From Mobula hypostoma (Eukaryota), in contig NC_086108.1 of the NCBI RefSeq assembly GCF_963921235.1, forward strand, positions 31,684,001-31,748,000: a stretch of DNA of 64,000 nt. The letters run 5' to 3'. Shown one piece after another: positions 1-64,000 of the stretch (position 1 is the stretch's first letter; each line of letters opens with the position of its first letter). The notes below the pieces were generated by a model that was not told where the DNA came from, made no database searches, and saw only the letters and a list, made by a program, of their open reading frames with translations. Both the position numbers and the translations under genes were made by a program.

Positions 1-1655
1 GTTGAGATGGATGGATAGGACAAAGGGAATGTCTCCGTTAGGGAGCCGCCAGGGTTGTTGCAGACATAAATTCTAGACAGGATACCCAGCTGAGTACTAG
101 AGACCTGTGTGATCAACTAGCTGGAGGGTTCATCAATATCTGTAACCTCTCACTTTAGCAGTCTGAGGTTCCTGTCTGCATCAAGCAGGCTTCAATTCTA
201 CCAGTGACAAAGAAGACCATGGTAACCTGCCTCAATAATTATCATCCAGTAGCACTTACACCCACTGTAATGAATTGCTTTGAGATGTTGGTGATGAAAC
301 ATGTCAACTCCTGTCTGAAAAGCAGCCAGGATCCACTCCAATTTGCCTACCATCACAGGTCAACAGGTCAGCAGCAGATGCAATTTCATTGGCTCTTCAC
401 TCAATCCTTGAACATCTGGACAGCAAAGATGTATATATCAGGATGCACTTCATTGACTACAGCTTGGCTTTCAATGCTATCATCCCCTCAAAACTAATCA
501 ATATGATTCATGTCTTAGGCTTCAATACCTCCTTGTGCAACTTGATCCTCAGTTGCAGACCCCAATCAACTGGGATTGGTGACAACATCTAGTACACAAT
601 CTCCCTCAGCTCAGACGCACCAGAAGGCTGTGTGCTTAGCCCCCCCGCCCCCGCTCTACTCACTTTATAATTATTACTCTGAGGCTAAGCACAGCTCCAA
701 TGCCATATATAAGTTTGCGATGACATCGCTGTCATTGGCTGTATCTACGGTGGTGACAATTTAGAATATAGGAGCGAGATTGAAAATTTGGCTGAGTGGT
801 GCCACAGCAACAGCCTCTCACTCAATATCATCAAAGCTAAAGAGCTGATTATTGACTTCGGGAAGAGGAAACCAGAGGTCCATTTACCAGTCCTCACAGG
901 GTGATCAGAGGTGGAAAAGATCAGCAACTTTAAATTCCTCAGTGTTTTCATCCCAGATGATCTATCCTGGGTCCAGCATGAAAGTGCTGTTATGAAGAAA
1001 GTACAGCAGTACCTCTACATTATTAGAAGTTGTGAAGATTTGACATGTCATTTAAAACTTGGACAAACTTCTGTAGATATGTGTTGGAGAGTATATTGAC
1101 TGGTTGTTCCATGGCCTGGTATGGAAACACCAAAGCCCTTGTATAGAAAAGCCTACAAATGGTAATGGATACGGTCCAGTCCTTCATCGGCACATTGAGC
1201 ACATCTACATGAAGTGTAGTCACAGGAAAGAGCATCCATCATCAAGGACCTCTACCACCTAGGCCATGCTCTCTTCTCACTGCTGCCATCAGGAAGAAGG
1301 TACGGAAGACCCAGGACTCGTACCACCAGGTTCAGGAACAGTTATTACCCATCAACCATCAGGTTCTTGAACCAGACGGGACAACTTCACTCACCTCATC
1401 ACTGAACTGGACTCACTTTCAGGAACTCCATGTTCTCGATATTTATTGTTTATTTATTTATTATTATTATCATTTCCTTTTTTTCTCATTCTTTTGGTAT
1501 TCACACGGTTTGTTGTCTTTTGCACATTGGCTGTTGTCCTTCCTGTCAGGGGTGGTCTTTCACTGATTCTATTGCGTTTCTTGCACTTACTGTGGTTGCC
1601 TGCAAGAAAGTGAATCTCAAGTTATATATGGCGACATACAAGTACTTGGATAATA
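1..1655 (+). mobile_element. Rex1/Babar-type LINE, decayed RT region plus 3' UTR
   Basis: Frameshifted ORFs 204-497 (CLNNYHPVALTP..DPLQFAY), 389-592 (RMHFIDYSLAFNAIIP) and 911-1099 (FKFLSVFI.DDLSW) are non-LTR RT segments. The 3' end resembles the copies at 33090-33595 and 36690-37485. Confidence 0.8.
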
Positions 1656-2339
1656 ATTATACTTACTGGCTTAAATTGTTAGTGGGGCAGTTCTAGAGTG
1701 ACAGAGAAATGGTTGTGCTGCAAATAGTGGGGAATGGTGTGCTAAATGTAGAGGGGAAAGAAACAAGATTAAAAACTGAGCCAATAACACAGAAAGATAA
1801 CTTACTGTTCATCAAAGCAGAGAATGTGAGTTGTCAGTAGTTAGATCTCAAGGCTGCAATCCCTCAGCTTGTAGGTTAGCTGCCCAGATGGAAAGTAAAC
1901 TTATGGTTTGAATCCATTACATTATTAGTGTTTCTGGGTGGAGTGGGCTGGATTTACTATAAATAAAAAGATTTAATCTAGTTGTTGATTAAAACATCAG
2001 AATATATGAATCATTTCTCTCCTTGGATCTCAAGAAAGCAAAATAACTTGCAATTATACAGTGCCTTTCATGATCTAAGGACTTCATAAAGCCCTCTGCA
2101 GGGGAATGAATACTTTGAACGTGGCTATGGCAGTGATGACAAACGTGATGGAAAAGTACCATTTAACAGTACCTGTTAAAATGGGAGCCAAGATGCACTG
2201 GAAAATTGATTCAATTTGTGGAAACTTTCCTGTGGTGCAGTGGGAGAGTCATATTTATATTTAACCATCAGTTTCTGGTGCTTAAATATAAAACCAAAAA
2301 GTTTCAGGGTGGGAAATAAGTTCACTTTAGATGTAAAAT

Positions 2340-2516
2340 ATGTAGGCACAGGTGTGTGCATGTATGCATGCTTTTGTGAATGTGTGCATCTCTGCATGCA
2401 CATGCATGTCTGCATATCTGTCTGCACATGTTTGTGTGTGTTTGTGTAGGTGTATCTCTGTGGATGCATGTCTGTGTGTGTCTTTGTGTGTATCTTGTGA
2501 GATTCTGTGTGTGAGA

Positions 2517-2565
<49 letters not shown>
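2340..2565. repeat. TG-rich low-complexity tract ending in a pure (TG)n microsatellite
   Basis: Direct reading; pure (GT)n at about 2519-2565. It explains the THTHTH/CVCVCV ORFs. Confidence 0.95.
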
Positions 2566-2566
<1 letters not shown>

Positions 2567-2573
2567 TCGCATG

Positions 2574-2993
2574 TGTAGTACCCCTGAAAAAGTATATGGT
2601 GGATGAAACATACTGTATATATGCTGTACTGTTCATCCATCAGTAACTTTGGTGATGAGTACAATACGTACTCCCCCCTCCCCACCTCCCCACCTCCCCC
2701 CGCCGAAAATACAACATTCTGGCAGGCATGAGCGAGCAATCAATCACGTGCTGGAGATTGAATACAAGCCCTTACAAGTCAATAGCAGATTCAGTGCTCA
2801 ATAATATAAGAGAACATCTTGCGCACAGATTTTCAGAATTTTCAACTAAACACATCTGCATGTTTTAATAATAATATCCTTTTTTTCTCAATTTGGAATG
2901 ATACTCACATTAAATAAATAATTTTAACTCTTTTTAAAATTATTTGATCAATTATTTATAATTAAATTGAACAGATTTCAACCTTGTCACACA
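2574..2993 (-). repeat. 3' LTR of Gypsy A
   Basis: Similar along its length to 14600-14978, with TG...CA termini; adjacent to the polypurine tract. Confidence 0.85.
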
Positions 2994-3699
2994 CTCCTCC
3001 TCCCGCCATCTCCTCCCAGTGTTAGGCTTGCAATGACTACTTTCCTTGTGTGAAACATTCCTTTAGTTTCTAGTAGTCACATGGTAGTTGACATAGGAAC
3101 TGAGGCAAAGTAGCCATTAAGTCATTCACGATACACAATTATCAGGCAAGGCCTGAACTGATGTGGCCTGCACAGTCTACAGTCTGTATGTTGTGGCATT
3201 TGGGAGCCCCAACCCTAGCGTAAGCAAAGTGTTTTGGTGGCTGTCGTTCTCTCTGAGGAAACTTTGAGCTCCCTTGTCTTTGCTCCACCTGGATGTCTGG
3301 CTCATCGTTCACAAGAGTAAATACAGGAACTGGTATTGATTCACATCAGGAAAATCACTTGGGTCACTTGATTCGGATGAGGGTATAGGGACTGGTAGTG
3401 ATTCACAATCGGGCAAGTCAAGTAGGCTACTTGATACAGATGAAGATACAGGGACTGGGACTGGTCCACATGCAGGAAAGTTCATCAGCTGTTCCTTCTC
3501 TGGCATTTGTTGTTGGAAGTATTGTGAATCTTCAGCCCTCATTTGCTGCTCAGCAGGTTGTATAGGCTCTACTCCAAAACCATTGCAGTCCTTGCTGCTG
3601 TGAGGTTGGAGACATTCAGCTTGGTAGTAATATTCATCCTCACTGTCGCTGTCTGGCTCACTCTCTTCCCTCCCTTCAGGTGGACGAGCCCTGGTGCTG

Positions 3700-4330
3700 C
3701 ATTTGGCAGACACCCTTGCTTTGTTGCGGTTTCCATTTGTGGTTTAACATCCAAAGGCAGGTGTTCACAAGGCATGAAGAAGCTGGCAATGTAGTACCCT
3801 GGATCTTCCTTTGCCTTGTTCAGGTTTTACTTCATAGATTGGTACATCCTCCCCAATTTTTTGTGCAACAATATGAATGCAGTCTTCCCAATAGTTTTGA
3901 AGCTTCTGTGGGAGTCAGATTCTTTACTAGGGTACGATCCCCCTGGTTGTAATGCTATAAATCTTACTCTGCTCTCATAATTTCTCTAGTTCTCCCCGAG
4001 ACCTTCTGCATGTACTCCTTGGCAATCTTAGGGTCTTCTTGCATGCCTCTTTTCCATCTTTCCAAGTATTTGCTGTGGGTTGCAGGACTTGTGTCAGTGT
4101 TCAGGCCAAAGAATATATCTATGGGCAACCTCAGCAATCTACCAAAGAGAAGGTAGAACGGAGAAAATCCTGTTACTTCCGACCTTGTACTGTTGTAAGC
4201 ATAGACCATTTTATTCAATGACTCTTTCCGATGTTCTTTTGTCTTTCTGTTAGTGTTTTCAACATTTGCAGAAGGGTCCAGATGAAACTCTCAACTTGTC
4301 CATTTCCCTGTGGGTGGTACGGTGTAGTTC
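3700..4330 (-). pseudogene. pol: Gypsy A integrase C-terminal part
   Basis: RTTPYHPQGNGQVESF motif at about 4285-4332; ORF 3964-4218 (MVYAYNST..TGFSPFYLLFGRLLRLPID). Confidence 0.8.
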
Positions 4331-4477
4331 CTGTCCATTTCCCTTTGGCAGTACGTGTAGATATTGTTAATTTCCCTGGGGATGGTACAGTGTTACTCTT
4401 ATCTATTTCCCTGGGAGTGGTGCAGTGTAGTTCTTGTCCATTTCCCTGGAAGTGGTAGAGTGTAGTTCTTGTCCATT
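4295..4477. repeat. 35-bp tandem repeat, left part (about 5 copies plus a partial one)
   Basis: Unit CTTGTCCATTTCCCTGTGGGTGGTACGGTGTAGTT; the array continues at 9541-9620 beyond the nested element. Confidence 0.85.
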
Positions 4478-4857
4478 TGTCATGGTCCCACCTGGCAATT
4501 CCCCATCTGCTATTACCTCCTTAATTGGGCCTTAATTCCCTCATCTGATTTCCAATCATTCCCAGTTCCACTGATTACAGCACACCTGGTTCCCATTAGC
4601 GAACATAGGATAAAACTCGGGCAACTTTGCCAGTTTGTTGGTTGACTTTAGTGTGAGTAAACCTTGTTTCCTGATTCCTTAGGACTATCAGTTCTAAGCT
4701 CTGCATCATTTCCTGGATACTCTATGTAAACCTTGTCTCTGTGTAAAGACACTCCTGGATACCAGTTCCCCGTTCGCGGCGGTGCTAATGCCTCACGACT
4801 CTGCCTCTGCGCCTGTGTCCTGCACTTGGGTTTGTCCTCAGCCTCGTCCTTGCAACA
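4478..4857 (+). repeat. 5' LTR of Gypsy B
   Basis: TG...CA termini; matches the sequence from 9222 onward. Confidence 0.9.
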
Positions 4858-4874
4858 AAACGAACTGGCCAATA

Positions 4875-5890
4875 ATGAACCCAGTGGACACAGACCCCGT
4901 GAAACAGGCCCTTGTCAGCCAGGGCTACCTACTGAGTGCCCGCGACCAACTGCTCAGAGAGGTCACGGAAAACCTTCGTGCGCTGTCCATGAATGTAAGG
5001 AAGGTCCATGAGCAGGTTGACCGGGTATCTGCTTCCCTTACTCCATCCCTTCCAAGAACCCCCACTGACCAAACCGCACAGCCTGGGATAGCTACGCCCC
5101 TTGGGTCGGCAACACAATCCCCTTGAGAGCCAGACGTACCTGAACAGGAACCCTAGACTAGGGACCTAGGGAAGTGCCAGGCCTTATTACAATGCTCTTT
5201 GGTTTTTGAGCAACAGCCACGTATGTACAGATCAAAGATTGCATACATCATGGGGCTGTTACAAGGGATGTCTTGGCATGGGCCACCGCAATCTGGAACA
5301 ACCGACTAGAGGTCTGTTCCTCCTTCCCCTCCTTCGTCTCTGAAATGAGGAAGGTCTTTGAACAGCCCATTCACAGTAAGGACGCCGCTAAGTACTTGTT
5401 AACTCTCTGTTAGGGTTTGCAAAGCGTAACAAAATACTCCGTCGAGTTCCGAACATTAGCGGCCGACTCTGGGTGGAATGATAAGGCACTACGGGAAGTG
5501 TTCCGACAGGGTCTCTCAGATAAAATAAAAGATGAACTGACAGCGAGGGATGATACGGACAGCCTGGACTCTCTGATCTCTCTAGCCGCCAGGCTAGATA
5601 ATCACTTCAAGAGCATCTGAGAGAAAAGACCAGACACTCCGCTCCGCGGGTCAGCCCACACCCCACCTTACCATCTTCAGCCAGCCTCCCTTCCCCGGCC
5701 GCTCCAAGTATATCTCCTGCTCCGACCGTCCCCACTACCCTGGGGAGGAACCGATGCAGCTGGTACGGAACCGTCTCTCCCCTGCTGAACGACTTCAGAG
5801 GCAGAGAGCTGGGGATTGTTACTATTGCGGCCAGCCGGGACATTTCCGGGATACCTGTCCTCTGCGGCCAAAAGGAAGAGCTCACCAGTA
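4875..5890 (+). pseudogene. gag: Gypsy B gag pseudogene
   Basis: MNPVDTDPVKQAL..., [33 protein letters not shown] (retrotransposon gag-like) and a CCHC knuckle; disrupted by stops and frameshifts. Confidence 0.85.
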
Positions 5891-5899
5891 GAAAGGAGG

Positions 5900-8800
5900 A
5901 CCCTGGTGAGCCAGACGACACTCCCTTCAGTCCCTAGACCCGGGTGCAGATCCCAGCTACCGTGAATTATCGACAACAGTCCCTGTCCCTGTGTGCCTTG
6001 GTGGATTCCAGTGCCGAGGGAAATCTGCTGGACGAGGACATAGCCTCCCAGGCCAGAATACCTCAGGAGCCATTAAATACCCCTCTGGAGGCCCGAGCAC
6101 TGGACAGAAAACTGCTGGCTCGGGTTACCAATGTACGCCACCCCTGACCTTGATTCTGTCCGGAAATCATCAAGAGGAGGTACGATTTAATCTCATCCAT
6201 GCTCCTCAAGCCCCTGTAGTTCTAGAATATCCCTGGCTGAACCACCACTACCCCCTACATTGACTGGTCTACCGGGAGGATAGCAAGCTGGAGCCCATTT
6301 TGCCACGCCACCTGTCTGCGGTTGGCTCCATCCCCTAGGGAGGCTACCGCGACCCCACCTGTCTTGGAACCCCTCAGCTTGTCCGGAGTCCCCGCAGAAT
6401 ACCATGACCTTGGACATGTATTCAGCAAACAACGGGCTCTTTCCCTGCCTCTGCACCGTCCGTATGATTGCACTATCAACCTTCTCCGCGGGGCCTCGTT
6501 ACCCACCAGTCGTCTTTATAACTTGTCCCAACTGGAGAGAGAGGCCATGGAGAACTACATTAGTGGAGTCCCTCGCGGCGGGAATTATTCGACCCTCATC
6601 CTCCCCAGTTTGCACCGGTTTCTTCTTTGTAGAGAAGAAGGATAGGTCACTTCGTCCCTGTATTGATTACCGTGGCCTAAACAATATAACAGTTAAAAAT
6701 AAGTACCTACTGCCCTTCATTAACTTGGCATTTGAACTACTTCACAGAGCCACCATCTTCTCCAAGTTGGACCTTCGTAGCGCCTACTATCTAGTCAGGA
6801 TGAGGGAGGGAGACGAGTGGAAGGCAGCCTTTAATACACCATTGGCCCACTTCGAATACTTGATCATGCCGTTTGGCCTCACCAATGCCCCCGCCATTTT
6901 TCAAGCCCTAATCAATGATGTACTGAGGGACTTTATTAACTGCTTCCTGTTCGTCTACGTAGATGATATCTTAGTATTTTCTATCAGCCCCCAGAAACAC
7001 ATTCACCATGTCCGTCTGGTCCTCCAGAGACTGTGGGGAAAACCAGTTATTTGTGAAGGCGGAGAAATGTGAGTTCCACGTCCCTTCGGTCAGCTTCCCG
7101 GGCTAAGTCATCGAGAGCGGGCAGGTGAGGGCAGGTCCCGAGAAGATCCGGGTGGTGGAAGAATGGCCCAGACCCACGACCCGCAAGCAACTTCAGCGGT
7201 TTTTGGGTTTTGCAAACTTTTATCGATAACTTATCAGGGATTACAGTCGGGTGGTGGTGCCCCTTACCCAATTTACCTCGCCTACCACACCTTTTTGTTG
7301 GGACTCCAAGGCTGATTCAGAATTCACTGACCTGAAGAGGCGGTTCACAACCACTCCCATCCTGGTCCAACCAGACCCCTCTCGTCAATTCACTGTTGAG
7401 GTTGACGCCTCCGACTCTGGGGTAGGAGCAGTCCTGTCCCAACGATCAAGTCTGGATGAAAAGCTTCATCCCTGTGCCTTCTTTTCTTGCTGACTGTCCC
7501 CCGCCGAGCGGAATTATGACGTAGGGAATTGGGAACTACTGGTGGCCAAGCTAGCATTGGAGGAGTGAAGACACTGGCTGGAGGGGCTGAACACCTGTTT
7601 ATTGTGTGGACTGATCATAAGAACATAGGATATATTCAGAACGCCAAATGTTTGAACTCCTGCCAGGCCCGTTGGACATTATTTTTTGGACGGTTCAAGT
7701 TTTCCCTCACATACCGCCCAGGATCCAAGAATGGGAAGCCGGACACGCTCTCCTGCCAATACAACTCCAAGGAGGACACTTCCAGCCCAGAGACGATCCT
7801 CCCACCATCCTGTGTGGTGGCAACCCTCACTTGGGAGATTGAGTCCGTAGTAAAGGAAGCCCAACGGGATGACCCTGACCCCGGCAATGGTCCTGCCGAT
7901 CGCCTTTTTGTGCCTGATCCCGTCAGGTCTCAGGTTCTCCGGTGGGACCACACATCTCGATTTGCCTGCCACCCTGGGAGTGATCGGACCCTGGCTCTCC
8001 TGAAAAGACACTTTTGGTGTCTTTCCATGGAGGTGGTACCCGTTCATATGTCTCTGCAGTTTCCGTCTGTGACCATGGAAAAGCCTCCCATCGGCCACCT
8101 GTGGGATTACTTCATCCCCTACCTGTCCCTGGTCATCCATGGTTGCATATCGCCCTAGATTTCATCACCGGTCTACCCCCTTCACTCAGAAACACCACCG
8201 TACTAACCGTGGTAGATCGGTTCTCCAAGATGGTGCATTTTGTAGCCCTCCCAAAACTCCCTTCTGCTCAGGAAACCGCAGACCTGCTCGTCCGCCGCGT
8301 CTTCTGCCTCCACGGAATCCCCACAGACATTGCCTCCGATCGACGTCCCCAACTCATCGCGCAGGTGTGGAAGGCCTTCTGTCAAGCCTTGCGTGCCTCA
8401 GTCAGCCTGTCATCCGGCTTCCACCCACAGACAAATGGGCAAACAGAACGGGTCAACCAGGACTTGGAGGCGACACTACATTGTATTACAACCAACAACT
8501 CGTCTACCTGGAGCGACCACTTTGCATGGGTTGAGTATGCCCACAACGCTCTGGTTAGTACGGCCATGGGAAGGTTTCCCTTCCAGTGCTCCCTTGGGTA
8601 CCAAGCCCCGTTGTTCCCTGCGCAAGAAGAGGAGATTGCGGTGCCGTCTGTTCAGGCCCATATCGATCGGTGCCACAAGGTTTGGGAGGACACACGCAAG
8701 GCTCTGCTCAGATCAACCGATCGCAATAGGAGGATTACCGATCGACACCGGGCTCCTGCGCCTGAGTATCGACCTGGGCAGATGGTGCGGCTTTCATCCA

Positions 8801-9159
8801 AAGACTTCCCTCTCAAAAACGAGCCTAAGAAACTCGCCCCTCGCTTCCTGGGAACTTTCAAGGTCAAAAGTACCATCAACCCCACAGCAGTCCGACTTAA
8901 ACTACCAAGACCTATGCATATCCACCCTACTTTTCATGTTTCCCAATTAAAACCACTTTCCATCAGCCCCTTGTGTCCTCCGACCGAAAACCCTCCACTC
9001 GCCCGGATCGACAACCATCCGGCATACACTGTCCGGCAGCTACTAGGTGTGCGCCATCGGGGCAGGGGCCTCCAATACCTTGTCGACTGGGAAGTGTACG
9101 GCCCAGAGGAGCTTTCCTGGGTTCCCTGCTCCTTTATCCTGGATCTCTCCCTCATCTGA
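5900..9159 (+). pseudogene. pol: Gypsy B pol pseudogene (PR-RT-RH-IN-chromodomain)
   Basis: ORFs 5944-6147, 6404-7072, 7251-7493, 7529-8158 and 8014-9159. The chromodomain-like segment is [34 protein letters not shown]. Confidence 0.92.
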
Positions 9160-9221
9160 GACTTCCATCGGGACCATCCGGAGGATCGCATCAAGTCTCC
9201 CGTTTGGTGGGGGGGGAGTAT

Positions 9222-9540
9222 TGTCATGGTCCCAGCGGGTAATTCTCCATCTTGCTATTACCTCCTTAATTGGGCCTTAATCCCCTCATCTGATTTCCAA
9301 TCATTCCCAGTTCCACTAATTACAGCACACCTGGTTCCCATTAGCGAACATAGGATAAAACTTGGGCGACACAGCCATACTTTGCCAGTTCATGTGAGTA
9401 AACCTTGTTTCCTGATTCCTTGGGACTGTCGGTTCTAAGCTCTGCATCATTTCCTGGATACTCCACGTAAACCTTGTCTCCGTGTGAAGACGCTCCTGTA
9501 TACCGGTTCCCCGTACACGGCAATGCTAACGCCTCAATTC
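9222..9540 (+). repeat. 3' LTR of Gypsy B, missing its last about 55 bp
   Basis: Aligns with the 5' LTR up to GCTAAYGCCTCA, then switches to the 35-bp repeat of element A. Confidence 0.85.
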
Positions 9541-9871
9541 TGTAGTTCTTGTCCATTTCCTCAGGGGTGGGACGGTGTAGCTCTTGTCCATTTCCCTGGG
9601 GCAGGTACGGAGTAGTTCTTGATCCAGCCTTGCTGCCATGTTTTCTCAGTTGCATGAAGGGTTGGTTCTCACATTCGGCCCCTTTGTCATGGTATATTCA
9701 TGATGGGGACTCAAACTTCAGTCATTGAAAAGGTGGTCAGCATCAGTTTTTCCTGACTTTGAGGTTGTGGCGTATACCTGTGCAAATCATGTAGAATGGT
9801 CAGTAATCCCCAGAATACTCGTATCCACCCTTGCACTTGTCCAGGTGAGGAAAGTCAACTGACACAAGTTC
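9541..9871 (-). pseudogene. pol: Gypsy A integrase core fragment
   Basis: Minus strand reads (PFE)LVSVDFPHLDKCKGGYEY...IYHDKGAECEN...SRTTPY, between the two nested inserts. Confidence 0.8.
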
Positions 9872-10795
9872 TGCAGGGATCGCTCCCTACGAGACTCTCT
9901 TGTCCACTCGTTCCCTCCCCATCCCTCCCCACCGATCTCCCTCCTGGCACTTATCCTTGTAAGCGGAACAAGTGCTACACATGCCCTTACACTTCCTCCC
10001 TCACTACCATTCAGGGCCCCAGACAGTCCTTCCAGGTGAGGTGACACTTCACCTGTGAGTCGGCTGGGGTGATATACTGCATCCGGTGCTCCCGATGCGG
10101 CCTTCTATATATTGGCGAGACCCGACGCAGGCTGGGAGATCGTTTTGCTGAACGCCTACGCTCTGTCCACCAGAGAAAGCAGGATCTTCCAGTGGAGACA
10201 CATTTTAATTCCATGTCCCATTCCCATTCTGATATGTCTATCCACAACCTCCTCTACTGTCAAGATGAAGCCACACTCAGGTTGGAGGAACTGGGTAGCC
10301 TCCAACCTGATGGCATGAACATTGACTTCTCTAAATTCCATTAATGCCCCTCCTTACCCTCGTACCCCATCCATTATTTATTATATATATATACACACAC
10401 ACACACATATATTCTTTTTCTCTCTCTCCTTTTTCTGCCTCTGTCCCTCTCACTATAACTCCTTGCCCATCCTCTGGGTTTCCCCACTCCCCCTTTTCTT
10501 TCTCCTGGACCTCCTGTCCCATGATCCTCTCGTATCCCTTTTGCCAATCTCCTGTCCAGCTCTCGGCTCCATCCCTCCCCCTCCTGTCTTCTCCTATCAT
10601 TTTGGATCTCCCCCTCCCCCTCCCACTTTCAAATCTCTTACTAGCTCTTCCTTCAGTTAGTCCTGACGAAGGGTCTCGGCCTGAAACGTCGACTGCACCT
10701 CTTCCTAGAGATGCTGCCTGGCCTGCTGCATTCACCAGCAACCTTTATGTGTGTTGCTTGAAATTCCAGCATCTGCAGATTTCCTCGTGTTTCCG
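9872..10795 (+). mobile_element. Penelope-like element, 5'-truncated (GIY-YIG endonuclease plus 3' end)
   Basis: ORF 10069-10344 IYCIRCSRCGLLYIGETRRRLGDRF..HFN (GIY-YIG), preceded by PCKRNKCYTCPY. Flanked by the 12-bp direct repeat TGACACAAGTTC (9860-9871 and 10796-10807). Confidence 0.9.
10658..10695 (+). ncRNA. Minimal type I hammerhead ribozyme motif in the Penelope 3' end
   Basis: UAGUC-CUGACGA-A-GGGU(CUCG)GCCU-GAA-ACGU-C-GACUG: stem I UAGUC/GACUG, short stem II, palindromic ACGU stem III, predicted cleavage after C10690. Confidence 0.75.
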
Positions 10796-10807
10796 TGACA
10801 CAAGTTC

Positions 10808-13800
10808 AAATGGCTACGTTGTCACGATACTCTTGAGTGATGCCCTTCTTTCCCGTCTTGGCTTCATTTGCTTGAGACAAGTACAGACACATGGTGCTCA
10901 ATGTTCCTCTGCATGTGAGGCCAGAATAATCTCTCCCTTACCAGAGCTGTTGTGCGATCAACGCCTTGGTGCCCCATTTTATTATTTAGCTTGTTCAGGA
11001 CTAAATACTTGAACTTCTCAGGTAGCACCAGTTGTGTTTGTTGGGTCGTTTTCTGATGAAGGATGCCATCCTCATCCAATGCTAATTTAACCCACTGTAA
11101 CAGAAGGTACCTGGCTCATTTGCTTACTGTCTGCACTTGTTGAAAAGTAGGCTTTGTACCTGAGGATACAAAGTCAATTACCATTTTGATGTCACCATCT
11201 TCTCCCTGCTCTTGCCAGATCTCCCTCCTGGACAGTGGTGGAAGTGACGTGTTCACCAAGTCGATGTTCACTGTGTCTAACTGTACAGATACTGCCATGG
11301 ACCAGGCAGTGTCTGCACTTTGCTGCACCTCAGTGGGCTGGACTGGAGCTCCCACTGAATCAGATGAGATTACTTCCTTGCACTCACTCATAGTCGTTTC
11401 CATGGCTACTGCCATTCGGGACAAAGAGTCACTATCAACGCTCTCTCATAGTCGTTTCCATGGCTACCGCCATTCGGGACAAAGAGTCACCATCAACACT
11501 CACTCATAGTCGTTTCCATGGCTACCGCCATTCGGGGCAAAGAGACACCATCAACACTCTCTCATAGTCGTTTCCATGACTACCAGCATTCAGGACAAAG
11601 AGTCAGCATCAACATTTTCTTTTCCTGGGCGATAACGGCTACTGAGGGTAGAAATCGGCCAGTTCAGCAACAGATCTATATCTGGTTGCATTCAACTTTG
11701 CTGAAGACAGAACATAAATGAGGGGGCTGTTGTCACTGTAAACTGTGAATGTTGGGGCATAGTACAGGTAATCCCTAAATTTCCCAGTAATTGACCACTT
11801 CAAGGTAAGGAATTCCAGTTTCCCGCTGTGTAGGTGGTAGTTTCTTTTCTCTATTTGTCAACGTTCGTGAACCATAGGCTATGGCAGTCAATTTGTCATC
11901 TTGCTTTTGACATGGGACAGCTCCCAACCCCTGATTGGAGGATCAATGTGGAGAATGAATGATCGTGCAAATTCTGGGAATCCCAGCACAGGTGGCAGTA
12001 CTAGGCAGTCAATCAGCTTCTCCAAAGTTTCCAGATGTATCTCTGTCCACGTGATCCGTTTGCAAGAGGGCACACAGTTACTCTTTGTAATTGTCTCTCT
12101 AATGTTACCCCTACTGAGTTGATTTTGATCACTGTCATCTCTGCTTTTTAACAGGTCATAGAGGGTGGGGTTGCGATTTAAGAGAAATCTTTAATGTACA
12201 ACTGATAGTATCTTAATCTTCCTCTGTTCTCCCACTGTGCCCAGTCTCTTTCCTCTCAGCACTGTTACTGCCACTGTGTCTGCAGGATTGATCTGATTTC
12301 CCTCTGCCGACACAATTCTCCCCAGGAAGCAAACCTCAGCCTTGAAGAACTCACATCTGCTGGGTTTAAGTTTCACTCCATGCACCCGCATTCCCTGTAG
12401 CACTTTTTTCACCACCTTAACAAGCTCGTTGAAGGTCTCAGTGAACACCAGCATGTCATCCAGGTATGATGCACAGATTTTGTCTCTTAATCCTTCAAGG
12501 CACTCCTCCATGAAATGTTGAGAGGCTGCAGGTGCATTCATGAGTCCAAAGGGAATTCAAACCCATTTATACAAGCCCCAGGGGGTTATGAAGGCTGTCA
12601 GTGGTCTGCTTTCCTTCACCATGAATCCTTGGTGGTATGCTTTCGCTGTCAAGTAACGAGAACCAAGCATTACCCCTTAAGCTGTCCATAATGTCTTGCA
12701 CTTGTGGAATGGGTTGGCGGTCAGGAATAGTTTTCCTATTCAGGTCCCGATAATCAGTACAGAGATGAAGGCTTCCATCTTTCTTTCTGACACACACGAT
12801 TGGCAAGGTATAAAGAGAGTTAGATTTCTTGATCCACCTGTGGACAATTAGGTCATGCAAGTAATCCTTCATTTCGTTGCAGAGGAGTTTTGGAACTGAA
12901 ATATAAGAGCAGGCAACTGGTTCATCATCTTTGAGAGAGATGCTGAGCTGCAATTCTTTGATACATCCAATGTTGTTGTTCGATTGTGAAAAGGAGTGTC
13001 ATTCTTCTCGTAGCATCTGCTTCATGATCTGCTGCTGTTGTATATTTTGGTGGCTCATGTCGACTGGGGGAATCCCATAAATCACCCTTGTCATCCTCTG
13101 TTTGGTGTCAATTGGCTGGGCCGAATACAGGAACACGGACTTAACTGGTTGCAATGTCCCAAGCACTATCTTCTCGGCAAATACAATATCATGGTCTGTT
13201 CTGTCGTGCACGTCAATAACAACGTCTGGACATGCACCCCTCTGAAGGGTTATGAGTGCTTCACACAGTTTGAGGCCTTCTGCCCGCTGTGGGTTCACTT
13301 CAGGATCAAAGAGCATTATTTTGTCTTCTCTCATAAATGGAGACTGCACATAGCATTGAAGTTGTGTTGTTGCATGTTTTGCTTTGTTAGCTTTCTCCTT
13401 TGTTATCTTTACTCGATGCTCACAGGGATTCTCAATGCTTATCAGATTCATAAATGATGTGATTTTGCTTTTCTTAAGACGAAGGAATGCAGCTCTTATT
13501 GTTTCATGCAAATGTCCTCCCTTCCGGTCTTTCAGTCTTTTGTCATTCTCCTTTATAATCTGCTCAATCACATCGAATCCAGTGGTGGGACGGGGTAGAA
13601 GTCTGCCCTTCAGAAGCCTAACTGGCATGAAAATGATCTCAACCCATTCTACATATGGGATGCTTGCACCAATGGCTGCCACCAGCTGTAATGCCTCGCG
13701 TGACTCTACTGCCTCTGAAACATCACTCCAGGTAAATGCCTAGTTTTCCACTGCTTATCTATGATGCACACCTGTGAACCTGTGTCCCATATCACCACTT

Positions 13801-13830
13801 CGACGTCCCTGTAAGTAGCATTCTACAAGA
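10808..13830 (-). pseudogene. pol: Gypsy A pol pseudogene: protease, RT, RNase H and integrase N-terminus
   Basis: ORFs 12567-12953 (PIVCVRKKDGSLHLCTDYRDLN), 12191-12541 (NAPAASQ..YLDD), 11888-12073 (PPVLGFPEF..FILHID) and 10864-11079 (MGHQGVDRT..RERLFWPHM); many stops and frameshifts. Confidence 0.9.
11383..11614. repeat. 58-bp tandem repeat, 4 copies
   Basis: TAGTCGTTTCCATG recurs at 11391, 11449, 11507 and 11565. Confidence 0.95.
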
Positions 13831-14089
13831 GCTCCTCTCTTTCCCGATGGTCACTTATTAGGGATACGAGGGACCAATGCATTTTTTTTAGCCATCTCCT
13901 CTCCTGTGAGCAGAAGGAAGACACTGAGGTAAATCACACACTTTCTCACTAGTTTCTCCTTGGAGATTCCTAAGTACATCCATGTTCCTTACCCCTTGAC
14001 AGTGGTGCAAGTTATTATAGTGACTGTAAGGTTACCCGCTGCTGTCTGGATTCTGCAGCCTCCAACATTCACCCTCACCTCAAGTGTGT

Positions 14090-14503
14090 GCACTGCTCCT
14101 CCAGACCCTACCCTCACCCTCACCCTCACCCTCACCTCAATCAACTGCCTCACTCCGCTGCTGCTCCTCCAGACCCTACCCTCACCCTCACCTCAATCAA
14201 CTGCCTCACTCCACTGCTGCTCCTCCAGACCCTACCCTCACCCTCACCTCAATCAACTGCCTCACTCCACTGCTGCTCCACCAGACCCTACCCTCACCCT
14301 CACCTCAATCAACTGCCTCACTCTGCTGCTGCTCCACCAGACCCTACCCTTACCCTCACCTCAATCAACTGCCTCACTCCGCTGCTGCTCCACCAGACCC
14401 TACCCTCACCCTCACCTCAATCAACTGCCTCACTCTGCTGCTGCTCCACCAGACCCTACCCTCACCTCAATCAACTGCCTCACTCCGCTGCTGCTCCTCC
14501 AGG
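14090..14503. repeat. 56-bp minisatellite, about 7 copies
   Basis: Unit CCAGACCCTACCCTCACCCTCACCTCAATCAACTGCCTCACTCCGCTGCTGCTCCT, with variable numbers of CCCTCA subunits. Confidence 0.95.
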
Positions 14504-14599
14504 CAATTAGGAAAAGGCTGGGGGTGGCTTGGAATGAACTCAGTCTGACAAGCAGATGGTCCACCTGCTCAACCAATCTCAGTGGCGCCTCCTAAATTT

Positions 14600-14978
14600 T
14601 GTAGTACCCCTGAAAAGGGGATATGGCGAACGAAACGCTGTACCGTTGATACATCAATAACTTTGGTGAAAGAGTACAATGTGTACCTCCCCCTTCCCCA
14701 AAACAGGCACTCTGGCAAGCATAAGCAATCAATCATGTGCTGAAGATTGAATACAAGCCCTTACAAGTCAATGGCAGATTCAGAGCTCAATACTAAAGAG
14801 AAAACCTTTCACACAGATTCTCAGAATTTTTGACACAACAGATTTGCATGTTTTTAAAGTAATTTCTCTTTTTTCTCAACAGAAATGATATTCACATTAA
14901 AAGAATTATTTTAACTCTTTTAAAAATTATTTGAAAGATTATTTATAACTAAATTGAACAGATTTCAAGTGTCACACA
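14600..14978 (-). repeat. 5' LTR of Gypsy A
   Basis: Similar to 2574-2993; followed on the minus strand by a PBS-like motif. Confidence 0.85.
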
Positions 14979-15129
14979 TACGTGTGTGTGGGTGTGTGTG
15001 AGAGAGAGATTGTATACATCTTTGTGTGTGTATTGATCAAATTAACATCACTGTCCTCTCCCAGGCCAGCACCCCCTGCTCTGAGGCCCTAGTTGACAGC
15101 ACTGGATAGCTGTGTCATCAATACCTTAC

Positions 15130-15565
15130 TCCTGAGGTGAACAGTCTGTTTGGACTGCATCACAGGAAGGAATTACTAGATGGTTAGAGGAAAAGATTGA
15201 AGGATGTGCTCAAAACCTCCTTGAGGATAGACAACAATCATACTGGGTCCTGAGAATCTCTAGTGCACGAACACTCGAAGTGGAGTGAAGGGGTAGTCAA
15301 AAGGCTATTAAGAATTCAAGGCAAGGCCCAAGGTAGCACATCTCAAGTGACAAGGCTTCAGCAGCACACAGAACCCCTATGTAGACAGCTTTAGGAGGAC
15401 ACTGCCTCACAAATTCCCATCCACCCACACCCTCAGTCATCTCCTGCCCCATCTGTGGAAGAGTTAGTGCTTCTGTCACTAACGTCATCAGCCACCTCGG
15501 AATCTACAGAACCAGAGTGTAGAATGACATCCTCAATTCTGAGTTGACAGTCCGAGAAGAAGAAT
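15130..15565 (+). mobile_element. RTE-type LINE 3' end, highly decayed
   Basis: C-terminal zinc-finger remnant (SCPICGR..ISHL) at about 15440-15500, then a short UTR ending GAGAAGAAGAA. Confidence 0.5.
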
Positions 15566-15897
15566 GTTTAATCTTCAATAATTTTATACTTTTTATTATT
15601 TTAACTTGCATCTGCACTGAAGTAATTTTCAGAGACATTCACCTTCAGTTTAAGTGGCAGCTGTAAGGTTAGGGCTACACCCACTGTCAAACCCCTTCTG
15701 TCAGAGCAGCTGGCCACATGATCTGTGCTGCTCTGGGCTTTGTCCTTGTGCTGGAATTGAATCACCCAATGGTAGAAGAAACAGGCCAGTCAGGGGCCCC
15801 AGTGACCGCTAACCTCAGGCCAGTGTAAAGTCTACCTGTTTCTCTCCGTTAAGTTACATTCAATACCTCATTTAATAATGCTGAAGCTATGATTGTT

Positions 15898-16043
15898 ATA
15901 GAACATAGAACAGTACAGCACAGTACAGGCCCTTCGGCCCACAATGTTGTGCCGACCCTCAAACCCTGCCTCCCATATAAGCCCCCACCTTAAATTCCTC
16001 CATATACCTGTCTAGTAGTCTCTTAAACTTCACTAGTGTATCT
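15898..16043 (-). mobile_element. Young CR1/HER1 subfamily, short 3' end
   Basis: Near-identical to 39311-39455; tail (ATAGAAC)n as read on the plus strand. Confidence 0.85.
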
Positions 16044-16939
16044 TTATCAAGAAAAGTCTTTCACAACCACAGAGTCATAGATCAAAACAGCACAGAAACA
16101 GGCCCACACATTGATGAGGAGATAAGGGGCAAATTAAGAAATACCCTATCGTTACTTAGGTGGGCTGATAGCTTGGGACATACACCATCAACATTACAGT
16201 AGGTATTAAACCAAAGATCCTCCAATCTCAAAGAAAAGTTCTGTGAGAGATCTGTTATCTGGATGGAAACAAATGAATCACTATGCGTCTGTTCAATTAA
16301 CCAACTCGGTGTTTGCATTCCTTTGTGGTTTACCAATTTCAGAATTAAAGCCCTATATGCTCACAGAACCGTTTTACAGATTGTTGCTTCTCGCAGATCG
16401 AAACCCAGAAGCATTCCTTGACAGGTGCACTTCAAACCAGTGTTGCTTTGAGATGCTCTGTAAAGTTTCATTTGTAGCTGCACCATTAAGGGGAGGAAGT
16501 AAACCAAAAGTAGGGGGAAGAACCAGCTGGGAAGGATGAATGACATTAGACCATTTGGTGCACCCTGAGGAAGTATTAGGTTGGCTCTGGTAATGATTTG
16601 GGGCAAATACTATTGAATGGGTAACTTACTGAAAGCTTGCCATAAGATCTGCAGAAGATTGTACAAAATAGCCTAACAGATAGATCCGATGTTCTGGTAT
16701 AACAGCGACAGCAACATTCCATCTCAACAGAGCAGTTGCATCCCTCCTGCAAATTTGTGCCTCAGAGCTGCTATGGATGCTCAAAGTTCAATTCAACAAG
16801 TGGGAAAGGCTGTCTGGCGAGGGCAGGCATCACCGGAGAGATGGTTGCCAGGGTTGAGGAACTCAGAAAACACAAAGCAGCAAACGCCAGAAATTTGAAC
16901 TGAAAGCAGGGAAAGTTGGAAACACTCAGCAAATGGGGT

Positions 16940-18545
16940 CACATAAGATCATAAGACATAGGACCAGAATTAGGCCATCTGGCCCATCGAGTCTGCTCCA
17001 CTATTTAATCATGGCTGATCCTGTTTTTTTAATCTCCTCCTCAACCCCAGTTCCTGCCCTTCTCCCCGTAACCTTTGATGCCATGTCCAATCAAGAACCT
17101 ATCAATCTCTGCCTTAAATACACCCAACAACCTGGCCTCCACAGCTGCATGTGGCAACAAATTCCACAAATTCACCACCCTTTGCCGAAAGAAATTTCTC
17201 CACATCTGGTTTTACCTGAGGTTGTGCTCTCTTGTCCTAGACTCTCTCACCATGGAAAACATCCTTTCCACATCTGCTCTGTCTAGGCCTTTTCAACATT
17301 CAAAAGGTTTCAATGAGATCTCCCCTTATCCTTCTGAATTCCAGTGAGTACAAACCCAGAACCTCAAACGTTCCTTGTATGATAACCTTTTCATTCCTGG
17401 AATCATCTTTGTGAACCTCCTCTGGACCCTCTCCAATGCCAGCACATCTTCTCTAAGATATGGGGCCCAAAGCTGTTCACAATACTCAAGGCGAGGCCTC
17501 ACCAGTGCCTCAGCATCACATCCTTGAGCTTGTATTCTAGACCTCTTGAAATGAATGCTAACATGGAGGAGGAGAAGATGGCGGCGCGACGCAGCGCACG
17601 TTGCCGGTCCGAATGAATATCGTATGTGTAACTAGGGATGCCGTGCACATTCCGGATTTGATGGGGACAGCCATGTGAAGTGCAGAAGAACATCTGGAGT
17701 AACTTCTGAAATGCCTGCTTTGTTGCCGCTGCTACTGTGCGATCGAGAATCTCCGGAGATGAAGGCCCCAAATCCTCGGCTTTGCATATCGCCTGTTGCC
17801 AGGGCCGGAGTCAAAACGCTCTGCAGAGATGGTGCTCGGTGCTGAGTAGGTGGTCGGAGGCTCGGAGTCAGACTGTGGTCAGATGCTTCCGGGATGCTGC
17901 ATCGGCAAGTTGGTGGCACTGGAGGTTTACCGTCTGTGTGAGATGATGGGACTTTCGAGAGACTCTGAGACTTTTACTGTGCCATGGTCTATTCTTATCA
18001 AATTATGGTATTGCTTTGCACTGTTTGTAACTATATGTTATAATTATGTGTTTTTTAGTTTTTAAGTCGGTTTGTCATGTGTTTTCATGATATCATTCTG
18101 GAAAAACATTTTTATCATTTCTTAATGCATGCATTACTAAATGACAATAAAAGGGGACTGCGTGTCCTCATAATCATAATCATGGCATTTGCCTTCCTCA
18201 CCACCGACTCAACCTGCTGGTTAACCTTTAGGGTGTTCTGCACAAGGACTCCCAGGTCCCTCTGTACCTCAGATTCCTGGATTTTCTCCCCGTTTGGAAA
18301 ATATTCTGCACATTTATTTCTACTACCAAAGTGCATGACCATGCATTTTTCAACATTGTATTTCATTTGCCACTTTCTTGGCCATTCTCCTAATCTAAGT
18401 CCTTCTGCAACTTACTTGTTTCCTCAACACTACCTGCCCCTCCACCAATCCATAACACCTGCAAACTCGGTAACAAAGCCATCTATTCCATCATTTAAAT
18501 CATTTATATACAGCATAACAAGAAGCGGTCCCAACACTGACATCT
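16940..18545 (-). mobile_element. CR1-type LINE 3' part, split by the insert at 17567-18180
   Basis: ORF 18115-18366 KYNVEKCMVMHFG..QRDLGVLV..KANAM; CR1-like 3' UTR and tail at 16940-17100. Confidence 0.8.
17567..18180 (+). mobile_element. Non-coding, non-autonomous retroposon with a YY1-type head and (CATAAT)n tail
   Basis: Flanked by CATGG (17562-17566 and 18181-18185); starts AGGAGGAGAAGATGGCGGCG with a CpG-rich head; ends ATGACAATAAA...CATAATCATAAT. Confidence 0.75.
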
Positions 18546-18734
18546 GTAGACAGAGGATCAGAAATGAAATTTTATAAAATTTCATAAAATTTCATAAAAA
18601 GCTGCTTAGAAATAGGTCAATAAACTTTCACAAAAGATTATGATGAAATTTACCAGCTTGAAATGTAAATTCCCTTTCTTTGTCCATGGAATTGACAAGT
18701 ATTTCTGACTTTCTGTTTTTAACTCACGGGTTGA

Positions 18735-19270
18735 ACTTCCTTAGGAGTTCGCAGAGGTTCAGCATGGATGTGCAGTGGAGAGTATATTGACTGGCTGCAT
18801 CACAGCCTGGTGTGGAAACACCAATGTGTTGAATGGAAATTCCTACAAAATTGGTGGACGCCGCCCGGTCCACGACAGGAAAAGCCCTCCCCACCATCGA
18901 GCACATCAATACAAAATAATCGCAGACCCCCACCACCCAGGACATGCTCTCTTCTTGCTACTGCCATCAGGAAGAAGGTGAAGGAGTCTCAGGACTCAAA
19001 CCATCAGGTTCAAGAAGTTATTACCCCTCAACCATCAGACTCTTGAACCAAAGGGGATAAATTCACTCAACTTCACCTGCCCCATCATTAAAATGTTTCC
19101 ACATCCTATGGACTCACTTTCAAGGACTCTTCATCTCATGTTCTTGATATTTATTGCTTGCTTATTTATTATAATTATTTATATATATTTTCTGTATTTG
19201 CAGAGTCTTTTGCACATTGGTTGAACTCCCAGATTGGTGCGAGCTTTCATTGATTCTGCTATGGTTATTA
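18735..19270 (+). mobile_element. Rex1/Babar LINE 3' fragment
   Basis: ORF 18775-18981 ESILTGCITAWCGN..DPHHPGHALFLLLPSGRR. Confidence 0.8.
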
Positions 19271-22140
19271 TAAGACAATCAGCTATAGGAGCAGAATTAG
19301 CCCATTTGACCCATCAGGTCTACTATATCATTTCATTATGGCTGATCCATTTTCCCTCTCAGCCCCATTCTCCTGCCTTCTCCCATCATATCCCTTCATG
19401 CTCTGACCATCAAGAATCTATTAACGTCTGCCTTAAGTATACATAGTGTTGGCGTGTGGCCAAGTGGTTAAGGCATTCGTCTAGTGATCTGAAGGTCGCT
19501 AGTTTGAGCCTTGGCTGAGGCAGCGTGTTGTGTCCTTGAGCAAGGCACTTAACCACACATTGCTCTGCGATGACACCAATGCCAAGCTGTATGGGTCCTA
19601 ATGCCCTTCCCTTGGACAACATCGGTGTCGTGGAGAGGGGAGACTTGCAGCATGGGCAACTGCCGGTCTTCCACACAACCTTGCCCAGGCCTGCCCCCTG
19701 GAAACCTTCCAAGGCGCAAATCCATGGTCTCATGAGACTAACAGATGCCAAAAAAAAGTATACATAAAGACTTGACCTCCACAGCTGCCCATGGCAAAGA
19801 ATTCCACAGATTCACCACTCTCTGGCTAAAGAAATTCCTCCTCATCTCTGTTCTAAAAGGATGCCCCTCTATTCTGAGGCTGTGGTCTTAGACACTCTCA
19901 AACATCCTCTCTACATCAACTCTATCAAGGCATTTCACTATTCAATAGGTTTCAATGGGGTCATCCCTCATCCTTCTGAATTCCAGTGAATACAGGCCCA
20001 GAGCCATCAAATGCTCTTCATACAACAAACCATTCAATCCTGGATTCATTTTGGTTAACCTCCTTTGAACCATCGACTCCCATGGAACACCACTAGTCAT
20101 GGGCAGCCAACTACAAAAGGCCCCATTTATGCCCAGTCTGTCTCCTGCCAATCAGACTGATTTATCCATGCTAGAGCCTTGTCAAAGGCCTTCTGAAAAT
20201 CCAAGTACATAACATCAACCAATTCTCATTTGTCTATCCTGCTTCTTATTTCTGACTATGGCCTATTTTATCAAGTGCCTCCAAGTACCCTGAGACTTCA
20301 TCCTTAATAATTGACTCCAAAATTGACCCAACCTCTGCCTCTCTCCCTTTCTTTTCCTTTCTTCTGCCTCTCTCCCTTCTTGAAGAGTGGAGTGACAGTT
20401 ACAATTTTCCAGTCTTCTAGAACCATTCCAGAATCTAGTGATTCTTGAAAGATCACTAATGCATCCACAACTTCTTCAGCCACATCTTTCAAAAAACTGA
20501 GTTGTATGCCATCTGGCCCAGGTCACTTATCTAACTTCAGATCTTTCAGTTTCCTAAGAACCTTCTCTCTAGTTTTGGCAATTTCACACACTTCATGACT
20601 CCAGACACCTGGAAATTTCAGATTACTGTTAGTGTCTTCCACACTGAAGACTGATGCAAAATACTTATTCAGTTCACCCGCTATTTACTTGTTCCCCATT
20701 ACTACCTTTCCAGGATCGTTTTCCAGTGGTCCCGAATCCCCTCTTGCCTCTCTTTTACATTTATTATCTGAAGAAAGTTTTGGTATTCTCTTTAATATTA
20801 TTGGCTACCTTACTTTCCTATTCAATCTTTACCCTCTTGAAGACTTTTTAAGTTGCCTTCTGTTGGTTTTTAAAGGCTTCCCAATCTTCTAACTTCCTAC
20901 TATCTTTTGCTCTATAATATGTCCTTTCTTTGGTTTTTATGTTGGGTTTGACTTCTCTTGTTAGTCATGGTTGTGTCATCTTGCCTTTAGGATACTTCTT
21001 CCTCTTTAGGATGTACATATCCTTGCATTCCAAATTGCTTCCAGAAATTCCAAACATTGCTGCTTTGCCATCATCCCTGCCAGTATTCTTTTCCAATCAA
21101 TTCAGGCCAACTCCTCCCTCATACCCATGTAATTTCCTTTACTCCACTATAACACTGATACATCTGACTTTAGCTTCTCCTCCTTAAATTTCATTAATTC
21201 CATCATATTATGATCACTTATCCCTAAAGGTTCCTTTACCTTAAGCTCTCTAAACAATTCCAGTTCATTATACGACACCCAATCCAGAGTAGCTGATCCC
21301 CTCAACCATGAGCTGCTCTAAAAAACCTTCTCGTAGGAATTTTACAAGTTTACCCTCTTAGAATCCAGCACCAGCCTGCATATGGAAATCCCCCATGACT
21401 ATCATGACATTGCTCTTTTGGTTTGCACTTTCTAACTCCTGTTGCAACTTGTAGACCACCTCCTTACTACTGCTTGGGGGTCTGTATATCACTCACATCA
21501 GAGGTTTTTTACCCTTGCAGTTCCTTAGCACCATCCACAATGATTCCACACCTTCCGCTCTATGACTTCTCTTTCTAGTGATCTGGTTTCATTTTTTTTA
21601 CTAACAGAGCAATGCCACCCCCACTACCTTCCTGCCTGTCCTTTCGATATAATGTGTATCCTTGGACATTAAGCTCCCAGCCTTTATCTTCATTCAGCCA
21701 TGATTCAGTGATGCCTACAGCATCATGCATGCTAATCTGTAACTGTGCTACAAGTTCATCGACCTTATTCTGCACACTACGCACAATCAAATATAACACC
21801 TTCAATCCTGTATTCACTCTTTTCGGTTTTGTCCACCTTTTATGTTGCGGCTCATCCTGTTGACTGCAAGTTTTCCCTATTATCAGCCTCTCCTTGCTAG
21901 AAGTCTAACTACACATCGCCTCTGTCTGAAAACCAACTACCTCAACTTCAGCTCTATCACTCTACCAAGAGTTTCAACCCACGCAAACAGTTCTAGCCAA
22001 CCTGCCTACAAGGATATTGGACCCCTTCATGTTTAGGTGTAACCTGTCCCTTTTGTACCGATTATACCTTCCCCAGAAGAGATCCCAATGATCCATAAAT
22101 CAGAACCCCTGCCGCCTACACCAGTGCCTCAGCCTTGCTT
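19271..22140 (-). mobile_element. CR1 LINE, decayed with internal deletions, including the ORF1 esterase C-terminus
   Basis: ORF2 start LKVLYL..RSVQNKVDEL..VGITESWL (21575-21817) plus RT fragments. The minus strand of about 21985-22135 reads WCRRQGF..DHWDLFWGR..RDRLHLN..G (SGNH esterase-like). Confidence 0.8.
19446..19755 (+). mobile_element. tRNA-derived SINE, full length
   Basis: A box TGGCCAAGTGG (19457-19467), decayed B box GTTTGAGCC (19502-19510), CORE-like GTGTCCTTGAGCAAGGCACTTAACC, A tail, and an 11-bp TSD AAGTATACATA (19435-19445 and 19756-19766). Confidence 0.9.
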
Positions 22141-23344
22141 TTATCTTCAGGTATTCCATGCCTCAATTTATAATGCCCAGGTCTGTGTAATCAGTTTGGG
22201 ATCTGTCAACAATATCTTTACACTCCCCTTTAAATCCTGCTCTTTAATTTATTTTGCCTCTTCTCATCTTTCCTACAAAAATACAACAATTTTCTATTTC
22301 TTTGCATTAAATTCTGTTACCTGCTATCATCCTCCTTACAGCTCACTATGTCTCTAAAATTGGAAACTGTGCCCTGTACAGTCAAGTCCAAGTTATTAAT
22401 GTTTATTAAGTAAAGGAGTGGTCCTAGTTCAAGTTGAATTGTCATTTAATCATACACCTGAATACAGCCAAAACAAACACCATTCCTCCAGGGCCAAGGT
22501 GCAAAACACAGCACACAACACATGGAGCCAAGTTTCTGCAGGAACAAGCCAACAGCAGTCTTCATCACATGCTGCAGACACATGCAATCCAGTTTGTCTT
22601 CCACCAAAGAAACACTGGAGGGCAGCACCAATAGGAGAGCCAGTCCCCAGTTCTTCCCACACTGCCTCTGGCATCTCCCTCCCCGAGCAGCTCCAACAGG
22701 TAACCCCGCGGCATGAGGGCCTGGTCACCATGGCAACCAAAGTTACTCAGCTCTATGCAGCTGCTCTCGCCAATGAACCAGTAAACCAGACTTCCACTAC
22801 TCTGTATTACCAATGTCAAACACAAGAAAAACATCCAAGACAATCATCTGCACCGTTTGTTGGACCACGGACTGCTTTTGACGCCTTCCTCCTTGGCTGT
22901 CTGTAGCAGGCAGCAATATGGTGCACAACAAGTTTAGCTCCACTGCTATCAAGCAACTCAACAGTGGGACAGTCCTACAGCACTTGATGTTCTCAATATC
23001 TAGCAGGTTTTGCGATTGTACAAAAGATGCAAAGGATGGACAATTACACCTTTGCTTGGACCCAGAGAGGCTGCTGTGACAGAGCACATCACCATCTTAT
23101 GTGCCAACACCTGGGACACCAGTGGGTAGTACCTCACTGTCTGAAAAACAACCTTTCACTACTACACTCTATTTCCTATTACTTACTCAATGGTGCTATA
23201 CGGTATCCGGTTTCATTTCAGCACACATATACTTGATAACAAACCAAATAAGCGACAACTTATCAAGTGTCTTATCAAAAGCATATTTATACTGTATTAA
23301 TCTCATTTCATTCATTGATCTTTGCTACTTCATCATAAAACTAT

Positions 23345-26300
23345 TAAGACCACAAACACAGGAAAAGAATTAGGCAATTCAGTCCATCGAGTCTGCTCCG
23401 CCATTCTATCATGGCGAATTTATTAACCTTCTCAACCTCATTCTTCTGCCTTCTCCCCGTAATATTTGACACCCTGACTATTCAAGAACCAATCTGTTGT
23501 GTCTGTGCATAACTACGTAAGAGTTTTTTAAAAAGTGCATGCGGGAGATAGCTTTAACTGGTGTATTCACATTACACCAAGAGAGAGAGAGAGAGAGACA
23601 ACAATGTGCATACATAAACCCCAACTCATGCGCAGGCAACAAATCATACATAGTGCTGTTGTGGGGGGAGGGGGGGCCGTCATTGCTGTAAAAGAACTAG
23701 ATCCTTACATTACGTTTCCTCCCCTTTAGATTAATGCACCTTTAAACTGTTTCTGTAGAAAACATACAATCTCCCTTTCATAAATGCATATTTCAAATAA
23801 ACATGTTTTCACAGTTATCCATAACAACTTCACAGTTCTAAAGGTTCAGTCTTTTGGGTGGCACTCTATTTCAACAGGATAACGCCTCTGGACTTGTGGT
23901 GTGGCATTAGGTTTGGCAGGTGTCTTGTCAACGATACATTCTCACTATGCCTCTGGACTTGTGGTGTGGCATCAGGTTTGGTAGATGCCTTGTCTAAGAC
24001 AACGTTCTCGGTTTCCAGTGTCATGTTGGTGTCAATGACATCATCACCGAGAGTTAAGTCCAGTGACTGTAATGTATCCATTTTGTTGAATGCAGTTGAC
24101 CCAGGTGTGCTCTTTGGTTGAGCATCCAGTATCTGTTCCACATGACGTCTCCATGTCTGATCTCCAACATCCACTGTGTACATCAGTGGTCCATTTCTTG
24201 CTGCTGTCCTACCAGGTGTCTACTTGTCTATTCGGTAATCGTGCATTAGGACTTCCTGTCCAATCTCGAAGCTGCTTGCTGCTTCACCTGGTAACTGGCT
24301 GACCTGTTTATTCTGCACTTCCCTTTGTAGATCTGGTTTCAGGAGGTCTATGCGAAATCTCAGATTCCTGTTCATGAACAGCATTGCAGGTGTTTGATTT
24401 CTCATTGCATGGACAGAGTTCTGATACACAAAAAGGAAGTTGTCCACCTTGTGCTGTAGTGAACTGCCCTTCTCGTCCATCACTTAAATGGACTTCTTGA
24501 ATGTTTGGACAAACCGTTCAGCTAACCCATTCGTTGCTGGGTGGTGAGGAGCTGACTTGAAATGTCTGATGCCATTTTTCTTCATGAACAGTTGGAATTA
24601 TTCTGACATGTATTGTGGTCCGTTGTCACTCAAAGTTTGTTCTGGTGAAGATAGTCCTCAGAGCAGAGATTGTCTTTGCTGAGGTGGTTGACTTCATTGG
24701 TATGAACTCCGCCTACTTCAAATGAGTATCCACAGCAATCAGAAACATGAATGGACCAGCAAAGTTAATATGCATTCTTTGCCGTGTGATGACGATCACT
24801 CCTATGGCTGTAAACCTTCCTATGAGGGTGCATTCTGAACTTTTTGGCTTCCCGAACAGCTTTGGGCCAAGTCTTCAATCTGCTTATCTATTTCCTTCTC
24901 AAACACCTTTCCATTAGCATTAACCAGCTGTGACAATCTCTGGTTAGTTCTACCACTTGGGCTGCAATTTCCTGTTGATGCCATACCAAAAGCTTTGATT
25001 GAGTGCCAGTCTGGTTGGATTTTTCTCAATCATTCACATCCAAAAAGTGCTGGCCCTCCACTTTCCAATGCATAAAGCTCTAGCTGTTGTGTGTTGGCCT
25101 CCATATATCGCATTTCCCTTCAGTTTGCCTTTGGGAGACACTTCTTCACCTGTGTAAGTCTTTAGCATCACTGAGGTCTTCTCTAATGGTAGCTTTGAAA
25201 ATGGTCCTTTGTAATCAGCCTCTGGAGTTATAGACAAAACTAACCCTGTATCCAGCTTCATTTTCAGTTTTACACCAGACATACTTATTGTGATCCAGAT
25301 GATGTTGTGATCTGCTTCGGTTATACTATGCAGTTCTAGGCATGACAGTGCTCCTTGGTCAGACTCTATGTTGTCTGATTCTGTTTTACATTCAGTAACT
25401 TTATGCATTTGCTTTGTTTTGTGTTTGAGACTTTTCACTCAGTTGTGCTTTTTGTCTGCCTTGCACATTCTCTCTAGGTGACCTTGTCTGTGACACTTTC
25501 TACAGACCTTTTCTTTGAACCAACAGTCATTTGCATCATGGGAGGATTTGCCACATTGATAACATTTTTGGCTTTTTTGCACCATTCAGGGATATTTTGT
25601 GCATATCACATTCTAACCTCCGTGTCTGTAGTTCTGCTGCATCCTTTGCTGTAGACTCCAATCATTTTACAACGGTCAATGACCGTTCTAAGATTAGGTC
25701 TCTTTCGGACAGTAGCCCGTTTTGAATGTTTTCACTATGCATGCCACATACAAGCCTGTCCCTTAATGCATCAGAGAGTCCATCTCTAAAGCCACCGTAC
25801 TGGGAAAATTTGTATTCAGAAATGCTTTCATCTTTTGACTGGTTCCTTTTGTAAAATCTAAATCCCTCAGCTATTACCAGCTGTTTAGGGTTCCAGTGAT
25901 TTTGTAAATTTGTAACAATTTCAAAGAATGTCTTGCTTGCTGGCTTTGTAGGGATTGCTAAGTTACATAACGGACTCTACGTTCTAGGCCCCATTATGCT
26001 AAGAAGTGTCGGAGCTCTCTTTTGTTCTTCCACGTTGTTCACTTTACAATACAATTCCACCCTCTCAATACATGACTCCCAGCTTTCAGTAGAGCTATCA
26101 CATTCATCAACTTTCCTGACTTTCATCACCACATTATGTTCACTTTAAATTCAGCGCATCTTTCACTGATTATCACAGGTCCTTCTGTGTTCCTGTGCTA
26201 TTTAACTCTCGCTGTTTCATCCCATAATCGTGCCGTAACTGTCGGTGAAGTTCTTGATTCTTTCTGATATTCAGATTCATACACACCACCAATATGTTGT

Positions 26301-26945
26301 GTCTGTGCACAACTACATATCAATTTTAAAAAAGCATGCACATGGGTGATGGCTTTAACTGGTATATTCACACTGCAGTGAGAGAGAGAGAGAGAGAAAA
26401 CAATGCAGATGCATAGACAACAGCGCATGAGCAGACAACAACTTAATACTTAGTTTTGGCGGGTGGGGTCATTGTTCTAAAAGAAATAGATTCATACATT
26501 ACACACCAATCTTTGCTTTAAGTATACACAATGACTTTGAGTCCACAGCTGTCCTTGGCAACGAATTCCACAGATCCACTACTCTCTGGTTTAAGAAATT
26601 CCTCCTCATCTCTGTTAAAAAGGGATGTTCTTCGATTCTAAGGCTATACTCTCTGGTACTAGACTGTCCCACTATAGTAGGCATCCTCCTGTCTACATCC
26701 ACTTTGTCTAGGTCTTTTAATATTTGAAATATTTCAGTGGAAATTCCCTCATTCTTTTAAATGCCAGCAAGTACAGGCCCAGAGCCATCAAACACTCCTC
26801 ATATATTAACCCTTTCATTCTCAGGATAATTTTTGTGAACCTTCTCTGGACCCTCTCCAATGCCAGCACATCCTTTCTTAGATAAGGGCCTAAAACTGCT
26901 CACCATATTCCAAATGTGGTCTACCCAATGCCTTATAAAGCCTCA
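23345..26945 (-). mobile_element. CR1 3' end, split by Gypsy C
   Basis: The CR1 3' UTR at 23345-23494 resumes at 26506 (ORF 26499-26702 EMRRNFLNQRVVDLWNSLP). Confidence 0.75.
23495..26503 (-). mobile_element. Ty3/Gypsy element C (Mag-like, two CCHC knuckles), lacking RT and RNase H
   Basis: LTRs 23495-23714 and 26295-26503; PPT AAAGGGGAGGAAA on the minus strand at 23715-23727. Gag knuckles CYQCGKSSHDANDC/CRKCHRQGHLERMC (about 25460-25565), protease LDTG (ORF 25034-25438), integrase (SAPHHPATNGLAERFVQTFK at about 24495-24555; ORF 24220-24483). Confidence 0.88.
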
Positions 26946-27289
26946 GTTTTTTTGTTATAAAAGCAGTAAGTTCAAGCAATTGATCATTGTGAATTTGAAT
27001 AAAACATAATTGGAGCATATTTTCAATCTGATTTCAAAAACATGGTAACTAAGTTGGCTGGCATTCTTTATCTTGCCCACATTGGTAACATCAGCATTAA
27101 ATGATCATATGAATGATAGCCATTTGCACAGTGAAACTCTGAACAGTGTTCTGAACACAGTTTTCAGTTCTATTCTCAGAGCACACCCAAAGAACATTTC
27201 CCCTCCTGATGGTCATTGTGAGCAACTCAGAAAACTTTGTGCCAAACATTAAAAGTTAGGATATGAGCTAACAATATTTACATTTTCTA

Positions 27290-28005
27290 AGGTCCATAAG
27301 ACCTTATGATATAGGAGCAGAATTAGGCCATTTGGCCCATCAAGTCTACTCAGCCATTTCATCATGGCTGATCCATTGGCTTCAATCTCTTGCCTTCTCC
27401 CCATATCCCTTCATGCCCTGACTAATCAAGAATCTATCGGCCTCTACAGAGTTATCAGAGAAAGTGAGGGATGGTCAGAGGAAAAAAAACTTTTGATCGT
27501 GTGGATAGTCAGAGGCTTTTTCCCAGGGCTGAAATGGCTAACACGAGAGGGCACAGTTTTAATGTGCTTGGAAGTAGGTACAGAGGAGATAGAACATAGA
27601 ACATAGAATAGTACAGCACAGTACAAGCCCTTCGGCCCACAATGTTGTGCCGACCCTCAAACCCTGCCTCCCATATAACCCCCCACCTTAAATTCCTCCA
27701 TATACCTGTCTAGTAGTCTATTAAATTTCACTAGTGTATCTGTCTCCACCACTGACTCAGGCAGGGTAGGTCAGGGTAAGTTTTTTGTGAGAAAGTGGTG
27801 AGTGCATGGAATAGGCTGCCGGCAATGGTGGTGGAGGCGGATACGATAGGGTCTTTTAAAAGACTCCTGGATAGATACTTGGTGCTTAGAAAAATAATGG
27901 GTAACCTTAGGTAATTTCTAAGTAAGTACATGTTCGGCACAGCATTGTGGGCTGAAGGACCTGTGTTGTGCTGTAGGTTTTCTATGTTTCTAAGTTCTAT
28001 GTTTC
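27290..28005. mobile_element. Cluster of three CR1 3'-end fragments: 27290-27445 minus; 27455-28005 plus, interrupted by a young copy at 27589-27764 minus
   Basis: Recognisable CR1 3' UTRs and tails; the middle piece is near-identical to 39311-39480. Confidence 0.75.
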
Positions 28006-28354
28006 TTTATATTCAAAAAGCTTCTCAGTGTTATATTGAGGCAACGGGATGCTTTAGTAAGCTTTCAGTGTTCATTTATATCTCATTAGGTGGTATAATT
28101 GTTCCATTTGAAGCTGTCGTCCTCAGAAATGAAAATATCAGATAAGGAAACTGATTAACTGGATTTGGAAGTGATGGGAACTCTCTGTATCATCACACAA
28201 TACTAAAGGTTTTCTTTACATCGTACAGTGCAAAGATAAACTCTGTTTCATTGTTTAAATGCATCAGTACATCATATTAGCACATTATGCCCCAGAACCC
28301 AAGCCACAATTATGGCTGTCCATTTAGTTAAGAAATTAAGAATTAGCTAAGAAA

Positions 28355-29050
28355 TTTCGGTTCTTTGCGGGAATGGGATCCGTTCTCGGGGTTTCAGGAT
28401 TGGCCGCTGATGTTTGGCATGCAAAGGGTTCGGCCTGAGAGTCGGCCTTGTGTTTGGAAGCCTAAGATCTCAGGGTTCTGGAGACGGCCGGATTGAGGGT
28501 TGCTGTCACAGCAGGAGGCTCGTGTGTCGTCGGGGAGGCTGGAAAATCTTTCACTGTGGGCCCAAAGACCCGAGATCTTTGTGATCTTCTGGCACAGAGC
28601 TTGTAAAAAGTGAAGAAATTGACTTGTTAACATTGTAAACCAGCGGGTTGTTGTTATGTCTCCAGGTCTCTGTGAAAATGGGGGACACCTCCTTCTCCCT
28701 TACTAGGGAGAGACAGAACCTGTGGTTTGCTGAAAGCCAGATGAAATGCGATAACCTTTGGGGTAACTGCAAGGTCTGTGTCTATGCTATCGCTTAGCTC
28801 ACACTTGTGCTCGGTAGTGGGTGCGCATTTTTTGCTGGTGGGGGTGTGGGGGTTATCAGTGCCTTGCTGCCACTTACGCACGGGAGGGGGAGCTGGGGGG
28901 TACTTTGGGGTTCTCACATTTAACTGTCGTTCATTCTTTGGGGTACTTCTCTGTTTTCGTAGATGTTTGTGAAGAAAAAGCATTTCAGGGTGTATATTGT
29001 ATACATTTCTCTGACATTGAATTGGACATTTGAACTTTGAACCATTGAAA
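28355..29050 (+). mobile_element. Non-coding element with a Rex1-like 3' tail
   Basis: GC-richer non-coding body ending CATTTCAGGGTGTATATTGTATACATTTCTCTGACATT...TGAACTTTGAACCATTGAA, similar to the Rex1 tails at 33530-33595 and 37430-37485. The 5' edge is uncertain. Confidence 0.5.
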
Positions 29051-29414
29051 TCAAACAATTATCTGACTCAACCAATTGACAAATCTAGGGATAAATGGCT
29101 AGAACTAGAATTGATTTATTATTGTCACTTTTACAAAGTTACAGTGAAAAGCTTGGCTTGAAAGCTGTTCATACAGATGAAATAATTACATGGTGCATTG
29201 AGGTCAAACAAAGTAGAACAATAACAATGCAGAATGACGTGCAACAGCCACACAGAAAGTGTTGTGCAGGTAAACAAAGTGCACCATCATAATCAGGTAG
29301 ATTGTGAGGTCAAGAGTCTATCTTATCATACTGTTTTATAACAGCAGAACTATCTACGTCATTTGAAGATGAACATGTATATTCTCCTTTATTGGGAAGT
29401 AAAAGAAATTTTTG

Positions 29415-29625
29415 CCAGCCAGTGTTTCAGCGGCATCCGCACCAGGACTTCAAGGTGAGTGGTCTTGGGTTCGAATCCGGCCGACTCCTAGCACGCTGCC
29501 CATCTGAGCTGGGTTGAGCATAGAGCTGGCAACTCGGCTTCATAAAAACAGACAACAATGCTAAAGAAACAGCAAGGTTGCAGTCCGATGTGTCACAAGG
29601 TGCAGAAAGGAACACAACAACAAAA
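29415..29625 (+). mobile_element. tRNA-derived SINE, second family
   Basis: Perfect B box GGTTCGAATCC at 29468-29478, decayed A box upstream, (CAA)n-like tail. Confidence 0.7.
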
Positions 29626-29889
29626 TAAATTACTTTGGTTAATCCTCTTGTGCATTACCTGTGAAAAATTGAGCTGGACCTGATTGGTGTTCTGCATTAT
29701 GTTAGATCTACATTGGTTTTCTCCAGTCGATCTACACTTGGCCAGATGACTGCTAATTCTTGGTTCTGAAAGCTTCACCTATCACCAAGGATAAACTGAC
29801 TGATCTGTGTTTACTGGATTTATCCCTGCACTGTTTTTTAAAGAAGGATATAACATTTCCAGTTTTACGATCCTCTGAATTTCTTATCT

Positions 29890-32152
29890 GAAGACCACAG
29901 CCCCAGCAGTGAGGACCAGGAAGGTTTGGTCAAGGGAGCTAGAGGAGAAGGACTGCTTTGAAATGGTGGACTGGACTGTATTTAGAGATTTATCTTTGGC
30001 TCTGAATGAGTACACCACAGCTGTCTCTGACTTCATTAAAACCAATGTGGATGAGTGTGTGCCTACAAGAGCTTAGTGTACATACCCAAATCAAATGTGT
30101 GGATGATTGAGGAGGTTCATAGACTGCTGAGGGTGGAATCTGTGGCGTTCAGGTCTGGTGACCCTGGTCTATACAAGAAAACCAGCTATAGACAATAGAC
30201 AATAAGTGGAGGAGTAGGCCATTCAGCCCTTCGAGCCAGCACCACTATTCACTGTAATCATGGCTGATCATCCACAATCAGTACCCTTTTTCCTGCCTTC
30301 TCCCCATATCCCTTCACTCCGCTATCATTAAGAGCTCTGTCTAACTCTTTTTTGAAAGAATCCAGAGAATTGACCTCCACTGCCTTCTGAGGCAGAGCAT
30401 TACACAGAACCACAACCCTCTGTGTGAAAAAGTTTTTCCTCAACTCTGTTCTAAATTGTCTACCCCTTATTCTTAAACTGTGGCCTCTGGTTCTGGAATG
30501 ACTTACAGAGGGCTATTTCAAGAGCTAAGGAGCAATTCCAAGCAGGGTTGGAGGCAACTTCGGATGCACGCCAACTCTGGTAGGGTTTGCAGGCTATTAT
30601 TTCCTGCAAAGTAAAAGCCAACATCATGAATGGCTGTGATGCTTCACTCCTAGATGAGCTCAACGCCCTTTATGCATGCTATGAAGGGGAGAATAAAACT
30701 ACAACTAAGAGGATTGCTGCAGCACCCGGTGACCCTGTGATCTTTGCCTTGAAGGTCGATGTCAGGCTGACTTTCAAGATGATGAACCTTCGCAAGGCGG
30801 CAGGCCCCGATGGAGTACCTGGTAAGGCTCTGAAAACCTGTACCAACTAACTGGCGGACGTGTTCAAAGATATTTTCAATCTCTCATTGCTACAGTTGGA
30901 AGTTCCCACCTGCTTCAAAATGGCAACAATTATACCAGTGCCCAAGAAGAGCAGGGTGAGCTGCCTTAATGACTATCACCTAGTGGTACTCACATCTGCG
31001 GTGAAGAAGTGCTTTGAGAGGTTGGTCATGGCTAGAATCAACTCCTGCCTCAGCGAGGGTCTGGACCCATTGCAATTTGCCTATCACCACAATAAATCCG
31101 CAGCAGACATTAGCTCTTCACACAGCCTGGACTAAACAAATACCTACGTCAAATGCTGTTTATAGACTGCAGCTCACCATCATTCCTACTGTTCTGATCG
31201 AAAAGCTCCAGAACTTGGGCCTCTGTCTGTAGCTGGATCATTGACTTCCTAACCAGAAGACCATGTTCTGTTCTAATTGGAAATAACATCTCTACCTCGC
31301 TGACTATCAACGCTGGTGCGCCTCAGGGATGTGTGCTTAGCCTGCTGCTCTACTCTCTTTATATCTATGACTGTGGGGCTGGGCACAGTTCAAATGCCAT
31401 CTATATGCTTGCTGATGAAACACCCATTGTTAGCAGAATCTCAGATGGTGACAAGGGGGTGTATAGGAGCGAGGTGCACCAGCTAGCTGAGTGATGTCGC
31501 AGCAACAACCTTGCACTCAACGGCAGTAAGACCAAGGAATTAATTGTGGACTTCAGGGAGGAGAAGCTGACAGAACACACGGCAGTCCTCATCGAGGGAT
31601 CAGCAGTTTCAAGCTCCTGGGTGTCAACATCTCTAAAGATCTATCCTGGGCCCAACATATTGATGCAATTACATAGAAGGCATGGCAGCGGCTAGATTTC
31701 ATTAAGAGTTTGATGAGACTTGGTATGTCATCAAAGACTCTCGCAAATTTCTACAGATGTACCACTGAGAGCATTCTCACTGGCTGCATCACCATCTGGT
31801 ATGGAGGGACCACTGCAAAGGATCAAAGAGAAACAATGCAGATGTTGGTAAACTTAAACAGATCCATCATGGCACCAGCCTCTGCAGCACTGAGGACACA
31901 TTCAAAAGGTGATACCTCAGAAAGATGGCATCCATCATTAAGGACCCCCATCACCAAGGACATGCCCTCTTCTCATTGCTACCATCAAGGAGAAGGTACA
32001 CACTCAAAGTTTCAGGAGCAGCTTCTTCCCTTCTGCCAATATAATTCTTATTGTAGTTCATAATTTTTTATTATATATTACATTGTACTGCTGCCACAAA
32101 ACAATACATTTCATGAACATAAGCCAGTGATATTAAACCTGATTCTGATTCA
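29890..32152 (+). mobile_element. Rex1/Babar LINE, decayed, with a CR1 3' end inserted at 30188-30497 (minus)
   Basis: ORFs 30587-30850 (DELNALYA..RKAAGPDGVPG), 30860-31135 and 31710-32063; tail CCTGATTCTGATTC. Confidence 0.85.
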
Positions 32153-33089
32153 GAATCTCCAAAATGGAAATATATTCTTATTAACTCTGGAAAAGCTCTC
32201 TCTCCCTCCCTCTCTTCTTCTCTCTTTCCTTCTCTCTCTACATCCCCCTCTATCCCTCTCCCTCTCCCTCATGAAAGGTTAGATAGTCATTTAGCTGCCA
32301 AGGCATTTCATAGTCTTTTCCTCAATCACAATCGGAAACACATTAAATATATGTTTCTTGCCTGAGAAGCCCGTTGACCTTAAGTGTATAAAATGACATT
32401 TTCCTGTAGGCATCAGCAATGTACTGTCGGAAGAGTTTAACTAACACATGTTATGGTAAGTTTTATGGTTCTAGTGCAGAGAGAGCAGGGCGGTGAAACA
32501 GGTTAAATTGCTCTCACACTGGGCTGGATAGAGAATAAAACTGTCCTCTACAGTGCTTGACCTGATTTGATTCGATAGAATAGGAACACCATGTGGCTAT
32601 CAGATAGGTTTTTATTTACACATTCAATTATAATTGAGCCTCATGAAATGGAAAACTGGACACAAAGATATTTTCATTATATTAAGTCTTGGAATCTCAA
32701 GCACAAATTCTAGCTGGTTCAAATCAAATTTTCACAGTACTAACCAACCTCTCCCTCGAAACTGTCCTTCCCACAAAATGGCCTTCTCTTCATGTGGAGC
32801 TGGCCACAAGCCCTAAGGAGATTCAATAAACAATTCTTGTTTATATACAAGGTATGTTTTAAAAACTTCAGATTCCTTTTTCAATATTTTTATTAATTTT
32901 CTACACAGGAGAATACAGAGTTCAAGAAAAAAGAAATATATCAAATACATTATACTGAATCGCACATACAAACTCCTTACTCTATATACATACATAATAT
33001 TGAAACATAGTAAATTTATTATATGAAAAAAAATCTAACCCACTACCAAGACCGAAGCTGATTAGTAAAGAAGAAAAAATTGCAAAGCA

Positions 33090-33595
33090 AACACAGCAGC
33101 ACCTCTAATTCCTTAGGAGTCTATGGAGATTCAACATGACATCAAAAACTTTAACAAACTTCGATAGACGTGTAGTGGAAAGTGCATTGACTGGCTGCAT
33201 CATGGTCTGGTACAGAAACACCAATGCCTTTGAATGGAAAACCCTATGAAAAGCAGTGGATTCAGCCCAGTACATCACAGGTAACGCCCTCCCCACCATT
33301 GAGCACACCTACATGAAACGCTGTTGTGGGAAAGCAGCATCCGCCATCAAAGATCCTCACCACCCAAGTCATGCTCTCTTCTCACTGCTGCCATCAAATA
33401 GAAGGTACTAGAAACTCAGGACTCGCACTACCAGGTTCGAGAACAGTTACTACCCCTCAACCATCAGGCTCTTGTTCCTGTTATATTTACTATTCTATAG
33501 ATTTGCTGAGTATGCCCGCAGGAAAATTAATCTCAGTGTTACATGTGGTGACATATAAGTACTCTGATAATACAATTTACTTTGAACTTTGAATA
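33090..33595 (+). mobile_element. Rex1/Babar LINE 3' fragment
   Basis: Similar to 1000-1655; tail TTTGAACTTTGAA. Confidence 0.8.
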
Positions 33596-33934
33596 TTGGC
33601 ACTATGGGTTGAATAACTTTTTTATGCCATATATGTCTGATTCTTTTGTATAACAAACGTATTTTTGATACTATCGATAACATTGAACCAGCTCAGTACT
33701 CTCTCAAAAAATATCAAGGAACTGTGAAACTCCCTCCAGCTCTTCTGGGTTTATGGCAACTTTCATAATCAATGATCTGCCAAGGCTTATGTAAAACTTT
33801 ATGGAAGAAATGCATGAAAATCAGACCCAGGCTATTGCAACCAGGAGTGAAAATGTGTCCTACATTGCTTGTTGCAGGACAAAACCTTCCTGGGTTCCAA
33901 GCTGTGCAACAGAGGCTGCTAAACCTGCAGATAA

Positions 33935-34310
33935 GGTGGTTGCAGATGTTGGAAAACCAGATGAACAAAACAAGGCTCTGGAGGAGGTCAGATCAGGCAG
34001 TATTTGTGGAGGGAAATAAACAATTGACTTTTCTGAGACCCCTCATCAGGACTGGAAAGGAAGGGGGGAAGAAGCCAGACTAAGACGGCAGGGGAAGGAG
34101 TACAGCTGACAAGAGATAGGTGGAACCAGGTGAGGGGGAAGATAGGTGGGTGGGGGGGGAAGATAAAGTGAGAAGGTGGGAGATGCAGGAGGTAAAGGGC
34201 TGAAGGAGGAAGAATCTGATAGGAGAGGATTGTGGACCATGAGGGAAAGGAAATGAGGAGATAATGGGCAAGAGGGGAAAAGAGAATGGGTAAAAGGGGA
34301 CCCAGAGGAC
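33935..34310 (-). mobile_element. Penelope-like 3' end remnant
   Basis: Reverse complement resembles 10480-10790, including a decayed CAGTCCTGATGAGGGGTCTC hammerhead half. Confidence 0.65.
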
Positions 34311-34729
34311 AATTCCTGAACTGTTTCTGGAGCTGGAAGCATAAGGGCAATTATTGTGATGTCTTAAACAAAATATTGACTGTGCAATATACCTAATCAG
34401 ATCAGGTAATTAATTAGATGTCAGATTTATCCTAAACACGTCACAAAAAGTTATTAAGGTCACACGCAGTAACACTATAACCTGCTTTTGCCAGTGCAAT
34501 AACTGTCGTAAGAGTGGGCAGGGAGTGGCAGAGTGAGGAGGAAGCTAAAATTAGGACCGAGTTATTGATGTTAATCTTGCAGTTACAGAGAATATGTCAC
34601 TTCAAGGAAGACTCCAACTCCATAAATGTTAAAACTAAGTTTTTCACTCTATCTCTGTGCATGACAATAATAGTAGATCAATACCAAACTAACATCAAAA
34701 GCAATGAAATCCTTTTTTACTGGGTGTCT

Positions 34730-35440
34730 CTGGAAATGCGGCTCGTTTTCCCCTCACTAACAGCCACTGGACTCTGTGAAACCCACCTTCCTCGGGCTTC
34801 ATATGTCTAGGGTGTATACGGCTTTGGTCCCACCAAGTCTGTGGGACCGGGATGTCTTGCCCACCTAAACCTTGTTTTGTGTGAATGGTGTATGATTTAC
34901 TGCCCCCTGCAATCGTCTGTCAACATGAAATAACGGATCATACACCGCATGCAATCACAAGGAAATTACATTTATGAACGTTAACTTAACCAAGGAATTA
35001 GTAAAGAAAAGAAAGGGGAAAAAAACACAAAAAGGACCCATTATAAGTATACAGTCAAATATGCACAGACTGGAGCTCAAATCTTCCAAAAGCCTTATTC
35101 ACTGATCCTTGGAAGATTTCTGTGCCTTGGGCTCCATCGAATTGCGTTACCCACCAGAACGAATCCTATGGCTGGCTCTCCCCAGTGTCTTCTCTCCTCA
35201 TCTCCCGCCTAACAAAGACCTCAATCCCACTCCACCCCAACCTCCCTGCCAGTGTCATCACAAAGACTTCTCCCCCAGCATTCTCTAGAACCTTCTCCCA
35301 GTTCCACTCTCCTGATTGGATGACACACATTCCTATGCATCCCTTATCTTTAACGGTAGCCCAAACAGTGCCAGCAGAAAGAGTATTACATGAAATGCCC
35401 TGCAACCTTAGCAGTAAAACCTTTCCCAGGGAATTATACT
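34730..35440 (-). mobile_element. Probable solo LTR, decayed
   Basis: Non-coding block of about 700 bp. The minus strand starts ..TATAATTCCCTGGGAAAGG (possible decayed TGTAA start) and has a CCAAT box. Termini and TSD are not clean. Confidence 0.4.
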
Positions 35441-36689
35441 AATAACTAGTATCAATTAAATAAGAGCATATTCGGTTTGCCAACAAAGGGTAACACAGGT
35501 TTCTTTACTCGAGTTACGCTGCATTGACTTTCACAGTACAGCTCTGTGCATGTTTTCTCCAACACAAGATGTTTGTACAATTTAAGAATGTTCAAATATT
35601 TTTTGGAACAGAAGTCTATCCATTTGTTTCTCATCAATGCTTCAAGCAATGGAGCAGCTCATAGTCTGTGATATGGTCGTCTCATGTATGGATTTGTGTA
35701 TGTATCCAGTGAAACAAGGAAAACTGATTTCTATTTCCTCAGTTGCAAAAAAAATCTCAATCTTAAAATAGTAAATGCTGAAGACACATGAGGATGAGAA
35801 AAAAAGACATTCAGTGGATGGCTGAATGTGGATAATTTAGCACTAATGCAAAGGTTTTCTCTTTATAATCTTGCTTAGGATGTGGCCAAAATTAATAACT
35901 GAACTCTTGTGTCATCATCTAGGACAGCCTTCATCCTTTGAAGAGGCTAAGCAAGAAACCATAACATACAGATCAACTAACCAAGGATTCAGATTTATTC
36001 ATCACATGTACATTGAAACACAGAGAAATGTGTCATTTGCATTAGCAACCAACGCATGCAGGGGTGGGCTGAGAGCAGCCGCAAATGTCACCACACATTG
36101 TGGCACCAACACAACATGCCTACAATGCTCAAAGGATTGAAATCAATGTGACATTTGATAAAATATTAATTATTATAAATTTGACCTTCATGGAAGATCT
36201 ATAAGCAACATTTGTAATCATTCATATTCCACCTTGAGAAATGATCAGCAGCCACATTTATCATGTTAGAAGGGTCTATATCTAAAAACCTACATTTTCA
36301 TCACCACACTGACCACTCTACCCCACTCACCTACTTTACTTGATATCTGCCTTTATCCTTGCCAAAAGTTCAGATTTCCCAGCATGCTACTCACTGCCAC
36401 TGTCATTGGTTAGAACCTTCCTTGTAATTGTTTACTTAACACTTAAGTAACACTACATATTCCAAACATTTTACCATTTTTGTTAAAAGTAGTGGAGAGG
36501 ATCATTGTTGCTTATTAATACATTGGGCAGGGTTACTGCTATTTTTCTTGTTCATATTGCTATTAATTGTAACAAGACTTCACAAAATTTTTTGCATTCT
36601 TTGAAAACTCCTTTTCTTTTACTAAATTCGATTCTCCCTTTCAGTTTACTCTCCTTTTTACTTGAGGAGTTTTGCTTTTTGTTGGAAGG

Positions 36690-37485
36690 CTTTCACGCAG
36701 GTCTATGAACCTGTCCTCATCAGGGGATCAGAGGTGGAAAGGATTAGCTACTTTAAATTCCTCAGTGTTAAAATTTCCAAGGACCTGACCTGGGCCCAGC
36801 ACCTAAGTGTCATAACAAAGAAAGCATTGCTGCACCTCTACTTCCTTAGAGGCTTGTGAAAATTTGGCATGACATCTAAAACTTCAACAAACTTCTATAG
36901 ATGTGTGGTGGAGAATATATTGACTGGCTACATCACAGCCTAGTATGGAAACACCAATGCCCTTGAACAGAAAACCCTATAAAAAAATAGTGGATACAGC
37001 CCAGTCCATCATGGGTAAAGGCTTCCCCACCATTGAGCACATCTACACAGAGCGCTGTCATAGGAAACTGGCATCCATCATCAATGACCCTCACCATCCT
37101 CTCTCCTTGCTGCTGCAATCAGGAAGAAGATACATGAGCCTCAGGACTCACGCCAGCAGGTTCATGAACAATTATACCCCTCTTGAACCAAACTCTACTT
37201 GCTCCATCATTGAACAGTTCCCAAAGCCTACGGACTCACTTTCCAGATCTCCTCATCTCATGATTTCGATATTTATTGCTTATTCATTTATTATTATTAT
37301 TTCTTTTTCTTTCCTTTTGTATTACACAGTTTGCTGCCTTTTGCACATTGGCTGTTTATCCGTTCTGTTGGGTGCAGTCTTTCATTGATTCTATTAAATT
37401 CCTTGGATTTTCTAAGTAATCCCATGAGAAAGTGAATCTCAGGGTTGTATATGGTGACATATATGTACTTTGATACTTTGAACTC
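36690..37485 (+). mobile_element. Rex1/Babar LINE 3' fragment
   Basis: ORFs 36662-36859 (VERISYFKFLSVKISKDLTW) and 36945-37388. Confidence 0.8.
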
Positions 37486-38979
37486 TAAATATATAACATT
37501 TATCCAAATGGCAGAAATATAAGTTGTTTTGAAAGAGAAGAAAACATGCTCATGAATTGTAATGTCAAGCTTATGACTTGTAGAGTTTTACCGTGCTTGA
37601 TGAGGTGAAAGATAAATAAAAAGATTCCTTCACTAAAGCCAAATGGCCAGCACATCAACTCCGAAATGGACCAACATTTGTCCCTGAAGGTATCGTGACT
37701 CACATGTGTTCCAATCATGGTGTCCAATAGTCGCTTGAATAACTAACTTGTGTACAAAACATATATAAAAGAGTTTTGAACAAATAAATTATTTCTGAAA
37801 TTTTACTGGCATATTACTGGTGGGTATAGGTGGAAGGCAAATCGTCCAAGACAAACTCCACAAGCAGCGAAGAGTGTAATTGAAAGTAAATTAAAAGAGA
37901 TAAATTAATTTACTGAAAGTCAGCTTTCAGAGAATATAAACATTTTCTTTATTCTTGTTACCAGTACTTAGCAATAGTAACAAGAAGAACAGCAGTAACT
38001 ATGTCCAATATGTTAACAAAGTATATAAACTATTATTCTATCTACCACCTTAACAAAGATGCCAAAATGTTTGAGACTCTTAACAATGTTGTGAATTTAT
38101 TTGGAATTTGATTATAATGATGTCATCACAAAGTTAAGAAAGCTGTTTACAAGTTTCCGAGAAATTAAAACCAATGTCTTGTAATTTCCTACATTAAAAT
38201 CTTTCAAATGTCGATCATTAGCCGAAAATATTTTAAATCATTCCAGTGTTGTGAAAAGTATGTTATTTCTTCTTGAAATAAAGGTCTTTTGAAGCCATGA
38301 TAAATGTTTTCAGAATCATATTTCAGAAGCTGTACCTACATGCCTAAACACAATAAAAGGCAATATATATGCCGTCTCCTTTTTACTGCAAGATACTGTC
38401 ACAATAAAACATACAAAAGTTGCTGCACTTAAAAATGTCCACTACAAAGAAACAGAAAGAGGAAACTGTGGTTCCCCACATTTAACCCATCCTAATTTAA
38501 AGGAAATTCTTTTTCTGCAATATACTGTTGGAAAGTACAATGTATCACCCTTTGATCTTTAGTTTACGCATGATGTGTGAAAGTGTATTCAATTCCCAGC
38601 TGAACGAGAAACACATCTTCAGAGCACCTTCAACACAACGTCAAAGAAATTCACAAGGCATTTATCAGACATGAGTATTCAATTAAAGGAGCTGACAGAA
38701 GATGGAAGGGTAGGTGGAGTTGGAGGGGAATAATCTCGGATCAAAAATCTTGGACTCTTGAGGGATTTAAATGAGAGATTGATGAAGCAAGATATTTTGG
38801 GAGAAGCTTTCTGGATGAAGTACAAACATATGAAAGCAGGAATTACACGCAAGGGATGAAGAATGAAGGAGAGTTTTATTGAGTGCATGCAGGGTCAATC
38901 TTTACACTTGGAGACATAACAACGTTCTCAAAGTTGTAACAGAAGCTGTTGAGCAGAGAGTACTGCAGCACAACTTATC

Positions 38980-41900
38980 TCAACAAACTCATTCGTAAGG
39001 CCAGTGATGTTGTGGGGATGGAACTGGAGTCTCTGACGGTGGTGTCTGAAAAGAGGATGCTGTCCAAGTTGCATGCCATCTTGGACAATGTCTCCCATCC
39101 CCTACATAATGTACTGGGTGAGCACAGGAGTACATTCAGCCAGAGACTCATTCCACCGAGATGCAACACAGAGCGTCATAGGAAGTCATTCCTGCCTGTG
39201 GCCATCAAACTTTACAACTCCTCCCTTGGAAGGTCAGACACCCTGAGCCGATAGGCTGCTCCTGGACTTATTTCCTGTCATAATTTACATATTACTATTT
39301 AACTATTTATAGAACATAGAATAGTACAGCACAGTACAGGCCCTTCGGCCCACAATGTTGTGCCGACCGTCAAACCCTGCCTCCCATATCAGCCCCCACT
39401 TTAAATTCCTCCATATACCTGTCCAGTAGTCTCTTAAACTTCACTAGTGTATCTGCCTCCACCACTGACTCAGGCAGTGCATTCCACGCACCAACCACTC
39501 TCTGAGTAAAAAACCTTCCTCCAATATCCCCCTTGAACTTCCCACCCCTTACCTTAAAGCCATGTCCTCTTGTATTGAGCAGTGGTGCCCTGGGGAAGAG
39601 GCGCTGGCTATCCACTCTATCTATTCCTCTTATTATCTTGTACACCTCTATCATGTCTCCTCTCATCCTCCTTCTCTCCAAAGAGCAAAGCCCTAGCTCC
39701 CTTAATCTCTGATCATAATGCATACTTCCTAAACCAGGCAGCATCCTGGTAAATCTCCTCTGTACCCTTTCCAATGCTTCCACATCCTTCCTATAGTGAG
39801 GTGACCAGAAATGGACACAGTACTCCAAGTGTGGCCTAACCAGAGTTTTATAGAGCTGCATTATTACATCACGACTCTTAAACTCTATCCCTCGACTTAA
39901 GAAAGCTAACACCCCATAAGCTTTCTTAACTACCCTATCCACCTGTGAGGCAACTTTCAGGGATCTGCGGACATGTACCCTGAGATCCCTCTGTTCCTCC
40001 ACGCTCCCAAGTATCCTGCCATTTACTTTGTACTCTGCCTTGGAGTTTGTCCTTCCAAAGTGTACCACCTCACACTTCTCCGGGTTGAACTCCATCTGCC
40101 ACTTCTCAGCCCACTTCTGCATCCTATCAATGTCTCTCTGCAATCTTTGACCATCCTCTACACTATCTACAACACCACCAACCTTTGTGTCATCTGCAAA
40201 CTTGCCAACCCACCCTTCTACCCCAACATCCAGGTCGTTAATAAAAATCACGAAAAGTAGAGGTCCCAGAACAGATCCTTATGGGACACCACTAGTCACA
40301 ATCCTCCAATCTGAATGTACTCTCTCCACCACCACCCTCTGCCTTCTGCAGGCAAGCCAATTCTGAATCCACCTGGCCAAACTTCCCTGGATTCCATGCC
40401 TTCTAACTTTCTGAATAAGCCCACCGTGTGGAACGTTGTCGAATGCCTTACTGAAATCCATATAGATCACATCCACTGCACTACCCTCATCTATATGCCT
40501 GGTCACCTCTTCAAAGAATTCTATCAGGCTTGTTAGACACGATCTGCCCTTCACAAAGCCATGTTGACTGTCCCTGATCAGACCATGATTCTCTAAATGC
40601 CTATAGATCCTATCTCTAAGAATCTTTTCCAACAGCTTTCCCACCACAGACGTAAGGCTCACTGGTCTATAATTACTCGGACTATCCCTACTACCTGTTT
40701 TGAACAAGGGGACAACATTCGCCTCCCTCCAGTCCTCCGGTACCATTCCCGTGGACAATGAGGACATAAAGATCCTAGCCAGAGGCTCAGCAATCTCTTC
40801 CCTCACCTCATGGAGCAGCCTGGGGAATATTCCATCAGGCCCCGGGGACTTATCTGTCCTAACTTATTTTAACAACTCCAACACCTCCTCTCCCTTAATA
40901 TCAACATGCTCCAAAACATCAACCTCACTCATGTTGTCCTCACCATCATCAAGCTCCCTCTCATTGGTGAATACTGAAGAGAAGTATTCATTAAGGACCT
41001 CGCTCACTTCCACAGCCTCCAGGCACATCTTCCCAGCTTTATCTCTAATCGGTCCTACCTTCACTCCTGTCATCCTTTTTTTCTTCACATAATTGAAGAA
41101 TGCCTTGGGGTTTTCCTTTACCCTGCTCGCCAAGGCCTTCTCATGCCCCCTTCTTGCTCTTCTCAGCCCCTTCTTAAGCTCCTTTCTTGCTTCCCTATAT
41201 TCCTCAATAGACCCATCTGATCCTTGCTTCCTAAACCTCATGTATGCTGCCTTCTTCCACCTGACTAGATTTTCCACCTCACTTGTCACCCATGGTTCCT
41301 TCACCCTACCATTCTTTATCTTCCTCACCGGGACAAATTTATCCCTAACATCCAGCAAGAGATCTCTAAACATCGACCACATGTCCATAGTCCATTTCCC
41401 TGCAAAAACATCATCCCAATTCACACCCGCAAGTTCTAGGCTTATAGCCTCATAATTTGCCTTTCCCCAATTAAAAACTTCCCTGTCCTCTCTGATTCTA
41501 TCCTTTTCCATGATAATGCTAAAGGCCAGAGAGCGATGATCACTGTCCCCCAGATGCTCACCCACTGAGAGATCTGTGACCTGACCCGGTTCATTTCCCA
41601 GTACTAGATCTAGTATGGCATTCCCCCTGGTCAGTCTGTCCACATACTGTGACAGGAATCTGTCCTGGACACACTTAACAAACTCTGCCTCATCTGAACC
41701 CTTGGAACTAATCAGGTGCCAATCAATATTAAGGAAGTTAAAGTCACCCATGATAACAACCCTGTTATTTTTGCACCTTTCCAAAATCTGCCTCCCAATC
41801 TGCTCCTCTGTATCTCTGCTGCTACCAGGGGGCCTATAGAATACCCCCAGTAGAGTAACTGCTCCCTTCCTGTTCCTGACTTCCACCCATATTGACTCAA

Positions 41901-42190
41901 AAGAGGATCCTGTTACATTACTCACCCTTTCTGTAGCTGTAATAGTATCCCTGACCAGTAATTTCACCCCTCCTCCCCTATTTCCACCCTCTCTATCCCT
42001 TTTAAAGCACTGAAATCCAGGAATATTGAGAATCCATTCCTGCCCTGGTGCCCGCCAAGTCTCTGTAATGGCCACTACATCATAATTCCATTATGGTTTT
42101 ATTACTATTTATTATTTATGGTGCAACTCTAAGGAAAATCAATTTCCCCCGGGATCAATAAAGTATGACTATGACTTTGCCTATGACTAT
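38980..42190 (+). mobile_element. Rex1/Babar-type LINE 3' end (different subfamily), split by a CR1
   Basis: ORF 38949-39254 LNKLIRKASDVVG..SHPLH..RCNTERHRKSFLPVAIKLYN. The UTR breaks at 39310 and resumes at 42091, ending AATAAAG(TATGAC)n. Confidence 0.8.
39311..42090 (-). mobile_element. Young CR1/HER1 LINE, 5'-truncated, with near-intact ORF2 (APE endonuclease plus RT)
   Basis: ORFs 40864-42075, 40279-40806 and 39370-40251 share one frame, separated by two stop codons. Motifs AITETW, GDFN, LDL, SDH, QHGF and FADD. TTAT on both flanks. Confidence 0.95.
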
Positions 42191-42816
42191 GCCCCATGCT
42201 GCACAGAACATCGCATGTCATTTGTGAAAGAAGGCTCCAAGTCAAGTGTGTACAGCGCAGGCTCACGATCAAGCATACATTCTTCAGCCAATGATTGGTG
42301 TGTCAAGGCCGACCTGGACGGGAAAGGCAGTTTCCCGGAGCAAATAGCTTTCACCACATTGCGTCCAGATATAATCGTATGGTCTGACACCAGTAGAGAA
42401 GTGGTTATTGGTGAACTCACAGTCCCCTGGTAAGACAACATCGATGAAGCCCATGAGTGCAAGTTAACCAAGTACGCAGAGTTAAGATCAGAGCGCAGAG
42501 ACAGAGGGTGGAAGGTCTCATGCTATCCATTCGAAGTAGGCTGCCGTGGGTTTATTGTATTCACTCTCCAGAAGTGGCTGCGTGACCTTGGCTTCACTAG
42601 AAGAGAGATCAAGTCAACCAGCAGGGCTGTAGCTGAGGCAGCAGAGAAAGGATCAGCATGGGTGTGGACCAATTACGTCCAGCGGGGCAGATAGTCAGAC
42701 AGTGTATACATATCTTGCAAACCCTTCAGTAGTTGCATAGACACCTGAAGAGCAGACTATCTGTTGGATAGAAGTGACCAACAACTCTGATAGAGGCAGA
42801 TGCCAAGTTTTTAAGC

Positions 42817-42935
42817 TCACCAGTGGGAGGTGGTGCTTTAGCACTGCTGGCCCACCACCTCGAAGGAGTCTTGATCATAAGCGGGCCGAAACTCCTGAAG
42901 ACAGGTGGCAGATCAACTGATGATACCACTGGTGA
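42817..42935 (+). ncRNA. Candidate pseudoknotted hammerhead-like RNA in the Hero 3' UTR
   Basis: AGGAG-UC-UUGAUC (42864-42876), GGGCC-GAAA-CUCCU (42883-42896) and GAUCAA-CUGAUGA (42911-42923), enclosed by a 10-bp helix (42817-42826 with 42926-42935). Confidence 0.55.
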
Positions 42936-42981
42936 TAGCACAGGACAGTTAACATCTTAGTCCACATGTATTTTGTAACTC

Positions 42982-43185
42982 CGAGATAGAGTGCGGAATA
43001 GGCCCATCTGGCTCTTTGAGCTGGGCCGCCCAGCAATCCCCCAATTTAATCCTAGCCTAATCACAGGGCAATTTACAATGATTGATTAACCTACCAACCA
43101 GTACCGGGGAGAAGGTACATACTCCTTACAGTAGCAACAGGAAATGAAACTGGATTGCTGGTACTGTAAAGCGTTATGCCACCCG
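42982..43185 (-). mobile_element. V-domain SINE (HE1-like), internally deleted
   Basis: Minus strand has a tRNA-like head, GGAGTATGTACCTTCTCCCCG (V-domain-like) and a CR1-type 3' tail. Confidence 0.6.
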
Positions 43186-43477
43186 ATGTATAAGTGGGTG
43201 CTAGCAATTCCAGCTACTATCAATCCAGTGCTGAATATCACTACAACACTCAACTTTACCCTACAATCCTCAATGTCTTCTTTCAGCTCTGGATCTTACA
43301 ACAATACATTACCTCACAGTCCTGTAAAGGATATATTTTCTTCATATTTTATTCGACTGGGTAAATTTAGTCTATCAGAGCTCTGCAGGCACTCAGAGCA
43401 AATCCACCAATCCTCATCCTTTGTTTTGTTTCTTGGAACCCACGCTCTTTCCTCTGCTCATAAACTTAAACACACCC

Positions 43478-43514
43478 ATCTATGCTTCGGCCTTTTGGCT
43501 GAAATCAGGTGTAG
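43478..43514 (+). pseudogene. U2: U2 snRNA 5' fragment (about the first 36 nt)
   Basis: TCGGCCTTTTGGCTGAAATCAGGTGTAG compared with U2 UCGGCCUUUUGGCUAAGAUCAAGUGUAG; similarity stops at the branch-point recognition sequence. Confidence 0.7.
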
Positions 43515-44249
43515 CAGTTTAATATCCGGGGACGGGTGAGTCCTGGGCTGGATGTCCTGCTCACTTAAAGAAGGTGAAGGTTTCATAGCCTCTCCTTTCT
43601 AGGTGTGGTGATCGCCACAGGACCACTGTTTGGCTTGTCAAGAGGTCACTCACATATGGCCTGTCCTACACTACTGTGTCCATAGCAACACCTTCACATG
43701 CTGTCTCTGTCTTCCTGCGTTTTCTATGTCAAGGCGCGACCGAGTGACTGGCGGTACAACCAGGCGGGCAGGCTGGGCTCATCAGCCTTGGCTGGCAGCC
43801 GGTCTAGGAGAGGGACAGCTCCGATTCCAAACCCGGGTAGATGGGACTCATGGGCCTTACCAAGCAGTCTGTCTAGGAGAAGGAAAACTCCAGTACTCAA
43901 CCTGCAGCCTTGTTGTCGTTGCAGCTCACTGTGCTATTGGATAGATTTCTGCATAGTAGAGAAATTAAGGGTTGTGGGGGAAAAGGCGGGTAGGTGGAGA
44001 CGAGTCCATTGTCAGATCAGCCATGATCTTATTGAATAGCGAGCGGGCTCAATTGACCAGATGGCCAACTCCTGCTCCTAGTTCTTACATTTTTATGGAA
44101 CATCCCCAGCCTAAAGAGTGGACCATCCTCACTATAAACCTACGCAGCACAGGCAAGAAGAAGGGTCCTACGGAGATGGAAGTTTTGTCCCTCCTGATCT
44201 TTGCAAGCGAAGAACCACCCTTCAAGAATCATCACCACCCCTCAAGGCT

Positions 44250-44357
44250 AGGTGGCAATTTACAATAGCCACAGCCAGCCATCCTTGGAATGTGAAAGAA
44301 AACTAGAGCACCCGGGGAAGCCCACACAGTCACAGGGAGCATGTGCAAACTCTACAT
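44250..44357 (-). mobile_element. V-domain SINE fragment interrupted by a hAT element
   Basis: Minus strand GAGTTTGCACATGCTCCCTGTGACTGTGTGGGCTTCCCCGGGTGCTCTAGTTTTCT (V domain); continues at about 46414 as CTACATAGACAGC. Confidence 0.7.
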
Positions 44358-46412
44358 TAGTGGTCGCCAACCTTTTTAAGCCCAAGATTCCCTACCTCGG
44401 CCTTAGTGAAAGGCAAGATCTACCCACCAAATCGTTTAGAGAAAAAACAACTCAGATTGTACTTCCAACTTGAGGTCTTTTATTTGGGCTAATTGTATTT
44501 GAATTACATAAAATGCTTTTGTCAAACTTTCAAATTAATTCAACTAAGAAAACACTGTAACTAGCATATCAAACAGGCCATAGCTGTCTTTCTTTAAGAA
44601 TATTACAATACTTCATACCTTTTGTAGTAACTTCTACTTTGAAAAAGGACCACTCGACAACTTCATGTCCAAAGGACCAACTTTATCTGGGACGGCAAAA
44701 CCAATGCGGCAGAGGGGCTTATACACACATGCGCAGAAAAGACTGGAAGTAAAACCCTGCAGCCCCGGAAACAACCTCTGTTTACAAACAGCTTTTCGTA
44801 GCGGGAGTATTGCTATATTACCATTATCCTAATAGGTATTAACTTATCTTTATGATGCTCACCCTTCTCCCCCTTTAAATTCCAACATTCCCCAAATGTA
44901 AAAGAACTGGGAAATAAAAAACAGTGATGTCATTATCTTGCGTACCTCTGAAACTTATACTATTGTCTCAGTAACAGTTTACCAATACAAAACACCTGAA
45001 GAACGTGGCAGATTCAACATTCATTCCAACAAAGGAAACTGTCCACTCAAATATTCAGTCTGTCAGGAGGTTTGTGAGGGCACTGTGCTGCAACAGATGA
45101 AAATTATGAAATCTAAGTACAGGAGCTGTCTTCTTCTTTCTTTATTAATCATTTTATTATTTTAAAAGGAACATAAATACAGACAAGAGGAGCATTACCT
45201 CAAATATATATATCAATAACAATACAAACAGAGATTAAAATAGACATTATCAAAATCACACATAGTGTTAAATTAGTATATAATATATAATAAAAAAGAA
45301 AACAGCAATTCTCCTCTTATCAGTTCATGAAGAGGAAAGAAAAAACGTTGAATTGTAAATTGTAAAAGAAAAAAAACCCCACTACACTATACAAAGAAAA
45401 AGAAAAAAAGAAGGGACTGGGCAGTCCATTCCGAGGATACGACCAAAAAAAAAGAAAAACTTTCTGATCAAATCAAAAACTTCAAAAAAAAATTGGAAGA
45501 GTAATAAATCAAATTAAATGAAAATATTGAATAAAAGGTCGCCAGATTTGCTCAAATTTAAAGGATGTATCAAATGTCTGACTTCTTATTTTCTCTAAAC
45601 TTAAACAGGACATAATGGAGGAAAGCCAATAAAAGACAGTAGGTGGATTAGAATCCTTCCACTTCAGTAAATGGCTCTCCTCGCAAATAAAGTTGAAAAG
45701 GCTATTATATGTTGAGCAGAAACAGGAATATTTCCTGGTTTCGATGGGGTAATCCCAAATATTGCCATAAGTAAATTAGGTTGTAGTTCCAGATCCAAGA
45801 CTTTTGATAATGTTTTAAAAACATCTCTCCAAAAATTGTCTAGCTTTATACAAAACCAAAACATATGAGTTAAAGTGGCCACCTCACTACTACATCTGTG
45901 GAGCTGTCTTACTGACAGACACCTCACAGACTGTCTCAAACTGGCTGTCTAGTTATGAGACAAATTTCAGGGAACTAGCAGAAAGTATTCAGCCCCAGCC
46001 ATCACACTGAGTGCAACAGTGAATTTTTATTCATTTATTTTTCGTGTTGAAATAAAATTAAATAATGAAACATAGAATTAAAGGTGTTGCAATGTGAGCA
46101 TTATAAAAATAAGTAATACTAATTATGATAGTATTTCCGGGTCGTGGGGTTTTACTTCCGGTCTCTTCTACCGCGGTGCATGGCGGGGGAGCTACACACA
46201 TGCGCACTGGGCAGAAAGAACGGAACTAAAACCCTGCAACCAGGAAACAATCTCTCTTTACAAACAGCTTTCAGTAATGGAAGTTTTGCTATATTACCAT
46301 TATCCTTATTAGTATTACTTATTTTTATAGTGCTCACATTACAACAGTATTTGTGTATTTATTTTTCATTTTTTTCTGGATCTACTGGGAAAGTCTTAAA
46401 GATCGATTGGTC
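44358..46412. mobile_element. Non-autonomous hAT (Charlie-like) DNA transposon with internal repeats and a nested L1
   Basis: Left end TAGTGGTCGCCAACC is a Charlie-like TIR; the right TIR is missing. TCTACAT lies on both flanks. Internal direct repeat about 44700-44860 with 46175-46340. Confidence 0.55.
45131..45900 (-). mobile_element. L1-clade LINE 3' fragment
   Basis: ORF 45664-45939 RCSSEVATLTHMFWFCIKLDNFW..IFG..ARRAI (L1 ORF2 C-terminal CCHC region); T-rich 3' UTR and A-rich tail on the minus strand. Confidence 0.8.
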
Positions 46413-47059
46413 AATCTACATAGACAGCTGCAAAGGCCAGGATAAAACTAGTGCTTTGAAGCATCAGCTCTGCTAACTGCACCTCTGTGCTGCTCACATC
46501 ACCATAAAACCAACAATATCACTACAGTGCATTCCCAGTCTGGTGTACTAGGTTCAGACCTTTCTTACCCTACAGATTCTATAGATTGTTTTAAACCAAC
46601 CTTTCCAATTACAGGTTATGTTGTTTAACTCTTGCACACACAAAGAGAGTTCACCCTTCTCGATGATCTTCTACCCACGTTCTGAATAACTGTCTAGCTG
46701 CTATTGAATGTTCTCAGTTATCATCACATAACAGGTGGGTGGAAGAGCCGAAAGCTAAAGTTTCAATCTTAATGGCTTTTCGATTATTTGGTGACAGGGT
46801 ATTATTTGACTGGAGGTCTTGATATTATCCAGTACAATTGACGTACCCTTCCCACAACTTTGGTTACACTACTCTTTTTCTTTTCTGGTGGAAATTCCTT
46901 GGATAACCCAACTTTGGCGAAACAACAAATTACCTCTTTTATCATGGTAAGAATAGCCTTTGATTAAAAGTTTAATCTCACATGTCTATCAATGTTTAAT
47001 CCAAGTGGCAAAAGCAAATGCATTTAAAAATGACGTGAGATCCCACTGGCCCAACTAAT

Positions 47060-47380
47060 TTTTACCACACCATAGGAAGCATCCTACCCAAATGTATCAT
47101 GGTTTAGTGAGGGCAATGTTCTGCCTGTGACTGCAAGAAACAGCAGAGAGTGTGGAGACAGCATAGCCTATCACGAAAACCAGCTTCCCCTCCATGGACT
47201 CGGTATATACATCCTACTACCTCGGGGAAGCCCCGATATAAACAAAGACTCCTCGCACCCTGGACAATATATTTTCCTCCTTTCATGAGGCAGAAGATAC
47301 ACAAGTTGAAAACACACACCACCAGGCTCAAGGACAACTTCCATCCCACTGTCATAAGACTCTCCAAAAGATCTCCAAAG
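47060..47380 (+). mobile_element. Rex1/Babar 3' fragment, decayed
   Basis: ORF 47150-47392 ending KLKTHTTRLKDNFHPTVIRL. Confidence 0.65.
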
Positions 47381-47404
47381 ATGAGCTCTTGATATCACAC
47401 ACTA

Positions 47405-48580
47405 AACTTGTAAAAATGCCATCCCCTTCTCTCAGTTCCTCTGTCTCTACCTCTACCTCATCTGCTCTCAGGATGAGGCTTTTCATTTCAGAACGAATGA
47501 GATGTCCTCCTTCTGCAAAGAAAGGGGCTTTCCTTTCTCCACCATCAACGCTTCCCTCATCCACATCTCTTCCATTTTGCGCAAGTCTGCCCTCACCCCA
47601 TTCTCCCACCACTATTTCAGCGATAGAGTTCCTCCTGTCCTCACCTACCACCTCACTAGCTTCCATATCCAACGTATAATTCTCCATAGCTTATACCATC
47701 TCTAATAGAATTCCACCATTAAGCACATCTTTCCCTCTCCCCACTTTCCGCAGCTTTCCCCACTTTCTACGTAACTCCCTTGTCCACTCATCCTTCCTCA
47801 CCGATCACGATTATGGTCCTTAAACTTGCAAGTGAAATAAGTGCCTCTCTTGCCCCTACACCTCCTCTCTCACTACCACTCAGGATCCCAAACAGTCCTC
47901 CTAGGTGAGGCAACACTTCACCTGCAAGTCTGCCGGGGTTATTTTCTGTATCTGGTACTCCCAGTGTGGCCTCCTGTATATTGGTGAGACCCAATGTAGA
48001 TTGGGAGACCAATTTGCCAAGCACTTTCACTCTGTCCATCAGAAGAAGTGGTACTCCCAGTAGCCATCCATTTCAATTCTACTTCCTATTCCCATTCCAA
48101 CATGCCAGAGCAGCATATTCTGTCTGGGTACGCTTAAATGATGGATTGAACATCAATTTCTCGAACTTCCAGAAATTGCCCCCTGCCCAACTTCACCACT
48201 TCCCATTCCTGTATTCCTGTTTCCCTCTCTCATTTTATCTCCTTGCCTGCCCATCACCTCCCTCCGGTGCTCCTCTCCCTTCCCTTTCTTCCATGGTCTT
48301 CTATATCAGATTTCCCTCCTCCAGCCCTTGATCTCTTTCACTAATCAACTTCCCAGCTCTTTACTTCGCCCCCTCGCCTTCTCCCAGTTTCACCTACCAC
48401 CTGTCACCTTATACTTCTTCCTCCCCTGCCCCCACCTTCTTACTCTGACTTCTGACCTTCCTTTCCATTCCTGAAGAACGGTCTCGGCCTGAAACATCGA
48501 CTGTCCACTCCTTTCCAGAGTTCCTTCAGCATCTTGAGTGCGTTTTTTGGATTTCTAGCATCTGCAGATTTTTTCCTGTT
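47405..48580 (+). mobile_element. Penelope-like element fragment, decayed
   Basis: ORF 47502-47705 MSSFCKERGFP..RVPPVLTYH, GIY-YIG remnant (LLYIGET, about 47970) and a 3' end with hammerhead remnant CTGAAGAA..GAAACATC at 48471-48498. Confidence 0.8.
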
Positions 48581-48948
48581 CTTGACACTACGACCTTTTT
48601 CATCACGGTTCTTGCATTTTATTATCTGCCTGCAGTGCATTTTCTGTAAAAATATATTTATATTCTTTTATTGTGTTTTCCTTTGCATTACCTCAATGAA
48701 CTTACACTTTGAAATAATCTTTATCTTTTTCAGGAGTTATAGACCAGCTCAGAAACAAGCCCTTCAACCCAGCAAATCTGCACCAGATCAAAAATCCAAA
48801 CGATTCAGATGGTATTGGTGTAGGTGAATCAGAAAGAGAATCAGGTCTAATATCACTGGCATATCTCATGAAATATGTTGTTTAGTGGAAGCAGGACAAT
48901 ACAATATAGTATTTTAAAAACTATAAATTACAGTAAGAAATATAAATA

Positions 48949-50070
48949 CAGTGGATTCCAGTTAATTGAGCTATTGGTTTGCTAGGGCATATTCTGGAAT
49001 TAGGGTATATAGCAAGCATTAACTTCAGCATGCAATTTCCCGACCTGAATATGGATAGTGGATTGAATTCAAAATGCAGCTTGGAACAGTAAATTTCAGA
49101 TCATGGAATATCCATTTAACTGGTATATGTCTGCATTTGCATGAATGCAATCAATCCCCCACTGCATGAATAGAACTCAGAGACTAAGCAACTTATTTTG
49201 GATATGTTGGTGGGAAGATCCAGGCATTTAAAAACTATATCTAACTCAAAAGAAGCATCATTGTAACTATACTAGAAGGGCACTGTAACTGTAGAAATTG
49301 TCCTCTTCTCTTTGTTCTTTAACATATAAAAATGTGCTGTAACGTTGGGTCGGGGTGTATCTCTCCCTCTCCGTCTCTCTCTCTCCCTCTCTACCTCCTT
49401 CTACCTCGAGACCTCAAAAGATTGTCAGCTTGTGTGTGTGTGTGCTCCGAATAAAAGACTACTTAATATCTACCAGCTATATCTCTGCGGTGACAGGTTA
49501 ATTGGGCAATTAGTTATTTGGGACAATTCTTAAAGAACAAAAACTATTTGACAAAATGGCCAGGATTCCGTTTGTTTATTTGGGACTCTTTGCCACCTAA
49601 TTGTGACAGGAGACTGTTGCCAAATAGGTTCTAACTTGCATCAGTCATGCACAATGTAGTGGTTAGATTCTATAACAATCAGCTTTTAAATAGTGTTAGA
49701 TGTGTATGTGTATGTGTTCAAAAAGCAGTGATTTTTGTCACTGATAGTTGGCAAGAAATACGCAGCAAGACAATTCAAAACTGTTTTGCTCACTGTGGTT
49801 TCAAGCATCTCGTCTTGAGATGCCAGAAATGGGCAGGAATGAAAATTGAAATGATTTCACTACGTCAACAAGTTAGGACCTACAAAGAATTTGAAGGCAT
49901 CGACAATCATCTTGAATGTTACAATGAAAATAAAGATTTGGAGGATGCAATTGTCGACAGCATTGTATGAAGCCAGTCCATTATCTGCACAAGGTGTTCA
50001 CACTGATCTTGTTCATTGTCAATAACTATTAGGAACTAATACACAGTTCTATAGTACTGCTCTGATTAGA
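48949..50070 (+). mobile_element. Tigger/pogo-type DNA transposon remnant
   Basis: TA followed by CAGTGGATTCCAGTTAATTG terminus; ORF 49647-49970 DSWQEIRSKTIQNCFAHCGF resembles a pogo transposase C-terminus. The right end was not found. Confidence 0.7.
48980..49495 (+). mobile_element. Solo LTR (516 bp) inserted in the Tigger element
   Basis: TG...CA termini, 4-bp TSD GGTT (48976-48979 and 49496-49499), TATA-like ATATAAAAA at about 49324 and AATAAA at 49450. Confidence 0.8.
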
Positions 50071-50087
50071 GCACTACCAAAAGGGGG

Positions 50088-50123
50088 GTGTGTGTGTGTG
50101 TGTGTGTATGTGTGTGTGTGTGT
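50088..50123. repeat. (TG)n microsatellite
   Basis: Direct reading. Confidence 0.9.
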
Positions 50124-50414
50124 AATAAATTAAATTAGTTGGGTAAAAAAGAACAAAAAAGAAAAAAAAAGAGAAGAAACCAAACCATCCTGAGGAAAGT
50201 TTTGCTGCCACAGGAGGAATGTGCAACCTTCACATGCACAATACTGAAGGTTAGGATCAAAGCTGTTCTCTGGAGCTCTGAGGCAACAGCTCTTCTCTCT
50301 GGGCTACTACAAGGCATCTGGAAGACCTTTACAATTTATTGAGCAGACCACTGCTTACTCAACTTTGGAGTTGTCATATGAAAGAATGCTTGGTCTCAGT
50401 ACCTTCAGGCTATG

Positions 50415-53380
50415 TTCACAGAATACTACAGCAGTGTTTGTCTCATGATGTTGTGCAATGTTTTAACCTACTCCAAGATCAATCAAATCTTTCCCTCCCA
50501 CATAGCCCTCCATTTTATTCATCCATGTGCCTGTCAGTCTCTTAAATGTCCCTAATATATCTGCCTCATCCACAACCTCCACTAGTGCATTCCATGCACT
50601 ACCATTTACTGTGTAAAAAAACACCTCCGACATTTCCACCCTGTACTTTCCTCCAGTCACCTTAAAGTATGTCCTCCCATTGCCACCCTTCGAGAAAGAT
50701 ACTGGCTGCCCACTCTTATCAAATCATCTCTCATCCACCTTTGCTCCAAAGAGAAAAGGCCTAGTTGTTCAACCATTTCTTTTAAGGCATGTTCTCTAAT
50801 CCAAGCACATTCTGATAAACCTCCTTTACTCTCTCTCTAAAGCTTTCATAACCTTCCTATGATGACTCAACCAGAACTGAACATAATACTCCAAGTGTTG
50901 ATTAACCATGGTTTTATAGAGCTGTAATATTACCTCACAGCTCTTGAACTCAATCCCCCAACTAATGAACACCAGCAACATCATATGTCCTCTTAACCAT
51001 CCGATCAAAATGTACGGCAACATTGGGGGATTGATGGACTTGGACTGAGATCCCTCTGTTCCTCCACACTGCCAAGAATTCTGCTATTAATCTTGCACTC
51101 TGCCTTCAAATTTTACATATCAAAGTACATCAGTTCACCCTTTTCCAGATTGAACATCATCTGCCACTTCTCAGCACAGCTCTGCACCTAGTCTATGTCT
51201 CACTGTAACCCACAACAACCTTCTACACTCTTCACAAACACTACCTTCACATCATCTGCAAACGTACTAATCCACTCTTCCATTTCCTCATCTAAGTCAT
51301 TTATAAAAATCTCAGAAGAGCATGTGTCCCAGACCAAATCCCCGTGGAAACTAATATTAGAGAAGATGCTCCATCTACTACCATCCTTTGCCTTCTGTAG
51401 GCAAGACAATTCCAAATCCAGGCGCGGTTTCCTTGGATCCCTTGTTTCCTGATTTTCTGAATGAGCCTACCATAGGGAACCTTGTTAAACACCTTATTAA
51501 AATCCATATACACCATATCCACTGTTCCACCTTTATCAATTTGTTTTCCACTTTCTCAAATAAAGTCAGTCATACTCTTGAGCCATAACCTGCCCATCAC
51601 AAAGTCATGCTGACTATCCCTAATCAGACTCCTCTGCATCCAAATGCTCGTAAATCCTGTCTCTAAGAATTCTCTCCAATGGTTTGCCTACTGCTGATGT
51701 ATGTCACACTGGTCTAAAATTCTCAGGGTTATCCCTACTCCCTTTCTTGAACAAAGGAATAACATTTGACATCATCCAATCTTTTGGTATTACTCCAATG
51801 GCCACTGAAGGCAAAAAGATTATTGACAGAAGCACAGCAATCTCTTCCATTCCTTCCAATAATAACCTGGGGTATAGCCAGTTCAGCCTTGGGGACTTAA
51901 CTATCCTAATGGTTTTCTAAGATTCCAGCACACTCTCTTTCTTAACCTTGACATATTCCATCATATTAGCCTGGTCTATGATATCTTCACATTCATCAAG
52001 GTGCCTCTCACTCAGGGGTTCTCAACCTGAGGTCCATGGACCCCTTACTTAATGATATTGGTCCATGGCATAAAAATGGTTGGAAACTCCTGTAGTGTCA
52101 CTGGTGAATACTAAAGCAAAGTATTAATTAAAGACCTCTCCTACCTCCCCTGACTCCAGGTAAATATTTCCTCTTTTAACCTGGAATGGTCTTACCCTCA
52201 CTCTACACATATGTGAAAAAGAGGAGGATGACTAGAGCACATTAGGTTTTCTTTAATCCTACTTGCCAAGGCCTTCTCATGCCCCCTTCTAGCTCTCCTT
52301 AGACCCCTTCTTAAGTTTTCCTGGCAAACTTATAATTCTCAAGATCCTCACCTGATTTTTGCTTCCTAAATCTTAAGAATGCTCCCTTCTTCTTCTTCTT
52401 GTCAAAAGTGGTTCCATTTCCCGCCTATGCTTTCCCTGCCTCGATGGGACAACCTTATCCAGAAATGCACACAAGTGCTGCCTAAACAACTTCGATATTT
52501 CCATTGTACATCTGTCCCCAATTTACACCTCCAAGCTCTTGCCCAATAGCATCAAAATTATCCCTCCCCTAATTACTTCCCATACTCTCTGCTCCTATCC
52601 CTAGCCAAAGCTATGCTAATGGTCAAGGAGTTATGGTCACTGTCTATGAAATGCTCATCCACCAAGAGACCTGTCACCTGACTGGGCTCATTGCCTAGTA
52701 CTAGATCCTATATGGCCTCTCCTCTTCTCAACCCATCTACATATTGTGTTCAGAATCCTTCCTGGACACACTTAATACATTCTGACCCATTGATCCCTCT
52801 TACACTAAGGAAGTACCAAACAGTATTAGGGAAGTTGAAGTCACCCGTAACAACAGCCCTGTTATTTTTGCATCTTAAAATCTGACTACTGATCTCCTCC
52901 TGAGTCTTTGTTGCTTTTAGAGGAGGGGTCTATGGAATACCCCAATAAAATGATTGCTCCCTTCCTACTTCCAACTTCCATCTACACTGATTGAGTAGAC
53001 AATCTTTCCATGACATCTTCCCTTTCTGCAACTGTGACACTATCCCTAACAATGCCACTTCTCCACTTATTTTACCTGTTTGATTTGAAACATACAAACC
53101 CTAGGTCATCCAGCAGCCATTCCTGCCCATGTTAAAGCTAAGTCTCTAATGGCCACAATGTTGTTGTTCCATGTATTGATCCATGCTCACAGTTCATCAC
53201 ATTAGAGTAAACACACTTCAACCCATCCAACTGACTGCATTTATGCCCTGTCCTCTGCCTAACCTATCGCAATCTGTCTACGCTTTGGATCTGATTTTAT
53301 ACTAACTGCTCTGTTCACTGACTCATTACTCTGGTTCCCATCCCATTATCAAATTAGTTTAAACTCTCTAGCAAACTCTT
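50415..53380 (-). mobile_element. CR1 LINE ORF2, nearly full span but heavily decayed
   Basis: Fragments VYMDFNKVFNKVPYGRLIQK, IFINDLDE..FADD and GIEFKS..HLEYYVQFW; colinear with 39311-42090. Confidence 0.85.
52013..52092. mobile_element. 80-bp hAT-type MITE
   Basis: Imperfect TIRs CAGGGGTTCTCAACC and GGTTGGAAACTCCTG; it interrupts the CR1 sequence. Confidence 0.7.
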
Positions 53381-53384
53381 TACA

Positions 53385-53792
53385 TCATCTGCTGAAGGCT
53401 AGATCTGTGACATTCAAGTCTGGCAACCCAGGCCTGTACAGAAAACCAGGTATGATTTGCAGAGGCCTATTTCAAGGGCAAAGAGACAATTTTGAACGTG
53501 GTTGGAGGAGACATAGGATACACGGCAAGGGTCTGCAAGACATTACTTCCTACAAAGTGAAACCCGATAGCATGAATGGCAGCGATGCTTCACTACCAGA
53601 TGAACTCAATGCCTTCTATGCACGCTTTGAAACGGAGAGCACAACTACAGCTGTGAAGATTCCTGCTGCACCTGATGACCCCGTGATCTTCGTCTCAGAG
53701 GCCGATGTTAGGCTGTCTTCAAAGAGGGTGAAGCCTCGCAAAGCAGAAGGTCCCGACTGAGTACCTGGTAAGGCTCTGAAAACCTGTGCCAA
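53385..53792 (+). mobile_element. Rex1/Babar internal fragment
   Basis: ORF 53407-53760 DASLPDELNAFYARFE..PRKAEGPD. Confidence 0.8.
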
Positions 53793-55650
53793 CAGAAGGT
53801 AACTAAAAATCCAATGAGACAAAAGATAAAATATGAAGGTAAATTAGGCAATAATATAAGAGGAAATAAAAAGTTTCTTTCAGATATATAAAGAATAAAA
53901 GGGAGAGTAATTGGGATGTAATGTTAAAATTGTACAAGGCATTGGTGAGGCCAAATTTGAGTATTGTGTACAATTCTGGTCACCGAATTATAGGAAAGAT
54001 ATCAACAAAATAGAGAGAGTACAGAGGAGATTTACTAGAATGTTACCTGGGTTTCAGCACCTAAGTTACAGAGAAAGGTTGCGCAAGTTAGGTCTTTATT
54101 CTTTGGAGCCTAGAAGGTTGAGGAGGGTCTTGATAGAGATATTTAAAATTATGAGGGGGATAGATAGTGACGTGGATAGGTTTTTTTCCATTGAGAGTTG
54201 GGGAGATTCAAACAAGAGGACATGAGTTGAGAGTGAAGGGGCAAAAGTTTAGGGGTAACGCAAGGGGGAACTTCTTTACTCAGAGAGTGGTAGCTGTGTG
54301 GAACGAACTTCCAGTAGAAGTGATAGAGGGGTAATTTTGTCATTTAAAAAAAATTGGATAGGTATATGAACAGGAAAGGAATGGAGGGTTATGGGCTGAG
54401 TGCAGGTAGATGGGACTAGGTGAGAGTAAGCATTCAGCACGGACTAGAAGGGCCAAGTTGGCCTGTCTCCATGCTGATTTGTTATATGGTTATATGCTAT
54501 ATGGAGATGAGAATGGACATCGGACCACTGGAAAATGTACAGGTAGTAATGGGGAACATGGAGATTATGGGCGAACTTAAGTAATTTGTGCTAGTCTTCA
54601 CTGTGGAAGGCACTAGCAGTATGTCATAACTGTGAGAGTGTCAGGGGGCAGAAGTGAATGTCATTTCTATTACTAAGGAGAAGGTGCTTGGGAGCTGAAA
54701 ATTCTTAAGGTAGATAAGCCACTTGGACCAGATGGATTACACCCCAGGGTTTGGAAAGAGGTAGTGGAATGCACTACCTGAGTCAGTGGTGGAGGCAGAT
54801 ACACCAGTGAAGTTTAAGAGACTACTAGACAGGTATATGGAGGAATTTAAGGTGGGGGGTTATATGGGAGGCAGGGTTTGAGGGTTGGAACAACATTGTG
54901 GGCCTGTACTGTGCTATACCATTCTATGTTAAGAAATTGTGGAGGCATTAATAATGATTTTTCAAGAATCATTAGATTCTAAAATGGTTCCAGAAGACTG
55001 GAAAATTGCATATGTCACACCACTCTTTGAGAAAGGAGAAAAGAAAGAAAAAGGAAATTATAGGCAGGTTAGCCTGACTTCAGTGGTTGGAAAGATGTTG
55101 GAGTCTATTGTTGAGGATAAAGGTTTGGGGTACTTGGAGGCACATGACAAAATAGGCCAAAGTCAGCATGGTTTCTTTAAGTGGAAATCTTGCCAGACAA
55201 GGTACTGCACACAAGCCCATGGTATTACAGGAAAGATACTGGCCTGGAAAGAAGATTGCTGAATGGCAAGAGGCAGAGTGGGAATAAAAGAGGCCTTTTC
55301 TGGTTGGCTGCAAGTGACTACTGGTGAGCCGCGGGGGTTGGCGCTAGGACCACTTTTTTTAAAAAAACGGAATATAGGTATAGACTATTTTCTAAATAGA
55401 GAGAAAATTCAAAACTCGGAGGTGCAAAGCGACTTGGGAGTCCTCGTGCAGGATTCCCTGAAGGTCAACTTCCACGATGAGTCGGTGGGAAGGAAACCAA
55501 ATGCAATGTTAACTTTCATTTCCAGAGGAGTAGAAGACAAAAGGACGTAATTCTGAGGCTTTATAAGTCGTTGGTCAGAACGTAATTGGAGCATTGTGAG
55601 CAATTTAGGGCCCTATTTCTAAGAAAAGATGTACTGGCATTGGAGAGAAA
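53793..55650 (+). mobile_element. Decayed CR1 with two nested CR1 3' ends (about 53910-54495 and young copy 54766-54929)
   Basis: ORFs 53911-54225 and 54939-55262; tails GTTATATG and TTCTATG. Confidence 0.75.
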
Positions 55651-55739
55651 AGCTGCAGGCTACTCTGCACTCTCTGTCTATTCCCTTTCCCTCTCTGCAC
55701 TGTCACCCAGCATCCTGCCTCCTGCAACTTGCACGCGAC

Positions 55740-55925
55740 TGTCTCGCCTAGTTCCCGTCCATTACCCCACCACCACCCCTGAATATGCGTAGGTCATCCA
55801 TTTCCAGTTCCCTAACGTGGTCTGTGAGAAGCTGTAGCCGGATGCACTTCTCATAGATGTAATCATCAGAGACACTGCAGCTCTCCCTGACTTCCCACAT
55901 CCTGCAAGAGGAGCACACCCACCAT
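55740..55925 (-). mobile_element. CR1 ORF1 N-terminal zinc-finger/coiled-coil fragment
   Basis: Minus strand reads VCSSCRMWEVRESCSVSDDYIYEKCIRLQLLTDHVRELE. Confidence 0.65.
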
Positions 55926-56259
55926 CCTGGGTTCCATTCCCACTGCTCTACCTACGCAATAATAACGGAAGAGAAATTTCTTAGAAACTCAAAGAAAACA
56001 ATTTGTAAAATGTATATTCCCAAAGCCTCCCAATACATTTAATTTTGTTCAGCTCTTTTCAGATCCTTCCTCAGTTAACGCTGTCCCTAACATCTCTGAA
56101 TGTTAACTGTACACTGGAATTTATGTAATTCCATACAAACACAACTGTCAGACTGGCACCATTCCTTGATGTTGCTGGACTGTTATGATTTCCAAGCGGT
56201 GTAAATGCACGTTCCTTTGGAGATTACTGGGAATCATTCTATATGGAGTAATGTTTGCA

Positions 56260-57255
56260 CCAAGGAGCATTACAAGATGGAAGTGAAAGCTTTGGAAAGG
56301 GTGCAGAAGAGGTTTACCAGGATGCTGCCTGGATTCGAGGGCATGAGCTGTACAGGCAGGTTGGACAACTTGGGTTGTTTTCTCTTAAGAATCCAAGGTT
56401 GAGAGGAGACCTGATACAATTTCATAAGAGCAAGAGAAGCATATTGTAGATCATCAAAATATTTCTCAGTGTGGAAATGTCAAGGCTGTATTTAAAGTGA
56501 GGGGAAAGACTTAAAGGAGGATTGGCAGAGCAGAGTGGCAGGTTCCTGGAATGAGCCGCCAGGAGTGGTGGAAGTTGGTACGACAGTCGTGCTTAAAGGG
56601 CTGTTAGAGACACACATGAATTTGCAGGGAACAGTGATCTGGATCATGTACAGGAAAAGAAAATTAGTTTAATTCTCTTCTACCTGTGTTCAGTGCAAAC
56701 ATTGTAGGCCAAGGCCTCATGTATTGTTCCAGGTATCCAGGCTGCTACAAGATTATTGAATGATCTCCAAGTACAGTAAGATGGATTCCTGACCTCACAA
56801 TTTATCTTGTCATGGCACTGCAGGTTGTTGCCTGCCTGCGCTGCACTTTATCTGCAACTGTAACACTTTATTCAGGATTATTGTTTCTCCTTTGTACTAC
56901 CTCAAGTATATGAGATGATGAGTGGCATTGAACGTGTGCTTAGCAAGAGGCTTTTTCCCAGGGCTGAAATGGCTAACACGAGGGGGGTTAGTTTTAAGGT
57001 GCTTAGAAGTAGGTACATGCCAGAGGTAAGTTTTTCACACAGGAGTGGTGGATGCATCGAATGCACTGCCAGCAAAGGAGGTAGAGGTGGATACAATAGG
57101 GTTTTTTTAAGAGAGTCTTAGATAGGTACATGGAGCGTAGAAAAGTAGAGTGCTATGCAGTAGGGAAATTCTAGGTGGTTTCTGAAGTGGGTTACATGGT
57201 CGGTGCAACATTGTGGGCCAAAGGGCTTGAAATGTGCTGTAGCTCTCTATGTTAT
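56260..57255 (+). mobile_element. Two decayed CR1 3' fragments (about 56260-56730 and 56905-57255)
   Basis: VKALERVQKRFTRMLPG and RLFPRAEMANTRG; CR1-type tails. Confidence 0.7.
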
Positions 57256-57772
57256 GTAAGGCTCTGATTTGCTGAAATTATCTGTATGAATGGCAATCAG
57301 ATCAAATTTTTTCACAGTACCTTGATACACGTGACAATAAACCAATTTACCAATGAAAACTGAGGTTAAAATGTCATTATGAAGTTGAGAAATGATCTCG
57401 ATCTTAATGATATCTTGAACAGGATGCCCTTTATGCTTGAACACACAGCAAATAGTATGTTGGGAGAAGAAAAGCTCCATTGATTAAACACAAAACTAGG
57501 AGTAGGAGGATATTCAGCCACTTATGCCAATACTGCCTGATTTGCGTGTACTGCTTGCTTACTTGAGTAGGTTGTTAAAGTTAAGCCTCACAATAGGAAA
57601 AAAGACCTAGCATGAATGAGAAACCAAGAAGTGGGCAGAAAAGGCATTGGAGAAATTAATTACATTTTCTCTTGAGTTTAAGAAAAAGAGGGGGGCAATC
57701 TTATTGAAACATACACAATTCTTTAACAGGGTAGATGCAAGGCAAATGTTTTCCTTTGGCTGTGGAGTCTAG

Positions 57773-58968
57773 CAGGGCACTTCACTCTGCCCTGACCCAC
57801 TTGGACAGCCCAACTCTTATGTCAGAATGCTGTTCATTGACTTCAGTTCAGCATTCGATACTGTGATCCCCTCCAAGCTGGTCGCCAAACTTAGCCAGCT
57901 TGGTATCAGCTCATCCCTCTGCAATTGGACCTTGAACTTTCTAACAGACCCCAATCAGTTAATTAGACAACCTCTCCTCCTCCACTCTCACACTGAACAC
58001 CAACGTGCCTCAAGGCTGTGTGCTGAGCCCTCTTCTGTACTCTCTTTTCACCTACAACTGCGTTCCTGTACATGGTTCTAACTCCATAATCAAGTTCGCA
58101 GACGACACCACGGTAGTTGGCCTGATCAGAGGGGATGACAAGACGGCCTACAGGAACGAGGTCCAGCACCTGGCCGCGTGGTGCGCCAACAACAACCTGG
58201 CCCTTAACACCCAGAAGACCAAGATCATTGTGGACTTCAAGTATGCAAGGAGCCACACTCACGTCCCCATCTACATCAACGGAGCTGTAGTGGAGCGCGT
58301 ATCAAGCTTCAAGTTCCTTGGTGTCCACATTTCTGAGGATCTCACCTGGTCCCTGAACTCCTCCATCCTGATCAAAAAGGCGCAACAGCACCTTTATTTC
58401 CTGCAGAGCATCAAGAAAACTCACCTCTGTCCCAGGATACTGACGGACTTTTACCGCTATACCATTGAGAGCATACTCACCAACTGCATCTCAGTGTGGT
58501 ATGGCAATAGTCCCGTATCGGACCACAAAGCACTCCAGTGTGTGGTGAAAACTGCCCGGCGGATTATTGGCACCCAATTGCCCACCATTGAGAACATCTA
58601 CCATGAACGCTGCCTGGGCAGGGCGAAAAGCATTATCAAGGATGCATCTCACCCTAACCATGGACTTTTTACTCTCCTCCCATCCGGTAGGCGCTACAGG
58701 AGCCTCCGCTGCCGCACCAGCAGGCCTAGGAAGAGCTTCTTCCCTGAGGCTGTGACCCTGCTGAACCTCTCATCACAGCGCTAAGCAGTTTTGCACCCGT
58801 ATTGTTCTGTCTCAGTACTTTTATATTTGTGTGCTGTAGCACTTACCTTTTCTCACAGTTATTTTGTAAATAACACTATTCTTTGCATTTCTGGTCAGAT
58901 GCTGACTGCATTTCATTGGCTTTGTATCTGTACTCGGCGCAATGACAATAAAGTTGGATCTAATCTAA
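57773..58968 (+). mobile_element. Relatively young Rex1/Babar LINE 3' half, inserted in a decayed CR1
   Basis: ORFs 57827-58081 ([12 protein letters not shown]) and 58005-58784 (259 aa, [20 protein letters not shown]); tail (ATCTA)n; TCTAG on both flanks (57768-57772 and 58969-58973). Confidence 0.9.
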
Positions 58969-59224
58969 TCTAGAACCTGGAGTAACAGTCTCAGCAAAAA
59001 GAATCTGCCATTTCAGACTGAAATAAGGATTGCTTCACCCAGAAGGCAACAAATCTTTGGAATTTTCTATTCCAGGTGCTTAGGAGGATCAGTCACTGCA
59101 AATATTCCAGGTAATACCTTATATATTTTTTGGGTATTAAGCTACAGGGTCAGTGCAGAAAGCAGTGCAGAGGCCAAAAAAAAGTCAGGCAAGATTGTAT
59201 GGAACGGCATTCTCCTGTTTATTA

Positions 59225-62200
59225 TTTAGACCATCAGACATAGGAGTAGAAATAGACCATTCAGCCCATCGAGGCTGCTCCACCATTTCATCATGGTTGA
59301 TCCATTTTCCTTCTCAGACCCAATATCCTCCCTTCTCCCCATATCCCTTCATGCACTGACTACTCAATAATCTATCAACCTCTGCCTTAAATATACTCAT
59401 GACTTGGCCTTCACAGACGCCTGTGGCAACAAATTCCACAGACACCGCTCTCTAGCTAAAGAAATTCATCCTCATCTCTGCTCTAAATGGGTGTCCGTCT
59501 ATTCTGAGGCTGTCCCCTGTAGTCTTAGATGCTCTCACTCTATCAAGGCCTTTCAACATTTTTTCATGGTTTCAGTGAGGTCAGCCCTCATTCTACTAAA
59601 CTCCAGTAAGTAGAGGCCCAGAGCCATCAAATAAACCTCATATGACAATCCTGGAATCATTTTTGTAAACCTCCTTTGAACCCTCTCCAATGTCAGCAAA
59701 TCCTTTCTTGCACAAGGGGTCCAAAACTGCTCACAATACTCCAAGTGAGATCACACGAGTGCTTTCTCAAGCTCAACATTACATCCTTGCTTTTATATTC
59801 TAGTCCTCTCTAATTGAATGCTGACGTTGCATTTGCCTTCCTCACCACCATCTCAACCTAAGTTAACCTTTAGGTAATCCTGCAAAAAGATTCCCAAGTC
59901 TTTTTACACCTCCGACTTTTGAATTTTCCATTTGGAAAATGTCTACACTTTTATTTCTTCTACCAAAGTGTACCACCATAAACTTTATTCCATCTGTCAC
60001 TTCTTTGCCCATTTCCCTAACCTGTCTAAGACCTTCCGTAAACTCTGCTTCCTCAAAACTACCTGCCCCTCCACTTAATCTTTGTATCAAATCTTTGGTC
60101 ACAAATCCTAACATCCAAATCGTTGACACAAAAAGAATCTATCCCAACACAAAGCCCTATGGAACACTAGTCACCAGCAGCCAACCAGAAAAGGCTCCCA
60201 TTCTTTGCCTCCTGCCAATCAACCAATGCTTTATTCATACTAGAATATTTCCTGTACCATGGGCTCGTAGCTTGTATGTGGCACCTTGTCAAAGGCCTTC
60301 TGAAATTCCAAGTACATAACATCCACCAATTCTTTGTCTATCCCACTTGTTATTTCTTCAAAGAATCCAACAGACTTTTCAGGCAAGATTATCCCTTAAG
60401 GTAGCCATGCTGATTAGTCTATTTTATCATGTGCCTCCAAGTATCCTGACACCACATCCTTAACAATTGACACCAACATCTTCCCAACTACTGAGGTCAG
60501 GCTAACTGGCCTATAATTTCCTTTCTTCTGCCTCTCTCCCTTTTTGAAGAGTGAGGTAATGTTTGCAATTTTCCATTCCTCGAGAACCATTCCAGAATCA
60601 ATCGATTCTTGAAAGATCATTACTAATGCCTCAACAATCTCGTCAGACACGATTTTCAGAACACAAGAACATAAGAAATAGGAGCAGGAGTAGACCATCC
60701 GGCCCATCGAGCCCGCCCCACCATTCAATAGGATCATGGCTGATCTGTCTGTAAACTCAGCTCCATCTACCTGCCTTTTCTCCATAACCCTTAATTCCCT
60801 TACTATGTAAAAACCTGTTTCTTAAATATATTTTAGTGAAGAAGCCTCAATTGCTTCCCTAGGCAGAGAATTTGACTGATTCACCACTCTCTGGGAAAAA
60901 CAGTCCTAAATTTTCTCCCCAGAATCTTGAGGCAATGTCCCCTAGTTCTAGTCTCACCAACCAATGGAAACAACTTTCCTACTTCTATCTTATCTATCCC
61001 TTTCAAAATTTTGTATGTTTCTATAAGATCCCCTCTCATTCTTCTGAACTCCCAAGCGGACTCAATCTCTCCTCGTAGGTTAACTCCCTTCATCCCTGGA
61101 ATCAACCTGGTGAACCTCTTCTGCACTGCCTCCAAAGCCAGTATATCCTTCCTCAAGTGTGCAGACCAGAACTGCACACAGTACTCCAGGTGCAGCCTCA
61201 CCAGTACCCTGTATAGTTGCAGCATGACCTCCCTGCTCTTGAATTCAATCCCTCCAGCAATGAAAGCCAACATTCCCTTTGCCTTCTTAATAACCTGTTG
61301 TACTGCAAGCCAACTTTTGCAATTCATGCGCAAGCACTCCCAAATCCCTCTGCACAACAGCATGCTGCAATCTTTCACCATTTAAGTAGTAATCTGCTCT
61401 TCTATTATTCCTTCCAAATTGGATAATCTTGCATTTACCAACATTGTATTCCATCTGCCAGACCTTGGCCACTTTTAACCTATCTACATCCCTCTGTACT
61501 CTCCACATCCTCTGCACAATTTGCTTTTCCACTCAGTTTAGTGTCATCAGCAAATTTTGCTATGCTACACTTAGTCCCCTCTTCCAAATCATCAATGTAA
61601 ATGGTAAACAGCCATGGGCCTAGCACCGACCCCTGCGGCAGCCCACTCACCACAGACTGACAACCAAAGAAACACCCATTTATACCGACTCTCTGCCTTC
61701 TGTTGGTTAACCAATCCACTATCCATGCCAATACACTCCCTACGACTCCATACATCTGTATTTTATTTATAAGTCTCTTGCGCTGCACCTTATCAAACAC
61801 CTTCTGGAAATCCAAGTATACAACATCCTCCTGGTCCCCTCTATCCATTACACTCATATGTCCTCAAAGAACTCCAGTAACTTTGTCAAACAGGAACTCT
61901 CCCTTTTCTGAATCCATGCTGAATCTGTCTAATAGAACCCTGGGGTGTACTTCATCTGGTCCAGGTGACTTAACTTCAGACCTTCCATTTTCCCAAGAAT
62001 CTTCTCCCTAGTAGTGGCAACACCAGAAACTTCTACCCCTGACATTCTTGAACTTCTGGCATACCGCTAGTGTCCTCCACAGTGAAGACTGATGCAAAAT
62101 ACTTAATTTGTTCATCCACTATTTCCTTGTCGATTACTATCTCTCCAGTATCATTTTCCAGTGGTCCAATATCTACTCTCCTCTCATTTTAATACTGTAT

Positions 62201-63100
62201 ATCTGAATAAACTTTTGGTTTCTTCTTTAATATTATCGGCTAGATTACTTTCACATTCCAGCCTTTCCTTCATAATGACACTTTTTTAGTTGCCTTTTGC
62301 TGGTTTTTAAAAGCTTCCCAATCCTCCAATTTACCACTAATTTTTGTTCTATTATATGCCCTCTCTTTGGCTTTTACGTTGGCTTTGACTTCTTTTGTCA
62401 GCCAGTTTTGTCATCCCACCTTTAGAACACTTCTTTATTCTTGGGATGTGCATATCCTGTGCCTTCTGAATTGTTCCCAGATTGCCATTGCTGCTCTATC
62501 ATCCTTGCTATAGTTGTTTTCCGATCAATTTTGGCCAGCTCATCTCTCATGCCTCTGTAATTCCTCTTTACCCCACTGTGATACTGACTTTAGCTTCCTC
62601 CTCTTAAATTGCAGGGTGAACTCTATCATATTATGATCACTGTTCCTTAAAGATTCCTTTACCTTAAGCTTTCTAATCAATTCTGGAATTTACTCTTCAG
62701 GACCTCCTCAGCTTTCCGACCTGTCATTGTTGCCAATATGGTGTCAAGACTTCTGGCTACTCACACACCCCCTTCAGAATGCCATGGATCCAGTCTAAGA
62801 TAGGGCCCTGACCCTGACAACTGGAAGGCAACACTTCATACGGGTGTCTCTATCACAAACACAGAATCTCATCTCTGTTCCTCAATGGAGTCTCCATTGC
62901 AGTCCACATCACCTCTCTTCTCTTCTGAGCCACAGCACCAGAGACCAGGTGTCTGTGGCTCCACCCGGTGGATTGCCCACTCAACAGTATCCAAAGTTGT
63001 TATTGAGGAGAATGGCCATAGGAGCACTCTGCACTTGCTGCCCATTTCCTTTCCTTCTCCTTACAGCTGCAAGGTTGATCCAGCCTCCAAGATACTTGTC
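59225..63100 (-). mobile_element. Decayed CR1 with a second CR1 subfamily copy nested at about 60658-61932
   Basis: ORFs 59553-59744, 60414-60785, 60881-61381 and 61480-61857. An internal 3' tail AGAACACAAGAACATAAGAAATAGG lies at about 60658, with AGAAC at both junctions. Confidence 0.8.
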
Positions 63101-63384
63101 ACTCAAATAATGCATTCCATATCTTCTCCAATGTTACTGTTTGCTTTCTTTCATTGCTCCAAAGCTTATCACAAGCAACAGCCAAAATGCAGGAGAAAGT
63201 TGGCTGCATCTGCGGAGGGAAATGGACAGTCGAAATTTCAGGTCAAGTCCCTTAAAGTGTATTGAAAGATAGAAGGATTACAGAGATGGTGAGAAAGGAT
63301 GGAGCAAAAGTTTCTGCTCTGCAGAATTTGTCTTGTTCCTGATTTAATGGTAGCTCTTACACCAGTCAGGCTGAAGGCGGTCAA

Positions 63385-64000
63385 CACAAAAAGTTGCACC
63401 TGAACTCAATGGACACCAATATCCTTAAGAGTGGGTTTGCTAGAGTTGTTGGGGAGGGTTTAATTTAGCAGGGGGGGAACCACAGTGATAGGGCTGAGGA
63501 TGGGGCGGTTGTTATACAAGTAGATGCTCTAAACAATGTTTGTGGGAAGCTAGAGGACTGGAAAGCTTTTAAAAATCAACAGAAAGCAACTGAAAAAGCA
63601 AGGAGCAAAAGGTGAAATACAAAGGTAAGCAAGCCAATAACTTAAAAGGATACTAAAAGCTTTTTCAGATATATAAAGAGTAAAAGAAAGGTGAGAATAC
63701 ATGTCAAACAACTGGAAAATGACGCTGCGAGGTAGAACTAGGGGACAAGGAAATTGTATACAAACTTAAGTACTTTGTATCAGTCTTCACTGTGGAAGAT
63801 ATGAGCAGTATGCTTGAAATTCAAGAGCGTCATGGGACTGAAGTAAGTGCCTTTGGTATTACTAAGGAGAAGGTGTTTGGGAAGCTGATAGGTCTGAAGA
63901 TAGGTAAGAAATCCTGGACCAGATGGACTACACCCAGGGGTGCTGAATGAGGTAGATGAAGAGATTGTGGAGGCATTAGTAATCTTTTAAGAATCACTAC
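63385..64000 (+). mobile_element. CR1 fragment running off the window end
   Basis: LHLNSMDTNIL (ORF1 end), then ORF2 pieces (FVSVFTVED, PGPDGLHPRG); similar to 54496-54765. Confidence 0.75.

What the first reader, a model, noticed from the sequence alone, without database searches (positions are those of the whole stretch)
42817..42935. Hammerhead ribozyme core in a non-standard, pseudoknotted strand order in the 3' UTR of a Hero (R2-group) retrotransposon
Seen in sequence: all three conserved hammerhead segments lie within 60 nt, each with an exact partner. Stem III is AGGAG-U (42864-42869) with A-CUCCU (42891-42896) after GAA. The cleavage triplet GUC ends at 42870. Stem I is UUGAUC (42871-42876) with GAUCAA (42911-42916), directly followed by CUGAUGA (42917-42923). 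Further helices: GGCCC (42849-42853) with GGGCC (42883-42887, abutting GAAA), CCACCU (42855-42860) with AGGUGG (42903-42908), and a closing 10-bp helix UCACCAGUGG/CCACUGGUGA. Established: types I/II/III hammerheads are circular permutations of the order CUGANGA, GAAA, UH; R2 elements are known for HDV-like ribozymes at the 5' end. Here the order is UH, GAAA, CUGANGA, which is not a circular permutation, and there is no simple stem II: its two sides pair with different upstream strands. Inference: this may be a new hammerhead topology (or one acting as a dimer) that processes the element's 3' end, or a non-catalytic protein-binding fold. A competing hairpin (GAGGUGGUG 42827-42835 with CACCACCUC 42853-42861) could act as a switch. 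I do not know of a description of this arrangement but cannot check the literature.
Basis: partly seen in the sequence, partly recalled or inferred. Interest (0 to 1): 0.85.

Follow-up and report, generated by a model that had tools for sequence, protein, structure and literature searches.

The report
Permuted hammerhead ribozyme in Hero retrotransposons
The tail of a jumping gene in this fish genome carries every part of a hammerhead self-cutting RNA in a scrambled order, dozens of distant relatives keep the same scrambled fold, and it goes one step beyond the scrambled hammerheads first described in 2023.

Summary
All helices and core words stand at the stated coordinates. The same arrangement sits just after the ORF in distant relatives. 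These are Hero-like elements with 34-46% protein identity, taken from metagenomes. A strict descriptor hits 47 of 77 of their 3' UTRs, against 0.02 expected from shuffles. A covariance model finds the motif in 58 of 80 loci, all on the ORF strand. [quoted passage not shown] Position 17 is never G.

The order "site, GAAA, CUGANGA" is not new. Eckert et al. 2023 (PMC10085705) validated such type-SGC hammerheads. Three things appear new:
- The host: 3' UTRs of animal retrotransposons, with over 1,600 candidate copies in this genome.
- A split "C block". The 5' strand of stem II lies upstream of the cleavage site. It is joined to A9 through a zero-linker four-way junction made of P0 and a hairpin.
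- A kink-turn-like GA/NNNGA loop between stem III and the tying helix.

Self-cleavage after C42870 is inferred and was not shown. No RNA data were available, and genomic copies show no trace of cleavage. The proposed switch hairpin is not conserved.

The parts
42189..42981 (+). 5'-truncated copy of a Hero-like (R2-group, RT + zinc finger + restriction-like endonuclease) non-LTR retrotransposon
   Evidence: Other genomic copies match from 42189 (10 of 16) to 42981 at 94.6-97.0% identity. All 40 scored matches are 96-100% identical and reach query position 541-552, that is window 42974-42985 (most 42981). The longest copy, L017, carries RVT_1 and zf-RVT.
42434..42694 (+). Last open stretch of the element's ORF (C-terminal endonuclease region); stop codon at 42692-42694
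   Evidence: It aligns to the C-termini of 28 relatives with invariant R-P-D, E-L..P and K...Y columns. Pfam gives no family.
42817..42828 (+). P0a, 5' strand of the outer helix (10 bp in this copy, 12 bp with the letters most copies carry)
   Evidence: A helix anchored directly after A9 reaches 7 bp or more in 34 of 47 relatives, against 12% of mismatched-partner controls.
42829..42848 (+). hp, a hairpin wedged between P0a and stem II (8 bp, UUUA loop)
   Evidence: Among the 35 sequences with a clear P0, the hairpin abuts P0a with 0 nt in 32 and abuts stem II with 0 nt in 31. In this copy 2 nt (42827-42828) separate it from P0a.
42849..42853 (+). Stem II 5' strand (G10.1 to 10.5), displaced upstream of the cleavage site
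   Evidence: It pairs with 42883-42887. Cells paired: 94.5-97.2%. Four of 5 pairs show changes on both sides. The 10.1-11.1 pair is G-C in 49 of 55 sequences and G-U in 5.
42855..42860 (+). P4a, 5' strand of the helix that ties the far ends of stems I and II
   Evidence: It pairs with 42903-42908. All 6 pairs show changes on both sides; 88.3% of cells are paired.
42861..42863 (+). C-G-A: unbulged strand of a kink-turn-like internal loop (GA directly 5' of stem III)
   Evidence: The signature (GA here, NNNGA on the other strand) is found in 28 of 47 distinct relatives. The kink-turn consensus is recalled, not tested.
42864..42869 (+). Stem III 3' strand, ending in U16.1
   Evidence: It pairs with 42891-42896. 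94.1% of cells are paired. U16.1-A15.1 holds in 53 of 55 sequences.
42870..42871 (+). C17 and U1.1: the predicted scissile bond lies between them
   Evidence: By position in the core. Position 17 is A in 18, U in 15, C in 14 and G in 0 of 47 descriptor hits when G is allowed. Cleavage itself was not tested.
42871..42876 (+). Stem I 3' strand
   Evidence: It pairs with 42911-42916. All 6 pairs show changes on both sides; 94.3% of cells are paired.
42877..42882 (+). Linker from the far end of stem I to the far end of stem II
   Evidence: 0-8 nt in the relatives, often A-rich such as UUAAA.
42883..42887 (+). Stem II 3' strand (11.5 to C11.1)
42888..42890 (+). G12 A13 A14
   Evidence: Invariant in A2 and A3. 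GAAA is intact in 47 of 48 other genomic copies.
42891..42896 (+). Stem III 5' strand, starting with A15.1
42897..42902 (+). GAA-GA-C: bulged strand of the kink-turn-like loop
42903..42908 (+). P4b
42911..42916 (+). Stem I 5' strand
42917..42923 (+). C3 U4 G5 A6 U7 G8 A9
   Evidence: C, U, G, A, G and A are invariant in A2 and A3. N7 is U in 25, A in 10, C in 8 and G in 4. The word is intact in 48 of 48 other genomic copies.
42924..42935 (+). P0b, 3' strand of the outer helix, following A9
   Evidence: A9 to P0b is 0 nt in 31 of 35 sequences. A subfamily that lacks exactly these 12 nt has still spread: 8 of 8 fetched loci carry the deletion.
42936..42981 (+). 46-nt tail to the element's 3' end; no poly(A)
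   Evidence: 28 of the 32 copies laid end at 42981 (the other four at 42983, 42985, 42987 and 42980), and flanks diverge after 42981 in the 16 copies.

Best explanation
The stretch 42817-42935 is the native 3'-UTR module of a Hero-like non-LTR retrotransposon. It is a hammerhead ribozyme whose strands come in a non-circularly permuted order.

Read 5' to 3' it is: P0a, hairpin hp, stem II 5' strand, P4a, GA, stem III 3' strand, C17 (cut), stem I 3' strand, linker, stem II 3' strand, GAA, stem III 5' strand, NNNGA, P4b, stem I 5' strand, CUGAUGA, P0b.

Shown here:
[quoted passage not shown] P4 ties the far ends of stems I and II.

Inferred:
- The core folds as in ordinary hammerheads.
- The A9-G10.1 backbone step is replaced by a perfect four-way junction. 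Stem II stacks under the G12-A9 and A13-G8 pairs, while P0 stacks on hp.
- A kink-turn-like loop bends P4 back from stem III so that it can reach stems I and II.
- The 2'-OH of C42870 attacks its own phosphate. This leaves a 2',3'-cyclic phosphate on the ORF-bearing fragment and a 5'-OH on U42871.
- The two products would stay held together by P0, stem II, P4 and stem III, about 27 bp in all. The cut would therefore be a nick in a stable fold, probably one the element's own reverse transcriptase also binds, rather than a release of the tail.
- Which step of the life cycle it serves is not known.
For: - Sequence: every element stands at the stated coordinates.
- Descriptor: 47 of 77 relatives' 3' UTRs hit, against 0.02 in shuffles. 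There were 0 minus-strand hits in 509,524 nt scanned.
- Covariance model: 58 of 80 loci plus the window match, all on the ORF strand.
- Covariation on three alignments: 88.1% of cells paired vs 62.2% shuffled, 89.2% vs 59.3%, and 92.7% vs 61.1%. In one search, 374 cells changed on both sides against 104 in shuffles, 0 of 500 shuffles reached the observed value, and slid controls gave 38-45% paired.
- Stem II and P4 were in neither the descriptor nor, for stem II and stem I, the model. They are nevertheless 94.5% and 88.3% paired.
- In 12 sequences not used for training, stem II pairs in 56 of 60 cells and stem I in 57 of 64.
- Hammerhead rules hold: position 17 is never G, N7 is free, 10.1-11.1 is G-C, and 15.1-16.1 is A-U.
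- Junction linkers of 0 nt occur in 31-32 of 35 sequences.
- The kink-turn-like signature occurs in 28 of 47 sequences.
- Hammerheads of the same cyclic order cleave in vitro at the analogous site, and all four helices are needed (PMC10085705, section 14).
- In this genome the core is intact in 46-48 of 48 other copies. The motif has about a third of the substitution density of its flanks: 51 over 119 nt against 118 over 83 nt in 49 copies.
Against: - No cleavage was shown for any member.
- The A9-G10.1 step is continuous in every hammerhead so far described. Eckert et al. assumed that this block cannot be interrupted.
- P4 joins stems I and II with 0-3-nt linkers. That is geometrically tight, a difficulty Eckert et al. 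also noted for a few of their type-SGC RNAs.
- Genomic copies show no trace of a cut template. None of 39 copies begins at 42871, and none of 49 has an indel at the site.
- The cut would lie inside the element, upstream of the tail from which reverse transcription must start.
- A subfamily without P0b has still spread.
- Part of the stem I and stem III pairing follows from how the sequences were selected.
- Rows are related, so the shuffle counts are not probabilities.
Confidence: 0.68

Rival explanations
1. It is a non-catalytic fold. The 3' UTR keeps a hammerhead-shaped structure only as the binding site that the element's reverse transcriptase recognises to start target-primed reverse transcription, as the R2 protein binds a pseudoknotted 3'-UTR RNA.
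For: - The motif fills most of the 3' UTR and starts at or near the stop codon in many relatives.
- R2 proteins bind a pseudoknotted 3'-UTR RNA (PMC12222951; I saw the search-listing abstract only).
- No copy bears a mark of a cut template.
- Another abundant repeat shares only the part from 42892 onward and has CUGCUGA in place of CUGAUGA. This suggests the tail half alone may serve mobility.
Against: - A mere scaffold would not need every catalytic letter over 34-46% protein divergence: C3, U4, G5, A6, G8, A9, G12, A13 and A14 are all kept.
- It would not need the exclusion of G at position 17 (0 of 47) while A, U and C are used about equally.
- The two roles do not exclude each other.
Confidence: 0.2
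2. The active form is a dimer. Two RNAs meet through the hairpin loop and swap strands, so that the loop of one molecule's stem III-P4 arm pairs with the stem I and II strands of the other. This would relieve the knotted topology.
For: - 19 of 34 hp loops hold a 6-nt palindrome: UGAUCA in 14, UGGCCA in 4 and UGUACA in 1. The centre changes while self-complementarity is kept. Roughly 6% would be expected for loops of this size, by my own rough estimate.
- Minimal hammerheads of Penelope-like elements act as dimers (Lunse et al. 2017; seen only as a reference).
Against: - The window's own family has a UUUA loop with no palindrome, yet it has spread to more than 1,600 candidate copies.
- Type-SGC ribozymes were measured in assays described as cleavage in cis (PMC10085705; section headings and section 14).
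- All helices can be drawn within one molecule.
Confidence: 0.1
3. It is an ordinary type-SGC hammerhead exactly as published, with the stem II 5' strand following CUGANGA.
For: The block order is site, GAAA, CUGANGA. The linker between stems I and II is short. A fourth helix ties the other sides of stems I and II, as in PMC10085705.
Against: - The strand after A9 can pair with the strand before G12 for 2 bp or fewer in 45 of 51 sequences and 0 bp in the window.
- The upstream strand pairs for 4 bp or more in 49 of 51 sequences and covaries.
- The strand after A9 instead pairs with P0a.
Confidence: 0.02
4. It is a chance resemblance inside a structured 3' UTR.
For: The words are short. Rfam gives no hammerhead match even at E up to 10.
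Against. Rfam's hammerhead models cannot match a permuted order.
Confidence: 0.005

Closest known systems
Non-circularly permuted hammerhead ribozymes, types SGC, CSG and GCS (Eckert, Friedrich, Weinberg and Weinberg 2023, PMC10085705)
   Same: - Same cyclic order of the three core strands (site, GAAA, CUGANGA).
- Stems I, II and III all cross one another.
- A short linker joins the far ends of stems I and II.
- A fourth helix ties the other sides of stems I and II, and it is joined closely to the far end of stem III.
- The same conserved core letters.
   Different: - Here the chain ends lie inside their 'block C'. The stem II 5' strand is separated from CUGANGA and sits upstream of the site, and two extra helices (P0 and hp) form a four-way junction at A9/G10.1.
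- Theirs come from environmental metatranscriptomes beside hairpin ribozymes, except the single type-GCS candidate, which is from the RefSeq genome of the bacterium Caballeronia peredens. Their text and supplement make no link to retrotransposons or animal genomes.
- Theirs were shown to cleave. This one was not tested.
Classic hammerhead ribozymes, types I, II and III
   Same: The catalytic core letters, the three stems around them, the H17 rule, and the G10.1-C11.1 and A15.1-U16.1 pairs.
   Different: The strand order is not a circular permutation of theirs. There is no plain three-way junction. No Rfam hammerhead model matches.
Minimal hammerheads of Penelope-like elements and retrozymes (Cervera and De la Pena 2014; Lunse et al. 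2017; PMC7229834)
   Same: A hammerhead carried by an animal retroelement in non-coding terminal sequence. Earlier notes of this scan say such elements are also very abundant in this same genome.
   Different: Those are type I, are minimal, act as dimers, and sit in terminal repeats of a different retroelement class (GIY-YIG endonuclease). I saw these papers only as listings or references.
HDV-like ribozymes at the 5' ends of R2 and other non-LTR retrotransposons (recalled; Eickbush and Eickbush 2010, Ruminski et al. 2011)
   Same: A self-cleaving ribozyme built into an R2-group element. The cut lies on the 5' side of most of the ribozyme fold.
   Different: A different ribozyme class. Those lie at the 5' end, where they free the element RNA from a co-transcript. 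Here the site is in the 3' UTR, 111 nt from the 3' end.
Pseudoknotted 3'-UTR RNA bound by R2 protein (PMC12222951; listing abstract only)
   Same: A structured, pseudoknotted 3' UTR in an element with a restriction-like endonuclease, at the place where reverse transcription starts.
   Different: No hammerhead core has been reported there. Protein binding by the present RNA was not tested.

Membership tests
Hammerhead ribozyme (catalytic core) | C3 U4 G5 A6 N7 G8 A9 directly 3' of the stem I 5' strand | tested here: met
   42917-42923. The six fixed letters are invariant in 33 and in 44 aligned relatives. N7 is free.
Hammerhead ribozyme (catalytic core) | G12 A13 A14 between stem II and stem III, with an A15.1-U16.1 pair | tested here: met
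   42888-42891. GAAA is invariant. The U-A pair holds in 53 of 55 sequences.
Hammerhead ribozyme (catalytic core) | Position 17 is any base but G, followed directly by stem I | tested here: met
   A 18, U 15, C 14, G 0 when G is allowed.
Hammerhead ribozyme (catalytic core) | Stems I, II and III supported by covariation | tested here: met
   94.3%, 94.5% and 94.1% of cells paired. 6, 4 and 5 pairs show changes on both sides.
Hammerhead ribozyme (catalytic core) | A9 continuous with G10.1 (CUGANGA runs straight into stem II) | tested here: not met
   The strand after A9 pairs with P0a. G10.1 lies 74 nt upstream of A9 in this copy.
Hammerhead ribozyme (catalytic core) | Site-specific self-cleavage after position 17 | not testable with these tools
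   No RNA run was on record. Only contigs could be laid.
Type-SGC hammerhead (PMC10085705) | Block order S, G, C | tested here: met
   Site at 42870, GAAA at 42888, CUGAUGA at 42917.
Type-SGC hammerhead (PMC10085705) | The three blocks are uninterrupted (stem II 5' strand directly after CUGAnGA) | tested here: not met
   2 bp or fewer are possible in 45 of 51 sequences. The covarying partner lies upstream.
Type-SGC hammerhead (PMC10085705) | An extra helix joins the other sides of stems I and II | tested here: met
   P4, 42855-42860 with 42903-42908. All 6 pairs covary.
Hero clade of non-LTR retrotransposons with a restriction-like endonuclease | Single ORF with reverse transcriptase, zinc finger and a C-terminal restriction-like endonuclease | tested here: inconclusive
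   RVT_1 and zf-RVT were found in the longest copy, which is broken by stops. The C-terminus has PD..E..K-like invariant columns but no Pfam family.
Hero clade of non-LTR retrotransposons with a restriction-like endonuclease | Groups with reference Hero elements in a reverse-transcriptase tree | not tested
   No reference sequences were at hand. The nearest named proteins are from Branchiostoma, Lytechinus and Amphiura. That matches the published host range of sea urchin, lancelet and fish (PMC9004415 passage).
Rfam hammerhead families | Match to a curated covariance model | tested here: not met
   0 matches at gathering score over 64 kb. No hammerhead family appears at E up to 10 over 42400-43300.
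Kink-turn | Three-nucleotide bulge followed by tandem G-A and A-G pairs between two helices | tested here: inconclusive
   The sequence signature occurs in 28 of 47 relatives and in the window. The consensus is recalled, and no structure or protein binding was tested.

The most novel reading that the evidence does not exclude
This is a new topological class of hammerhead ribozyme and the ancestral 3'-UTR module of a whole clade of animal retrotransposons. The catalytic core tolerates a four-way junction in place of the A9-G10.1 backbone step. A kink-turn folds the stem III extension back to clamp stems I and II, which would also explain the geometry that puzzled the discoverers of type-SGC ribozymes. 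The RNA nicks itself while staying assembled. In many lineages it pairs with a second copy through a palindromic loop, as part of how the element's RNA is chosen or prepared for reverse transcription.
Probability: 0.4. Interest if true: 0.9.

Novelty: new variant of a known kind. Interest (0 to 1): 0.82.

Why it matters
- Non-circular permutation of a structured RNA has so far rested on one paper, and its covariation-supported examples come only from environmental metatranscriptomes. Here the same scrambled hammerhead turns up in animal genomes, tied to a defined gene and present in large copy number. That gives it a biological setting and plenty of natural variants.
- The three hammerhead "blocks" turn out not to be indivisible. 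The search space for hidden ribozymes is therefore larger than the six orders now used.
- The four-way junction and the kink-turn-like loop are concrete, testable answers to how such a knotted hammerhead can fold.
- For retrotransposon biology, this would be a ribozyme at the 3' end of an R2-group element. Until now these were known for HDV-like ribozymes at the 5' end. Its position, inside the template and upstream of the priming tail, does not fit any current model of target-primed reverse transcription.

Tried and rejected
- **Rfam.** The scan of the whole window at gathering score and of 42400-43300 at E up to 10 gave no hammerhead or other credible family.
- **RNA evidence.** No RNA holder was listed. 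The four runs laid are contigs of unknown kind. Some contigs bridge 42870/42871 and no pile-up of ends was reported. Contigs cannot show ends, so this says nothing either way.
- **Genomic footprint of cleavage.**
  - I took the 39 best matches to the last 111 nt: 32 fetched, plus 7 already known to extend upstream. None starts at 42871. The nearest 5' ends are 42735 and 42706.
  - None of 49 copies has an indel at the site.
  - So cut 3' fragments are not common templates. This does not show that the RNA fails to cleave.
- **Canonical stem II after CUGANGA.** Rejected.
Not conserved.
- **Covariance-model search of the own genome.** The tool does not offer it, so I did not look for other Hero families in this genome.
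- **Automatic picks.** The picks of stem II and P4 failed for L028 and L057, and of P4 for L079; P4 was only 3 bp in L041. The L052 descriptor hit was at a wrong place. L052 was dropped from the counts. L028 and L057 were dropped from A3. The model later placed all three correctly.
- **Descriptor misses.**
  - Thirty of 77 UTRs missed the strict descriptor. Seven of these have under 120 nt of sequence. Several others have one mismatch in a stem or the core.
  - Twenty-two of 80 loci have no model hit. Ten of them are cut by a contig end. L085 is a descriptor hit with a long insert.
- **Earlier notes of this scan.** None concern this motif or sequence.
- **Literature.** Six full-text searches found no paper linking a hammerhead to Hero or other elements with a restriction-like endonuclease. 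Subscription journals are not covered.
Full report
**1.

- the outer 10-bp helix, 42817-42826 with 42926-42935;
- GGCCC 42849-42853 with GGGCC 42883-42887;
- CCACCU 42855-42860 with AGGUGG 42903-42908;
- AGGAGU 42864-42869 with ACUCCU 42891-42896;
- GUC ending at 42870;
- UUGAUC 42871-42876 with GAUCAA 42911-42916, directly followed by CUGAUGA 42917-42923;
- GAAA at 42888-42891.

A nested fold of 42810-42942 has a free energy of -51.5 kcal/mol, with z -3.31 against shuffles. Rfam gives nothing: 0 matches at gathering score in 64 kb, and only five weak matches at E up to 10, none of them a hammerhead.

**2. Context**

- On the + strand, two open stretches (42086-42433 and 42434-42694) end in a stop at 42692-42694. 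Pfam names no family for them.
- The stretch is a copy of a repeat. The own genome has 3.48 Gb in 200 contigs. A 557-nt query gave 1,760 first-look candidates. The 39 other scored matches are 96-97% identical and all but a few end at window 42981.
- Sixteen fetched copies match the window from 42189 (10 of 16) or later, up to 42981. The window copy is therefore 5'-truncated, with a fixed 3' end and no poly(A).
- Directly upstream, on the minus strand (39370-42090), lies an unrelated LINE with Exo_endo_phos and RVT_1 domains.
- The longest copy I fetched (L017) has ORF pieces with RVT_1 and zf-RVT. It is interrupted by stops.
- The C-terminal 290 residues find 39 longer proteins. The named ones come from Branchiostoma, Lytechinus, Amphiura and a sea slug.
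- Published passages state that Hero is a clade bearing a restriction-like endonuclease, known from sea urchin, lancelet and fish, and mostly not site-specific (PMC9004415 and PMC4640811, passages).
- I call the element Hero-like. No reference Hero sequence was compared.
- Earlier notes of this scan describe this genome as that of a cartilaginous fish (not checked).

**3. The arrangement is conserved far beyond this family**

- An alignment of 29 C-terminal domains was used to fetch 80 metagenome loci. They encode relatives at 34-46% identity. 475 of 602 candidate stretches were confirmed, and the best 80 were kept.
- In 77 of the 80 a stop codon is reached.
- I wrote a descriptor with three requirements: U16.1 then H17; a stem I of at least 4 bp whose other strand abuts CUGANGA; and between them GAAA whose last A starts a stem III of at least 5 bp with the strand before H17.
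- It hits 47 of the 77 3' UTRs (600 nt after the stop). It hits exactly once in the whole window on both strands, at this finding.
- Two hundred dinucleotide-preserving shuffles of the UTRs gave a mean of 0.02 UTRs with a hit and a maximum of 1.
- Over the whole loci on both strands (509,524 nt) there are 50 hits, none on the minus strand.
- With G allowed at position 17, the counts are A 18, U 15, C 14 and G 0. N7 is U 25, A 10, C 8 and G 4.
- Of the 30 misses, seven have under 120 nt of sequence after the stop. Several others miss by one mismatch.

**4. Anatomy**

Read 5' to 3', the motif is 107-125 nt in most relatives. Its parts are:
- P0a.
- A hairpin, hp.
- The stem II 5' strand, starting with G10.1.
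- P4a, after 0-1 nt.
- Mostly (N)GA.
- The stem III 3' strand, ending in U16.1.
- H17.
- The stem I 3' strand.
- A linker of 0-8 nt, often UUAAA.
- The stem II 3' strand, ending in C11.1.
- GAA.
- The stem III 5' strand, starting with A15.1.
- Mostly NNNGA.
- P4b.
- The stem I 5' strand, after 0-3 nt.
- CUGANGA.
- P0b.

On stem II:
- The strand after A9 could pair with the strand before G12 for 2 bp or fewer in 45 of 51 sequences.
- The upstream strand pairs for 4 bp or more in 49 of 51.

On the junction, among 35 sequences with a clear P0:
- A9 runs into P0b with 0 nt in 31.
- P0a runs into hp with 0 nt in 32.
- hp runs into stem II with 0 nt in 31.

That is the pattern of a perfect four-way junction placed where ordinary hammerheads have the A9-G10.1 backbone step.

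In the window copy, A at 42925 breaks the pair next to the junction. Sixteen of 16 other copies have C there.

**5. Covariation**

| Alignment | Sequences | Cells paired | Shuffled | Slid partners |
|---|---|---|---|---|
| MAFFT, whole motif (A2) | 33 | 88.1% | 62.2% | 30-48% |
| Core alignment (A3) | 44 | 89.2% | 59.3% | not quoted |
| Model-based (A4) | 55 distinct | 92.7% | 61.1% | 38-45% |

- In A2, 21 of the 23 pairs of stems I, II, III and P4 show changes on both sides.
- In A3, stem II is paired in 97.2% of cells.
- A covariance model was built with only P3 and P4 as pairs. It finds 59 matches at E up to 0.01: the window and 58 of 80 loci, all on the ORF strand.
- On A4, 374 cells changed on both sides against 104 in shuffles, and 0 of 500 shuffles reached the observed value. 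Per helix the paired shares are stem II 94.5%, P4 88.3%, stem III 94.1% and stem I 94.3%.
- Stems I and III were partly selected for by my descriptor, and P3 and P4 by the model. Stem II was in neither, and stem I was not in the model.
- In the 12 matches that were not in the training alignment, stem II pairs in 56 of 60 cells and stem I in 57 of 64. Three of the 12 have a mutated core word, as expected of dead copies, and one has C at 16.1.
- Partner-swap controls:

| Helix and threshold | Own partner | Swapped partners |
|---|---|---|
| Stem II, at least 5 bp | 41 of 47 | 20% |
| P4, at least 7 bp | 27 of 47 | 5% |
| P0 anchored at A9, at least 7 bp | 34 of 47 | 12% |

- Rows are related, so these figures are not probabilities. 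The number of distinct pair types per position (up to six) shows many independent changes.

**6. What is known**

Six full-text searches were run. The key paper is Eckert, Friedrich, Weinberg and Weinberg 2023 (PMC10085705). I read sections 13, 14 and 15, part 1 of 2 of section 18, and term hits in the supplement.

What the paper reports:
- It divides the hammerhead into blocks S (site), G (GAAA) and C (CUGAnGA).
- It reports natural non-circular permutations. Type SGC has 583 sequences, with cleavage at the predicted site and all four helices verified by compensatory mutants. Type CSG has two sequences and type GCS has one.
- These RNAs have a short linker between stems I and II, and a fourth helix that ties the other sides of stems I and II.
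- The authors assumed that the blocks cannot be interrupted.
- They noted that the close link between the fourth helix and stem III is hard to reconcile with the crystal structure.
- Their sequences come from environmental data near hairpin ribozymes, except the single type-GCS candidate, which is from the RefSeq genome of the bacterium Caballeronia peredens. Neither text nor supplement mentions retrotransposons as hosts. The only hits for that word are reference titles.

How the present RNA compares:
- It has the same cyclic order, and its P4 corresponds to their fourth helix.
- Its chain ends lie inside block C. The order is stem II 5' strand, S, G, then stem I 5' strand with CUGANGA. P0 and hp bridge the gap.
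- Their pattern searches required intact blocks and so would have missed it.
- No other paper in the library links a hammerhead with Hero or other elements bearing a restriction-like endonuclease. Subscription journals are not covered.

**7. Two further conserved features**

- *Kink-turn-like loop.* The loop between stem III and P4 has GA directly 5' of stem III on one strand. On the other strand it has three nucleotides and then GA after stem III. This occurs in 28 of 47 distinct relatives and in the window (CGA at 42861-42863, GAAGAC at 42897-42902). It matches the kink-turn consensus as I recall it, with stem III as the C helix and P4 as the NC helix. A sharp bend there would bring the far end of P4 back towards stems I and II. 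This is inference.
- *Palindromic loops.* The hp loop holds a 6-nt palindrome in 19 of 34 sequences: UGAUCA in 14, UGGCCA in 4 and UGUACA in 1. Self-complementarity that is kept while the centre changes suggests loop-loop pairing of two RNAs. The window's family has a UUUA loop instead.

**8. Does it cut, and what for?**

Nothing here shows cleavage.

For catalysis:
- Every catalytic letter is kept.
- The H17 rule holds.
- There is published activity for hammerheads of the same cyclic order.

Evidence within this genome:
- The core is intact in 46-48 of 48 other copies.
- The motif has fewer differences among copies than its flanks: 51 over 119 nt against 118 over 83 nt in 49 copies.

Against a simple processing role:
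- The site lies 176 nt after the stop codon and 111 nt before the 3' end.
- All 39 copies found with the last 111 nt extend at least 136 nt upstream of the site.
- None of 49 copies has an indel at the site.
- Templates were therefore intact, religated, or nicked but read through cleanly.
- After a cut, the fragments would remain joined by P0, stem II, P4 and stem III, about 27 bp.

Other observations that bear on function:
- A subfamily that lacks exactly the 12 nt of P0b has inserted at eight or more separate places (8 of 8 fetched loci). P0 is therefore not needed for mobility.
- Another repeat, much deeper in two of the laid runs, shares only 42892-42972. It has CUGCUGA in place of the core word. 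This hints that the 3' half is what mobility needs.
- No RNA run was available.

My best reading is a self-nicking hammerhead that also serves as the protein-bound 3' module. The life-cycle role remains open.

**9.

- The competing hairpin is 9 bp here. The mean over the 35 sequences examined (this copy included) is 4.40 bp, no better than mismatched-partner controls at 4.51 bp. A conserved switch is not supported.
- Dimer action remains possible (section 7).

**10. Verdict**

This is a real, conserved, strongly covarying hammerhead of the non-circularly permuted kind. The kind is known since 2023. The split C block with its four-way junction, the kink-turn-like loop, and the home in animal Hero-like retrotransposons appear to be new.

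Noticed in passing
L132-L137, L145, L146 (own genome); corresponds to window 42924-42935: A subfamily of the same element lacks exactly the 12 nt that form P0b. All 8 of 8 fetched loci carry the deletion, each with different flanks, so a master copy without the outer helix was still mobile. None of 51 copies of the main family has the deletion.
   Followed up: partly
window 42892-42972; L138, L139, L140, L142 (own genome): A different repeat, homologous over at least 480 nt among its own copies, shares only this tail segment with the Hero-like element at 83-88% identity. It has CUGCUGA instead of CUGAUGA and no site or GAAA block. In two laid runs of other organisms, word depth jumps from about 100-340 to 2,400-4,500 over 42890-42960, and loose ends begin at 42892. 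It may be a non-autonomous partner that borrows the tail.
   Followed up: partly
hp loops of L027, L029-L031, L034, L038, L040, L041, L043, L044, L050, L058, L059, L062, L067, L079, L081, L084, L088: Six-nucleotide palindromes (UGAUCA, UGGCCA, UGUACA) sit in the loop of the hairpin next to the hammerhead core in 19 of 34 relatives. They look like a kissing-loop dimerisation site. They are absent from the window's family.
   Followed up: partly
L043 (3762-5831 vs 23-2101); L090 and L095, from one contig: Metagenome contigs carry two Hero-like elements head to tail on one strand, about 3.7 and 4.4 kb apart. In L043 the two are only 67% identical. They are therefore different elements lying end to end, not a recent tandem duplication.
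   Followed up: no
L134 (own genome): A copy 5'-truncated at window position 42892 is flanked by a direct repeat of about 44 bp. That is an unusually long target-site duplication.
   Followed up: no
window 39370-42090, minus strand: An unrelated LINE with an apurinic-type endonuclease and reverse transcriptase (Exo_endo_phos, RVT_1) has its ORF broken by two stops. It ends about 100 nt from the 5' truncation point of the Hero-like copy.
   Followed up: no
window 42982 onward, and the same place in L001-L016: The base after the element's 3' end is T in 14 of 16 other copies, often as TA, and twice a TC/GA-rich simple repeat follows. This may be a weak target preference.
   Followed up: no
window 42684-42689: Three of 32 sampled copies (L101, L113, L122) are 5'-truncated within 6 nt of each other, just before the stop codon.
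   Followed up: no
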